IMG/VR virus record: IMGVR_UViG_2648501841_000011 | Coordinates: 1 to 7,121 of that record | From: a virus | Taxonomy: Duplodnaviria > Heunggongvirae > Uroviricota > Caudoviricetes | DNA: 7,121 bases | Reading direction: 5' to 3' (one strand) | Part shown: positions 1 to 7,121 of the stretch, piece by piece | How positions within the stretch are numbered: the first letter of the stretch is position 1 | Layout of the letters: each line of letters starts with the position of its first letter | Notes under the pieces: model-generated | Seen by the model: only the letters and a program-made list of their open reading frames with translations | Databases searched by the model: none | Told to the model about the DNA's origin: nothing | Position numbers and translations under genes: made by a program

Positions 1-48
1 AAGCGGGTTAAGTGCGGGTGCGTTGAGGATGCCTGATTCATCAGAGGT

Positions 49-70
49 GGCGAGGGATTTCTCCCTCGCC
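49..70 (-). other. perfect 9-bp stem / 4-nt loop hairpin (GGCGAGGGA-tttc-TCCCTCGCC) just 3' of the hok stop; probable hok mRNA 3' structural element
   Basis: Inverted repeat read directly; a second small palindrome CTGA-ttca-TCAG sits at 33-44. No U-tract follows on the minus strand, so this is not a classical intrinsic terminator; hok mRNAs are known to carry structured 3' ends. Confidence 0.4.
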
Positions 71-77
71 GGGTCTC

Positions 78-233
78 TTACTCCTCAGGTTCGTAAGCTG
101 TGAAGACAGCGACCTCCGTCTGGCCGGTTCGGATTCGTACCTCGCAGAGGTCTTTCCTCGTTACCAGTGCCGTCACTATGACGGTTAAACAGATGACGAT
201 CAGGGCGATTAACATCGCCTTTTGCTGCTTCAT
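78..233 (-). CDS. hok: Hok/Gef-family type I toxin, 51-aa small membrane peptide (MKQQKAMLIALIVICLTVIVTALVTRKDLCEVRIRTGQTEVAVFTAYEPEE)
   Basis: ATG at 231-233 (minus) preceded by AAGGAGAAG SD; N-terminal hydrophobic helix followed by the conserved LVTRKDLCEV...GQTEVAVF core typical of Hok/Gef/RelF peptides; the flanking leader has hok-mRNA-like sequence blocks (GCUUGAGGCU-UCUGCCUC and UAGCCUCUUACGCGCC...AAGGAGAAG). From memory it is closest to HokD/RelF-type sequences, but no relBE genes lie upstream, so a specific paralogue is not assigned. Confidence 0.9.
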   Translation of the reverse strand: MKQQKAMLIALIVICLTVIVTALVTRKDLCEVRIRTGQTEVAVFTAYEPEE

Positions 234-290
234 AGCCTGCTTCTCCTTGCCTTTCGGCGCGTAAGAGGCTAACCTACATGTGTCTAGCAT
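78..290 (-). CDS. mok: mok-like reading frame: 70-codon in-frame N-terminal extension of hok (translational-coupling ORF)
   Basis: ORF track 78..290; ATG at 288-290 lies 57 nt upstream of and in frame with the hok ATG, the arrangement annotated for chromosomal mok/hok pairs. Whether it is translated is inferred, not shown. Confidence 0.45.
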   Translation of the reverse strand: MLDTCRLASYAPKGKEKQAMKQQKAMLIALIVICLTVIVTALVTRKDLCEVRIRTGQTEVAVFTAYEPEE

Positions 291-345
291 GAAATTGGCC
301 TCAGATTAATGTTAGGCGTCTTGCAGGACGCGTAATGTTAACTGG
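282..345 (+). ncRNA. sok: putative Sok-like antisense RNA overlapping the mok start and hok leader (boundaries approximate)
   Basis: Plus-strand promoter-like TTGCCT (247-252), 17-nt spacer, TAACCT (270-275) inside the mok frame, pointing antisense to the hok leader; small hairpin GCGTC-ttgcag-GACGC at 316-331. The position is that expected for Sok in hok/sok loci; ends not determinable from sequence. Confidence 0.3.
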
Positions 346-404
346 GGCTTTTCTCTATCTGCCGTTGGTGTTCATGCCCGAGGCAGATAGCCTCAAGCAC
401 CCGC

Positions 405-440
405 AGCTATTCTACTTAACTTCCCATTACCTCGCCAATA
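405..440 (-). promoter_or_regulatory. putative hok/mok promoter (minus strand): -35 TGGCGA (432-437), 17-nt spacer, -10 TAGAAT (409-414)
   Basis: Sigma70-like hexamers with 17-bp spacing, placed just upstream of the conserved hok-mRNA 5' block that begins near 400-403 on the minus strand. Confidence 0.3.
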
Positions 441-837
441 TGAAATCGGTCAGAAAGACAGACGTCCCATAAGGACAACAACGGAAAAAGAGATTTTGCT
501 TGATGCTATTTACCTCTGCACCATGAAGTTGCGCCAAAATCCCAGTGGTGATAACAGGAATTTGGTTGTTGGTGATTGGGGAAAGAAGTACGTTAGACTG
601 TGGGTTAGTTCATTGACATGATAGTTACCTGCCTTCAATTTCCTAAGCAAGCGATGTAAACGATAATCAATATCAAATGTATTGACAGGTAAAATAATAA
701 CGATGTACCTTTGCTGATAACATATATCAGTCTTAAATCATAATGGAGGTAGATAAAATAACTAAACACACACAACAAATTTTTTATCAGTGACATAGCA
801 TATCTTAAGCATCCTTTAATGCTCATGGGGAGAACGC

Positions 838-1611
838 ATGACTAAACATATGGACATTCATTGTCAAACACGCATATTTAACTCAATTAACCATGACACC
901 AAATATAAAATATGTATTTTTACTCCAAAAAACATTAAAAAAAATAATGCAACTCTTTATATACTTGATGGGAATAGTGCCAACAATTACATTTCTGATA
1001 TTCTGCCTGTTATTGATGCACTACCCAATCCACCAGTGTTAGTTACACTTGGTTATGAATCTTGGAATAACCTTAGCATTCATCGCCGTGCTTACGATTA
1101 TACTCCTGATGGTGAAAATGCTATTGTTGATAACTCTAAACCAGCATGGATCTACTTTACTGGTGGAGGAAGCCAGTCTTTCCGAGAATTATTACTAACT
1201 CAGATCATGCCATGGGTTAGTACTATTGCTCCGAACAGTTCCAGAATCGGTATATGGGGGCACTCGCTAGGTGCTATTTTTGTGCTTGATTGCTTAAAAA
1301 ATAATTCATGCTTTAACTATTATTATATATCTGCACCATCACTTCTATGGCAGAATGAAAGAATCATCAAGATAATTAAAGATGATATATCAGAATCAAA
1401 GCACACTAAAAGTATATGCTTGCTTAACGGAAATCTTAGCCTTGATTACTCCGCATCTTTATATCCTGAAGCCATCAAAGCGGAATCTGTTTTGAGAAAT
1501 ATTTTGACAGAAAAATACAGTAATTTTTCTATTGTACAATTTCCAGAGCTCAATCATCAGGAGACTTTCTCTGCTGCACTCTGGAATAGCATTATTCATT
1601 TCAGCATATAA
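838..1611 (+). CDS. putative esterase, alpha/beta-hydrolase fold, PF00756-like (Fes / IroE / esterase-D type); AT-rich cargo gene
   Basis: 257-aa ORF with GGGGAGA SD 4 nt before the ATG; motifs LYILDGN, YDYTPDG, FTGGGSQSFRELLLTQIMPWV and the nucleophile elbow G-H-S-L-G-A match the siderophore-esterase / esterase-D family layout; no N-terminal signal peptide evident; markedly AT-rich relative to flanking phage DNA. Confidence 0.8.
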   Translation: MTKHMDIHCQTRIFNSINHDTKYKICIFTPKNIKKNNATLYILDGNSANNYISDILPVIDALPNPPVLVTLGYESWNNLSIHRRAYDYTPDGENAIVDNSKPAWIYFTGGGSQSFRELLLTQIMPWVSTIAPNSSRIGIWGHSLGAIFVLDCLKNNSCFNYYYISAPSLLWQNERIIKIIKDDISESKHTKSICLLNGNLSLDYSASLYPEAIKAESVLRNILTEKYSNFSIVQFPELNHQETFSAALWNSIIHFSI

Positions 1612-1962
1612 CAGAAAATATGTAATCACTTTATCAATCTAGCTAACATAACTGATATCAATCCTAATGGGTCTTTGAACATATTAAAAGATAACTTCTC
1701 ATTTGTACATTGTTGTGTTCTTAGACCCATTTCAAAAATACTATTTTTTAGATACTAATAATTACATCCATTTAGCTATCTTCTAAATACTCCTCTCAGT
1801 TTCTTCATTGGAGCTGATTCAACTCCGGCAATGCATACTAGGATCATTTTATAAGCATACAAACAACATCCAGACTGTGAATTATTGCTATTCATTTTCT
1901 ATGTATCTGCTCTTTTCCCATCCACTGAAACACCAGAATCCAAAGGTTTCATGTTATTTTCA

Positions 1963-2376
1963 CTATTCCATCATTACTCCTGTGTAAAATATCAAAACTC
2001 GCTGCATCACTTCACTGTTACGGCACTCACTACAAATTATGTTCAATTGCCTGTCATAGCGGCGTATTTCTCCGTCTGGTAATGACCAGATAAGGTCAGG
2101 ATCAACCACAACCGGTTTCTTCAGTTTTGCCCTCGATAGTTTTTTGCGGGCGTTTTGCCAGTCCTTACGAGCCTGTTCAGATGGGAATAACCCGTAACCA
2201 GAGTTGTATACATCGCCACTGGCAACCAGCTCTCTGGCAAGAACGCTCATCAGATATCTTGTCGCACCTGTCTTGGCTTCCAGTTGCCGTAACGTCTCGC
2301 GCCCACTCCGGCGTACTAGCTCAACAACCTGCCCTTTAATTTTTTCCCGCTCTTCCTGTGTAAATACTTTTGCCAT
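1963..2376 (-). CDS. hypothetical phage protein (137 aa) with HTH-like N-terminal region; last gene of the minus-strand early operon in this window
   Basis: ATG at 2374-2376 (minus) with GGAGG SD 5 nt upstream; the ORF track's TTG start at 2391 is rejected; its SD overlaps the stop of the upstream gene (operon coupling). Function not recognised. Confidence 0.6.
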   Translation of the reverse strand: MAKVFTQEEREKIKGQVVELVRRSGRETLRQLEAKTGATRYLMSVLARELVASGDVYNSGYGLFPSEQARKDWQNARKKLSRAKLKKPVVVDPDLIWSLPDGEIRRYDRQLNIICSECRNSEVMQRVLIFYTGVMME

Positions 2377-2391
2377 AAGCGCCTCCGGCAA

Positions 2392-3257
2392 TCACTTTTC
2401 CGATACAACACGGCGGGAAGAATCAGTAATCTGTCGAACAATATCCCGGTGCTTGTTCAGCTCCCGCAGCGCGGCGCAGACTCGCTCCCACTTCTGAACA
2501 TCACTTTTCGCCCTGCGCAGCGCCAGGTTTGCCCTGCGAAGGGACGGAAAAATCAGCTCATCTGCTTGCGTTTCGGTAAACGATGGCAACGGCTGCACAA
2601 TGTCCGCCACAGTTTCTGTTTTAATTTCTTCCTGTGTTGCGGCTTCCCGGACTGGTAACGCAGCACCTGCTGGCTGAGGAAAGGCCTTACCATCATTTTT
2701 CGTTACCGGCGCGGCTTTCGGATCTGCTGGTAAATTACCCCCCGACATGCAGTAACGAAATTTACCGTTCTGATTAACGCGNNNNNNNNNNCTTTCCGTT
2801 ACCAGCGCGGCTTTCGGCTCTGCTGGTAAATTATCGCCCGGCATGCAGTAACGAAATTTACCGTTCTGATTAACGCGTGCCAGCCGCCCCGTTGCGGTTA
2901 CCACCGCCAGCGTGGAAGCAACCTTGCGAGTACTGACGCCGAACTTACCCGCCAGTTCCTCACACGTTTTAGCACCATCCTGACCGATAAACTCAACCAT
3001 CATGTCTGCGGTAACTTTTGGAGCGACCTCTTCGGTTACCACATCCGGCGCTTCAGGTTGTAGTGCCTGCCCTTCGGTTACCCCGGCTTCACCTTCGACA
3101 GCCAGAAACCAGGTGTGACCCGTTTTATCAACAACGCCATTTTTTTGAGTTCCCACAGTTCGTTAAGAACTTCTTCACGGCTGATATCAAGCCGCGCCGC
3201 CAGTTCAACAGAATTGGCTTTTCCCATCGCTTTCAGTGCATGCAATACAGTTTCCAT
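2392..3257 (-). CDS. phage protein with winged-helix-like N-terminus and an internal 32-aa tandem repeat; reading frame broken by a 1-nt frameshift at an A7 tract (plus-strand T7 at 3140-3146) and containing a 10-N gap (2782-2791)
   Basis: ATG at 3255-3257 (minus) with GAGGT SD encodes [39 protein letters not shown], then reaches the A7 run; that frame stops at 3078-3080 (59 codons), while the other frame (ORF track 2392..3156) continues [18 protein letters not shown]... for 249 codons. One extra A, or a -1 slip, would give about 288 aa. Position directly downstream of the dnaC-like gene. Confidence 0.6.
2686..2877. repeat. 96-bp tandem direct duplication (2 copies) inside the coding sequence; the first 10 nt of copy 2 are masked as N
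   Basis: 2697-2781 and 2793-2877 align at a 96-nt offset with a few mismatches, encoding twice the peptide [12 protein letters not shown](P/S)G(D/G)NLPA(E/D)PKAA(L/P)VT; N run at 2782-2791. Confidence 0.85.
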
Positions 3258-3282
3258 CGAAAATTTACCTCGTCAAAAATTC

Positions 3283-4023
3283 TCACATACCCTGACGTCC
3301 AACGTTTGACCGCCAGCTCTCCCAGTTAAAATTCACCCAACGACCACCATTCATGGTCATACGGTCCATCACCCGATCTCCGAGGAGTGTGCTCATCGCT
3401 GCGTGATTCAGGTTCGTCAGCATTCCGACACTACACATCGAAGCCGTTCTGCGGTCGACTATCTGGTTCAGCGTGACCTGCTCGTTGCGCGTATCCCGCT
3501 GCATGCCAATTTCATCAAGGACCAGAAGGTCAACTCCACAAAGCTCCTGTAAAAATTTTTCCCCGGACTGGCCGTTGTCGTAGCCGTCATGCAACACGCT
3601 CATGACATCGGACACGGTGACGATAATCACGCTTCTCCCCTTCGCCATCAGCCGATTGCCAATCGCTGCTGCCAGGTGATTTTTACCGGTACCAGGTTTA
3701 CCGCTGAACACGAAGTTTGTACATCCGGTCATCAATTCATCGGCAATGGATTTCGCCTGGCTCAGAGCATGGCGCTGACCGTCGTTCTGCACCCGGTAGT
3801 TCCCGAATGAGCACTTCCTGTGAAGCGGCTGGATGCCCGCACGGTTCAGGATTTTTTCAACCCGCACCTGATGATTCAGGCGGTTAATCTCCTCGCTGCG
3901 TTTTCGTCGTTCAGCAAGTTGCCATTCCCGCCACTCCTCCACCGTCCGGTACGGTGGAACCGCCCCCTGTGGTGCAAGTCTGCGAATACGTTCAAGAACC
4001 CCAACTGCCGCAATGTTTTTCAT
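3283..4023 (-). CDS. DnaC-like replicative helicase loader (IstB-like AAA+ ATPase)
   Basis: 246-aa ORF; Walker A GKPGTGKNHLAAAIG and Walker B LLVLDEIG; GGGGG SD upstream of the ATG; immediately follows the replication initiator gene, as in the ydaU-ydaV-type arrangement of Rac-like prophages. Confidence 0.9.
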   Translation of the reverse strand: MKNIAAVGVLERIRRLAPQGAVPPYRTVEEWREWQLAERRKRSEEINRLNHQVRVEKILNRAGIQPLHRKCSFGNYRVQNDGQRHALSQAKSIADELMTGCTNFVFSGKPGTGKNHLAAAIGNRLMAKGRSVIIVTVSDVMSVLHDGYDNGQSGEKFLQELCGVDLLVLDEIGMQRDTRNEQVTLNQIVDRRTASMCSVGMLTNLNHAAMSTLLGDRVMDRMTMNGGRWVNFNWESWRSNVGRQGM

Positions 4024-4029
4024 GACACG

Positions 4030-4992
4030 TCACCCCCTGAATCCCGGCGGTATTTCAGTGTCCGGTTCAGAAATGTGATTCACGCAACGCTGCGCGGGCG
4101 AACGCCCCAGGCGGATAACCAGTTCATCCCATTTTTCCCGGAGTTTTGCCGGACTCATGATGTTTTTTACCCAGAACGAATCCCGCTGGAGACGCCCAAA
4201 CATTTCACAAATTTGTCTGTGAGTTCTGCCATCCAGCATCCGCATTGTCCGCACGTCATTGGCCCATGCAGTCCAGTTGGGTTCTTTCGGTCTCGTGATC
4301 TCGCCATCATCGCTGGCCGCCTGCTCGTAAAGACTCACGATTCGTCCCCAGATCCACTGTGCGCACACCAAATCTTCCTGACTTCCCCACTGGCGTTTTT
4401 TCGCACTGAACACAACCGCGTCAGGGTGTCGGGTTAAAAAATTCTGTTCAGCCGTCTGCGGGTCCGGTTGCGAAGCGTCCGGACAAGAAGATCTTTTATC
4501 TGACGGATCAGGTTTTAATACTGACGGATCGGGGTCAATCATCGCCCCCCTAATCGGCAGTTTGTTATCAACAGTTGATCCATCAAAATTTGACGGGTCA
4601 ACCGTTGAGGGGGCAATATTTGACGGGTCAACTGTTAACGGGTCATTTTTTGCCGGGCTAATTTTTCTTTTCGGTTTATATGACTCACGCGCCGCCGCAG
4701 CAGCTGCTTCGAGTTTTTCCACATTAAGCCGATAGATATTGCTTACATTACGCCCACCGACCTTACGCTCTTCCTTCGTCAGCCAGCCCTCTTTCGCCAG
4801 TTCTGCAATAGCCGATTTCACTGTGGATTCACTTCTTGCACCGATCTGACGCCGGATAGTTTCAATGGCAGGCCATGACACGCCCTCGTCATTGCTGTAG
4901 TCTGCAAGACGGGCCATAACCGCCACCCTGGATAAGATCATGCCGGTGAAGGCGCACCCTTCCCAGACAAGACCATGAAGCTTGCTGCTCAT
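4030..4992 (-). CDS. phage replication initiation protein (lambda O-like role): N-terminal winged-helix DNA-binding domain, low-complexity linker, C-terminal domain
   Basis: ATG at 4990-4992 (minus) with GGGGG SD; the ORF track's GTG at 5007 is rejected. N-terminus ...LSRVAVMARLADYSNDEGVSWPAIETIRRQIGARSESTVKSAIAELAKEGWL is typical of HTH-type replication initiators; gene order cro-like / cII-like / initiator / DnaC-like. Confidence 0.85.
   Translation of the reverse strand: MSSKLHGLVWEGCAFTGMILSRVAVMARLADYSNDEGVSWPAIETIRRQIGARSESTVKSAIAELAKEGWLTKEERKVGGRNVSNIYRLNVEKLEAAAAAARESYKPKRKISPAKNDPLTVDPSNIAPSTVDPSNFDGSTVDNKLPIRGAMIDPDPSVLKPDPSDKRSSCPDASQPDPQTAEQNFLTRHPDAVVFSAKKRQWGSQEDLVCAQWIWGRIVSLYEQAASDDGEITRPKEPNWTAWANDVRTMRMLDGRTHRQICEMFGRLQRDSFWVKNIMSPAKLREKWDELVIRLGRSPAQRCVNHISEPDTEIPPGFRG
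4495..4690. repeat. putative origin of replication: iteron-like repeats inside the initiator gene (TGACGG(A/G)TC x4; palindromic TCAACnGTTGA-type sites x3 at exact 30-bp spacing) next to an AT-rich stretch
   Basis: TGACGGATC at 4501 and 4522, TGACGGGTC at 4591 and 4621; TCAACAGTTGA 4568-4578, TCAACCGTTGA 4598-4608, TCAACTGTTAA 4628-4638; T-rich run 4644-4680. They encode the repetitive linker (VDPSN...STVDPSN...) of the initiator, like lambda ori lying within gene O. Confidence 0.45.
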
Positions 4993-5014
4993 AAAACCCC
5001 CGAACACCGTGCTT

Positions 5015-5440
5015 TTAGTGCATCACCACAGCATTCCCTGCCGGGCCGCCGCGATTCATCTGGTCATACAAAACAACCGCTGACGCAACAAAATCATCGA
5101 CATCCTTCACCAGCCGATCCCTCCGTTCGACGATCTCACGGTAATATTCAGAACTGTGGCTGCGCATACGGGCCACCAGCAAAGGCGGCATCGCCTTTTC
5201 GATCGCCGGTAACAGAGCCTGCATTTTTTCAACAGCATCAGGGGTGTCTTTATCCAGCCAACGGAAAATTTTCTGGGTATTACGGGCCAGGGCTTCCGGA
5301 TGGCTGTCGTCATACAGTTCCGGGAACGTCATTCCCAGCTCGAAATACGCTTTGGTAATTTTCGCAGCCGGTACTTTTTCGCCGTCCGGATGCGCCCAGA
5401 CATTCATCGCCATGCGGATGTGTTCATGCTTGATTTTCAT
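5015..5440 (-). CDS. ydaT: YdaT-like protein (reported from memory as a CII-like regulator partner of YdaS in Rac / CP-933P-type prophages)
   Basis: 141-aa ORF beginning MKIKHEHI...; its ATG overlaps the stop of the upstream cro-like gene (ATGA overlap at 5437-5440); position second in the early-right operon. Family assignment by recollection of YdaT sequences, not by search. Confidence 0.7.
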   Translation of the reverse strand: MKIKHEHIRMAMNVWAHPDGEKVPAAKITKAYFELGMTFPELYDDSHPEALARNTQKIFRWLDKDTPDAVEKMQALLPAIEKAMPPLLVARMRSHSSEYYREIVERRDRLVKDVDDFVASAVVLYDQMNRGGPAGNAVVMH

Positions 5441-5739
5441 GAATCAACTCCATCAGATAAGCATGCACTACAATCACCTTCAGCATGAACTACATGTGTT
5501 TGCCCCAAACGAATGCCGCTCGCATACTCAGGCCAAATAAGCTCCCAATCATGGGGTCGTAGCTCCGCCCTACTTACTTGGCCTTCCGTCGCAGATTCGA
5601 TCATAAGGGCGCGGGTTGGAGATATAGCTGTTCGTCCAGACGCCATTTGCGATAAGTAAGATGGCGATACACCAAGTCTGGCCGCGAATTTCTTAGCATC
5701 ACCAACCCTTAATGATTTAATAAACTCTTTTAATGTCAT
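5437..5739 (-). CDS. ydaS: Cro-like HTH regulator of the YdaS family
   Basis: 100-aa ORF with GAGGAAGG SD; HTH segment FAARLGVSPSYLSQMASGRTAISPTRALMIESATEGQVSRAELRPHDW matches the YdaS-type signature (LGVS...G.R.I...RA..IE.AT.G.V.R.ELRP.DW); divergent from the repressor gene. Confidence 0.85.
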   Translation of the reverse strand: MTLKEFIKSLRVGDAKKFAARLGVSPSYLSQMASGRTAISPTRALMIESATEGQVSRAELRPHDWELIWPEYASGIRLGQTHVVHAEGDCSACLSDGVDS

Positions 5740-5836
5740 ACCTTCCTCGGTTTAGTGTTTTTTTGCGAGTTTAGTGTTTAATAAACCATTAAGTCAAGTA
5801 TTTGCTTGTTTAGTGATTACTAAAGATAATTACCAC
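5740..5836. promoter_or_regulatory. divergent promoter/operator region between cro-like and cI-like genes with three GTTTAGTG(T/A)TT repeats
   Basis: GTTTAGTGTTT at 5750-5760 and 5769-5779, GTTTAGTGATT at 5808-5818 (the last within the palindrome TTTAGT-gatt-ACTAAA, 5809-5824); plus-strand TTGCTT (5802-5807), 17-nt spacer, GATAAT (5825-5830) ends 6 nt before the paaR2 ATG. Confidence 0.6.
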
Positions 5837-6208
5837 ATGCAAAAAAAAGAAATTCGCCGTTTACGTCTCAAGGAGTGGTTTAAAGATAAAACTCTGCCAC
5901 CCAAAGAGAAGAGCTACCTATCTCAACTAATGAGTGGGAGAGCCTCGTTTGGAGAAAAGGCTGCCAGAAGAATAGAGCAAACATACGGGATGCCGGAAGG
6001 GTATCTGGATGCGGAATACGCAGAACAACCGGGGGGTTCTCCACCACATGCAGGGTTAACGTCTAATCAACTGGAATTATTGCAGATTTTTTCAGCCTTC
6101 CCTGAGGATGAGCAACGCCAGATAATCAGCGAGTTAAAGCAGAAAAAAGAATCAATGGAAGATCTCATAGCGAGATGGATTGCGGCGCAAAAATGCCGCC
6201 GCGCCTGA
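5837..6208 (+). CDS. paaR2: PaaR2-like HTH transcriptional regulator in the CI-repressor position; first gene of the paaR2-paaA2-parE2 module
   Basis: 123 codons from ATG 5837; N-terminal CI/Cro-type HTH (EKSYLSQLMSGRASFGEKAARRIEQTYGMPEGYLD); the ORF track's GTG start at 5774 lies inside an operator repeat and is rejected; the -10 element abuts the ATG, suggesting a leaderless transcript. Confidence 0.8.
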   Translation: MQKKEIRRLRLKEWFKDKTLPPKEKSYLSQLMSGRASFGEKAARRIEQTYGMPEGYLDAEYAEQPGGSPPHAGLTSNQLELLQIFSAFPEDEQRQIISELKQKKESMEDLIARWIAAQKCRRA

Positions 6209-6228
6209 GTTATAAAACCGGAGGAAAC

Positions 6229-6420
6229 ATGAATAGAGCCCTTTCACCAATGGTTTCTGAATTTGAAACCATTGAACAAGAAAACAGTTACAACGAATGG
6301 CTGCGTGCGAAAGTAGCAACGAGCCTTGCAGATCCGCGCCCAGCAATTCCCCATGACGAAGTTGAGCGCAGAATGGCAGAACGCTTTGCTAAGATGCGCA
6401 AGGAACGGAGCAAGCAGTAA
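6229..6420 (+). CDS. paaA2: PaaA2 antitoxin (63 aa), partner of ParE2
   Basis: ATG at 6229 with GGAGG SD 5 nt upstream; peptide MNRALSPMVSEFETIEQENSYNEWLRAKV... recognised from memory as PaaA2; its stop (6418-6420) is 1 nt from the parE2 ATG. The ORF track's upstream ATG at 6175 lies inside paaR2 and is rejected. Confidence 0.8.
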   Translation: MNRALSPMVSEFETIEQENSYNEWLRAKVATSLADPRPAIPHDEVERRMAERFAKMRKERSKQ

Positions 6421-6421
6421 A

Positions 6422-6700
6422 ATGTTACCCGTGTTATGGCTTGAAAGCGCAGATACCGACCTAGATGATATAACTAGTTATATTGCTCGTTTCGACATAG
6501 ATGCGGCTGAACGCTTATGACAGCGATTAAGGGGTTGTGTGCTGCCGTTATCCGAACATCCGTATTTATACCCACCAAGCGACAGAGTACCTGGCTTGCG
6601 TGAGATTGTAGCCCACCCTAACTATATAATTCTATACCGCGTAACAACATCAAGCGTTGAAGTAGTAAACGTGATCCACGCAAGACGCCAGTTTCCCTAA
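6422..6700 (+). pseudogene. parE2: parE2 (ParE/RelE-superfamily toxin) interrupted by an in-frame TGA at codon 33 (6518-6520)
   Basis: ATG 6422; N-terminal 32 codons MLPVLWLESADTDLDDITSYIARFDIDAAERL, then TGA; the same frame continues without a stop as QRLRGCVLPLSEHPYLYPPSDRVPGLREIVAHPNYIILYRVTTSSVEVVNVIHARRQFP to TAA at 6698-6700. Both halves have ParE-like character; 279 nt in total would give a 92-aa toxin if the TGA were a sense codon (TGG is one transition away). Confidence 0.7.
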
Positions 6701-6718
6701 CTTTCACTACCAATAGAA

Positions 6719-6765
6719 ACATAACAACCGCAACGACTTTATCAAAAGCGTTGTGTTTGTTATGT
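6719..6765. other. long inverted repeat / hairpin downstream of parE2 (ACATAACAA ... TTGTTATGT arms with nested CAACG/CGTTG)
   Basis: Perfect 9-bp arms at 6719-6727 and 6757-6765 with an internal sub-palindrome; begins about 19 nt after the parE2 stop; no clear U-tract, so terminator function is uncertain. Confidence 0.4.
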
Positions 6766-6771
6766 CCCGCG

Positions 6772-6812
6772 GTTTAGTTTTTACTTGACTTAAGTTTAAT
6801 GTTTATTAAACT
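6772..6812 (+). promoter_or_regulatory. putative rightward (PL-like) promoter with a fourth operator-like motif: GTTTAGTTTTT (6772-6782), -35 TTGACT (6784-6789), -10-like TAAACT about 16-17 nt downstream
   Basis: One-mismatch copy of the intergenic operator motif immediately upstream of, and overlapping, a sigma70-like hexamer pair on the plus strand. Confidence 0.35.
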
Positions 6813-7121
6813 AAAAATACCAACCCACCCCGCCCCACAGAACGCAGGGAAATACTTCGAGTTACCCGGCAGTGGTCAGGGGTTAAGTAGCCAGCCCGAG
6901 GCGTATGAACATGACGGCAGGGTTCAACTTTAATAACTATGCAGCAGGTTTTTGTTCCGCTACCCCGGCGTTAAGGGGAAACAGAGGGTTTCTCAGTGGG
7001 CGAAGTCAAACATCAGAATGGAAGGCATCCCGGGATCGGCAAAGAAGCAGCAATGGCGCTTTATATTGACATCAGCGCCATTGCAGGACAGGTAAGAGTT
7101 ATCAGAGCGGTAACTAAGCGG

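Follow-up and report, generated by a model that had tools for sequence, protein, structure and literature searches.

A complete and seemingly undamaged hok/mok/sok type I toxin-antitoxin locus of ordinary kind at the edge of a prophage sequence

Introduction

The left edge of the DNA considered here encodes a short hydrophobic peptide of Hok type, which raises the question of whether this toxin gene is still accompanied by the regulatory RNA elements of a working hok/mok/sok locus or is merely what remains of one. A first-pass annotation of the window (the whole stretch of 7,121 nt that was analyzed) had favored a functional locus over a relic, and it had listed a number of individual elements in support. 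Judged from its sequence, the minus strand of window positions 1-440 is indeed a complete, seemingly undamaged hok/mok/sok type I toxin-antitoxin locus of the ordinary kind. On the minus strand, it comprises a hok promoter, a 5' tac element, the mok leader ORF, the 51-aa Hok toxin, a 3' hairpin, and fbi, while the plus strand contributes a 71-nt Sok antisense RNA having its own promoter and terminator (Table 1). That each of these elements is present, intact, and conserved, along with how they are predicted to pair, was determined directly for the window locus. The locus is a known kind of element and it belongs to an allele family that has already been annotated.

Table 1. Elements of the hok/mok/sok locus in the window, as read or predicted from its sequence
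Feature	Position	Strand	Details
hok/mok promoter	409-438	-	-35 TTGGCG (438-433), 18-nt spacer, -10 TAGAAT (414-409); sigma-70-type, promoter scan
tac	391-402	-	GGGUGCUUGAGG, 5' end of hok mRNA; same as hokW 5' end (primer YO-351, 0 mismatches)
hok mRNA 5' leader	228-402	-	+1 to just beyond hok AUG; Rfam RF01794
mok initiation region / Sok target	277-302	-	SD GAGG 302-299; AUG 290-288; loop CUAGACA 287-281
mok ORF	78-290	-	70 aa in hok frame, MLDTCRLASYAPKGKEKQA followed by Hok; from ORF list
hok (hokD allele)	78-233	-	51 aa plus stop; SD AGGAG inside AAGGAGAAG (248-240)
3'-UTR hairpin	49-70	-	GGCGAGGGA-GAAA-UCCCUCGCC, GC-rich; present in all folds
fbi	16-28	-	CCUCAACGCACCC, complementary to tac
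hok intrinsic terminator, 5' arm and part of loop	1-9	-	AACCCGC UU..., AACCCGCUU at 9-1; rest past window edge
Sok promoter	247-275	+	-35 TTGCCT (247-252), 17-nt spacer, -10 TAACCT (270-275)
Sok RNA	282-352	+	~71 nt; 15-nt free 5' tail, long hairpin 297-349, U-tract

The Hok toxin and the mok reading frame

Members of the Hok/Gef family are peptides of ~50 aa in which a transmembrane helix at the N-terminus precedes a conserved domain in the periplasm, and membership was further judged by a profile score above the gathering threshold. The 51-aa Hok reported previously belongs to this family, as the frame running from 233 to 78 on the minus strand scores 81.6 bits against the HOK_GEF profile (Pfam PF01848; cut-off 22, E=3e-23). 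NCBIfam profiles applied to the 70-aa frame returned solely sub-threshold matches to Hok-family and HokA models, and the Pfam result is the decisive one. All 51 residues are the same as those of K-12 HokD (RelF), 46 of 51 are the same as those of HokW from phage 933W, and hokD is the name assigned by PGAP in more than 20 genomes among the matches listed.

The mok-like extension that had been described as in frame with hok is likewise present. A GAGG Shine-Dalgarno sequence is followed 8 nt on by an ATG at position 290, which opens a frame of 70 codons that overlaps hok and ends with it; both the length and the layout of this ORF are those of the annotated MokW of phage 933W. Among 27 aligned relatives spanning Escherichia, Kluyvera, Citrobacter, Pantoea, Erwinia, and Photorhabdus, the mok ATG occupies the same aligned position in every sequence regardless of frame. 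The frame itself varies relative to hok (0 in 19 relatives, +1 in four, and +2 in four), is just 19 codons long in the +2 group, and is also changed in the Rac 442 and L014 alleles. According to published work, it is translation reaching the hok initiation region that matters and not the Mok product (PMC9841398). An invariant ATG combined with a variable mok frame fits this model, and we therefore regard the in-frame extension as genuine and as nothing unusual in this branch of the family.

The hok promoter and leader

The hok promoter was detected by a generic scan for sigma-70 promoters and terminators, whose promoter-like and terminator-like sites were about as frequent as expected by chance. 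The scan missed the Sok promoter and gave no terminator within the locus; these elements were located via homology and folding. Transcription of hok presumably begins near position 402, given the placement of the -10 hexamer and of position 1 of the Rfam model. The -10 hexamer and the sequence downstream of it are conserved in the 933W, Rac, mEp460, and O157 copies, and homology to some relatives stops within the promoter spacer.

The leader begins with GGGUGCUUGAGGCUAUCUGCCUC at 402 on the minus strand, and each of the sequence blocks that the first-pass annotation had recognized from hok mRNAs was recovered (GCUUGAGGCUAUCUGCCUC at 398-380, UAGCCUCUUACGCGCC at 271-256, and AAGGAGAAG at 248-240). 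A covariance-model search (cmscan) agrees with that recognition: RF01794 matches the minus strand from 402 to 228 over the full model (1-157) and scores 112.6 bits, the gathering score being 59 (E=9.6e-26). This family carries the name "sok antitoxin" and is built in the hok-sense orientation, extending from +1 to the hok AUG with the hok Shine-Dalgarno sequence included. The match consequently marks the strand of the hok leader, and it bears upon Sok only by way of exact complementarity. A permissive Rfam search added chance-level extras only (ceN48, viral CITE, and CsrC), and a plus-strand "sok" match at 344-474 (15.7 bits) was disregarded as being of the same chance level.

Pairing of the mRNA ends

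One element of the locus had been thought to lie partly outside of the available sequence, as the 3' fold-back appeared to run off the start of the window. This was not the case. The fbi element lies inside the window at 28-16, where it pairs with 402-391, and the edge cuts the terminator alone at base 1, so a fold-back truncated at the window edge was rejected. In the near-identical loci L002, L006, and L005, the sequence continues with CGGCGGGTTTTGTTTTTT beyond the position of the edge. As seen in 97%-identical loci, the entire terminator reads AACCCGC-UUCG-GCGGGUU followed by a U-run, with GCGGGUU and the U-run located outside of the window. For folding, the 3' end of the transcript was completed with 18 nt from L002, a 97%-identical O157 prophage copy that agrees with the window across the last 30 nt compared.

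The full transcript of 420 nt, of which the last ~18 nt are borrowed, folds with -171 kcal/mol (z=-7.1) and has its ends joined by tac and fbi. In both the MFE and centroid folds, tac (nt 1-12, 402-391) and fbi (28-16) form a 12-bp helix. The predicted energy of this duplex is -21.5 kcal/mol, a value that just 9 of 2000 shuffled 3' UTRs (dinucleotide shuffles) attained, and among non-trivial partners for the 5' end, fbi ranks first across the 7.1-kb window. Forty distinct relatives, drawn from one-genome-per-species contigs and including 38 intact loci, have a block complementary to tac whose distance from the 5' end is constant at ~340-380 nt. Within the 27-sequence alignment, one tac:fbi pair is U:A in 15 sequences, C:G in nine, and U:G in two, and the nine carriers of the compensatory U:A to C:G change are Photorhabdus and Pantoea relatives. 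Overall, 87% of the tac:fbi alignment cells are paired, compared with 31-58% after sliding the partner by 1-3 columns. The second half of the helix is not properly scorable on this alignment (A2), because a one-base bulge found in Escherichia-type but not in Photorhabdus-type sequences shifts the register; this half was assessed using per-sequence duplex prediction. The pairing, its constant spacing, and its covariation together indicate that fbi exists inside the window and is under selection as the partner of tac.

Of the 3' hairpins mentioned in the first-pass annotation, the one at 70-49 was found on the minus strand and is kept as a stem in the alignment of 27 relatives. By analogy to work on R1 (PMC9841398), it is likely the protective stem-loop of the processed mRNA. 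When the 3' end was truncated in silico, the 5' end was freed and refolded locally, and the hairpin containing the mok Shine-Dalgarno sequence and AUG was formed at three of the four cut points. This target hairpin is predicted in full-length and truncated folds alike, and its CUAGACA loop opens with the YUNR motif CUAG. In the MFE folds of truncated RNA, tac pairs with 350-344 instead of the AGCCUC box at 270-265, which is the ucb element of the R1 model, suggesting that the details of refolding may either differ in this locus or be mispredicted.

The Sok antisense RNA

The antisense promoter that had been placed in the Sok position corresponds to TTGCCT-17-TAACCT at 247-275 on the plus strand. 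It was missed by the generic scan because just 7 of its 12 hexamer positions match the sigma-70 consensus. In the alignment of 27 relatives, the -35 core is invariant, as are the window positions of the second and last -10 bases. The same TAACCT -10 sequence was replaced (primer YO-421) in the "promoter-less" sokW construct of Takada et al., which unmasked the toxicity of HokW (PMC8621323). The misc_RNA annotation of SokW in 933W maps by alignment to window positions 282-352 of the plus strand, and the segment 282-358 has an MFE of -33.1 kcal/mol (z=-6.1). The free 5' tail of this RNA is complementary to the mok AUG as well as to the CUAGACA loop. At the sequence level, Sok thus has the appearance of a cis-encoded antisense RNA, with a promoter of its own, a free tail, and a terminator hairpin.

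It could still be argued that the region consists of a short hydrophobic ORF accompanied by chance hairpins and lacks a genuine regulatory RNA architecture, as the Sok promoter is a weak match to consensus and the sites returned by the generic scan occur near chance frequency. The likelihood of this scenario is negligible, and we consider it refuted by the Rfam score (112.6 bits, E about 1e-26), the fold z-scores of -7.1 and -6.1, the shuffle test of tac:fbi (9/2000), the covariation found in relatives, and the 93-97% nucleotide identity to annotated mokW/hokW/sokW loci.

Prophage context

The surroundings of the locus identify the window as mosaic prophage DNA. In the right portion (2793-7121), identity to an O157 prophage is 99.8%, and the PGAP annotation of that prophage in the corresponding region lists a transcriptional regulator, YdaT, replication-type HTH and ATP-binding proteins, DUF1627, and DUF977, all encoded on the hok strand. 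The left 2.8 kb (1-2781) is 99.2% identical to prophages of the 14EC007 type. These two sets of matches make the window a lambdoid mosaic that arose by recombination, its two parts meeting near 2781-2793. Among the complete E. coli genomes of the collection, none has as much as 80% of the 7.1 kb in a single block. Past the position of the left window edge, the O157 and 14EC007 prophages encode hokD followed by DUF968, RusA, and the antiterminator Q. The cassette is flanked by replication genes on one side and, in near-identical prophages, by DUF968-RusA-Q on the other, which is the position of hokD in the Qin prophage of K-12. We have little hesitation in concluding that the locus is best explained as a hok/mok/sok type I cassette of the hokD type (hokW-like), intact and residing on a lambdoid prophage from E. 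coli or one of its close relatives.

Adjacent to the cassette is an insert of low GC content (29-39%), which extends from window position 432 to ~1996 and encodes a 257-aa alpha/beta-hydrolase (838-1611, plus strand) having a weak Pfam Esterase match (E=0.005). The first-pass annotation had described hok and this esterase as convergent. We rejected this arrangement, as hok is read leftward from ~402 and the esterase rightward from 838, making them divergent. Neither the O157 nor the mEp460 version of this prophage region has the insert, whose left junction falls in or just upstream of the hok promoter, with O157 homology stopping at 431 (between the -35 and -10 hexamers) and mEp460 homology at 478. 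The closest relatives that have the esterase insert (E. coli 14EC007 and similar strains) also contain an IS481-family element of ~1.1 kb (L001, 4248-5342). This element, which has the target duplication TCTCCT (window 242-247), lies inside the hok Shine-Dalgarno sequence and adjoins the Sok -35 hexamer. This insertion implies that the 14EC007-type cassette is broken whereas that of the window is intact, a situation that parallels the damaged hok loci of K-12.

Distribution and diversity

When examining the distribution of the locus, it is evident that the cassette is very common. Of 5426 complete E. coli genomes, 3928 have at least 80% of the 460-bp segment, the median being two places per genome and the maximum nine, and the E. 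coli copies are annotated as "type I toxin-antitoxin system toxin HokD". Phage records with the segment number 110, among them 933W, VT2-Sakai, Rac, and mEp460, and in these the annotation reads mokW/hokW/sokW or mok/hok. Loci with 96-100% identity to the E. coli type were additionally encountered under the names Acinetobacter idrijaensis (L021), Xanthomonas pisi (L026), and a MAG (L059), in each case on a very short contig (275, 431, and 2995 bp, respectively). Such short contigs in unrelated taxa look like contamination with enterobacterial DNA and not like horizontal transfer.

In a small sample of 11 distinct hokD-type loci, diversity per site reaches its peak (0.26-0.28) at 273-302, i.e. 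in the Sok 5' tail and mok-start hairpin. It is also high at 353-382 and 43-72, and it is 0-0.04 in the hok coding sequence. Seen at the sequence level, this pattern suggests allele-specific Sok recognition among co-resident prophage copies. A further observation concerns the sequence UACGAA around the Tyr47 codon of hok (window 90-95, minus strand), which is invariant in all 27 aligned relatives and contains UACG, the TadA motif for A-to-I editing. Recoding of Tyr to Cys at this C-terminal position, similar to that of hokB, has been reported in hokC, hokD, and hokE (bioRxiv 10.1101/2025.08.07.668861). The invariant motif together with the reported recoding suggests that the toxicity of the window hok allele may depend upon RNA editing.

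Proposed mechanism

Based upon the elements present in the window, a mode of action can be outlined in which processing of the mRNA, cleavage by RNase III, the coupling of translation, and toxicity presumably follow the published R1 hok/sok and Sp5 hokW-sokW systems. Firstly, a constitutive promoter (438-409) would produce a minus-strand hok mRNA of ~420 nt. In the full-length RNA, the pairing of tac (402-391) to fbi (28-16) would yield a closed form that is neither translated nor accessible to Sok. Slow trimming of the 3' end would then take off fbi, allowing the 5' region to refold such that the mok Shine-Dalgarno sequence and AUG (302-288) become exposed within a hairpin bearing a U-turn loop. 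Ribosomes translating mok from 290 onward would enter the hok initiation region and bring about the synthesis of the 51-aa membrane toxin Hok (233-78). Secondly, the promoter on the opposite strand (247-275), which is of weak consensus but conserved, would supply an unstable Sok RNA of ~71 nt (282-352). The free 5' tail of Sok would pair with the mok start and loop, thereby blocking translation of mok and hence of hok, and the resulting duplex would be marked for RNase III. Lastly, once the supply of Sok drops, be it through loss of the element, arrest of transcription, or prophage induction, the stable processed hok mRNA would be translated with ensuing damage to the membrane. As the first 50 nt of the transcript are those of hokW and both hexamers of the Sok promoter are held in common with it, the same mechanism very likely operates in the window locus.

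Functional locus or silent passenger

The first-pass annotation regarded the locus as functional and not as a relic, a reading with which our results are in accord. The promoters, tac, mok, the Sok target with its YUNR loop, hok, fbi, and the Sok hairpin-terminator are all undamaged, and the window copy is free of both lesions seen in relatives, namely the loss of the leader to relBE in K-12 and the IS481-family insertion in the hok Shine-Dalgarno sequence. The Rfam match to the leader and the activity of hokW-sokW (PMC8621323) point in the same direction. Judging by its sequence, the hok/sok allele of the window is presumably active.

Intactness need not equal activity, however, since several intact chromosomal hok loci gave no post-segregational killing (literature summarized in bioRxiv 10.1101/2025.08.07.668861). 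Accordingly, the locus might be intact in sequence yet physiologically silent, a passenger or relic comparable to the chromosomal hok of K-12 that is transcribed and repressed but never kills under natural conditions. The repeated inactivation of relatives (K-12 hokD without its leader and the 14EC007-type IS481-family element in the hok Shine-Dalgarno sequence) would be consistent with such a fate, as would the mok frame changes of the Rac 442 and L014 alleles, except that frame shifts in mok are neutral in the R1 model (PMC9841398). We nonetheless consider a silent passenger unlikely: the coding sequence and all regulatory RNA elements have been kept, coding diversity is a mere 0-0.04 per site across distinct prophages, tac:fbi has undergone compensatory change, and the sister hokW-sokW locus is both active and able to influence phage release (PMC8621323).

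Role of the cassette

Assuming that the locus is functional, its role can be approached through its closest studied relative. HokW arrests growth and is counteracted by sokW in a manner dependent upon RNase III and Hfq (Takada et al. 2021, PMC8621323). Exposure to mitomycin C lowers sokW and raises HokW, and deletion of the locus halves phage release (PMC8621323). By analogy to hokW-sokW, the window cassette most likely serves in prophage addiction and/or helps with host lysis upon induction.

An alternative role would be that of an abortive infection or anti-phage module, in which transcription in the host is stopped by an infecting lytic phage and the decay of Sok lets Hok kill the cell. With an antitoxin RNA that is unstable and a toxin mRNA that is stable, the mechanism is by its nature sensitive to a stop in transcription (PMC9841398). 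A survey found hok genes to be enriched approximately four-fold in prophages, and the literature that it cites includes a role for Hok in phage defense; the same survey found that hok is not enriched beside known defense systems (bioRxiv 10.1101/2025.08.07.668861). Moreover, the sole experiment with a close relative (hokW-sokW) affected the release of the prophage itself and not defense. It seems improbable to us that defense is the main function of the cassette.

Within the favored scenario of addiction and/or assistance with lysis, two additional ideas can be entertained. The concentration of diversity in the Sok 5' tail and mok-start hairpin, as opposed to the near-invariant coding sequence, raises the possibility that prophage copies hold separate Sok "specificities". 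Co-resident copies might in this way carry Sok RNAs that do not cross-react, each conferring independent addiction. Furthermore, the cassette is co-oriented with the minus-strand replication genes, and read-through across the Sok promoter upon induction might turn on Hok and make it an early helper of lysis. Taken jointly, these ideas are speculative and we would give them a rather low chance of being correct. If true, they would be extensions of known biology and not a new type of system.

The locus has little significance past its correct annotation, and it opens no new question. The proper label is a full hokD/mok/sok cassette with a Sok RNA at 282-352 of the plus strand, whereas gene callers provide the hokD CDS only. 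The presence of the cassette flags the window as prophage DNA, and its toxin may affect lysogen stability or the timing of lysis.

Comparison with known systems

The paradigm of the family is the hok/mok/sok (parB) locus of plasmid R1, which has the same elements and the same predicted logic as the window locus (PMC9841398). Common to both, as elements or as part of the predicted logic, are the tac/fbi pairing, mok-hok coupling, a Sok free tail directed against the mok start, a YUNR loop, and a protective 3' hairpin. The Hok proteins belong to the same Pfam family at an identity of ~44%, a value that was obtained for HokW versus R1 Hok (PMC8621323). Several distinctions are also apparent. The carrier is a plasmid in the case of R1 and a prophage in that of the window, and the partner of tac after truncation that is predicted in the MFE folds of the window RNA differs from that of the R1 model. 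In addition, mok shares the frame of hok in the window, whereas the R1 start positions (mok U117/G118 and hok G176; PMC9841398) imply by arithmetic that mok is in another frame.

Much closer is the hokW-mokW-sokW locus of 933W and Sakai Sp5 (AF125520; PMC8621323), which exhibits the same architecture element by element and of which hokW-sokW is already annotated in the 933W record. It is ~93% identical to window positions 6-421, the two leaders agree throughout their first 50 nt (primer YO-351, 0 mismatches), and the Sok -35 and -10 hexamers, the 70-aa in-frame Mok, and the 51-aa Hok are all as in the window. The C-terminus of Hok reads ...FTAYEPEE in the window versus ...FVDYESEK in HokW, and in the Sok 5' tail and target loop, 6 of the 30 positions of probe YO-592 are different in the window. 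Beyond fbi, 933W diverges from the terminator that is common to the other copies. The prophage site is distinct as well, with the window cassette lying beside replication genes and hokW of 933W near the right end of the genome.

The third comparison is to hokD (relF) of the K-12 Qin prophage, which encodes the very same 51-aa peptide. Its coding sequence and 3' UTR, including fbi, are 98.4% identical to window positions 1-247, and it occupies the same neighborhood, lying upstream of the DUF968 (ydfU)-Q module. In K-12, relE replaces the sequence upstream of the hokD Shine-Dalgarno sequence, and everything located there (tac, the mok start, the Sok promoter, and Sok) has been lost to relBE. The window locus represents the undisrupted form of this cassette, and it is useful as the intact counterpart of K-12 hokD.

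Follow-up and report, generated by a model that had tools for sequence, protein, structure and literature searches.

A leaderless IroE-like esterase carried as a prophage moron in Escherichia coli is a candidate iron-regulated siderophore hydrolase

Here, we describe a single-gene cargo of lambdoid prophages, located at 838–1611 on the + strand of the window (the whole stretch of 7,121 nt that was analysed). The coding sequence is ECs1077 of the Sakai prophage Sp4 (WP_000160654.1), a separately acquired phage moron, and homology searches, an AF2 model, Foldseek comparisons and dN/dS analysis point to a 257-aa leaderless IroE-like serine esterase as its product. With a probability of roughly 0.5, we read this product as an iron-regulated, cytoplasmic siderophore-ester hydrolase that resembles BesA and Fes; what we infer in this reading is the substrate, action within the cytoplasm, the Fur control and the benefit to the lysogen. 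The gene is probably a phage-carried iron-acquisition accessory from a known enzyme family and not a new kind of system.

The open reading frame begins with an ATG that is preceded, at a distance of 5 nt, by a Shine-Dalgarno sequence (GGGGAG, 827–832, + strand) read directly from the sequence, and an in-frame TAA at 817–819 makes an N-terminal extension of the 257-aa protein impossible. At such AT content, with ~7% stops per codon, we estimate that a frame of 257 codons would arise by chance with P of roughly 1e-9; regardless of this estimate, homology settles that the frame is to be regarded as a real gene. It lies in an AT-rich cargo island, or moron module, of ~1.5 kb between hokD/sok and a DUF977 gene (480–1970, delimited by homology breaks and GC content). 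The GC content of the island is 0.341, versus 0.502 for the remainder of the window. Along the sequence, 200-nt segments between ~600 and 2000 have values of 0.28–0.41, with 0.47–0.57 on the right side and 0.47–0.56 on the left side, and the GC3 of the esterase gene is 0.283, with 0.48–0.62 in the adjacent phage genes. The first-pass annotation had described a single-gene AT-rich island of separate origin, and this compositional contrast, together with the alternative cargos that occupy the same slot (see below), bears that description out. A second island gene was rejected: a 63-aa ORF (635–826, − strand) is frameshifted in the copy at locus L012, and the ~350 nt 3' of the esterase CDS are the least conserved part of the island. 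This AT-rich non-coding tail (1612–1962) shows 79% identity and 16 gap positions between alleles, compared with 90.6% identity for the CDS. An Rfam search gave no match within the island, and no island-flanking direct or inverted repeats that would mark a transposon or integration site were found.

What kind of enzyme does the island encode? A phmmer search against the PDB matched IroE (2gzr) at E=5e-26 over residues 8–253, followed by BES (9e-13), PfeE (1.5e-11) and then fungal siderophore esterases. The AF2 model of the protein has a pLDDT of 91.6 and a pTM of 0.92. When this model was compared with the PDB using Foldseek, the best 30 neighbours were all siderophore hydrolases (PfeE, IroE, BES, EstA/EstB and a Shewanella IroE-like protein; TM 0.72–0.82), and general esterases and Fes ranked below them. 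The protein is thus predicted, from sequence and model, to be a single-domain, lid-less alpha/beta-hydrolase of the IroE-like siderophore-esterase clade, which makes the initial assignment to Fes/IroE/esterase-D hydrolases more specific. The four motifs of the layout noted initially are all found (LYILDGN at residues 40–46, YDYTPDG at 86–92, GGG at 109–111 and GHSLG at 141–145). The description of the protein as PF00756-like holds for the fold and the IroE match, but the profile itself scores 17 bits (E=0.005), under the gathering score of 22; it is matched by 12 of 12 aligned relatives (best 5.8e-20). The significance of family membership therefore derives from the direct comparison with IroE and from the fold, not from the PF00756 score. 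No NCBIfam model matches the protein, PADLOC gives no match at E ≤1, and the sole match in PHROGs is phrog_8493, which is labelled "unknown function" and represents essentially the same protein.

Alignment with 2gzr places the putative catalytic residues in codons on the + strand: Asp44 (967–969; IroE Asp90, which anchors the oxyanion Arg), Arg84 (1087–1089; IroE Arg130, the oxyanion-hole guanidinium), the GHSLG nucleophile Ser143 (1264–1266; IroE Ser189) and His240 (1555–1557; IroE His287). These residues are conserved in 123, 123, 122 and 119 of the 123 relatives, respectively. An Arg oxyanion hole anchored by Asp, formed by Arg130 and Asp90, was reportedly described for IroE by Larsen et al. 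in 2006. The IroE active site is a Ser189-His287 dyad (PMC10515146, PMC2661963). For the 257-aa protein, too, the predicted catalytic set is a Ser-His dyad, and not the Ser-His-Asp triad that had been anticipated: the canonical (post-beta7) acid position is Asn197 here, Ser in the second allele, and is unconserved across the clade.

The N-terminus sets the protein apart from IroE. In IroE, ~45–50 residues form a hydrophobic leader or anchor (~50 residues in K. aerogenes IroE) and the enzyme is periplasmic, whereas the ECs1077 protein begins at the catalytic core. The conserved core is preceded by 22 residues, compared with a median of 56 in relatives, and the maximum 12-aa hydropathy is −0.08, compared with at least 2.0 in 92 of 123 relatives; stop codons are present in all three frames upstream of the gene. 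As originally suggested, the protein is predicted to lack a signal peptide; with no predicted membrane anchor either, it is expected in the cytoplasm. Leaderless relatives exist, namely BES and 6 of the 123 relatives. A type III effector was considered and rejected, as the fold begins at residue 8, which leaves no disordered N-terminal secretion signal. There, the protein would most likely cleave imported catecholate trilactone siderophores at their ester backbone and thereby release iron, in a mode of action like that of Bacillus BesA or E. coli Fes and unlike that of periplasmic IroE. Catalysis in this enzyme would depend on the Ser143-His240 dyad, with an oxyanion hole provided by the Arg84 guanidinium and positioned by Asp44, and candidate substrates are enterobactin-type siderophores, linear forms or xenosiderophores.

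How might such an enzyme be controlled? A consensus scan identified a Fur-box-like site, GTAAACGATAATCAATATC, at 656–674 on the + strand, 182 nt 5' of the ATG, that agrees with GATAATGATAATCATTATC at 15 of 19 positions, and the Fur-box-like region includes a 7-1-7 match at 661–675. When the 241-nt upstream region is dinucleotide-shuffled, a score of 15/19 is attained by just 0.5% of the shuffles (p about 0.005). A weaker Fur-like 7-1-7 palindrome with three mismatches, TGATAACATATATCA, was found by a scan of the window at 715–729 (+ strand), where it overlaps the −35 element of the best promoter-like site. In the whole window, 7-1-7 matches with at most three mismatches occur twice, both times 5' of the esterase gene. 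The same scan scored the iroB and iroN promoters, which served as positive controls, at 15–16/19; the control iro cluster is L014, and the plasmid locus L013 is not a clean iro cluster. Within ~178 kb of fetched loci, sites of at least 15/19 are confined to the upstream regions of ECs1077, two Pantoea homologs, iroB, iroN and a TonB-dependent receptor that belongs to a catecholate locus. In two diverged alleles the homologous site scores 14/19; the site at 656–674 has 3 differences in 19 nt between alleles, a conservation no higher than that of its surroundings, and the palindrome at 715–729 shows no change in L002, the 87%-identity allele. The promoter-like site itself (ATAACA, 16-nt spacer, CATAAT; 717–744, + strand; 9/12 in a consensus scan) is a weak candidate, and the number of promoter-like sites in the upstream region is not above shuffle expectation. 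Taken as a whole, ECs1077 appears to be iron-regulated through putative Fur operators, such that iron limitation would lead to expression from its own promoter region, apart from phage lytic transcription. The stx1 promoter of Stx1 phages is Fur-regulated, and a Fur-type operator at ECs1077 would parallel it.

The substrate, which had been called not evident, can now be narrowed to a class, as the fold neighbours and the upstream Fur-box-like operator together point to ester-linked siderophores. Among 1.84 billion cluster representatives, none besides the E. coli copies exceeds 33% identity, and the nearest relatives are at 31–33%, so that homology-based transfer of a substrate is weak; by this comparison the ECs1077 protein forms an isolated branch of the family. 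The Erwiniaceae homologs from Pantoea and Duffyella are stand-alone genes with an uninformative context, and P0020 is the only relative examined that sits in a catecholate siderophore locus. Possibly, therefore, the protein is an active IroE-fold esterase that acts on something else, such as a cytoplasmic ester, a depsipeptide or an acylated metabolite, and its resemblance to siderophore hydrolases reflects ancestry only. Such a reading would be in keeping with an identity of 27–33% at most to any relative, characterised or not, with a locus that has no siderophore neighbours, with the closest Erwiniaceae homologs that likewise lie outside siderophore clusters, and with the wider PF00756 family, to which feruloyl esterases and S-formylglutathione hydrolases belong; both appear further down the Foldseek ranking. 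We consider it unlikely, albeit worth serious attention, because it does not account for the uniform identity of the best 30 structural neighbours, for the retention of IroE's unusual Arg/Asp oxyanion arrangement, or for the Fur-box-like sites 5' of both ECs1077 and the two "orphan" Pantoea homologs.

A siderophore-ester hydrolase of this type can be compared with several known systems. Among solved structures, the closest in sequence is IroE (2GZR/2GZS), the salmochelin/enterobactin trilactone hydrolase of iroBCDEN (~30% identity over the whole catalytic domain), which is similarly single-domain and lid-less with a Ser-His dyad and an Arg/Asp oxyanion pair. Its gene belongs to the Fur-regulated iro operon beside iroN (genuine locus L014), whereas ECs1077 stands alone in a prophage slot: iroB, iroC, iroD and iroN are absent, and hokD/sok and phage replication genes are found instead. 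More broadly, no siderophore transport or biosynthesis genes are linked to the ECs1077 locus, in agreement with the first-pass annotation. The closest functional analogy is BesA/BES (2QM0), the Bacillus bacillibactin-enterobactin trilactone hydrolase, which is also leaderless, lid-less, single-domain and cytoplasmic, but is more distant than IroE (TM about 0.75, ~21% identity in the structural alignment). The BesA gene lies on the chromosome, in linkage with Bacillus iron-uptake genes, and is not carried by a phage. Fes and IroD, the cytoplasmic ferric enterobactin/salmochelin esterases, belong to the same superfamily and share the proposed compartment and iron-release role; Foldseek matches their catalytic domain with E about 1e-9 to 1e-10 and TMq 0.65–0.69 (target-normalised TM 0.45–0.47). 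They have an extra N-terminal lid domain of ~150 residues, with crystal chains of ~385–390 residues, whereas the ECs1077 protein consists of the hydrolase domain only, and their Ser-His-Glu triad (PMC10515146) is missing from it. The top Foldseek matches, P. aeruginosa PfeE (6GI0) and fungal EstA/EstB (E about 1e-19, TM 0.75–0.82), have the same lid-less fold at ~20% identity. PfeE is a periplasmic ferric-enterobactin esterase with a gene that adjoins the receptor gene pfeA (PMC8001512), and EstA/EstB cleave hydroxamate fusarinines with a Glu-containing triad (PDB titles list an E211Q mutant).

The surroundings of the island are those of a prophage backbone. The left flank (78–402, − strand) comprises the hokD toxin gene at 78–233, which matches PF01848 at 3e-23, and the sok antisense RNA at 228–402, which matches Rfam RF01794 with 112.6 bits; RefSeq annotation agrees. 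The right flank starts with a DUF977 gene (1963–2391, − strand; PF06163 at 4e-27, annotated likewise in L001 and L009), where the early rightward (replication) operon ends ahead of the slot, and rightward of the island the − strand carries DUF977, DUF1627, a DnaC/IstB-like ATPase, a replication initiator and YdaT/YdaS. The initial placement between a hok locus and the phage replication operon is thereby confirmed, and the survey of related prophages that had been recommended does reveal variation at this site. Homology to prophages with other cargo stops at ~421–478 on the left and restarts at 1972–1997 on the right, and other E. coli prophages have HEPN, QueH (with or without a methyltransferase), DUF5677 or DUF7167 genes at the same hokD–DUF977 junction. 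This junction is a variable cargo slot of lambdoid prophages. The hallmarks of a moron that we observe at ECs1077 are the GC contrast, the variable slot, a position on the opposite strand (unique among the cargos compared at the slot) and a downstream hairpin, and its promoter is a weak consensus match. The hairpin (1666–1731, + strand), long and imperfect and followed by a U-rich stretch, starts 55 nt past the stop codon; it corresponds to inverted repeat I3, with 16-nt arms that are 88% complementary, folds as RNA at −26.7 kcal/mol (z = −2.84), and may terminate the moron transcript. The module would thus be a self-contained, AT-rich, horizontally acquired unit inserted antisense to the early rightward operon. 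Similar to the lambdoid morons bor and lom of lambda, ECs1077 is an autonomous gene of foreign composition placed for lysogen expression, the autonomy of its promoter being putative; unlike bor and lom, it lies between the replication genes and hok/nin, not in the late region, and its product is of another class. Since hokD/sok belongs to the prophage backbone whichever cargo fills the slot, the idea that the hok locus favours retention of the gene is unsupported.

Could the slot be a defence hotspot, in which the hydrolase destroys a molecule that an incoming phage needs? The HEPN-domain and DUF5677 cargos are typical of abortive-infection-like genes, and the orientation of ECs1077 suits lysogen expression independent of lytic transcription. 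A role in phage defence or superinfection exclusion is nevertheless very improbable, as neither the hydrolase nor the alternative cargos match any PADLOC model, the slot also holds metabolic or modification genes such as QueH, the hydrolase has the fold and active site of a siderophore esterase, and a Fur-type operator suits iron physiology, not defence. Whatever its cargos do, the hokD–DUF977 junction is now defined as a slot worth mining for accessory genes.

ECs1077 was found in 471 of 5426 complete E. coli genomes, and 458 complete genomes have a copy at ≥99% identity, with an intact CDS annotation in all matches listed. Genes of this type occur in prophages of O157:H7, O145, O26, O103 and other Shiga-toxin-producing E. 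coli. Searching INPHARED phage DNA gave no match to the gene, a phage protein-level search gave only ~29% relatives in non-phage-like records, and a literature search (IroE with prophage and O157, ECs1077, accessions) found no paper on the gene. Relative to the 87%-identity allele, dN/dS is 0.17 (dS 0.31), and the 27 substitutions leave all catalytic residues untouched; on this estimate, ECs1077 is under purifying selection. The Shine-Dalgarno sequence and ATG are kept in both alleles. H-NS often silences AT-rich genes of foreign origin in E. coli. ECs1077 might be a silent or decaying passenger, namely an IroE-like gene that was truncated at its 5' end and so deprived of its export signal when captured, that is silenced by H-NS, and that is of no use to phage or host. 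The absence of a leader that is present in 75% of relatives, the extreme AT-richness of the gene, two frameshifts in the L012 copy and the poor conservation (79%) of the long AT-rich non-coding flanks would fit such a history. We regard it as distinctly unlikely, however, in view of the low dN/dS between intact alleles at this dS, their good ribosome-binding and start sites and intact catalytic residues, the many genomes with near-identical intact copies, and the leaderless family members known elsewhere.

What would a lysogen gain from a functional siderophore-ester hydrolase? E. coli already has Fes, so the benefit of ECs1077 is not obvious. Tentatively, and at somewhat lower confidence than the enzymatic role itself, a Fur-controlled cytoplasmic siderophore esterase of the phage's own may represent lysogenic conversion, providing Shiga-toxin-type E. 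coli with a second, lid-less iron-stripping route. It would then be the first phage-borne "iron piracy" enzyme of its kind, possibly derived from an unsampled low-GC donor lineage, as nothing above 33% identity is found outside E. coli prophages. Targets under such a piracy reading may include enterobactin-type siderophores or pirated xenosiderophores, e.g. salmochelin or bacillibactin breakdown products. Should ECs1077 encode a siderophore esterase under iron control, it would be a fitness factor, delivered by a phage, that helps the bacterium to acquire iron in the gut, next to stx1 as a known iron-regulated phage cargo. It would also be a case in which an enzyme of the IroE fold has been retargeted from periplasm to cytoplasm. 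If the enzyme is ordinary or redundant with Fes, the outcome is a routine re-annotation, with "IroE-like esterase" replacing "hypothetical protein" or "alpha/beta hydrolase".

Finally, the enzyme could act outside the cell in the gut, where, upon prophage-induced lysis or non-classical release, it would degrade the enterobactin of competitors or attack catecholate microcins at their siderophore moiety. IroE-type enzymes reportedly prefer apo-siderophores (work ascribed to Lin et al. in 2005), a preference that would suit such a role, as would the inducible-type prophage of gut pathogens in which the gene resides. We give this scenario hardly any weight, since an export signal is absent and the gene runs opposite to the early lytic operon and so is not co-expressed with the lysis genes. 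In both Sakai and PV15-279, moreover, Sp4 has IS insertions and frameshifted morphogenesis genes, which makes lysis-mediated release doubtful.

The hydrolase gene (838–1611, plus strand) is called as an ORF of 257 aa with an ATG start, carries a GGGGAG ribosome-binding site 5 nt upstream, and contains all the motifs quoted in the first-pass annotation. A longer N-terminus is ruled out by stops in all three frames, including an in-frame TAA six codons before the ATG. The gene had been described as strikingly AT-rich, and GC content is indeed 0.28–0.41 from about 600 to 2000, versus 0.47–0.57 in the phage genes to the right and 0.47–0.56 in the hok locus to the left; the island as a whole has a GC content of 0.341 against 0.502 for the remaining window, and GC3 is 0.283 in the hydrolase gene against 0.48–0.62 in neighbouring genes. 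Both flanks proposed earlier, a hok locus and phage replication genes, were identified by Pfam and Rfam matches. To the left lies the hokD toxin gene with its sok antisense RNA (78–402, minus strand; PF01848, 3e-23; RF01794, 112.6 bits), and to the right, in order and on the minus strand, lie genes for DUF977, DUF1627, a DnaC/IstB-like ATPase, a replication initiator, YdaT and YdaS/Cro, which form the early rightward operon of a lambdoid prophage. A 63-aa hydrophobic ORF antisense to the hydrolase promoter region (635–826, minus strand) is most likely spurious, and indels disrupt it in the allele of GCA_046506925.1.

When E. coli prophages are searched with window positions 1–2400, the flanks prove far commoner than the island, and the hydrolase is found in about a quarter of prophages having both flanks, a rough estimate from an evenly spaced sample of matches. 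Between the same hokD and DUF977 flanks, other prophages carry a HEPN-domain gene, QueH with or without a methyltransferase, a DUF5677 gene, or DUF7167 with small ORFs (slot cargo at 2416–3348 in locus L003, 1971–2636 in L004, 2320–3345 in L005 and 2342–3456 in L006). Homology to these prophages stops at 421–478 and restarts at 1972–1997, which delimits a cargo module of approximately 480–1970, and no flanking repeats pointing to a transposon were found around the island. The shared flanks, differing cargo and lack of transposon-like repeats identify the gene as a moron in a variable slot, bearing out the separate acquisition suggested previously, and the hokD–DUF977 junction is a cargo hotspot. 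Every alternative cargo lies on the strand of the phage operon, and the hydrolase gene alone is antisense to it. The replication modules joined to the island also differ, being DnaC-type in the O157:H7 PV15-279 locus (L001) and lambda-P-type in L002 and L012, which hold two further alleles. The idea that the hok locus favours retention of the gene is unsupported: hokD/sok, a type I toxin–antitoxin locus that is complete in the window, is a backbone element whichever cargo fills the slot, and is present in 4829 of 5426 complete E. coli genomes with any neighbouring cargo. The HEPN and DUF5677 cargos may have defence roles not yet catalogued, and their presence at the same slot would fit a defence or exclusion function for the hydrolase as well; we consider this quite improbable, as neither the hydrolase protein, searched against PADLOC, nor the HEPN, QueH, DUF5677 and DUF7167 cargos, searched against PADLOC-DB 2.0, gave a match.

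The island core (1.4 kb, 600–2000) is present in 471 of the 5426 complete E. coli genomes searched, with an identity of at least 99% in 458 and of 80–90% in 13. Carriers among the genomes listed are overwhelmingly O157:H7, O145, O26, O103 and other STEC-type isolates from humans or cattle. The copy in O157:H7 Sakai is ECs1077, a ‘hypothetical protein’ of prophage Sp4 adjoining yccA, whose RefSeq name is ‘alpha/beta hydrolase’ (WP_000160654.1); a literature search with the ECs1077 locus tag and its accessions found no mention. An identical copy (30059–30829) occurs in NZ_CP124741.1, a 287-kb record of E. coli O157:H7 EDL933; it is labelled a plasmid but probably represents a piece of the chromosome or of a prophage. 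In PV15-279, an insertion of the IS66-family element ISEc8 (L001 21364–24227) interrupts the DUF977 gene directly to the right of the island, and the terminase and portal genes are frameshifted, so the Sp4-type prophage there is defective.

Which family does the protein belong to? The earlier assignment to PF00756 falls below the Pfam cut-off (17 bits; cut-off 22), NCBIfam and PADLOC return no match, and PHROGs returns nothing but an ‘unknown function’ family of the same protein; membership of the alpha/beta-hydrolases nevertheless stands, on the match to IroE and the predicted fold. Among solved structures, IroE (2GZR) is closest, at E=5e-26 over residues 8–253, followed by BES (9e-13), PfeE (1.5e-11), fungal EstA/EstB and a Shewanella ‘IroE-like serine hydrolase’ (1.8e-7). 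An AlphaFold2 model from a 126-sequence alignment reached a pLDDT of 91.6 and a pTM of 0.92, and the best 30 Foldseek matches in the PDB are siderophore ester hydrolases throughout (TM 0.72–0.82); feruloyl esterases, esterase D and Fes rank below these, the low target-normalised TM of Fes being due to its extra lid domain.

In full-length IroE numbering (crystal-chain number plus 40), residues D44, R84, S143 and H240 of the hydrolase align with Asp90, Arg130, Ser189 and His287. In 2006, Larsen et al. reportedly assigned Arg130 of IroE to the oxyanion hole, anchored by Asp90. Across 123 distant relatives D44, R84 and D87 are invariant (123/123 each), and S143 and H240 nearly so (122/123 and 119/123). 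The acid position after strand beta-7 is unconserved, residue 197 being V, R, Q or K in relatives, Asn here and Ser in the second allele, and IroE is itself described as using a Ser189–His287 dyad and no triad (PMC10515146; PMC2661963, citing Larsen et al. 2006). The Ser-His-Asp triad expected in the first-pass annotation is therefore the wrong test for this protein: its Ser and His align to the IroE dyad and the Arg/Asp pair is present. We regard membership of the IroE-like family, with an intact active site, as nearly certain.

The absence of a signal peptide, noted previously, holds: the 22 residues before the conserved core include no hydrophobic stretch, versus a median of 56 residues in the relatives, 92 of 123 of which have a hydrophobic N-terminal segment. 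Klebsiella aerogenes IroE (30% identity) aligns to the hydrolase from its own residue 52 onward. Leaderless relatives do exist, namely a few of the 123 and Bacillus BES. A word-seeded search of 5.8 billion proteins returned E. coli copies of at least 83% identity and a next best match of 31%, and when 1.84 billion cluster representatives were scanned exhaustively with HMMER, the top non-self match, a Pantoea protein (31%, 111 bits), scored barely better than IroE itself (95 bits). Judged by these searches, the hydrolase is an isolated branch, and its low-GC donor lineage is not yet sampled. Relative to the 87%-identical allele in L002, dS is 0.31, dN 0.054 and dN/dS 0.17, the 27 substitutions spare all catalytic residues, and identity is higher in the CDS (90.6%) than in the downstream spacer (79%); the gene is under constraint. 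The allele in L012 (GCA_046506925.1, 3700–4900; CDS identity 89%) is a pseudogene with a +1 insertion and a 2-nt deletion, two frameshifts showing that the gene is dispensable in places. This pseudogene and the AT-richness would suit a silent, decaying passenger, a reading made improbable by the dN/dS value and by hundreds of intact copies. The mosaic around the L012 copy is a different one: its replication genes are of the lambda-P type, and pieces of a pertussis-S1/scabin-like ADP-ribosyltransferase gene lie close by.

Fur control was the single prior hypothesis tested on the upstream region. The site GTAAACGATAATCAATATC (656–674) matches the 19-bp Fur consensus at 15/19 positions, a score reached by 0.5% of dinucleotide-preserving shuffles of the 241-nt AT-rich upstream region. 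In the window the 7-1-7 Fur motif with three or fewer mismatches occurs at 661–675 (two mismatches) and 715–729 (three mismatches), both upstream of the hydrolase gene, and nowhere else, including the remaining, equally AT-rich 1.1 kb of the island. The site at 715–729 overlaps the -35 element of the best, albeit weak, promoter-like site and is identical in L002; that at 656–674 is kept at 14/19 in L002 and L012. As calibration, the same scan over approximately 178 kb of fetched loci placed sites of at least 15/19 at just six positions besides one treated below: upstream of the hydrolase gene, of esterase homologs in two Pantoea loci, of a TonB-dependent receptor in the catecholate locus holding the relative P0020 (L008), and of iroB (15/19) and iroN (16/19) in a genuine iro cluster (L014), the positive control. 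The Pantoea homologs are ‘orphans’, approximately 30% identical and outside siderophore clusters, and their 15/19 matches (L007 3670–3688; L011 8782–8800) lie 169 and 72 nt from the start codon, suggesting that the whole esterase subfamily may be iron-regulated. One more match, at 16/19, falls in the rearranged Sp4 lysis region of Sakai (L009 26876–26900), between the holin gene ECs1100 and ECs1101, and is the sole strong one without an adjacent siderophore-related gene. The circumstantial evidence for a Fur operator is good but short of proof, because the stronger site lies 182 nt from the ATG and the promoter is predicted weakly; on balance we lean toward the predicted operator controlling the hydrolase gene. 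Downstream, a long hairpin (1666–1731; z = -2.84) with a U-rich stretch after it may end the transcript.

The hydrolase is a lid-less IroE-fold serine esterase. We propose that it would be expressed in the lysogen from the moron’s own promoter, induced by iron limitation, and would hydrolyse catecholate ester siderophores taken up by the cell (those of enterobactin type, their linear forms, or xenosiderophores), thereby freeing the iron, with cytoplasmic action expected from the absence of an export signal. We give this mechanism as a whole a probability of about 0.5. The only activities characterised among the structural neighbours are ester-backbone hydrolysis of trilactone or fusarinine siderophores, and we consider a siderophore substrate roughly an even bet. 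An esterase with a non-siderophore substrate would accord with the low identity to relatives and with the gene having no linkage to iron genes, and is rather unlikely given the fold neighbours and Fur-like sites. Extracellular action after lysis is very improbable, since the leader is absent, the gene runs antisense to the lytic operon, and Sp4 copies are degraded. In structure and active site the hydrolase sides with the IroE-like esterase clade, but it has neither the periplasmic targeting nor the iro-cluster linkage of IroE proper. Fes/IroD of E. coli share its proposed compartment and role, yet possess a lid domain and a triad that it lacks, and the leaderless, single-domain BesA/BES of Bacillus is its closest working likeness. 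The hydrolase adds a new, divergent, phage-borne member to an enzyme family already known, and is no new kind of system; for STEC prophages it represents a widespread, unstudied and probably iron-regulated accessory enzyme that is experimentally easy to test.

The window is a scaffold, with a 10-N run (2782–2791) inside the DUF1627 gene (region 2701–2876). On either side of the run stands a copy of one 81-nt DUF1627 segment, the two being 94% identical; these copies are overlapping contig ends joined by the scaffolder and not a real duplication. None of the complete E. coli genomes holds at least 80% of the window contiguously; positions 1–2400 are Sp4-like, 2400–7121 match another O157 prophage at 99.4%, and the join may be chimeric. 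The island finding is unaffected, because the island and the sequences directly adjoining it at either end are all on the same side of the gap. Further right, an intact PaaA2-like antitoxin gene (6175–6420; PF21217, 1.7e-19) adjoins a ParE-like toxin ORF (6422–6700) with an in-frame stop at codon 33 (6518–6520), and the pair looks like an orphaned antitoxin beside an inactivated toxin.

Follow-up and report, generated by a model that had tools for sequence, protein, structure and literature searches.

The window, that is, the whole stretch of 7,121 nucleotides that was analyzed, includes a lambdoid early region in which the genes for a DnaC/IstB-like ATPase and a DUF977 protein flank a split gene of the DUF1627/YdaW family (Table 1). 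Judging from its 99.7-99.8% identity, without gaps, to prophage Sp12 of Escherichia coli Sakai, the right-hand contig (2792-7121) covers the region for immunity and replication of this defective lambdoid prophage, which has been described as identical to CP-933P of strain EDL933 (PMC8630535). Sp12 has disruptions in both the integrase and the repressor, and neither excision nor replication nor packaging has been seen for it (PMC2669165). The split gene is located downstream in the PR-type operon. The segment 5437-6700 is the CP-933P immunity region, in which the CI-like gene with the RelB/ParE-type pair faces ydaS-ydaT; by position, this segment corresponds to paaR2-paaA2-parE2, which has been described as a bistable switch (PMC8630535).

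Table 1. Features in and around the split DUF1627/YdaW-family gene (positions are those of the window)
Feature	Position	Strand	Remarks
RelB/ParE-type toxin-antitoxin pair and CI-like gene	lambdoid early region
Cro/YdaS-like gene	5437-5739	-
YdaT	5015-5440	-
O-like HTH protein	4030-5007	-
DnaC/IstB-like ATPase	3283-4023	-	directly before the split gene
GAGGT, Shine-Dalgarno-like	3267-3271	-	9 nt upstream of ATG 3255-3257; direct reading
ORF1, frameshifted DUF1627/YdaW-family gene	3078-3257	-	39 native + 20 out-of-frame residues, TAA 3078-3080; 59 aa
Internal in-frame GTG	3154-3156	-	taken as the start of the downstream ORF by ORF finders and for ECs_2274 (222 aa) in the annotation of Sakai
A7 homopolymer (T7 on the + strand)	3140-3146	-	site of the A8-to-A7 deletion; zero frame CT[C AAA AAA] ATG
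Ancestral-frame continuation, -1 relative to ORF1	2792-3141	-	runs from NGVVDK... up to where the right-hand (Sp12-type) contig ends; contains the second HTH-like region
N10 scaffold gap	2782-2791
Redundant 86-nt copy of 2792-2877	2696-2781	-	start of the left-hand contig; Sp12-type allele at 7 variable sites
3' part of a DUF1627 gene	2392-2695	-	ends at TGA 2392-2394; from the paralogous Sp4-like prophage at ~1.2 Mb in O157:H7 genomes
DUF977	1963-2391	-	after the split gene

Direct reading of the minus strand bears out the coordinates given in the initial annotation, which had described an ATG at 3257 preceded by GAGGT, an A7 run, an early stop and another frame that continues from the run. 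The same ATG is the start assigned by RefSeq to the intact orthologues. In the zero frame, the native part of ORF1 ends with ...NELWELKK, and codons 37-40 are CTC AAA AAA ATG, which fixes the A7 run at 3140-3146. The -1 frame stays open in the window down to the TGA at 2392-2394. Inspection of the sequence upstream of the GTG at 3156 reveals no convincing Shine-Dalgarno sequence at a usable distance; because of this, the codon is treated as a longest-ORF call, not as the sign of a product, and was set aside as a genuine internal start.

The intact relatives of the split gene are 771 nt long and encode 256-aa proteins annotated as 'DUF1627 domain-containing protein'. The family assignment comes from the O55:H7 orthologue, which differs by one A and, when used as the query against PF07789, scores 331.6 bits over residues 91-245 (gathering cut-off 28.1 bits); the downstream ORF of Sp12 matches phrog_630 (E 3.9e-105). 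The same intact orthologue has sub-threshold matches to HTH profiles at residues 3-52 and 87-134. For the winged-helix-like N-terminus proposed initially, the support is the sub-threshold HTH profile match in the first of these segments; the winged-helix call stays below threshold because a profile search against solved structures yielded weak HTH-type matches only, the best of them to MntR (E 0.024). As read from these profiles, the normal 256-aa product is a protein with two HTH-like regions followed by the DUF1627 domain. The frameshift, after residue 39, interrupts the first HTH-like region and precedes the entire DUF1627 domain.

The DUF1627/YdaW genes used for comparison (WP_000450876.1, the Stx-phage homologues and K-12 Rac ydaW) occupy the same place as the window gene, between the replication genes and DUF977; the intact ones are, however, one uninterrupted 256-aa ORF, whereas the window gene is split. 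Rac ydaW of K-12 is a pseudogene as well, but by 3′ truncation and not by frameshift: in MG1655 (L009:4788-5240), the gene breaks off short of its C-terminus, at the start of the Rac lysis remnant, and only an A5 is present at the matching site. The gene from Rac was recovered in an overexpression screen as a blocker of a retron toxin (bioRxiv 10.1101/2020.06.22.160242). A literature search on 'ydaW/DUF1627' returned passing mentions only, and a search for the Sakai locus tags ECs2273-2275 found no papers.

The left-hand side of the window has a separate source. Positions 440-2690 are 100% identical to the prophage locus at ~1.2 Mb, and the same genomes (e.g., that of strain 319) hold the A7 copy of the gene at ~2.19 Mb; the left-hand part of the gene differs from the Sp12 gene at 2539. 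Over the 86-nt overlap (2792-2877 versus 2696-2781), each contig end switches to the allele of the other prophage copy, so that the last ~50 nt of the right-hand contig (2792-2841) carry the allele of the paralogue at seven variant sites. The window combines two paralogous prophages in one chimeric scaffold, and its N gap is a repeat-collapse join, an artefact separate from the A-run. The N10 and the 86-nt copy together add 96 nt, or 32 spurious in-frame codons, which are found in no complete genome. For this reason, the '249 more codons' initially given for the continuing frame are an inflated count, and the real genes have 217 (771 nt, 256 aa). The gap had also been taken as a sign of a homopolymer error in the same gene; since it arose by the collapse of paralogous repeats, it is unrelated to the run and says nothing on its quality. 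On this left-hand side, a gene for an alpha/beta hydrolase (838-1611, + strand) is located between DUF977 and hokD, on the opposite strand; it is not found in Sp12, where DUF551 occupies this place. In some genomes, an IS3-family element interrupts or adjoins the hydrolase region, and an 'AL1L pseudoknot' feature is annotated there.

In an alignment of the split gene with the three closest intact genes, the sole indel besides the gap artefact is the A-run, which is A8 in the intact genes versus A7 in the window. This run length could in principle be a sequencing or assembly error in a draft, the true sequence being A8 and the gene intact, a reading that was ranked first initially and is in keeping with the A8 of the closest intact alleles and with the fact that this gene also contains an N gap and a mis-joined repeat. 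It is contradicted by the finished genomes. Searches for the exact 81-mer with A7 and the same flanks found it in 287 complete genomes of E. coli, among them those of Sakai, EDL933, EC4115, TW14359 and Xuzhou21; the corresponding 82-mer with A8 is present in 164 complete genomes, A9 in a single one and A6 in none. RefSeq annotates 'DUF1627 domain-containing protein, frameshifted', a 770-nt pseudogene, in EDL933, NCCP 13914 and NJS001, and the frameshift is thus reproduced in independent assemblies. Moreover, the right-hand contig aligns to the genome of O157:H7 NCCP 13914 without gaps and, once the seven sites with swapped alleles in the final ~50 nt are set aside, with 2 base differences over 4.3 kb, and the gap artefact lies 350 nt away from the run and has another cause. 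On the strength of the exact-match searches and the RefSeq annotations, a sequencing error is rejected as extremely improbable.

The second alternative put forward in the initial annotation, a genuine frameshift pseudogene, is supported by the same comparisons, that is, by the reproduced A7 and by the intact A8 orthologues. The check proposed there was to look for orthologues with A8 and an unbroken frame, and such orthologues exist: an uninterrupted 771-nt ORF for 256 aa, colinear with both fragments, is present in CP195498, CP166722, O121 RM8352, O55:H7 DEC5B and PV15-279. The element itself is the one already described in the public genomes: the CP-933P/Sp12 pseudogene (EDL933_RS12290; the ECs_2274 region in Sakai) is identical to the window in ORF1, A7 and flanks. 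The two differ in that the CP-933P/Sp12 gene is 770 nt long with A7, whereas in the window it is joined across the N10 to the 3′ end of the paralogue and gains the 86-nt redundant overlap. The frameshift is accordingly known already at the level of annotation, where it is flagged as a pseudogene.

The prophages of O55:H7 DEC5B and O157:H7 PV15-279 are syntenic to this element, with the common gene order ydfC, ECs_2282 family, RelB/ParE, YdaT, O-like, DnaC-like, DUF977, DUF551 and hokD, and both have A8 and the intact 771-nt gene (protein WP_000450876.1). The 770-nt genes of EDL933, Sakai, NCCP 13914 and NJS001 are the same as these two 771-nt genes at all positions except the missing A. A8 is also found in a near-identical prophage of strain 2013C-3513 (99.5% over 4.2 kb), and all six of the matching free-phage records, Stx phages among them, are implied to have it as well, since each alignment spans 82 nt. 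O157:H7 descends from the O55:H7 lineage; PV15-279 we take to be a β-glucuronidase-positive strain of an early-branching O157:H7 lineage.

The simplest reading of this distribution is a single, very recent deletion that would have been inherited vertically. In the ancestral allele, residues K38-K39-N40 would have been encoded by AAA AAA AAT, that is, by an A8 run that then lost a single A, replication slippage at this run being the most likely cause. The loss is placed on the branch leading to typical O157:H7, after the split from O55:H7 and from the PV15-279 lineage, a placement based on two outgroup genomes and on spot checks among the 287 A7 matches, and the A7 allele would have been passed on vertically since. 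The predicted consequence is a shift of frame after residue 39 and the end of translation at residue 59, before the DUF1627 domain. The split gene is thus, in all probability, a genuine pseudogene in a decaying prophage, its frameshift being fixed in the lineage of typical O157:H7. The downstream frame has remained open only owing to the very recent origin of the lesion: apart from the missing A, every base is that of the intact ancestor. Across the 217 downstream codons, there is no second lesion and there have been zero substitutions since the deletion; for the latter reason, the intactness of this frame is uninformative on its continued use.

Decay is not confined to this gene. The DnaC-like and Q genes of O55:H7 DEC5B (L012:3661-4401 and 8736-9082) have internal stops next to an intact DUF1627 gene, and in strain 2013C-3513 (L006:4454-5195) the DnaC-like gene is frameshifted and the DUF1627 gene intact. 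Neighboring genes thus appear to decay independently in related copies of the prophage, so that decay is plausible here too. The same typical O157:H7 genomes carry intact DUF1627 paralogues in other prophages.

The remaining possibility raised initially, programmed slippage, would make the A7 run a selected signal, ribosomal (-1) or transcriptional, from which the 59-aa and 256-aa isoforms are produced in a set ratio. The sequence around the run has several properties that fit. The zero-frame heptamer is C_AAA_AAA, and a -1 shift on it yields ...ELKK-NGVV..., exactly the ancestral protein. The heptamer has been reported as slippery in pDEST17, where -1 frameshifting reached 25-60% (PMC1851650), and the two-ORF arrangement is stable in 287 genomes. 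Conservation within the family, structure downstream of the run and the length of the run nevertheless all argue against this interpretation.

With respect to conservation, the two-ORF layout is derived and, among the genomes examined, confined to those of the typical O157:H7 type, whereas the ancestor and the relatives have one ORF. In the other alleles of the family that were compared, neither the slippery site nor the two-ORF layout is kept, and the homopolymer itself is not conserved: the same site reads AAAAGAAAA (KRK), AAAAGAAAT (KRN, also in E. albertii) or AAAATAAAT (KIN), GAAAAAGG (KKA) in K-12 Rac ydaW, GAAAAAAG in E. ruysiae and CAGAAAGAA in a distant bacterium, in each case within a single ORF. 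A scan of other species, with one genome per species and hence a small sample, found a long run at this site in 0 of 5 loci.

With respect to stimulatory elements, the 90 nt downstream of the run show no significant RNA structure (-27.6 kcal/mol; mean of the shuffled sequences, -25.3; z = -0.75), and the sole SD-like element, GGGA, is located 3 nt upstream of the run, as against 10 nt for the SD-like stimulator of dnaX. The site resembles the A_AAA_AAG sites of dnaX and of IS elements in that both are A-runs in lysine codons which allow -1 re-pairing of tRNA-Lys. Unlike those sites, the window has the non-canonical heptamer C_AAA_AAA, which is outside the X_XXZ_ZZN set (PMC4066793), and lacks a stem-loop above shuffled expectation, an SD-like element at 10 nt and conservation among homologues. 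On this heptamer, the A-site tRNA-Lys re-pairs fully and the P-site tRNA-Lys with 2 of 3 bases, and an A_AAA tetramer is embedded in it. A_AAA-type tetramers that lack a stimulator frameshift at background level, about 0.15% (PMC4066793).

With respect to length, the run of 7 is below the length at which slippage by the host polymerase is productive, the criterion for which is typically 9 and sometimes 8. Many genomes show selection against runs of 9 nt (PMC1088944), and when E. coli RNA polymerase transcribed out-of-frame GFP reporters, rescue was undetectable on any run below A8 (PMC6260861). T7 polymerase, by contrast, slips on runs down to A3 (PMC6260861). This difference bears directly on the closest known parallel, the attB1 site of pDEST17 (Belfield et al., 2007, PMC1851650), in which the heptamer and the frame are identical to those in the window and a 1-nt deletion is likewise 'corrected' by a -1 shift. 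The measurement in pDEST17 was made in a T7-promoter vector; because T7 polymerase is highly slippage-prone on short A runs, unlike the host polymerase, the 25-60% figure is discounted. Based on the above considerations, programmed recoding appears highly unlikely.

A related interpretation accepts the deletion as accidental and differs from the pseudogene reading in assuming that a meaningful full-length fraction (a few percent or more) is produced through unselected slippage or A-insertion. Under this interpretation, which we consider unlikely, the A7 allele may still yield the 256-aa protein, at an inverted ratio of long to short products, so that the 59-aa HTH fragment would predominate over the full-length protein in cells whose CP-933P PR operon is on. 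It draws on the C_AAA_AAA frame, on the slipperiness of this heptamer in pDEST17 and on the exact recreation of the ancestral protein by a -1 shift; furthermore, the 'savior' correction of indels is a recognized phenomenon (PMC5009743), and the PR-type operon of CP-933P is transcribed in a subpopulation (PMC8630535). Arguing in the opposite direction, A7 is under the threshold of detectable rescue with the host polymerase (PMC6260861), and there is no stimulator downstream of the run. Since the pDEST17 figure comes from a T7 system and bare A_AAA tetramers are near background, the pseudogene reading leaves room, at most, for a small, unselected full-length fraction, which may come either from -1 slippage of tRNA-Lys at C_AAA_AAA or from an A added to the transcript. 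Should leaky decoding prove to occur, the site would offer a natural setting in which to study slippage on C_AAA_AAA under native transcription.

The coexistence of A7, A8 and A9 in E. coli would also be expected of a phase-variable contingency locus that is switched between A8 (ON) and A7 or A9 (OFF) by reversible replication slippage. This explanation is barely credible given that run length tracks lineage: almost all of the A7 carriers among the matches listed are O157:H7, and among the sampled A7 carriers (O157:H7-type genomes) no switching between A7 and A8 within the lineage was seen. A9 occurs in one genome and A6 in none, and the gene belongs to the early phage operon of a defective prophage. 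A run of 8 bases is, moreover, short for high-frequency switching. The only complete genome with A9 is that of E. coli MBT-5 (NZ_CP058682.2; L014:2427-3198), in which the gene is annotated as frameshifted; this A9 could be a second independent indel or a homopolymer error in the assembly.

The lesion has left traces in annotation resources. The profile phrog_16668, which has 59 positions, matches the ORF1 product end to end (1-59/59; E 1.4e-40), including the out-of-frame tail, and thus appears to be a database family seeded by a pseudogene fragment. Two other profiles, phrog_11856 and phrog_29124, look like further fragments of the same gene. In the Sakai annotation, ECs_2274 (L017:20311-20979) is a 222-aa ORF that starts at the internal GTG within 'prophage Sp12, lambda-like phage' and bears no frameshift mark; the DnaC-like gene is followed there by an unannotated gap of 126 nt.

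The 59-aa PHROG profile and the 222-aa ORF of Sakai illustrate how lesions of this kind may seed spurious protein 'families', and the present case also indicates that a homopolymer frameshift beside an assembly gap need not be an error. Because A7 and A8 separate typical O157:H7 from O55:H7 DEC5B and O157:H7 PV15-279 among the genomes examined, the A8-to-A7 change is a candidate lineage marker. The biological weight of the finding is small: the split gene would be another decaying gene in a defective prophage of O157:H7, one that RefSeq has already flagged.

Follow-up and report, generated by a model that had tools for sequence, protein, structure and literature searches.

A candidate replication origin inside the initiator gene of a CP-933P/Sp12-type lambdoid cryptic prophage

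Short repeats cluster inside the replication initiator gene of this lambdoid prophage (minus strand, 4030-4992, 320 aa, with an ATG at 4992 common to all homologues), which raises the question of whether the gene contains the origin at which its own product acts. Analysis of the window (the whole 7,121-nt stretch of DNA) suggests that this prophage, a cryptic one of the E. coli O157 and CP-933P/Sp12 type, very probably has its replication origin at positions 4489-4657, within its own initiator gene. This sequence-based reading draws on a non-random repeat array, its placement in linker-coding DNA, homology of the C-terminal domain to lambda O, constraint on the DNA, covariation between repeats and DNA-binding domain, and a layout like that of oriλ.

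The initiator contains two folded domains (Table 1), and AlphaFold2 predicted the residues between the winged-helix and helical domains (aa 109-173) to be disordered (pLDDT below 50). The C-terminal domain matched lambda O (BLASTP E 3e-25, 34% identity; hhalign probability 99.6%), while neither BLASTP nor hhalign aligned the lambda O N-domain to the initiator N-terminus. A Foldseek search of the AlphaFold2 model against the PDB recovered generic MarR/PadR/ArsR winged helices only (E above 1e-3), with no initiator-specific match, and a PDB sequence search matched nothing but the last ~20 residues, which weakly resemble the DnaT C-terminus (E about 0.01). Judged by its sequence, the N-terminal winged-helix domain is presumed to be the iteron-binding domain, and the DnaC-type loader encoded next to it is the presumed partner of the initiator; Sp12 is listed with a loader of this type (PMC2669165). 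The genes ydaS, ydaT and the initiator gene follow one another on one strand, and the origin candidate is found downstream of the cro/cII analogues. Promoters of the ydaS/ydaT region have been characterised (PMC8630535), and transcription from a PR-type promoter would cross both the initiator gene and the putative origin.

Table 1 Features of the initiator module and the candidate origin (window coordinates)
Feature	Position	Strand	Basis or remark
DnaC/IstB-type AAA+ ATPase, helicase-loader gene	3283-4023	-	directly downstream of the initiator gene
Disordered C-terminal tail of the initiator (aa 298-320) and stop codon	4030-4101	-	AlphaFold2
Initiator C-terminal helical domain (aa 178-297), lambda O homologue	4102-4461	-	BLASTP, hhalign, AlphaFold2
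Moderately AT-rich segment with box 2 and two further GATC sites	4489-4518	-	stability, GATC density, conservation
Box 1, conserved family-wide, one GATC site	4519-4536	-	third-codon-position bits, 74 loci
Spacer from array to box 1	4537-4567	-	aa 143-152, NKLPIRGAMI; C6/G6 run
Iteron array, six contiguous 15-bp units	4568-4657	-	repeat searches; conserved DNA in relatives
T-rich flank (A-rich in gene sense), N-domain side	4643-4680	-	codes for the first, Lys-rich linker residues; AT-rich in this E. coli allele only
Initiator N-terminal winged-helix domain (aa 1-105), Pfam HTH_36	4678-4992	-	Pfam, AlphaFold2
ydaS (Cro-like) and ydaT (CII-like)	5015-5739	-	upstream of the initiator gene

The first-pass annotation had described four TGACGGRTC repeats together with three palindromes spaced 30 bp apart, and both sets are present. 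On the + strand, TGACGGRTC occurs at 4501, 4522, 4591, and 4621 and nowhere else in the 7.1-kb window (four copies versus 0.05 expected, a number that none of 200 shuffles of the window reached), and TCAACNGTTRA occurs at 4568, 4598, and 4628, with a spacing of exactly 30 bp (three versus 0.03 expected; matched in 0 of 200 shuffles). Their organisation is different from that first description, however. Tandem Repeats Finder returned a single array at 4568-4645, with a period of either 15 (5.2 copies) or 30 (2.3 copies), which is the sole sizeable tandem array of the window; the second tandem repeat, at 4133-4153, is smaller (11 bp, 1.9 copies). The 30-bp spacing holds for the palindromes, but the basic unit is 15 bp. 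Similarly, the four TGACGGRTC copies do not form one element: those at 4591 and 4621 (TGACGGGTC) are junctions between units, whereas the pair at 4501 and 4522 (TGACGGATC) is a different element that belongs to separate GATC boxes, which the family as a whole conserves.

A repeat search placed five in-register copies at 15-bp spacing across 4568-4657, and the stretch reads as six contiguous 15-bp units with the consensus S3-4 + TCAA-N3-TTGA. In gene sense, units 1-3 are CCG GCA AAA AAT GAC / CCG TTA ACA GTT GAC / CCG TCA AAT ATT GCC, and units 4-6 are CCC TCA ACG GTT GAC / CCG TCA AAT TTT GAT / GGA TCA ACT GTT GAT. The TCAA-N3-TTGA palindrome is found, exactly or with one mismatch, in five of the six units; unit 1 (4643-4657) is degenerate. 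Each unit encodes a pentapeptide and the array covers aa 113-142; the repeats as a whole fall on residues 113-167, inside the disordered segment of the AlphaFold2 model, which agrees with the earlier placement of the repeats in the linker-coding part of the gene. An iteron plasmid origin of the Rep_3 or RepA-π kind was considered and rejected, given that the protein has no Rep_3 match and combines a single winged helix with a lambda-O-like domain, the period is 15 bp and not ~17-22, the array is intragenic, and the DnaA-like sites are one-mismatch only (4565 and 4715; no exact DnaA box was found).

In order to separate constraint on DNA from constraint on protein, the linker was compared across 74 related loci from many enterobacterial genera (75 for the N-domain baseline). 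Third positions of conserved four- and six-fold codons in the N-domain are near-saturated, with a mean of 0.41 bits (75 loci), whereas those of the linker codons GAT CCG TCA GTA hold 1.82, 1.58, 2.0, and 1.82 bits (74 loci). Codon choice is extreme as well: the serine codon TCA accounts for 31 of 44 cases in the linker versus 18 of 171 elsewhere (p 6e-15), and in the second repeat class TCA and TCT together make up 585 of 709 versus 383 of 1259. In Edwardsiella, Erwinia, and Morganella, proline and glycine are exchanged via CCC/GGG with the palindrome retained, and S/P/L, D/E, N/T, and I/V are also swapped while TCAA-N3-TTGA and the G/C run are kept. The number of units differs among relatives in 15-nt (5-aa) steps. 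Together these comparisons indicate that the constraint in the linker is on the DNA and not on the peptide. They bear directly on a purely protein-level explanation, in which a DPSxV-type pentapeptide linker grew by replication slippage and the repeats are functionless as DNA. The in-frame repeats with a period that is a multiple of three, the disorder of the encoded linker, and its variable copy number would all suit such a history, but it fits poorly with synonymous positions whose conservation greatly exceeds that seen in the folded N-domain, with the skewed codons, and with a peptide that varies under a conserved palindrome. Dyad symmetry would in addition be meaningless for a peptide, and the repeat class follows the class of the DNA-binding domain. 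We therefore consider this explanation very unlikely.

The relationship between repeat and DNA-binding domain was tabulated for 73 loci (the window, 71 genome loci, and phage phiP27). Eight of these pair a GA(K/R)S..TV helix and RK.GGR wing with TCA A-- -TT GAC units, and 65 pair a GAG.STVRT-type helix and RR.GNRN wing with TCA AAA TCT GAC units. The same module is found in isolated temperate phages such as SfIV, SfII, phiNP, and YeP1. Proteins annotated as "O-like" or "primosomal protein I" in SfIV, SfII, phiP27, Min27, ZF40, and S107 (PHROG 391 and relatives) share the HTH_36 N-domain superfamily, and their tandem arrays always directly follow the winged-helix domain, as here. Their repeats differ, being either 15 bp long (TCAAAATCTGAC) or, in the more distant initiators, 21-24 bp long and again dyad-symmetric (2.9 copies of GGGGCAGGAGCTGCCC in Min27, 4.4 copies of CCCTGTGCC..GCACAG in ZF40/S107). 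Some of these initiators have other C-terminal domains and a DnaB-like helicase or primase-helicase as partner, and a literature search turned up no paper that maps the origin of any of the six phages. By sequence comparison the repeat tracks the N-domain type across at least four classes, a covariation that consists of a few deep phylogenetic splits and not of many independent events.

Palindromic repeats could also act as mRNA structure or as single-stranded DNA hairpins in place of duplex binding sites. Gene-sense 4480-4690 does fold better than its shuffles (z -4.3), as do five of the six relatives that were folded (z -3.1 to -7.5). Yet the proven duplex iterons of oriλ behave alike (z -7.4) and two other repeat classes give z -0.2 and -4.7, so that the fold signal is best explained as a by-product of dyad-symmetric repeats. 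The predicted hairpins differ between loci, and a promoter and terminator scan of 4300-5100 found no site of either kind. A role as mRNA structure or hairpin is exceedingly improbable.

Beyond about 30 bp of spacer on the C-domain side of the array, two direct repeats occupy 4495-4536, each beginning with GATCCGTCAG. In gene sense, box 1 is GAC CCC GAT CCG TCA GTA (+ strand, TACTGACGGATCGGGGTC) and box 2 is GAT CCG TCA GAT AAA AGA TCT; they encode aa 153-167, still within the linker. GATCCGTCAG is matched exactly, over all 10 nt, at 63 of 90 loci across many enterobacterial genera, in the linker only and on the gene strand only. It accompanies either iteron class, and also C-terminal domains that are unrelated to one another. 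Four GATC sites within 4490-4589 form the densest cluster of the window. The GC content of 4489-4536 is 0.38 compared to 0.52 for the initiator gene, which is much less AT-rich than the lambda tract, and over the 45 bp from box 1 onward the family mean is 0.35 compared to 0.53 for the gene. Within the initiator gene the segment ties with two other 40-mers as the least stable (GC 0.38, about +1 sd within the window), and it is far from the window's least stable DNA. Based on these properties, box 1 and 4489-4518 are a candidate DNA-unwinding element. The T-rich stretch mentioned in the first-pass annotation does exist on the other side of the array, but it is not a feature of the family (GC 0.33-0.38 here, family mean 0.51) and was rejected as an unwinding element because relatives do not keep its AT-richness. 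Since the AT-rich segment that the family does conserve is on the C-domain side, the earlier description is corrected here.

The boxes and the AT-rich stretch may be conserved for a different reason, as a mosaic joint (a short common sequence at which N-domain/iteron modules recombine with different C-terminal modules), and not as an unwinding element. The boxes are found exactly where relatives switch between unrelated C-terminal domains, the lambda-O-like one and one of the ITDQAKQVL..HLN type, the P0013 and P0016 alleles lack exactly 7 aa (21 bp), the length of one box repeat, and lambdoid phages are known to have conserved boundary sequences. A joint alone would leave the third-position AT-richness and the retention of GATC unexplained, along with the positional match to the AT-rich region of lambda, and as a replacement for the unwinding element we judge it quite unlikely. 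The two roles are mutually compatible.

The AT-rich parts of oriC and P1 oriR also contain short direct repeats with a Dam site in each, the 13-mers and the heptamers respectively. The sequence here differs from both, consisting of GATCCGTCAG followed by 11-14 A/T-rich nt. We tentatively raise the idea, more doubtful than not, that the GATCCGTCAG pair is an origin core element independent of initiator class. If so, it could be a site of Dam/SeqA-controlled unwinding, of helicase loading, or of a host factor. A large group of prophage origins would then have it in common, and through it the cryptic O157 prophage may be able to fire in situ when ydaST is on. Any action of Dam and SeqA on these GATC sites is conjecture.

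The closest known arrangement is that of oriλ, which lies in the middle of its initiator gene and has tandem repeats of dyad symmetry with an AT-rich tract beyond them, toward the C-domain (PMC7466680). Lambda, analysed as a positive control, has its iterons in codons 116-145 of gene O and the AT-rich region in codons 145-163. In the prophage, the units cover codons 113-142 and the GATC/AT-rich core codons 153-167, at the same place relative to the homologous C-terminal domain. In both systems a PR-type promoter and cro/cII analogues precede the initiator gene (PMC8630535), and the repeats have a similar flavour (CCCTCAA...GAGGG in lambda, CCCTCAACGGTTGAC/GGGG here). The matching position of the array, the homologous C-domain, and the constraint on the DNA support the proposed lambda-like layout, with an origin inside the initiator gene. 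The differences are in the parts: an HTH_36 N-domain in which no similarity to the lambda O N-domain was detected, contiguous 15-bp units packed much more tightly than the 19-bp lambda iterons at 20-24 bp spacing, a weaker AT-rich tract with conserved GATC boxes, and a DnaC-type ATPase as partner instead of lambda P.

Plasmid iterons have control roles such as autoregulation, handcuffing, and incompatibility. The repeats here may likewise be initiator-binding sites that serve mainly control (autoregulation, titration or handcuffing, incompatibility with related prophages), with replication starting elsewhere. DNA constraint and covariation are signs of binding-site-like behaviour and not of initiation as such, and O157 genomes carry several related prophages, in up to four places per genome. 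However, the 7.1 kb contain no other comparable array or iteron-like cluster, the immunity and promoter region included, the sites are inside the gene and not at its promoter, and the array is followed by a conserved AT-rich, GATC-containing segment exactly where lambda has its unwinding region. Control as the main role is thus unlikely, and a lambda-like origin is the preferred reading.

Two other sets of prophage origins were compared. Stx phages such as 933W have a lambda-type O and six iterons, with iteron number varying among relatives (PMC7466680). They too are lambdoid prophages, and from the same host lineage, but with true lambda-type O N-domains and iterons, and the element described here belongs to another specificity family. 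The oriJ of the K-12 Rac prophage has been reported to be active (PMC3945230), and Rac resembles this element in being a cryptic E. coli prophage with the order racR, ydaS, ydaT, initiator, and DnaC-like gene. It was rejected as a direct precedent because the YdaU N-domain is DUF1376 and ydaU has no comparable tandem array. Literature searches for a described origin, or for a binding or origin experiment, of this initiator family returned no paper, the Stx-phage "Eru" paper makes no mention of iterons or an origin, and no description was found of this DNA-binding domain and repeat type as a lambda-style origin.

Under the preferred reading, transcription from the PR-type promoter via ydaS and ydaT would yield both the initiator and its DnaC-type loader. 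We infer that the N-terminal winged-helix domain would then bind five to six contiguous units, each a TCAA-N3-TTGA beside a short G/C run, and that initiators assembled on the units would form a multimeric nucleoprotein complex. This complex would destabilise the adjacent GATC-containing, moderately AT-rich DNA, with unwinding expected at 4489-4536, and the lambda-O-like C-terminal domain would recruit host DnaB by way of this loader.

The initiator gene (4030-5007) is 100% identical to that of O157:H7 strains, and of 5,426 complete E. coli genomes about 1,500 carry this prophage module. None of the complete E. coli genomes covers at least 80% of the window, because its left third is a different mosaic. 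Sp12, which is nearly identical to the present prophage and is the counterpart of CP-933P in Sakai, was not seen to circularise, replicate, or be packaged after mitomycin C (PMC2669165). Its repressor and integrase were scored as disrupted, and the transcripts of most non-amplified prophages were unchanged after mitomycin C (PMC2669165); the lack of Sp12 amplification therefore does not bear on the origin itself, which by our reading may still fire. The immunity switch of the O157:H7 element is bistable (PMC8630535), and an intact origin in a prophage that cannot excise could drive local over-replication of the neighbouring chromosome when the switch flips.

As a concept this adds nothing to the lambda paradigm, in which the origin-in-initiator-gene design is well known; its value is a precise candidate origin for this prophage module, the O157:H7 element included. 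In addition, the four or more N-domain/repeat classes, together with natural variation in unit number, provide a specificity series for how a single winged-helix initiator would read very tightly packed 15-bp sites.

The window comes from a cryptic lambdoid prophage of the CP-933P/Sp12 type (E. coli O157:H7), of which it carries the early-right region, and many O157:H7 chromosomes have an initiator gene 100% identical to that of the window. The immunity region of such prophages was characterised by Jurenas et al., where the gene 3′ of ydaT was named 'a homolog of the o gene' and the origin was not addressed (PMC8630535). Of 5,426 complete E. coli genomes, 1,517 contain the 261 bp around the repeats and boxes of the initiator gene at 80% coverage or more; no complete E. 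coli genome matches at least 80% of the whole window, which indicates that its left third is a different mosaic.

Genes of the window, GATC boxes and domains of the initiator (domains from the AlphaFold2 model)
Feature	Location	Strand	pLDDT
paaR2-paaA2-parE2		plus	
ydaS (Cro-like), ydaT (CII-like)		minus	
DUF1627 and DUF977 genes		minus	
DnaC-type ATPase gene (loader)	3283-4023	minus	
Initiator gene, 320-aa 'helix-turn-helix domain-containing protein'	4030-4992	minus	
Box 1	4519-4536		
Box 2	within 4489-4518		
Initiator, winged-helix domain	aa 1-105		75-90
Initiator, disordered linker	aa 109-173		<50
Initiator, helical domain	aa 178-297		
Initiator, disordered tail	C-terminal to helical domain		

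Pfam searches found HTH_36 alone, at the initiator N-terminus, and PHROGs placed the whole protein in phrog_391, 'replication initiation O-like'. The AlphaFold2 model was built from 24 homologues. The C-terminal domain of the protein aligns with lambda O by BLASTP (E 3e-25, 34% identity, aa 153-300 against O 145-277) and by hhalign (probability 99.6%), and by these alignments the two C-terminal domains are truly homologous. The N-domains of the two proteins have no detectable relationship, and Foldseek of the model against the PDB returned generic MarR/PadR/ArsR-type winged helices and nothing else. The tail (aa 300-320, window 4033-4095, minus strand, …ISEPDTEIPPGFRG) weakly matches the DnaT C-terminus (E about 0.01, three PDB entries); relatives probably owe their 'primosomal protein I' annotations to this likeness, which also hints at a short motif common with DnaT for DnaB/DnaC contact. 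Relatives carry alternative tails, …GWEDVL and …AWENTL.

The first-pass annotation had listed four TGACGGRTC repeats and three TCAACnGTTGA-type palindromes within 4495-4690. Both motifs lie in that stretch, TGACGGRTC four times (TGACGGATC at 4501 and 4522, TGACGGGTC at 4591 and 4621) and TCAACNGTTRA three times (4568, 4598 and 4628), and the rest of the window has neither; the observed count of each was reached in 0 of 200 dinucleotide-preserving shuffles. Tandem Repeats Finder reported a single sizeable array in the window (4568-4645, period 15 or 30), and a repeat search gave five in-register copies at 15-bp spacing (4568-4657), which we read as six 15-bp units. The unit pattern is a short G/C run followed by an 11-bp dyad, TCAA-N3-TTGA (in gene sense, for example, CCG-TCA-AAT-ATT-GAC or CCC-TCA-ACG-GTT-GAC), and the encoded pentapeptides are PAKND, PLTVD, PSNIA, PSTVD, PSNFD, and GSTVD. 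The four TGACGGRTC copies are present but not of one kind, since those at 4591 and 4621 are junctions of adjacent units (…TTGAC-CCG-TCAA…), while those at 4501 and 4522 belong to boxes conserved family-wide. In Edwardsiella anguillarum (locus L003, 2846-2983), the 15-bp units are organised into a higher-order repeat of 45 bp (CCCCCAAATATTGAC / CCCCCAACGGTTGAG / GGGTTAACGGTTGAC), and GAG-GGG…GAC-CCC runs form 19-bp palindromes (GGGGTYAACGGTTGACCCC), which suggests that the recognised site includes the G/C runs. As the DNA units are palindromic, a 57-aa antisense ORF (4562-4735, plus strand) echoes the linker in its STVDPS- and DGSTV-type peptides; it is most likely not a gene.

An origin inside the initiator gene is the textbook lambda design. 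The same tools, applied to lambda as a positive control, place its four iterons at O codons 116-145 and its AT-rich tract at codons 145-163; in the window, the units occupy codons 113-142, within the disordered linker as had been proposed, and the segment aligned with the AT-rich codons of lambda is DPDPSVLKPDPSDKRSS (codons 153-169, 4486-4536). These matching positions give the same order of N-domain, repeats, moderately AT-rich segment, and O-like C-domain. Codon layout and C-domain homology support the lambda-like arrangement, and the first-pass reading of this region as a probable lambda-type origin of the prophage stands.

Repeat class follows N-domain class across 73 loci, made up of the window, phage phiP27, and 71 genome loci. 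Eight loci combine a recognition-helix region of the GA(K/R)S..TV type and an RK.GGR wing with TCA-A..-.TT-GAC units (first class, that of the window), and 65 combine a helix of the GAG.ST(V/I)RT type and an RR.GNRN wing with TCA-(A/G)AA-TCT-GAC units (second class); the latter group includes phiP27 and Proteus/Providencia loci, where the last unit codon departs from GAC. Second-class units also occur in the inducible Shigella phage SfIV, and Klebsiella phage Kp4866-6 combines an intermediate N-domain with TCA-AAA-TTT-GAG units, a perfect dyad (TCAAA-A-TTTGA). In more distant HTH_36 initiators, the same position just behind the winged-helix domain holds dyad-symmetric arrays of quite another sequence: GGGGCAGGAGCTGCCC x2.9 with period 22-24 in phage Min27 (L085, 1738-1801), and CCCTGTGCC-N-GCACAG x4.4-4.9 with period 21-24 in phages ZF40 (L086, 1722-1820) and S107 (L088, 1719-1826). 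Every split agrees with the repeats being putative recognition sites of the adjacent domain, the covariation comprising a handful of deep splits, that is, few independent events. The N-termini of Min27 and ZF40/S107 are nearly identical, but their recognition-helix regions and repeat sequences differ.

Synonymous-site data contradict the view that the repeats are purely a peptide-level linker, which is very unlikely. From 80 fetched loci of relatives, one per bacterial species, 74 usable genes were analysed with the window. Third positions of 27 conserved 4- or 6-fold-degenerate N-domain codons average 0.41 bits, so synonymous sites are near saturation among these loci; those of the linker box GAT-CCG-TCA-GTA reach 1.82, 1.58, 2.0, and 1.82 bits (scored in 74 loci, one locus being without the motif). 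Codon usage in the repeats is extreme: in the first class, TCA encodes Ser at 31 of 44 linker positions versus 18 of 171 elsewhere (p 6e-15), and GTT encodes Val at 31 of 37 versus 33 of 128; in the second, TCA or TCT encodes Ser at 585/709 linker positions versus 383/1259 elsewhere, and AAA encodes Lys at 247/258. Units of Edwardsiella, Erwinia, and Morganella (CCC-CCA-ACG-GTT-GAG, GGG-TTA-ACG-GTT-GAC, and GGG-TCA-AAT-ATT-GAG) keep the YYAA-N3-TTGA core unchanged despite peptide swaps (Pro/Gly via CCC/GGG; S/P/L, D/E, N/T, I/V). The first unit lies 93, 108, 123, or 138 nt from the conserved box across relatives, and length differences between E. coli initiator alleles are multiples of 5 aa. 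Such constraint, codon choice, peptide drift, and copy number mark a DNA element to which the reading frame must adapt, and not a peptide repeat under selection. The array strand does fold with z -4.3, and most relatives behave likewise, but an RNA or hairpin element is extremely improbable: z is -7.4 for the lambda iterons, which are proven duplex sites, and -0.2 to -4.7 for other classes, so the folding signal is a by-product of dyad-symmetric repeats.

In gene sense, the boxes are two direct repeats that start with GATCCGTCAG and continue with 11-14 mostly A/T bases, spaced 21 bp apart in the window and 24 bp in the second class. Of 90 loci, 63 contain the exact 10-mer, in every case within the linker and on the gene strand; the roughly 5.9-kb loci hold no further copy, and the boxes accompany both iteron classes and unrelated C-terminal domains. 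Since the core CCGTCA is common to boxes and iteron junctions, the boxes may be initiator sites of a weak or specialised sort, or they may instead serve a host factor. They could also persist as a mosaic recombination joint, which is compatible with an origin role. Some E. coli alleles (P0013, P0016) lack exactly 7 aa (21 bp), equivalent to one box (window 4501-4530), in what looks like a deletion between two direct TGACGGATC repeats leaving a single box; these natural variants bear on whether one box suffices.

Mean GC across the family is 0.35 for the 45 bp from box 1 onward versus 0.53 for the gene. The segment 4480-4529 is among the three joint least-stable 40-mers of the initiator gene, at about +1 sd and no more against the whole window, and the densest GATC cluster of the window, with four sites, lies in 4490-4589. 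These data make 4489-4536 the likely candidate unwinding element, over the T-rich stretch at 4643-4680 to which the first-pass annotation had drawn attention. That stretch is present in this allele, but the 42-bp flank of the array towards the N-domain has a family mean GC of 0.51 and is AT-rich (0.33) in this allele only, and the T-rich stretch was rejected. Dam/SeqA control via the GATC sites is conjecture. No promoter-like or terminator-like site was found in 4300-5100. That the putative initiator-binding sites serve control, not initiation, is unlikely, given that the window holds no other sizeable array and that the conserved AT-rich element adjoining this one argues for an origin.

Initiator and loader genes are intact in the window. 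In the near-identical prophage Sp12 of O157 Sakai, the integrase is disrupted, the repressor was scored as disrupted, and the replication genes, with a DnaC-type loader, were judged functional; no circularisation, replication, or packaging followed mitomycin C, after which most non-amplified prophages had no transcriptional change (PMC2669165). Given the disrupted repressor and mostly unchanged transcription, the Sp12 negative says nothing on the origin itself. A ydaST-on state has been described by Jurenas et al. (PMC8630535). Literature searches found no published description of this specificity family, which combines an HTH_36 N-domain fused to an O-like C-domain, contiguous 15-bp dyad units, a pair of invariant GATC boxes, and a DnaC-type partner.

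Elsewhere in the window, a very AT-rich block at about 600-1960 holds its least stable DNA and includes a gene (838-1611, plus strand) for an alpha/beta-hydrolase or esterase-like protein (weak Pfam Esterase match), where a DUF551 gene stands in the O157:H7 reference arrangement. At 78-233 (minus strand) lies an ORF for a type I toxin of the hokD/relF type (MKQQKAMLIALIVICLTVIV…), its counterpart being annotated hokD in the related O157 prophage. The DUF1627 gene (2392-3156) contains a 10-N run (2782-2791) with near-duplicate coding sequence on either side, probably an assembly gap spanning an internal tandem duplication. Compared with the intact gene of O157:H7 strain PV15-279, parE2 (6422-6700) has a premature stop at 6518-6520 (Trp33, TGG to TGA), so the toxin of this module looks inactivated in the source of the window; the paaA2 antitoxin ORF is intact, and the PaaR2-like ORF has the expected family matches.

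Follow-up and report, generated by a model that had tools for sequence, protein, structure and literature searches.

The window, the whole stretch of 7,121 nucleotides analysed here, carries a phage-type regulatory region (Table 1). The genes ydaS and paaR2 are divergent and lie 97 bp apart with back-to-back promoters between them, as in a lambdoid switch. ydaT follows ydaS, and paaR2 is followed by the toxin-antitoxin (TA) genes paaA2 and parE2, a hairpin, a further promoter and a conserved non-coding leader. Positions 5400-7121 share 99.9% identity with the immunity region (ydaT-ydaS / paaR2-paaA2-parE2) of prophage CP-933P (Sp12) of E. coli O157:H7. It is the same locus as that described by Jurenas et al. 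in 2021 (mBio, PMC8630535), with the operators, the PR, PRM and PL promoters and the YdaT box all shared, and the mapped primers of that paper (16/16) match it exactly, as expected of the EDL933 locus. A single difference from the O157 reference, G to A at 6520, is found in 5400-7121. The first 5400 nucleotides are mosaic relative to O157, and a low-GC open reading frame at 838-1611 is not in the O157 locus.

Table 1. Features of the regulatory region and published DNA fragments, in window coordinates. The two parts of each operator are separated by a slash; scores are matches out of 18 to the published half-site arranged as a palindrome.
Feature	Position	Strand	Sequence or elements	Remarks
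ydaT (CII analogue)	5015-5440	-		Pfam YdaT_toxin, E 2.8e-10; annotated as YdaT family in the O157 locus
YdaT box OM	5430-5447		TTGATT-N6-AATCAA; TTGATTTTCATGAATCAA	At ydaS stop / ydaT start
ydaS (Cro analogue, HTH_XRE)	5437-5739	-		Pfam YdaS_toxin, 3.3e-12; HTH_3, 6e-7
OR region between ydaS and paaR2	5740-5836		97 bp	Published EMSA fragment, primers FL1/FL2
Operator, motif copy 1	5750-5767	+	GTTTAGTGT / TTTTTGCGA	Single conserved half; probably IR4, going by the paper's text
PR933P, promoter of ydaS-ydaT	5768-5797	-	-35 TTGACT 5797-5792; 18-nt spacer; -10 TAAACT 5773-5768	Promoter scan
Operator palindrome, motif copy 2	5769-5786	+	GTTTAGTGT / TTAATAAAC	15/18; probably IR3
Degenerate operator	5788-5805	+	ATTAAGTCA / AGTATTTGC	Probably IR2
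PRM933P, promoter of paaR2-paaA2-parE2	5802-5837	+	-35 TTGCTT 5802-5807; -10 GATAAT 5825-5830	Hexamers read by eye
Operator palindrome, motif copy 3	5808-5825	+	GTTTAGTGA / TTACTAAAG	16/18, best score in the window; probably IR1
paaR2 (CI analogue)	5837-6208	+		123 aa; no S24 peptidase domain
paaA2, antitoxin	6229-6420	+		Sole Pfam match PaaA2 (PF21217, toxin-binding 'stability determinant'), E 1e-19; no DNA-binding domain
parE2, toxin gene	6422-6700	+		Broken by TGA 6518-6520 (W33*); TGG in the reference
Strong hairpin between parE2 stop and OL	6719-6765	+	Inverted repeat I3	RAE2 transcript: candidate terminator or stabiliser
OL operator palindrome, motif copy 4	6772-6789	+	GTTTAGTTT / TTACTTGAC	14/18; overlaps PL933P -35; within reporter fragment
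PL933P	6785-6812	+	-35 TTGACT 6785-6790; 16-nt spacer; -10 TAAACT 6807-6812	Promoter scan
OL operator palindrome, motif copy 5	6794-6811	+	GTTTAATGT / TTATTAAAC	Spans PL933P spacer and -10
Conserved non-coding leader of PL transcript	6817-6981	+	About 165 nt	
Published footprint probe	5698-5886			Mapped by primers
Published PR/PRM reporter	5764-5837			Mapped by primers
Published PL reporter	6701-6818			Mapped by primers

The two regulators are readily recognised. YdaS matches PDB entry 8C7K, 'Phage antirepressor protein Cro', over its full length (residues 1-100, E 1.5e-63), and residues 1-71 of PaaR2 match 7NKV and 8C3K, 'Phage repressor protein CI' (E 5e-41). Entries for PaaR2 and YdaS in the PDB comprise 7NKV, 8C3K, 8C3L, 8C7K and 8CO2. 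Apart from the entries for its own N-terminal domain, PaaR2 has only weak and unrelated PDB matches (E >= 0.0017), and it has no Pfam family at E <= 0.01. The S24 peptidase domain for RecA-stimulated autocleavage, present in lambda CI and LexA-like proteins, is absent; PMC8630535 likewise describes PaaR2 as having no peptidase motif and no response to mitomycin C. PaaA2 does not carry the antitoxin DNA-binding domain on which canonical type II TA autoregulation depends. YdaT is the published activator of PRE933P (PMC8630535), and the YdaT box of the window matches the footprinted inverted repeat of PMC9986795.

An earlier note on this DNA had drawn attention to a repeated motif, GTTTAGTG(T/A)TT, with three near-identical 11-mers between ydaS and paaR2 and the third of them inside a palindrome. 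Direct reading bears this out: GTTTAGTGTTT occurs at 5750-5760 and again at 5769-5779, and GTTTAGTGATT at 5808-5818, within the palindrome TTTAGT-N4-ACTAAA (5809-5824). A fourth OR site, degenerate and located at about 5788-5805, had been overlooked. The four sites, starting at 5750, 5769, 5788 and 5808, are regularly spaced at 19, 19 and 20 bp. Those at 5769-5786 and 5808-5825 are good palindromes; in each of the other two, a single half is conserved. The 5750 site covers the predicted ydaS transcript start, immediately past the PR -10, and falls outside the PR/PRM reporter fragment. The 5769 palindrome shares bases with the PR933P -10 and spacer, the 5788 site spans the PR -35 and the proposed PRM -35, and the 5808 palindrome sits in the PRM933P spacer and extends 1 nt into the proposed -10. 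PR933P as placed here agrees with the published 5' RACE start, and the PRM933P transcript, its start likewise placed by 5' RACE, begins at the A of the paaR2 ATG (5837) and is leaderless, with the N-terminal sequence MQKKE (PMC8630535).

A second operator cluster lies over PL933P, past the repressor operon, again as in a lambdoid switch. The earlier note had placed one further motif copy about 70 nt past the parE2 stop; GTTTAGTTTTT is indeed found at 6772-6782 and begins 72 nt past the stop codon (6698-6700), while a second downstream copy, GTTTAATGTTT at 6794-6804 and the fifth in all, had been missed. The 6772 copy was also said to overlap the -35 element TTGACT. The 11-mer itself stops 2 nt short of it, and the overlap holds for the full 18-bp palindrome. 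An independent promoter scan gives identical hexamers for PL933P and PR933P, as PMC8630535 also describes. Two strong OL palindromes are found here versus the three OL operators named in that paper. Around the hairpin, the segment 6701-6790 folds with a minimum free energy of -24.8 kcal/mol (z = -4.86), a stability equalled by 0/200 shuffles. The two clusters are separated by about 1.0 kb (site centres 964-1025 bp apart); in phage lambda the OL-OR separation is about 2.3-2.4 kb.

The motif occurs well above background in the window. With up to one mismatch allowed, GTTTAGTGWTT gives 6 matches in the 7.1 kb versus 0.34 expected, a number reached by 0/200 shuffles; the match positions are 5750, 5769, 5808, 6772 and 6794. 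The motif search proposed in the earlier note was extended to 41.7 kb around the matching locus on an O157 chromosome, where 5/6 such matches fall in the two clusters and the sixth lies in the host clcB region, outside the prophage. Three non-overlapping copies in the 97-bp region (31% GC) were seen in 0/2000 mononucleotide shuffles and 10/2000 first-order Markov simulations, and two copies in the OL segment (26% GC) have P ~5e-5 under a local-composition null. When 18-bp palindromes are scored against the published half-site, only 5769, 5808, 6772 and 6794 reach at least 14/18 in the window, and the next-best score is 12. The clusters are also related to each other. OR 5744-5786 aligns with OL 6766-6811 in direct orientation with a score of 47 (maximum of 2000 shuffles, 45), and PL aligns with PR read as its reverse complement.

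Diverged relatives keep this arrangement. In E. coli RMDEC364 (PaaR2 74% identical) and Klebsiella phage 5 LV-2017 (45%) the outer arms GTTTA and TAAAC are conserved, the 39-bp spacing of the two strong OR palindromes is kept, and a second operator site or pair lies in a promoter with a TAAACT -10 past the repressor operon. In the relatives L002 and L004, where this 39-bp spacing between the 5769 and 5808 sites is seen, the arms of the 5769 palindrome lie at 2750 and 2491, respectively, and the counterparts of the 6794 palindrome lie within PL at 4196 and 3054. Four relatives all keep the segment GTCAAGTATTTGCTTGTTT of the degenerate 5788 site unchanged. Comparative support is thereby gained for GTTTA-N8-TAAAC as conserved operator arms. 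The positions of the sites, their non-randomness, the paralogy of PR and PL and the conservation of the layout in diverged relatives are direct results of this analysis.

Published experiments on the same locus bear on which proteins use these sites, a point the earlier note held could not be told from sequence. Both do, with opposite preference: PaaR2 and YdaS have been studied by EMSA and DNase I footprinting on the 97-bp intergenic fragment, where PaaR2 protects about 78 bp continuously and YdaS about 65 bp in two stretches of 27 and 32 bp (PMC8630535). That paper describes four 18-bp inverted repeats with the half-site GTTTAGTAA, a consensus drawn from OR and the PL region. With gfp fusions, and with PaaR2 or YdaS supplied alone in a host without the prophage, each protein represses PRM933P, PR933P and PL933P. 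Repression of PL933P, which follows parE2 and has operators OL1-3, is about 100-fold with either protein (PMC8630535). Both the binding assays on 5740-5836 and the promoter fusions that the earlier note had suggested are thus already in print. This in vivo repression of PL in a prophage-free host would imply that OL is occupied by PaaR2 and YdaS (PMC8630535).

The repeated motif is therefore real and marks repressor-binding operators of the CP-933P immunity switch, and its copies are almost certainly half-sites of the OR and OL operators of a CP-933P (Sp12)-type lambdoid prophage. The layout proposed earlier, with a PL-like promoter under the same repressor as the TA operon, corresponds to the published model of the locus (PMC8630535), and no result obtained here contradicts it. 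The published binding, half-site and PL933P data make this reading both supported and already known. Experimental descriptions of the sites, of their binding proteins and of the additional PL promoter past the toxin gene date from 2021 (PMC8630535). The finding is thus accurate without being new; the point about the wiring of the TA pair was likewise made and tested in that work, which leaves the finding no discovery value. The modest contribution made here consists of exact coordinates, the operator layout kept in diverged relatives, the window-specific parE2 W33* and the conserved leader past PL.

Among other explanations, the one that fares best is that sites of the GTTTAGT type are used by PaaR2 only and that YdaS reads overlapping 'pseudosymmetrical operator' repeats, with no CI/Cro site in common. 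PMC8630535 describes two overlapping kinds of repeat and differing footprints for the two proteins, and in its account of the sites it fixes no exact recognition sequences; a repeat search here also recovers a longer, 24-nt direct-repeat family, D2 (5762-5785, 5801-5824, 6787-6810). Separate sites are nonetheless rather unlikely, in that both proteins repress all three promoters and the two types of repeat overlap almost entirely, and because of this near-complete overlap both proteins would contact the GTTTAGT core region regardless.

Much less probable still is that the sites are classical TA operators of a PaaA2-ParE2 complex under conditional cooperativity rather than targets of phage-type regulators. 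They do lie in the promoter of an operon with a type II TA pair, and most type II systems autoregulate in this way, with the promoter of the TA genes controlled by operators in its own upstream region. In this locus, by contrast, DNA binding falls not to the antitoxin but to two other proteins, the phage-type repressor PaaR2 and a Cro-like protein. The toxin-binding PaaA2 family is the only one that PaaA2 matches, and a DNA-binding domain is absent, with which the description in PMC8630535 agrees. PaaR2 or YdaS alone reproduces repression in the prophage-free host. Moreover, the Klebsiella phage shares the operator layout and has no TA genes at all, which is also evidence that the TA pair is an insertion between the repressor gene and OL.

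The probability is negligible that the repeats arose by chance or from the composition of AT-rich promoter DNA (-10-like and UP-like overlaps), and this explanation is largely refuted already: both regions are strongly AT-rich and the right operator arm TAAAC doubles as part of the PR/PL -10 TAAACT, so that some conservation could reflect promoter function, but local-composition nulls reject it for OR (P <= 0.005) as for OL, the four best palindromes of the window are exactly these operator sites, relatives keep arms and spacing while inner bases differ, and the footprints and repression assays of PMC8630535 indicate specific binding.

On the OR/OL operator reading, OR overlaps the back-to-back promoters PR933P (ydaS-ydaT) and PRM933P (leaderless paaR2-paaA2-parE2). 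Past the parE2 stop and the hairpin, one OL palindrome lies on the PL933P -35 and the other on its spacer and -10, and transcription from PL933P runs away from the TA operon into early-left genes. PaaR2, as CI analogue, and YdaS, as Cro analogue, compete for the same operator sites. At a low level PaaR2 represses PR and PL and activates PRM, YdaS preferentially shuts off PRM, and jointly the two form a bistable switch; bistability has been demonstrated experimentally (PMC8630535). PaaR2 octamerises in solution (PMC8630535), and the octamer may loop OL to OR. One tentative proposal, put forward as a whole, is that octameric PaaR2 bridges OL and OR, forming a loop of about 1 kb around paaR2-paaA2-parE2 and the hairpin, and that the PL leader is an undescribed cis-acting element of early-left operons of the Rac/CP-933P type. 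If such bridging takes place, loop formation would set TA expression. Both the loop and the cis-acting leader are compatible with the known model and extend beyond the published one. For TA biology, the operators mean that a TA pair can be wired into a bistable switch of the lysis-lysogeny type rather than being self-regulating. Such wiring helps explain the stabilisation of cryptic prophages in pathogenic E. coli O157:H7.

The likeness to phage lambda extends to divergent repressor and cro genes, partly symmetric operators over back-to-back promoters, a second operator cluster on a PL promoter past the repressor operon, a repressor with a leaderless mRNA and octamer formation in solution, and PRM activation at low repressor levels (PMC8630535). 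There are also differences. CP-933P has four 18-bp OR sites versus three in lambda (PMC8630535), its PaaR2 has 123 residues, lacks the S24 autocleavage domain and does not show SOS induction, and a ParE-family TA pair occupies the place between the repressor gene and OL that rexAB has in lambda. Sequence homology between PaaR2 and lambda CI was not detected in this analysis. The RacR/YdaS/YdaT switch of the Rac prophage in E. coli K-12 shares gene order and the YdaS and YdaT families with CP-933P, and its YdaT box is nearly identical, with cross-binding. In contrast, Rac has its own repressor, RacR, with different operators and no TA module. The YdaT proteins differ too: that of Rac binds between racR and ydaS as well, but that of CP-933P shows no binding between paaR2 and ydaS.

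The single change in the switch region affects parE2. What the earlier note calls the toxin gene has an interrupted reading frame in the window, the change at 6520 leaving a ParE2 that ends at residue 32. In the O157 reference the protein is intact and has a ParE_toxin match at 1.9e-16, and phage Evi has W at position 33. Segment 5400-7121 has no match at 100% identity among complete E. coli genomes, an exact 40-mer search of genome contigs for the W33* allele found nothing, and no contig record encoding the 53-aa and 64-aa fragments was found. Matches to a 32-aa ParE2 fragment were set aside as evidence for W33*. All the contigs concerned simply end at 6517-6519, and these matches are therefore a selection artefact that lends the allele no support.

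Several candidate identities were considered for the leader of the PL transcript. Rfam gave no match in it at the gathering threshold, and a permissive scan of 6690-7121 returned only a spurious sub-threshold miRNA match on the upstream hairpin (6719-6765). A structured RNA is not supported, the single-sequence fold being no better than those of shuffles (z = +0.76); RNAalifold, run on six copies, finds a single compensatory pair, and the covariation term is positive. An antiterminator RNA of the HK022 put type is similarly unsupported, with P = 0.2 for the top-scoring local alignment with the PL-nun leader of HK022. A small conserved protein was rejected, since the GAGG-N8-ATG start gives unrelated peptides of 6 aa in pPE4, 18 aa in Rac and 52 aa in this window. 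Among 5426 complete E. coli genomes, 3720 (~70%) carry the leader, which is unannotated in nearly all of the matches listed. In Rac, the same conserved leader of about 160 nt follows the repressor-distal promoter region. The leader stands out as a separate conserved island, with at least five different sets of repressor and operators in front of it.

Many E. coli O157:H7 chromosomes match the segment 5400-7121 at 99.9% identity; in them it sits within a lambdoid prophage, with the replication genes on one side and ydfC/dicB on the other. Outside this segment the window is a mosaic, of which any one complete genome covers at most about 80%. Exactly this DNA was studied by Jurenas et al. 2021 (mBio, PMC8630535), whose primers match the window without mismatch. 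As described in the text of that paper, the 97-bp ydaS-paaR2 intergenic fragment (OR) is shifted both by PaaR2, the CI analogue, and by YdaS, the Cro analogue; PaaR2 protects about 78 bp, YdaS a 27-bp and a 32-bp stretch. Of the four 18-bp inverted repeats, IR1 overlies PRM, IR3 overlies PR, and IR2 and IR4 are only half-conserved. Pseudosymmetric operators OR1-3 overlap the IRs; we infer the window coordinates of these names from the paper's wording. PR and PRM are each repressed by PaaR2 and by YdaS, PRM is activated at low PaaR2, the paaR2 mRNA is leaderless, and the locus is bistable. At PL933P, which carries operators OL1-3, repression is about 100-fold with each of the two proteins. The text reports no direct binding assay on an OL fragment, and its authors state that the exact bases read by PaaR2 and YdaS were left undefined. 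YdaT activates PRE, with no effect on PR, PRM or PL (PMC8630535). Its site, TTGATT-N6-AATCAA, was later footprinted (PMC9986795), and TTGATTTTCATGAATCAA at 5430-5447, which overlaps the ydaS stop and ydaT start codons, is the published high-affinity YdaT box (OM).

The earlier note had read recurring copies of the 11-mer GTTTAGTGWTT as an OR/OL layout joining the toxin-antitoxin repressor to a PL-like promoter. The observation is real and the interpretation correct, both having been established before for this very locus. Binding at OR, repression of PR, PRM and PL, and most of the experiments the note proposed are already described in the text of PMC8630535.

Features of the window and of related loci (coordinates are those of the sequence named)
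Feature	Sequence	Coordinates	Strand	Basis or match
Hok/Gef family ORF	window	78-233	-	Pfam, E 1.2e-23
sok antisense RNA	window	228-402	-	Rfam, 112.6 bits
ydaT	window	5015-5440	-	Pfam YdaT_toxin
ydaS	window	5437-5739	-	YdaS_toxin/HTH_3; full-length match to PDB 8C7K 'Cro'
paaR2	window	5837-6208	+	no Pfam family; N-terminal 71 residues match PDB 7NKV/8C3K 'CI'
paaA2	window	6229-6420	+	PF21217
parE2	window	6422-6700	+	ParE_toxin
EMSA fragment (PMC8630535)	window	5740-5836		primer mapping
Footprint probe (PMC8630535)	window	5698-5886		primer mapping
PR/PRM reporter (PMC8630535)	window	5764-5837		primer mapping
PL reporter (PMC8630535)	window	6701-6818		primer mapping
PRE reporter (PMC8630535)	window	5412-5531		primer mapping
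PL leader copy	L005	1501-1655		
PL leader copy	L006	1501-1660		
PL leader copy	L007	1501-1655		
PL leader copy	L008	1501-1659		
PL leader copy	L002 (E. coli RMDEC364)	~4219-4345		

Direct reading of the sequence places the four copies claimed earlier at 5750, 5769, 5808 and 6772, the third within a TTTAGT-N4-ACTAAA palindrome (5809-5824). With one mismatch allowed there are six matches in the window where 0.34 are expected, a count reached in none of 200 shuffles; one of them, at 6794, had been overlooked, and the lone match at 757 is probably due to chance. Local-composition nulls were added because the motif regions are just 26-31% GC. None of 2000 mononucleotide shuffles gave three copies in the 97-bp region, and 10 of 2000 first-order Markov simulations did; for the two copies in the OL segment P is about 5e-5 under the local-composition null. 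In the matching O157 locus (41.7 kb, about 27 kb of it prophage) the 11-mer is found only at these five positions and at one host clcB site. On these results the motif does not occur at background frequency, which the earlier note had named as grounds for refutation. Each 18-mer of the window was also scored against a palindrome built from the published half-site, GTTTAGTAA. Scores of 14-16 of 18 were obtained at exactly four positions (5769, 5808, 6772 and 6794), with all others at 12 or below. A degenerate fourth OR site lies at about 5788-5805.

A consensus scan detects a minus-strand TTGACT-N18-TAAACT (5797 to 5768), directed at ydaS, and a plus-strand TTGACT-N16-TAAACT (6785-6812), directed away from parE2. 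These are PR and PL; their hexamers are the same, as is also stated for PR933P and PL933P in PMC8630535, and in each the right arm of an operator palindrome forms the TAAAC of the -10. The copy at 6772 had been said to overlap the PL -35. The 11-mer itself (6772-6782) ends 2 nt short of that hexamer (6785-6790), whereas the full 18-bp site does overlap it. TTGCTT (5802-5807), N17 and GATAAT (5825-5830) can be read from the sequence as a weak third promoter, which would serve paaR2; its -10 would end 6 nt ahead of the start codon (ATG, 5837), and its spacer is occupied by the best palindrome (5808-5825). OR and OL are related sequences by two comparisons: OR 5744-5786 aligns directly with OL 6766-6811 (score 47; maximum 45 over 2000 shuffles), and PR, once reverse-complemented, aligns with PL as well. 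Two strong OL palindromes are seen here, in contrast to the three OL operators named in the text of PMC8630535.

What is contributed beyond the published work is a comparison of operator layout across three relatives: phage Evi, E. coli RMDEC364 (L002) and Klebsiella phage 5 LV-2017 (L004). In phage Evi, ydaS-paaR2 is 98.4% identical and parE2 is intact. E. coli RMDEC364, with a PaaR2 of 74% identity, has OR palindromes at L002 positions 2750 and 2789; at 4196, inside its PL (TTGACT-N18-TAAACT), is a further palindrome, whose arms are perfect. Klebsiella phage 5 LV-2017 lacks toxin-antitoxin genes and its PaaR2 is 45% identical. Here OR palindromes are found at 2491 and 2530, and a second pair at 3030 and 3054, about 115-140 nt past the repressor stop, with 3054 inside TTTACA-N18-TAAACT. 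All relatives retain the outer arms GTTTA/TAAAC and the core GTCAAGTATTTGCTTGTTT, and their two strong OR sites are always 39 bp apart, while inner operator bases vary; this pattern is a phylogenetic footprint for the operators. In the Klebsiella phage the ydaS-like and paaR2-like genes, together with OR and OL operators, clearly make up an immunity switch. The relatives fit an idea advanced in the text of PMC8630535, that paaA2-parE2 is an insertion separating the repressor gene from OL.

Each of the two more distant loci has features of its own. The GenBank record of the Klebsiella phage (region 2200-3100) annotates neither the ydaS-like gene (2200-2463, minus strand) nor the paaR2-like one (2560-2916, plus strand). 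In E. coli RMDEC364 (region 3220-4129) an extra HTH-domain gene lies between the paaR2 homologue and a relB/parE-type pair, and an IS66 insertion lies about 200 nt past the start of the PL leader.

This leader, a non-coding stretch of about 165 nt (6817-6981), begins a few nt past the PL -10. Of 5426 complete E. coli genomes, 3720 have this conserved stretch, in as many as 8 copies each, whereas the ydaS-paaR2 segment is found in only 665. It is unannotated in nearly all of the matches listed, and is also present, mostly unannotated, in a dozen phages. The leader stands behind unrelated repressor/operator sets, those of PaaR2, RacR, a DicA-like repressor and the CI-like repressors of phages 666R9 and Tritos. 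The leader of Actinobacillus phage pPE4 is an island of 74.5% identity whose flanks cannot be aligned with other copies. A search of Rfam with the leader found no family, and folding gave no excess stability and almost no covariation. The PL operators of 666R9 and Tritos are similar to those of HK022; comparison of the leader with HK022 putL found no similarity.

Between the parE2 stop codon and the OL operators is a strong hairpin with 22-nt arms (6719-6765), which falls inside the published PL933P reporter fragment. The 6701-6790 fold has an MFE of -24.8 kcal/mol (z = -4.86), and 3' of the hairpin are CCCGCG and then the T-rich operator GTTTAGTTTTT. We suggest that the hairpin may serve as a terminator or 3' stabiliser of the paaR2-paaA2-parE2 transcript. 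Within 5400-7121 the window departs from the O157 reference at a single base, by a G to A change at 6520, which turns parE2 codon 33 (6518-6520) from TGG to TGA and cuts the ParE2 toxin to 32 of 92 residues. The A at 6520 is absent from complete E. coli genomes, the best matches all being one mismatch off, and exact-match searches for the allele gave nothing informative. This W33* change may reflect a sequencing error or may be a genuine loss-of-function allele.

Elsewhere in the window, 78-402 is a hok/sok type I toxin-antitoxin locus. A low-GC island at 600-1900 (29-36% GC, about 53% in the flanks) holds a plus-strand ORF of 257 aa (838-1611) with no Pfam match; the corresponding region in related genomes is annotated as an alpha/beta hydrolase and adjoins an IS481 transposase. 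The island looks like a cargo insertion or replacement, because the matching O157 locus carries a DUF551 gene at this position and lacks the ORF. A DUF1627-like ORF (2392-3156) is broken by a 10-N assembly gap (2782-2791). Near-duplicate 28-residue peptide blocks flank the gap, suggesting that a tandem repeat was collapsed or left unresolved; in O157 the corresponding ORF is annotated as frameshifted.

What the first reader, a model, noticed from the sequence alone, without database searches (positions are those of the whole stretch)
5802..5839. The repressor gene appears to be transcribed as a leaderless mRNA from a promoter with an operator in its spacer
TTGCTT (5802-5807), a 17-nt spacer that is itself the third operator repeat, and GATAAT (5825-5830) end only 6 nt before the paaR2 ATG at 5837, and there is no Shine-Dalgarno sequence. 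This mirrors the leaderless cI transcript from lambda PRM and implies direct autoregulation. It also argues against the longer GTG-initiated frame (5774) suggested by the ORF track.
Basis: inference. Interest (0 to 1): 0.4.

Follow-up and report, generated by a model that had tools for sequence, protein, structure and literature searches.

The report
Leaderless paaR2 repressor promoter (known)
The prophage repressor gene paaR2 of E. coli O157:H7 is indeed made from an mRNA that begins exactly at its start codon, from a weak promoter with a repressor-binding site between its two hexamers, but this was shown experimentally and published in 2021.

Summary
There is no Shine-Dalgarno sequence. The window is the immunity region of cryptic prophage CP-933P/Sp12 of E. 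coli O157:H7. Jurenas et al. [quoted passage not shown] They mapped the start by 5' RACE to the A of this ATG and sequenced the N-terminus as MQKKE. They measured a mass of 15,081 Da, footprinted PaaR2 over the promoter, and showed autoregulation with reporters.

My independent checks agree:
- The geometry is identical to lambda PRM, read directly from the lambda genome.
- It is the only one of 272 ATGs in the window with this arrangement.
- About 36-40 of 61 relatives from other species keep -35/operator/-10/6 nt/ATG, while the 6 nt vary and the GTG at 5774 is not conserved.
- Twelve relatives, nearly all Pasteurellaceae or Orbaceae, instead have a short leader with a canonical Shine-Dalgarno sequence.

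Verdict: real, well supported, already known. Interest is low.

The parts
5802..5807 (+). -35 hexamer TTGCTT of PRM933P (3/6 match to TTGACA)
   Evidence: Sequence. TTGCTT in 20 and TTGATT in 4 of 24 aligned loci (the window plus 23 relatives).
5808..5825 (.). Operator palindrome GTTTAGTGA/TTACTAAAG (IR1 of Jurenas et al.). It fills the whole 17-nt spacer plus the first base of the -10 and is centred at about -20.5 from +1.
   Evidence: Repeat family D2 and inverted repeat I2. The published DNase I footprint and IR1 description. The exact coordinates are my mapping of the published description onto the window. Conserved as GTTTAG-N-ACTAA in relatives.
5825..5830 (+). -10 hexamer GATAAT of PRM933P (5/6)
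   Evidence: Sequence. The aligned hexamer is CAAAAT or CACAAT in 20 of 24 aligned loci.
5831..5836 (+). 6-nt discriminator TACCAC between the -10 and +1. It is not transcribed and contains no Shine-Dalgarno sequence.
   Evidence: Sequence. This is the least conserved block of the alignment (mean majority frequency 0.51, against 0.94-1.0 for the flanking blocks).
5837..5839 (+). Transcription start (+1 = A5837) and paaR2 ATG start codon
   Evidence: 5' RACE and N-terminal MQKKE. Primer F-1-PaaR2 maps at 5837. ATG is invariant in 24/24 aligned loci.
5837..6208 (+). paaR2 coding sequence, 123 aa (CI-like repressor without an S24 peptidase domain)
   Evidence: PGAP annotation WP_001169686.1. PDB entries 7nkv, 8c3k and 8c3l begin at MQKKE. 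Homologues start at the equivalent Met.
5774..5836 (+). Spurious 21-codon N-terminal extension from GTG 5774. The GTG is part of operator IR3, and the frame runs through both promoters.
   Evidence: ORF list. GTG is kept in only 2 of 24 aligned loci. Many relatives have in-frame stops within 0-8 codons upstream of the ATG. The mass does not fit.
5769..5786 (.). Operator palindrome GTTTAGTGT/TTAATAAAC (IR3), overlapping the spacer and -10 of the divergent PR933P
   Evidence: Consensus GTTTATTAAACACTAAAC in relatives. Coordinates are my mapping.
5750..5767 (.). Half-conserved repeat (IR4): GTTTAGTGT plus a degenerate second half, over the expected ydaS transcription start
   Evidence: Coordinates are my inference from the 19-20-bp spacing.
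5788..5805 (.). Degenerate repeat (IR2), centred at about -40.5 from the PRM933P +1, the position of lambda OR2 relative to PRM
   Evidence: [quoted passage not shown] Weak: 6/9 match of one half-site, by eye.
5768..5797 (-). Divergent PR933P promoter for ydaS-ydaT: -35 TTGACT (5797-5792), 18-nt spacer, -10 TAAACT (5773-5768)
   Evidence: Promoter scan. Both hexamers are conserved in relatives. PR933P is active and its start site was mapped by 5' RACE in the paper.
5437..5739 (-). ydaS (Cro analogue), 97 bp from paaR2
   Evidence: The 97-bp spacing matches the paper.
6229..6700 (+). paaA2 (6229-6420) and parE2 (6422-6700), co-transcribed with paaR2 from PRM933P
   Evidence: Annotation. Operon described in PMC8630535.

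Best explanation
Positions 5802-5839 are PRM933P, the maintenance promoter of cryptic lambdoid prophage CP-933P/Sp12, together with the start of its repressor gene paaR2. RNA polymerase with sigma-70 uses a weak -35 (TTGCTT) and a good -10 (GATAAT) separated by 17 nt. It starts at the A of the ATG, 7 nt past the -10, so the paaR2-paaA2-parE2 mRNA has no 5' untranslated region and no Shine-Dalgarno sequence. It is translated from its 5'-terminal AUG, as lambda cI mRNA from PRM is. The spacer is an 18-bp PaaR2/YdaS operator (IR1, 5808-5825). When this site is occupied at high repressor level, polymerase is excluded, giving negative autoregulation. The Cro analogue YdaS uses the same sites to shut the promoter off. 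Occupancy of upstream sites at low PaaR2 level seems to stimulate the promoter. Shown experimentally in the literature: the start site, the N-terminus and mass, the footprint, and repression by PaaR2 and YdaS. Inferred: which individual site does what, 70S-type initiation, and activation through the site centred near -40.
For: Identity of the locus: 100% identity to E. coli O157:H7 chromosomes over 5600-6450. The paper's primers map exactly onto the window. Published experiments (PMC8630535): the 5' RACE start equals the translation start; the N-terminus is MQKKE; the mass is 15,081 Da; the PaaR2 footprint covers about 78 bp, with IR1 over PRM933P; PRM933P-gfp is repressed by PaaR2 and by YdaS. 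The reporter fragment is 5764-5837, so the promoter lies inside it. My checks: geometry exact and unique among 272 ATGs. The computed mass of the ATG-5837 product plus His6 is 15,081.0 Da. PGAP and the PDB constructs use this start. Lambda PRM has the same layout of 17-nt spacer, 6 nt and ATG, with OR3 in the spacer. The first 35 nt of the mRNA are predicted unpaired. Comparative evidence: 36 of 62 loci (the window plus 61 relatives, one genome per species) have a -10-like hexamer 5-7 nt before the ATG, against 11 of 162 control ORFs in the same loci. In a 24-sequence alignment the -35, operator, -10 and ATG are 83-100% conserved, while the 6 nt between them are not.
Against: The -35 hexamer is poor (3/6), and a consensus scan misses the promoter. 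The N-terminal sequencing and mass spectrometry used a construct that already begins at +1, so they prove that the leaderless mRNA is translatable rather than proving native usage. The native-promoter evidence is five sequenced 5' RACE clones and a Western band of similar size. A second, YdaT-activated promoter (PRE933P, within 5412-5531) should yield a leadered paaR2 transcript whose translation start has not been examined. Individual operator assignments remain undetermined; the authors say so themselves.
Confidence: 0.93

Rival explanations
1. PaaR2 is translated from GTG 5774 as a 144-aa protein, from a transcript that starts upstream, and the promoter-like hexamers are coincidental.
For: The GTG-initiated frame is open. 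Automatic gene callers on some assemblies report 144- and 150-aa versions (P0001 and P0002). A weak GAG lies 4 nt upstream of the GTG.
Against: The 5' RACE start is at 5837, so the GTG is not on the PRM transcript. The protein made from the native-promoter construct, which includes 5740-5836, has a similar size to the +1 construct. GTG is retained in only 2 of 24 aligned loci, and many relatives have in-frame stops just upstream of the ATG. The GTG lies inside the operator half-site GTTTAGTG, which explains its presence. Homologues from many genera start at the equivalent Met.
Confidence: 0.03
2. Both modes coexist. As well as the leaderless PRM933P mRNA, read-through from the YdaT-activated PRE933P gives a long-leadered paaR2 mRNA. 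This is translated from the same internal ATG without a Shine-Dalgarno sequence or, rarely, from GTG 5774. It would parallel lambda PRE and matter during establishment.
For: PRE933P (fragment 5412-5531, + strand) becomes active when YdaT is expressed and is described as an alternative start for the operon. It points toward paaR2, and the scan found no + strand terminator between it and paaR2.
Against: No experiment has followed the PRE933P transcript into paaR2 or measured its translation. There is no Shine-Dalgarno-like sequence within 18 nt of ATG 5837, so internal initiation should be poor. This idea complements the main explanation rather than contradicting it.
Confidence: 0.3
3. The hexamers and spacing are a chance match in AT-rich intergenic DNA and carry no promoter function.
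For: AT-rich regions produce many -10-like hexamers. The -35 matches at only 3/6. The generic scan finds about as many promoter-like sites as in shuffled sequence.
Against: The 74-bp fragment 5764-5837 drives gfp. The RACE start lies exactly 7 nt from the -10. The hexamers, spacing and distance to the ATG are conserved in prophages of many genera, while the 6 intervening nt vary. Only 1 of 272 ATGs in the window shows this geometry.
Confidence: 0.01

Closest known systems
PRM933P / paaR2 of prophage CP-933P (Jurenas et al., mBio 2021, PMC8630535)
   Same: It is the same locus. The sequence is identical to O157:H7 genomes, the 97-bp intergenic region matches, and the paper's primers map at the expected coordinates. 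The published conclusions are the same as the finding: leaderless paaR2, an operator over the promoter, and autoregulation.
   Different: Nothing in the finding goes beyond the paper.
Bacteriophage lambda PRM / cI leaderless mRNA with OR3
   Same: Read directly from NC_001416: a weak -35 (TAGATA), a 17-nt spacer, the -10 TAGATT, 6 nt, then ATG as +1. OR3 covers the spacer and the edge of the -10 (centre -19, against -20.5 here), and OR2 is centred at -42 (against about -40.5 for IR2). It is divergent from PR/cro, with an A-rich coding start (ATGAGCACAAAAAAG against ATGCAAAAAAAAG). Leaderless cI translation is well documented (for example PMC10491246).
   Different: The operator sequences are unrelated. 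The published description has four 18-bp repeats spaced 19-20 bp apart (spacing from my mapping), not three 17-bp sites. PaaR2 has no S24 autocleavage domain and is not SOS-inducible. The operon continues into a toxin-antitoxin pair instead of rexAB. PaaR2 matches no Pfam family in the precomputed hits.
S24-peptidase (LexA/CI-type) prophage repressors of Yersinia, Proteus, Erwinia, Serratia, Brenneria and Burkholderiales that share the PaaR2 N-terminal domain
   Same: They are 56-80% identical to PaaR2 over the first 52-87 residues matched (about 42-74% of the query). They have the same upstream cassette: GTTTA-N8-TAAAC operator, TTGAC(N) for PR, TTGCTT, operator-filled 17-nt spacer, CA(A/C)AAT, 6 nt, ATG.
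   Different: They are 206-252 aa long and carry a C-terminal PF00717 peptidase domain, which PaaR2 replaces with a short helical C-terminal region. None is experimentally characterised as far as I could find. Leaderless expression in them is inferred from geometry only.

Membership tests
Leaderless (5'-terminal AUG) bacterial mRNA | The transcription start coincides with the first base of the start codon | tested here: met
   Sequence geometry: the -10 ends at 5830 and A5837 is 7 nt downstream. Experimentally, 5' RACE in PMC8630535, with the +1 primer mapping at 5837. No wet-lab test is possible with these tools, so the experimental part is taken from the paper.
Leaderless (5'-terminal AUG) bacterial mRNA | No 5' UTR or Shine-Dalgarno sequence; the start codon is AUG rather than GUG or UUG | tested here: met
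   No GGAG, GAGG, AGGA or AAGG in -18 to -4. The start is ATG here and in 24/24 aligned loci.
Leaderless (5'-terminal AUG) bacterial mRNA | The protein N-terminus corresponds to the 5'-terminal AUG | tested here: met
   Published N-terminus MQKKE and mass of 15,081 Da. Computed mass of 15,081.0 Da for the ATG-5837 product plus His6, against 17,531.9 Da for the GTG-5774 product.
Leaderless (5'-terminal AUG) bacterial mRNA | Initiation by 70S ribosomes, independent of the Shine-Dalgarno/anti-Shine-Dalgarno pairing | not testable with these tools
   Assumed by analogy with lambda cI (cites that literature). No toeprinting or in vitro translation has been reported for paaR2.
Lambda PRM-type autoregulated maintenance promoter | Back-to-back with a divergent lytic promoter (PR) that drives a Cro-like gene, sharing one operator region | tested here: met
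   The PR-like site TTGACT-18-TAAACT lies on the minus strand at 5797-5768, with 4 bp between the two -35 hexamers. ydaS is at 5739-5437. The arrangement is conserved in relatives.
Lambda PRM-type autoregulated maintenance promoter | A repressor operator overlaps the core promoter, giving negative autoregulation (the OR3 role) | tested here: met
   The palindrome 5808-5825 fills the spacer. Published footprint and reporter repression. The placement is the same as lambda OR3.
Lambda PRM-type autoregulated maintenance promoter | Positive autoregulation from an operator centred near -42 (the OR2 role) | tested here: inconclusive
   A degenerate repeat (IR2, about 5788-5805) is centred near -40.5, by inference. 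The paper saw about 4-fold higher PRM933P activity with leaky PaaR2 expression but did not assign a site.
LexA/CI S24 autocleaving repressors | A C-terminal S24 peptidase domain (PF00717) that mediates RecA-stimulated self-cleavage | tested here: not met
   PaaR2 is 123 aa with no Pfam hit, whereas relatives of 208-215 aa that share its N-terminal domain carry PF00717. The paper also notes the missing peptidase motif and the lack of response to mitomycin C. PaaR2 works like CI at the promoter but is not a member of the S24 class.

The most novel reading that the evidence does not exclude
The leaderless PRM/operator cassette is not peculiar to CP-933P. It is an ancient, mobile regulatory module. 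The same TTGCTT/operator-filled 17-nt spacer/-10/6 nt/ATG unit and the same operator sequence precede PaaR2-type and S24-type (true CI-like) repressors in prophages of Enterobacterales, Burkholderiales, Nitrosomonas and Tepidimonas. Relatives in Pasteurellaceae and Orbaceae keep the promoter and operator but have gained a 19-27-nt leader with a canonical Shine-Dalgarno sequence. If the inferred leaderless starts are real, this would be a natural series for asking why maintenance repressors are kept leaderless and which hosts tolerate that. It would also suggest that PaaR2 arose from a CI-type repressor by C-terminal domain replacement. I found no mention of this conservation in the papers I read, but I did not search for it exhaustively.
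Probability: 0.55. Interest if true: 0.3.

Novelty: already known. Interest (0 to 1): 0.12.

Why it matters
For this locus the question is settled. PaaR2 is one of the few experimentally proven leaderless genes in E. coli, and its promoter layout copies lambda PRM. This supports the view that the paaR2-paaA2-parE2 'three-component toxin-antitoxin system' is really a prophage immunity switch carrying a toxin-antitoxin passenger. For annotation, the practical value is that the 144-aa GTG-initiated ORF produced by mechanical ORF calling, and by some automatic gene callers, is wrong. The 123-aa ATG product is right. The only part with some forward value is the comparative pattern noted here: a conserved leaderless cassette across many prophage repressors, with Shine-Dalgarno-led variants in two bacterial families. 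That could guide start-codon annotation for this repressor family and offers test cases for leaderless translation.

Tried and rejected
- **Generic sigma-70 scan.** It did not list the + strand promoter because the -35 matches at only 3/6. I rejected this as evidence against the promoter, given the RACE data and the conservation. The scan did find the divergent PR933P.
- **Rfam scan of the whole window.** It found only sok (228-402, minus strand). There is no RNA family at the paaR2 5' end.
- **Fold of the first 60 nt of the mRNA.** The fold is no more stable than shuffled sequence (z = +1.5) and the 5' 35 nt are unpaired. This is consistent with an accessible 5' AUG but is not discriminating.
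- **Supplementary Table S1 of the paper.** This is the promoter hexamer table, but only its caption is held as text. I could not confirm that the authors boxed exactly TTGCTT and GATAAT. The +1 position, the reporter fragment ends and the primers fix the promoter to 5764-5837.
- **Phage collection search with PaaR2.** There were only 5 hits (Escherichia phage Evi at 98%, two Klebsiella and two Burkholderia phages), and none is a characterised model phage.
- **GTG-5774 extension as a real N-terminus.** I considered this because the Photorhabdus protein P0050 has a similar-looking extension (MFACLVNTNQNY). I rejected it: the similarity is the translated image of the conserved promoter and operator DNA (TTTGCTTGTTTAGT...), not protein conservation.
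- **Start-finding script.** It failed for L013 (an apparent frameshift in an A-run) and L064, so these two were left out of the counts.

Full report
**What is in the sequence.**
- Reading 5740-5851 directly and slicing it by script gives TTGCTT at 5802-5807, GTTTAGTGATTACTAAA (17 nt) at 5808-5824, and GATAAT at 5825-5830.
- TACCAC follows at 5831-5836, and the ATG is at 5837-5839. All coordinates in the finding are exact.
- The -10 is a 5/6 match to TATAAT. The -35 is only a 3/6 match to TTGACA, which is why the generic promoter scan does not report it.
- With 6 nt between the -10 and the ATG, the A of the ATG sits at the canonical start position, 7 nt past the -10.
- No Shine-Dalgarno-like tetramer lies in the 18 nt upstream.
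- Of 272 ATG triplets on both strands of the window, this is the only one preceded by TTG, a 17-nt spacer, a -10 of at least 5/6, and then 6 nt.
- The spacer holds the third copy of GTTTAGTG(T/A)TT; the others start at 5750 and 5769.
- The three exact GTTTAGTG copies in the window all fall within 5750-5815.
- The copy at 5808 is half of an 18-bp imperfect palindrome, GTTTAGTGA/TTACTAAAG (5808-5825).

**Where the window comes from.**
- The segment 5600-6450 is 100% identical to many E. coli O157:H7 chromosomes.
- RefSeq annotates, in order: a YdaT-family gene, a transcriptional regulator (ydaS), a 123-aa hypothetical protein at exactly 5837-6208, a RelB-family antitoxin (paaA2), and a ParE-family toxin (parE2).
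- This is the immunity region of cryptic lambdoid prophage CP-933P (Sp12 in the Sakai strain).

**It is already published.**
- They describe the same 97-bp paaR2-ydaS intergenic region. In the window, 5837 - 5739 - 1 = 97.
- They predicted PRM933P and PR933P and mapped both starts by 5' RACE in EDL933. [quoted passage not shown]
- They placed paaR2-His at the +1 of ParaBAD. The product had N-terminus MQKKE and an intact mass of 15,081 Da.
- The protein made from the native promoter had a similar size.
- Their primer built to begin at the RACE-determined +1 (F-1-PaaR2) maps at window position 5837.
- Their native-promoter construct starts at 5740, so it includes GTG 5774.
- Their PRM933P reporter fragment is 5764-5837.
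- I computed 15,081.0 Da for the ATG-5837 product plus His6, against 17,531.9 Da for the GTG-5774 product.
- The crystallised PaaR2 N-terminal domains (7nkv, 8c3k, 8c3l) also begin at MQKKE.

**Operators and autoregulation.**
- The paper reports that PaaR2 protects about 78 bp of the intergenic region and YdaS about 65 bp. Both footprints overlap both promoters.
- It describes four equally spaced 18-bp inverted repeats with half-site consensus GTTTAGTAA. IR1 lies over PRM933P and IR3 over PR933P. There are also three pseudo-symmetric 'operators'.
- I map these onto the window as IR1 = 5808-5825, IR2 about 5788-5805, IR3 = 5769-5786 and IR4 = 5750-5767, at 19-20-bp spacing. This mapping is my inference from the text and the sequence.
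- PaaR2 and YdaS each repress PRM933P-gfp and PR933P-gfp, by up to 45-fold.
- Leaky PaaR2 expression raises PRM933P activity about 4-fold, which hints at positive autoregulation at low concentration.
The published picture is richer, with four repeats, two proteins competing for them, and possible activation.

**Direct comparison with lambda.**
- I read lambda 37850-38100. PRM is TAGATA, a 17-nt spacer, TAGATT, taacgt (6 nt), then the cI ATG.
- The annotated OR3 spans 15 nt of the spacer plus 2 nt of the -10, centred at -19. OR2 is centred at -42.
- In CP-933P, IR1 spans the whole spacer plus 1 nt of the -10, centred at -20.5. IR2 is centred near -40.5.
- The geometry is the same to within 1-2 bp, although the operator sequences and the repressor folds' C-terminal parts differ.

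**Independent comparative test.**
- A protein search found 156 relatives. Nearly all start at the Met equivalent to M1 of the 123-aa form.
- A genome scan returned 64 loci, one per species.
- Counting the window and 61 of these loci with an identifiable start, 36 of 62 have a -10-like hexamer ending 5-7 nt before the ATG. Among 162 control ORFs in the same loci, only 11 do.
- Four more relatives have CAAACT or CAGACT at exactly 6 nt, with the operator in register.
- I aligned 24 of these sequences. The consensus is AGTTTATTAAACACTAAAC-N5-GTCAAG-TA-TTTGCTT-GTTTAGnnATTACTAAT-CAAAAT-N6-ATG.
- Block conservation (mean majority-base frequency) in that alignment:

| Block | Conservation |
|---|---|
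| -35 hexamer | 0.97 |
| Spacer / operator | 0.83 |
| -10 hexamer | 0.94 |
| ATG | 1.00 |
| 6 nt between the -10 and the ATG | 0.51 |

- That pattern is what a fixed-distance, non-coding, non-transcribed discriminator would show.
- GTG 5774 is retained in only 2 of the 24 aligned sequences.
- Many relatives have in-frame stop codons within 0-8 codons upstream of the ATG, so the extension is not a conserved coding region.
- The GTG is simply part of the operator half-site GTTTAGTG.
- Twelve relatives, nearly all Pasteurellaceae or Orbaceae/Gilliamella, keep the same promoter and operator. In them the ATG lies 19-27 nt downstream of the -10, behind AGGAG, GAGGT or GGAGG.
- So where a leader exists, a Shine-Dalgarno sequence exists. 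Where the ATG is 6 nt from the -10, none does.

**Residual uncertainties.**
- The N-terminal sequencing and mass come from the engineered +1 construct. Native usage rests on RACE (five clones) and a Western band.
- The YdaT-activated PRE933P (fragment 5412-5531) should produce a leadered paaR2 transcript. Its translation has not been studied. No Shine-Dalgarno sequence precedes ATG 5837 on such a transcript.
- Which repeat mediates repression and which mediates activation is not resolved.
- The mRNA 5' end is predicted to be unstructured. This is compatible with leaderless initiation but proves nothing.

**Verdict.**
- Novelty: already known. The feature is the published PRM933P/paaR2 leaderless arrangement. 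Interest is low (0.12).
- The only element that may go beyond the literature I read is the breadth of conservation of the leaderless cassette.
- That conservation extends to S24-type CI-like repressors that share the PaaR2 DNA-binding domain, and there are Shine-Dalgarno-led variants in two families.

Noticed in passing
Loci L010-L063 (about 1400-1515 in each); window 5769-5839: The whole PR/PRM/operator cassette, not just the protein, is conserved at the DNA level in prophages of Enterobacterales, Burkholderiales (Pandoraea, Massilia, Mycoavidus, Glomeribacter), Nitrosomonas and Tepidimonas. It precedes both short PaaR2-like repressors and S24-peptidase repressors of 206-252 aa that share the N-terminal domain. 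This implies one operator specificity spread over a very wide host range, and a C-terminal domain swap in the history of PaaR2.
   Followed up: partly
L032, L037, L040, L049, L055, L056, L058-L060 (upstream of position 1501): Relatives in Pasteurellaceae and Orbaceae/Gilliamella keep TTGCT(T/A)-17 nt (operator)-TA(A/G/T)(A/C)AT, but they have a 19-27-nt gap to the ATG that contains AGGAG, GAGGT or GGAGG. They are Shine-Dalgarno-led versions of the same promoter.
   Followed up: partly
L002-L009, L016, L017: Short PaaR-like genes of Photorhabdus and Xenorhabdus have the operator and promoter block about 50 nt upstream of the ATG. There is at most a weak Shine-Dalgarno sequence (AGGT or GGAG), so this is a third arrangement.
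   Followed up: no
window 6770-6818: There is a second cluster of the same operator motifs (GGTTTAGTTTTTACTTGAC..TTAAGTTTAATGTTTATTAAACTAAAAAT) downstream of parE2. It lies within the fragment the paper calls PL933P (primers map at 6701-6818).
   Followed up: partly
window 5758-5766 and 5839-5847; 5841-5848: A perfect 9-nt inverted repeat, TTTTTTTGC / GCAAAAAAA, flanks the two promoters (I3). As a result, both divergent transcripts carry GCAAAAAAA near their 5' ends. The paaR2 copy is an A8 run in codons 2-4. A Morganella relative (L013) appears frameshifted in the equivalent A-run. The significance is unknown.
   Followed up: no
window 2782-2791: A run of 10 N lies inside the 254-aa minus-strand ORF (2392-3156), between two near-identical copies of [12 protein letters not shown](P/S)G(D/G)NLPA(E/D)PKAA. 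It is probably an assembly gap or mask in a tandem duplication.
   Followed up: no
window 78-402, minus strand: A hok/sok-type module: Rfam sok (RF01794, 112.6 bits) at 228-402, overlapping the 5' part of a Hok-like ORF at 78-290.
   Followed up: no
window 5708-5728 and 5773-5793: A 21-nt inverted repeat, 86% complementary (CTTAATGATTTAATAAACTCT / AGTGTTTAATAAACCATTAAG), links the first codons of ydaS with the IR3/PR region (I1). TTTAATAAAC also occurs as a direct repeat at 5716 and 5777. This may be an extra operator-like half-site inside ydaS. I did not examine it.
   Followed up: no

Follow-up and report, generated by a model that had tools for sequence, protein, structure and literature searches.

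The DNA analysed here carries a three-gene toxin-antitoxin (TA) module, paaR2-paaA2-parE2, whose toxin gene (parE2, 6422-6700, + strand) contains an in-frame opal stop and is a pseudogene or a strongly hypomorphic allele. The whole stretch that was analysed (the window, 7,121 nucleotides) corresponds to the entire contig LCWU01000070.1 of draft assembly GCA_001006425.1, in the same orientation.

The immunity region around paaR2 and paaA2

To the left of the module, three genes are encoded on the minus strand: a Replication-O-like gene (4030-5007), ydaT (5015-5440) and ydaS (5437-5739). The 141-amino-acid ORF of ydaT matches PF06254 (YdaT_toxin), and its counterpart in matching reference loci is annotated as 'toxin YdaT family protein'. 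The 100-amino-acid ORF of ydaS matches PF15943 and is divergent from paaR2. These genes are the CII and Cro analogues, respectively, of the CP-933P immunity region, where YdaS has a Cro-like and YdaT a CII-like role (PMC8630535).

The intergenic region between ydaS and paaR2 (5740-5836) is exactly 97 bp long and represents the operator/promoter region with PR933P, PRM933P and GTTTAGT repeats. In the published system, the 97-bp intergenic region likewise contains PR933P and PRM933P, and PL933P is located beyond the TA genes (PMC8630535). A promoter-like TTGACT-18-TAAACT element is present on the ydaS side of the operator region (5797-5768, - strand), and GTTTAGT occurs at 5750, 5769 and 5808. 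Downstream of parE2 (6772-6812, + strand) are a PL933P-like promoter (TTGACT-16-TAAACT, 6785-6812) and an operator half-site (GTTTAGT, 6772); the hexamers are the same as those of the PR933P-like site of ydaS. Position 6772 is G in the window and A in strain PV15-279. In total, the window contains six GTTTAGT matches compared to 0.79 expected. The two that fall within an AT-rich island near the left end (761 and 841) probably reflect its base composition.

The repressor gene paaR2 (5837-6208, + strand) is intact and encodes a CI-like protein of 123 amino acids with the N-terminus MQKKE. Its coding sequence is identical to that of reference loci (L001, L017 and L018). We found no Shine-Dalgarno sequence for paaR2 (anti-Shine-Dalgarno duplex of -0.9 kcal/mol), as expected for a leaderless gene. 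The antitoxin gene paaA2 (6229-6420, + strand) is also intact (63 amino acids; PF21217 PaaA2, 70.7 bits) and is preceded by a strong Shine-Dalgarno sequence (GGAGGA, 6220-6225; -9.5 kcal/mol). A single nucleotide separates its stop codon (6418-6420) from the parE2 ATG at 6422, where the duplex is of moderate strength (-5.8 kcal/mol).

A preliminary description of this DNA had proposed that paaR2 and paaA2 are full length and have good start contexts. Both genes are indeed full length and identical to the references, and the start context of paaA2 is as described. For paaR2 the term is unfit, because the gene is leaderless and its ATG is the transcription start, with the protein beginning MQKKE (PMC8630535). 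The proposed module identity is borne out by gene identity to the CP-933P type. A leaderless paaR2 heads the operon and is divergent from ydaS-ydaT over 97 bp, a PaaA-family antitoxin gene is immediately upstream of and translationally close to the toxin gene, and the toxin gene encodes a ParE2 (ParE_toxin) homologue. Furthermore, there are no differences to the reference genomes between positions 3909 and 6520. Therefore, paaR2, paaA2 and all operators are wild type.

Codons 2-4 of paaR2 fall in a tract of eight A residues (5841-5848) directly after the leaderless ATG. Three IMG/VR contigs carry seven A residues at this tract, which would frameshift the repressor. These variants represent either homopolymer sequencing errors or a slippage-prone site.

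The parE2 frame and the rarity of its stop codon

The parE2 frame begins with ATG (6422-6424) and includes 32 sense codons (6422-6517) before it reaches TGA (6518-6520), which is followed by a C. The same frame then continues for another 59 sense codons (6521-6697) to TAA (6698-6700). These values reproduce the frame coordinates and codon counts given earlier. When the stop is masked, the product is identical to ParE2 in PDB 5CW7 and 5CZE at 91 of 92 residues (E = 3e-58), and the sole mismatch to 5CW7_B is position 33, which is Trp in the reference. Likewise, alignment to O157:H7 chromosomes reveals a G-to-A change at 6520 as the only difference within parE2. Thus, the single TGG-to-TGA transition (Trp to stop) that the preliminary description had offered as the simplest explanation is verified at both the protein and DNA levels, and the alignment that it recommended for codon 33 returns Trp, encoded by TGG, in the references.

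With Trp restored, ParE2 matches the Pfam ParE_toxin profile (PF05016) with 60.9 bits. The 32-residue product is confined to profile positions 1-28 of 89, and its score of 17.5 bits is below the 23-bit Pfam cut-off. An uninterrupted 92-amino-acid ParE frame is therefore missing from the window because of the TGA at codon 33, and the gene calls of the source record include nothing over parE2. The minus strand of 6422-6700 holds only two ORFs of 34 codons, both without support.

Past the stop is a possible re-initiation ORF (6526-6700, + strand), in which an SD-like TAAGGGGT (6526-6533) precedes a GTG at 6539. This ORF encodes 53 amino acids (ParE2 residues 40-92) and ends at the TAA at 6700. 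The anti-Shine-Dalgarno duplex before the GTG (-7.8 kcal/mol, versus -5.8 kcal/mol at the parE2 start) can be read against sampled window positions, 2.6% of which have values of -8 kcal/mol or lower and 7.3% of which have values of -6 kcal/mol or lower. The 53-amino-acid ORF matches PF05016 positions 38-89, and an exact look-up of its sequence returned no match on record.

We then consider how widely the TGA allele is distributed. The 61-nt segment surrounding the stop is present in 588 complete E. coli genomes, none of which has the TGA, and the best whole-gene matches among 618 genomes are each one mismatch away. A 40-mer containing the TGA (GATGCGGCTGAACGCTTATGACAGCGATTAAGGGGTTGTG) has no exact match in IMG/VR, JGI metagenome contigs or GTDB species representatives, whereas the corresponding TGG 40-mer is present in 48 IMG/VR contigs. 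The 41-mer context of position 6520 has G 51 times and A never among the compared loci. Moreover, each of the 46 other scorable loci has an intact parE2 with no more than one amino-acid substitution, but most of these loci were fetched through a TGG pattern, and so this set is informative only for the rest of parE2. The gene is single-copy in genomes (median of 1 place), and a database-wide protein search returned many full-length ParE relatives.

Six contigs with an exact match to the 32-amino-acid product had raised the prospect of a recurrent break at codon 33. This candidate was rejected because these contigs merely end at 6517-6519; an exact search with a partial gene selects for contigs that end there. 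The W33* allele is private to one draft contig, and the allele itself appears undescribed so far.

The source contig and the origin of the stop codon

The contig is a scaffold, with a run of 10 Ns (2782-2791) located within a DUF1627 gene. The 85 nt on each side of this gap (2697-2877) are two diverged copies of one segment, and they yield a false internal duplication in a 254-amino-acid ORF (2392-3156, - strand). To the left, positions 299-2695 show 100% identity to another type of O157 prophage, in which hok/sok and an AT-rich alpha/beta-hydrolase island occur together with the paralogous parE1 module. To the right is CP-933P-type DNA. The linkage between the two sides may be a scaffolding chimera, or it may be real, given that in two IMG/VR contigs the left-hand DUF1627 variant (100% identical over 2596-2781) is continuous with the CP-933P side.

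Compared to the closest complete genome (strain NCCP 13914), positions 2842-7121 have only two differences, at 3909 and 6520. The change at 3909 (C to G) causes a G39R substitution in a DnaC/IstB-like ATP-binding protein and is also private to this contig; its context in the other compared loci has C 27 times and G never. The exact DnaC-like protein (3283-4023, - strand) is on record in no other contig. A further variant, at 3435 (R197C), is common to the window and strain NCCP 13914 only.

Several other features of the contig were observed. Relative to PV15-279, a 1-bp deletion near 3140 divides the DUF1627 gene (about 3078-3257 and 2392-3156, - strand) into two frames. The gene is annotated as 'frameshifted' in the closest complete genomes (L017 and L018), and so this pseudogene is shared by a lineage, unlike the parE2 stop. 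At the left end is a hok/sok type I TA locus (78-402, - strand) with a 70-amino-acid Hok ORF (78-290, - strand) and an overlapping sok match (RF01794, 112.6 bits, 228-402, - strand). Mismatches to O157 references cluster at 66-298, at the contig end over hok/sok. Between hok and the DUF977 gene is the AT-rich island (about 431-2340; GC of 0.31-0.37 compared to about 0.5 elsewhere), which holds a gene for a 257-amino-acid alpha/beta hydrolase (838-1611, + strand). O157 prophage DNA matches this island at 100% identity, and CP-933P-type references lack it.

The A at 6520 probably reflects a real mutation. It is considerably less likely, but still deserving of weight, that the strain truly carries TGG and that the A entered the consensus of a low-quality draft assembly by error. 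The W33* allele is known from one record only, this record is a 7.1-kb scaffold with 10 Ns, an unmerged 85-nt overlap and two joined prophage types, and neither private variant is reproduced in Logan read assemblies. Mismatches are concentrated at contig ends, but position 6520 is interior to the right-hand contig and outside any homopolymer. The second private coding SNP (3909) is 2.6 kb away, and two private SNPs in 4.3 kb are probably more than would be expected between close O157 genomes, which could hint at consensus errors. However, 2842-7121 otherwise agrees with the references except for this one base, and therefore the consensus is not generally noisy. In addition, no genuine spontaneous change is more common in E. 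coli than the G-to-A transition, which counts against an artefact. Cross-talk from a paralogue during assembly was considered as a source of the A and rejected as unlikely, since parE2 is single-copy with no close paralogue able to donate the base, and parE1 has Lys at the aligned position and DNA that does not align to the TA region. A laboratory construct was likewise rejected: the genes into which the mBio study introduced ochre stops are paaR2 and ydaS rather than parE2, and the window consists of a 7-kb contig from a chromosomal prophage.

We therefore favor recent single-hit pseudogenisation of parE2 in a known CP-933P/Sp12-type module, with a probability of about 0.7. The draft genome would come from an O157:H7-like E. 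coli with a cryptic lambdoid prophage of CP-933P/Sp12 type, in whose immunity region a single G:C-to-A:T transition at 6520 would have changed the TGG codon for Trp33 of ParE2 to opal TGA. Translation would normally stop after 32 of 92 residues. The ParE fold comprises an N-terminal alpha-hairpin and a beta-sheet core (10.1101/2025.07.24.666505), and the truncated peptide is predicted to retain helix 1 and part of helix 2 of the hairpin without the core. Judging from sequence, we infer that this peptide should fail to fold and lack toxicity. The toxin-inactivated state proposed in the preliminary description is thus the natural inference from a product that has 32 of 92 residues and covers only ParE_toxin positions 1-28 of 89.

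The truncation predicts that the module loses post-segregational killing. Addiction by this mechanism has been demonstrated for the RAE2 locus (paaR2-paaA2-parE2), and stabilising of the immunity region has been proposed (PMC8630535); if addiction is lost, this proposed stabilising would be lost too. PaaA2, which is unstable and degraded by ClpAP and ClpXP, would be made without a partner. No polarity on other genes is expected because parE2 is the last gene of the operon. PaaR2, YdaS and YdaT would run the CI/Cro/CII-like switch essentially unchanged. An altered switch behaviour had been suggested for this locus, but the PaaR2/YdaS/YdaT core is untouched, and the bistable switch is built from these three proteins (PMC8630535), so only a modest regulatory effect is expected. 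The part of the suggestion that stands is that partial co-repression by the PaaA-ParE complex, as attributed to Hallez 2010 in a review (PMC4803016), would be lost. PaaA2 has no DNA-binding domain, and ParE2 activity was undetectable in either state of the switch (PMC8630535).

The stop might also be leaky rather than inactivating, although we regard this as improbable. UGA in E. coli is prone to misreading by Trp-tRNA, and the parE2 stop has the context UGA-C. Misreading at a few per cent would give full-length ParE2 at a low and cell-variable level, and thus a hypomorphic module, perhaps with a 53-amino-acid fragment made from the GTG at 6539. No other stop codon in E. coli is as leaky as UGA, which tRNA-Trp can decode; readthrough measured in K-12 was about 2% at 37 C and 4% at 25 C and varied strongly from cell to cell (PMC10570021). 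The prfB frameshift site has UGA-C as its conserved slippery stop context, whereas a U at +4 makes for strong termination (PMC5289835). Because the lost codon was Trp, readthrough would rebuild wild-type ParE2, and so 'null' may be too strong a word for an allele with this weak stop. The stronger version of this idea holds that the W33-opal allele is a 'dimmer' and not an off-switch, with a few per cent of ParE2, cell-variable and cAMP-dependent in K-12, acting as sub-threshold stochastic toxin under full antitoxin; it is quite improbable. The readthrough figures come from K-12 and from contexts other than the UGA-C of parE2. Moreover, K-12 has a weaker RF2 variant and readthrough may be lower in other strains, which counts against a leaky toxin. 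With PaaA2 produced upstream at an undiminished level, ParE2 amounting to a few per cent would be fully titrated, and a functional consequence of trace readthrough is unlikely. The SD-like element could permit re-initiation at GTG 6539 to yield the 53-residue C-terminal fragment, but both the GTG and this element are also present in wild-type alleles. Furthermore, the sequence downstream of the stop is identical to that of TGG alleles, and therefore nothing has evolved to promote recoding. Selenocysteine insertion or other programmed recoding was rejected, since no Rfam recoding element or family was found at the gathering threshold and all homologues examined have TGG and an identical downstream sequence.

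Most improbable is the selective reading of the preliminary description, in which toxin loss was favored while antitoxin and repressor were kept, creating a stable state of anti-addiction or cross-immunity against incoming ParE2 prophages. Anti-addiction by chromosomal antitoxins is an established idea, which counts for this explanation, and paaR2, paaA2 and the promoter region are indeed intact. However, the allele is private and its surroundings are near-identical to functional alleles, with no sign of retention or spread. A toxin-less state that is shared by a lineage or has persisted for long was not found, as the allele is present in one contig and in none of 588 genomes, and its flanks are one other base off. 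There has accordingly been no time for paaR2 and paaA2 to decay, and their intactness is uninformative. For this reason, the claim that PaaR2 is 'kept' and that PaaA2 'persists' as an orphan does not hold for one draft contig whose 4.3-kb flank has a single other difference; an intact antitoxin and regulator beside a broken toxin do not amount to 'retention' when a single private SNP accounts for the break. Each PaaA antitoxin also acts only on its own ParE. According to the review's account of Hallez 2010 (PMC4803016), there is no cross-neutralisation between PaaA1 and PaaA2, so cross-immunity is plausible only against the cognate ParE2. An intact module gives this same immunity, and so toxin loss adds nothing.

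Overall, the W33* allele of parE2 is either an ordinary loss-of-function mutation, probably of very recent origin, or a base-calling error. TA decay classically begins with a premature stop in the toxin gene beside an intact antitoxin gene. Under recent single-hit pseudogenisation, the event would be this first step of ordinary decay, very recent, without sign of selection and confined to a single isolate. If the base call is real, the isolate is a naturally occurring parE2-null whose CP-933P immunity region is otherwise wild type. It would then be a convenient control for two published proposals: that the TA genes protect the immunity region from rearrangement, and that the PaaA2-ParE2 complex adds a partial co-repression. 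The allele otherwise has little significance beyond the strain itself.

Comparison with known systems

Both the system and the kind of lesion are already known, as the locus is a characterised paaR2-paaA2-parE2 module with a one-base private variant. The RAE2 module of CP-933P (strain EDL933) and Sp12 (strain Sakai) has the same genes, order, spacing and neighbours as the window. The CP-933P locus likewise has ydaT-ydaS divergent over 97 bp, a leaderless paaR2 and a PL-like promoter downstream. The paaR2 and paaA2 DNA is identical, and ParE2 (PDB 5CW7, 5CZE and 5CZF) is the same at 91 of 92 residues. The differences are that the TGA at 6518-6520 cuts the toxin of the window to 32 residues, and that the module of the window is joined via an N gap to another prophage type.

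The O157:H7 paralogue paaR1-paaA1-parE1 of CP-933M-type prophages has the same three-gene architecture and the same ParE and PaaA families. In O157, the parE1 module is flanked by DNA of the type found in the left 2.8 kb of the window (hok/sok, alpha/beta hydrolase and DUF977). ParE1 has 95 amino acids with a Lys aligned to Trp33, its DNA has no alignment to the TA region of the window, and PaaA1 does not neutralise ParE2, again as Hallez 2010 is reported in PMC4803016. At one parE1 locus with no toxin gene listed, a pseudogene was suspected, but the DNA is intact and the gene is merely absent from the gene calls.

The layout also resembles the lambda immunity region (cI-rexA-rexB / cro-cII). 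PaaR2 is the analogue of CI and is also leaderless, YdaS is the analogue of Cro, YdaT is the analogue of CII, and paaA2-parE2 occupy the rexA-rexB slot (PMC8630535, PMC9986795). Unlike in lambda, PaaR2 has no autocleavage domain and the passenger genes are a TA pair, not an exclusion system; there is no sequence similarity between the two regions.

Finally, decaying type II TA loci likewise carry a premature toxin stop beside an intact antitoxin gene. Unlike these loci, the lesion in the window is one private SNP without further decay or spread. The parE2 stop thus documents an event and not an evolved state.
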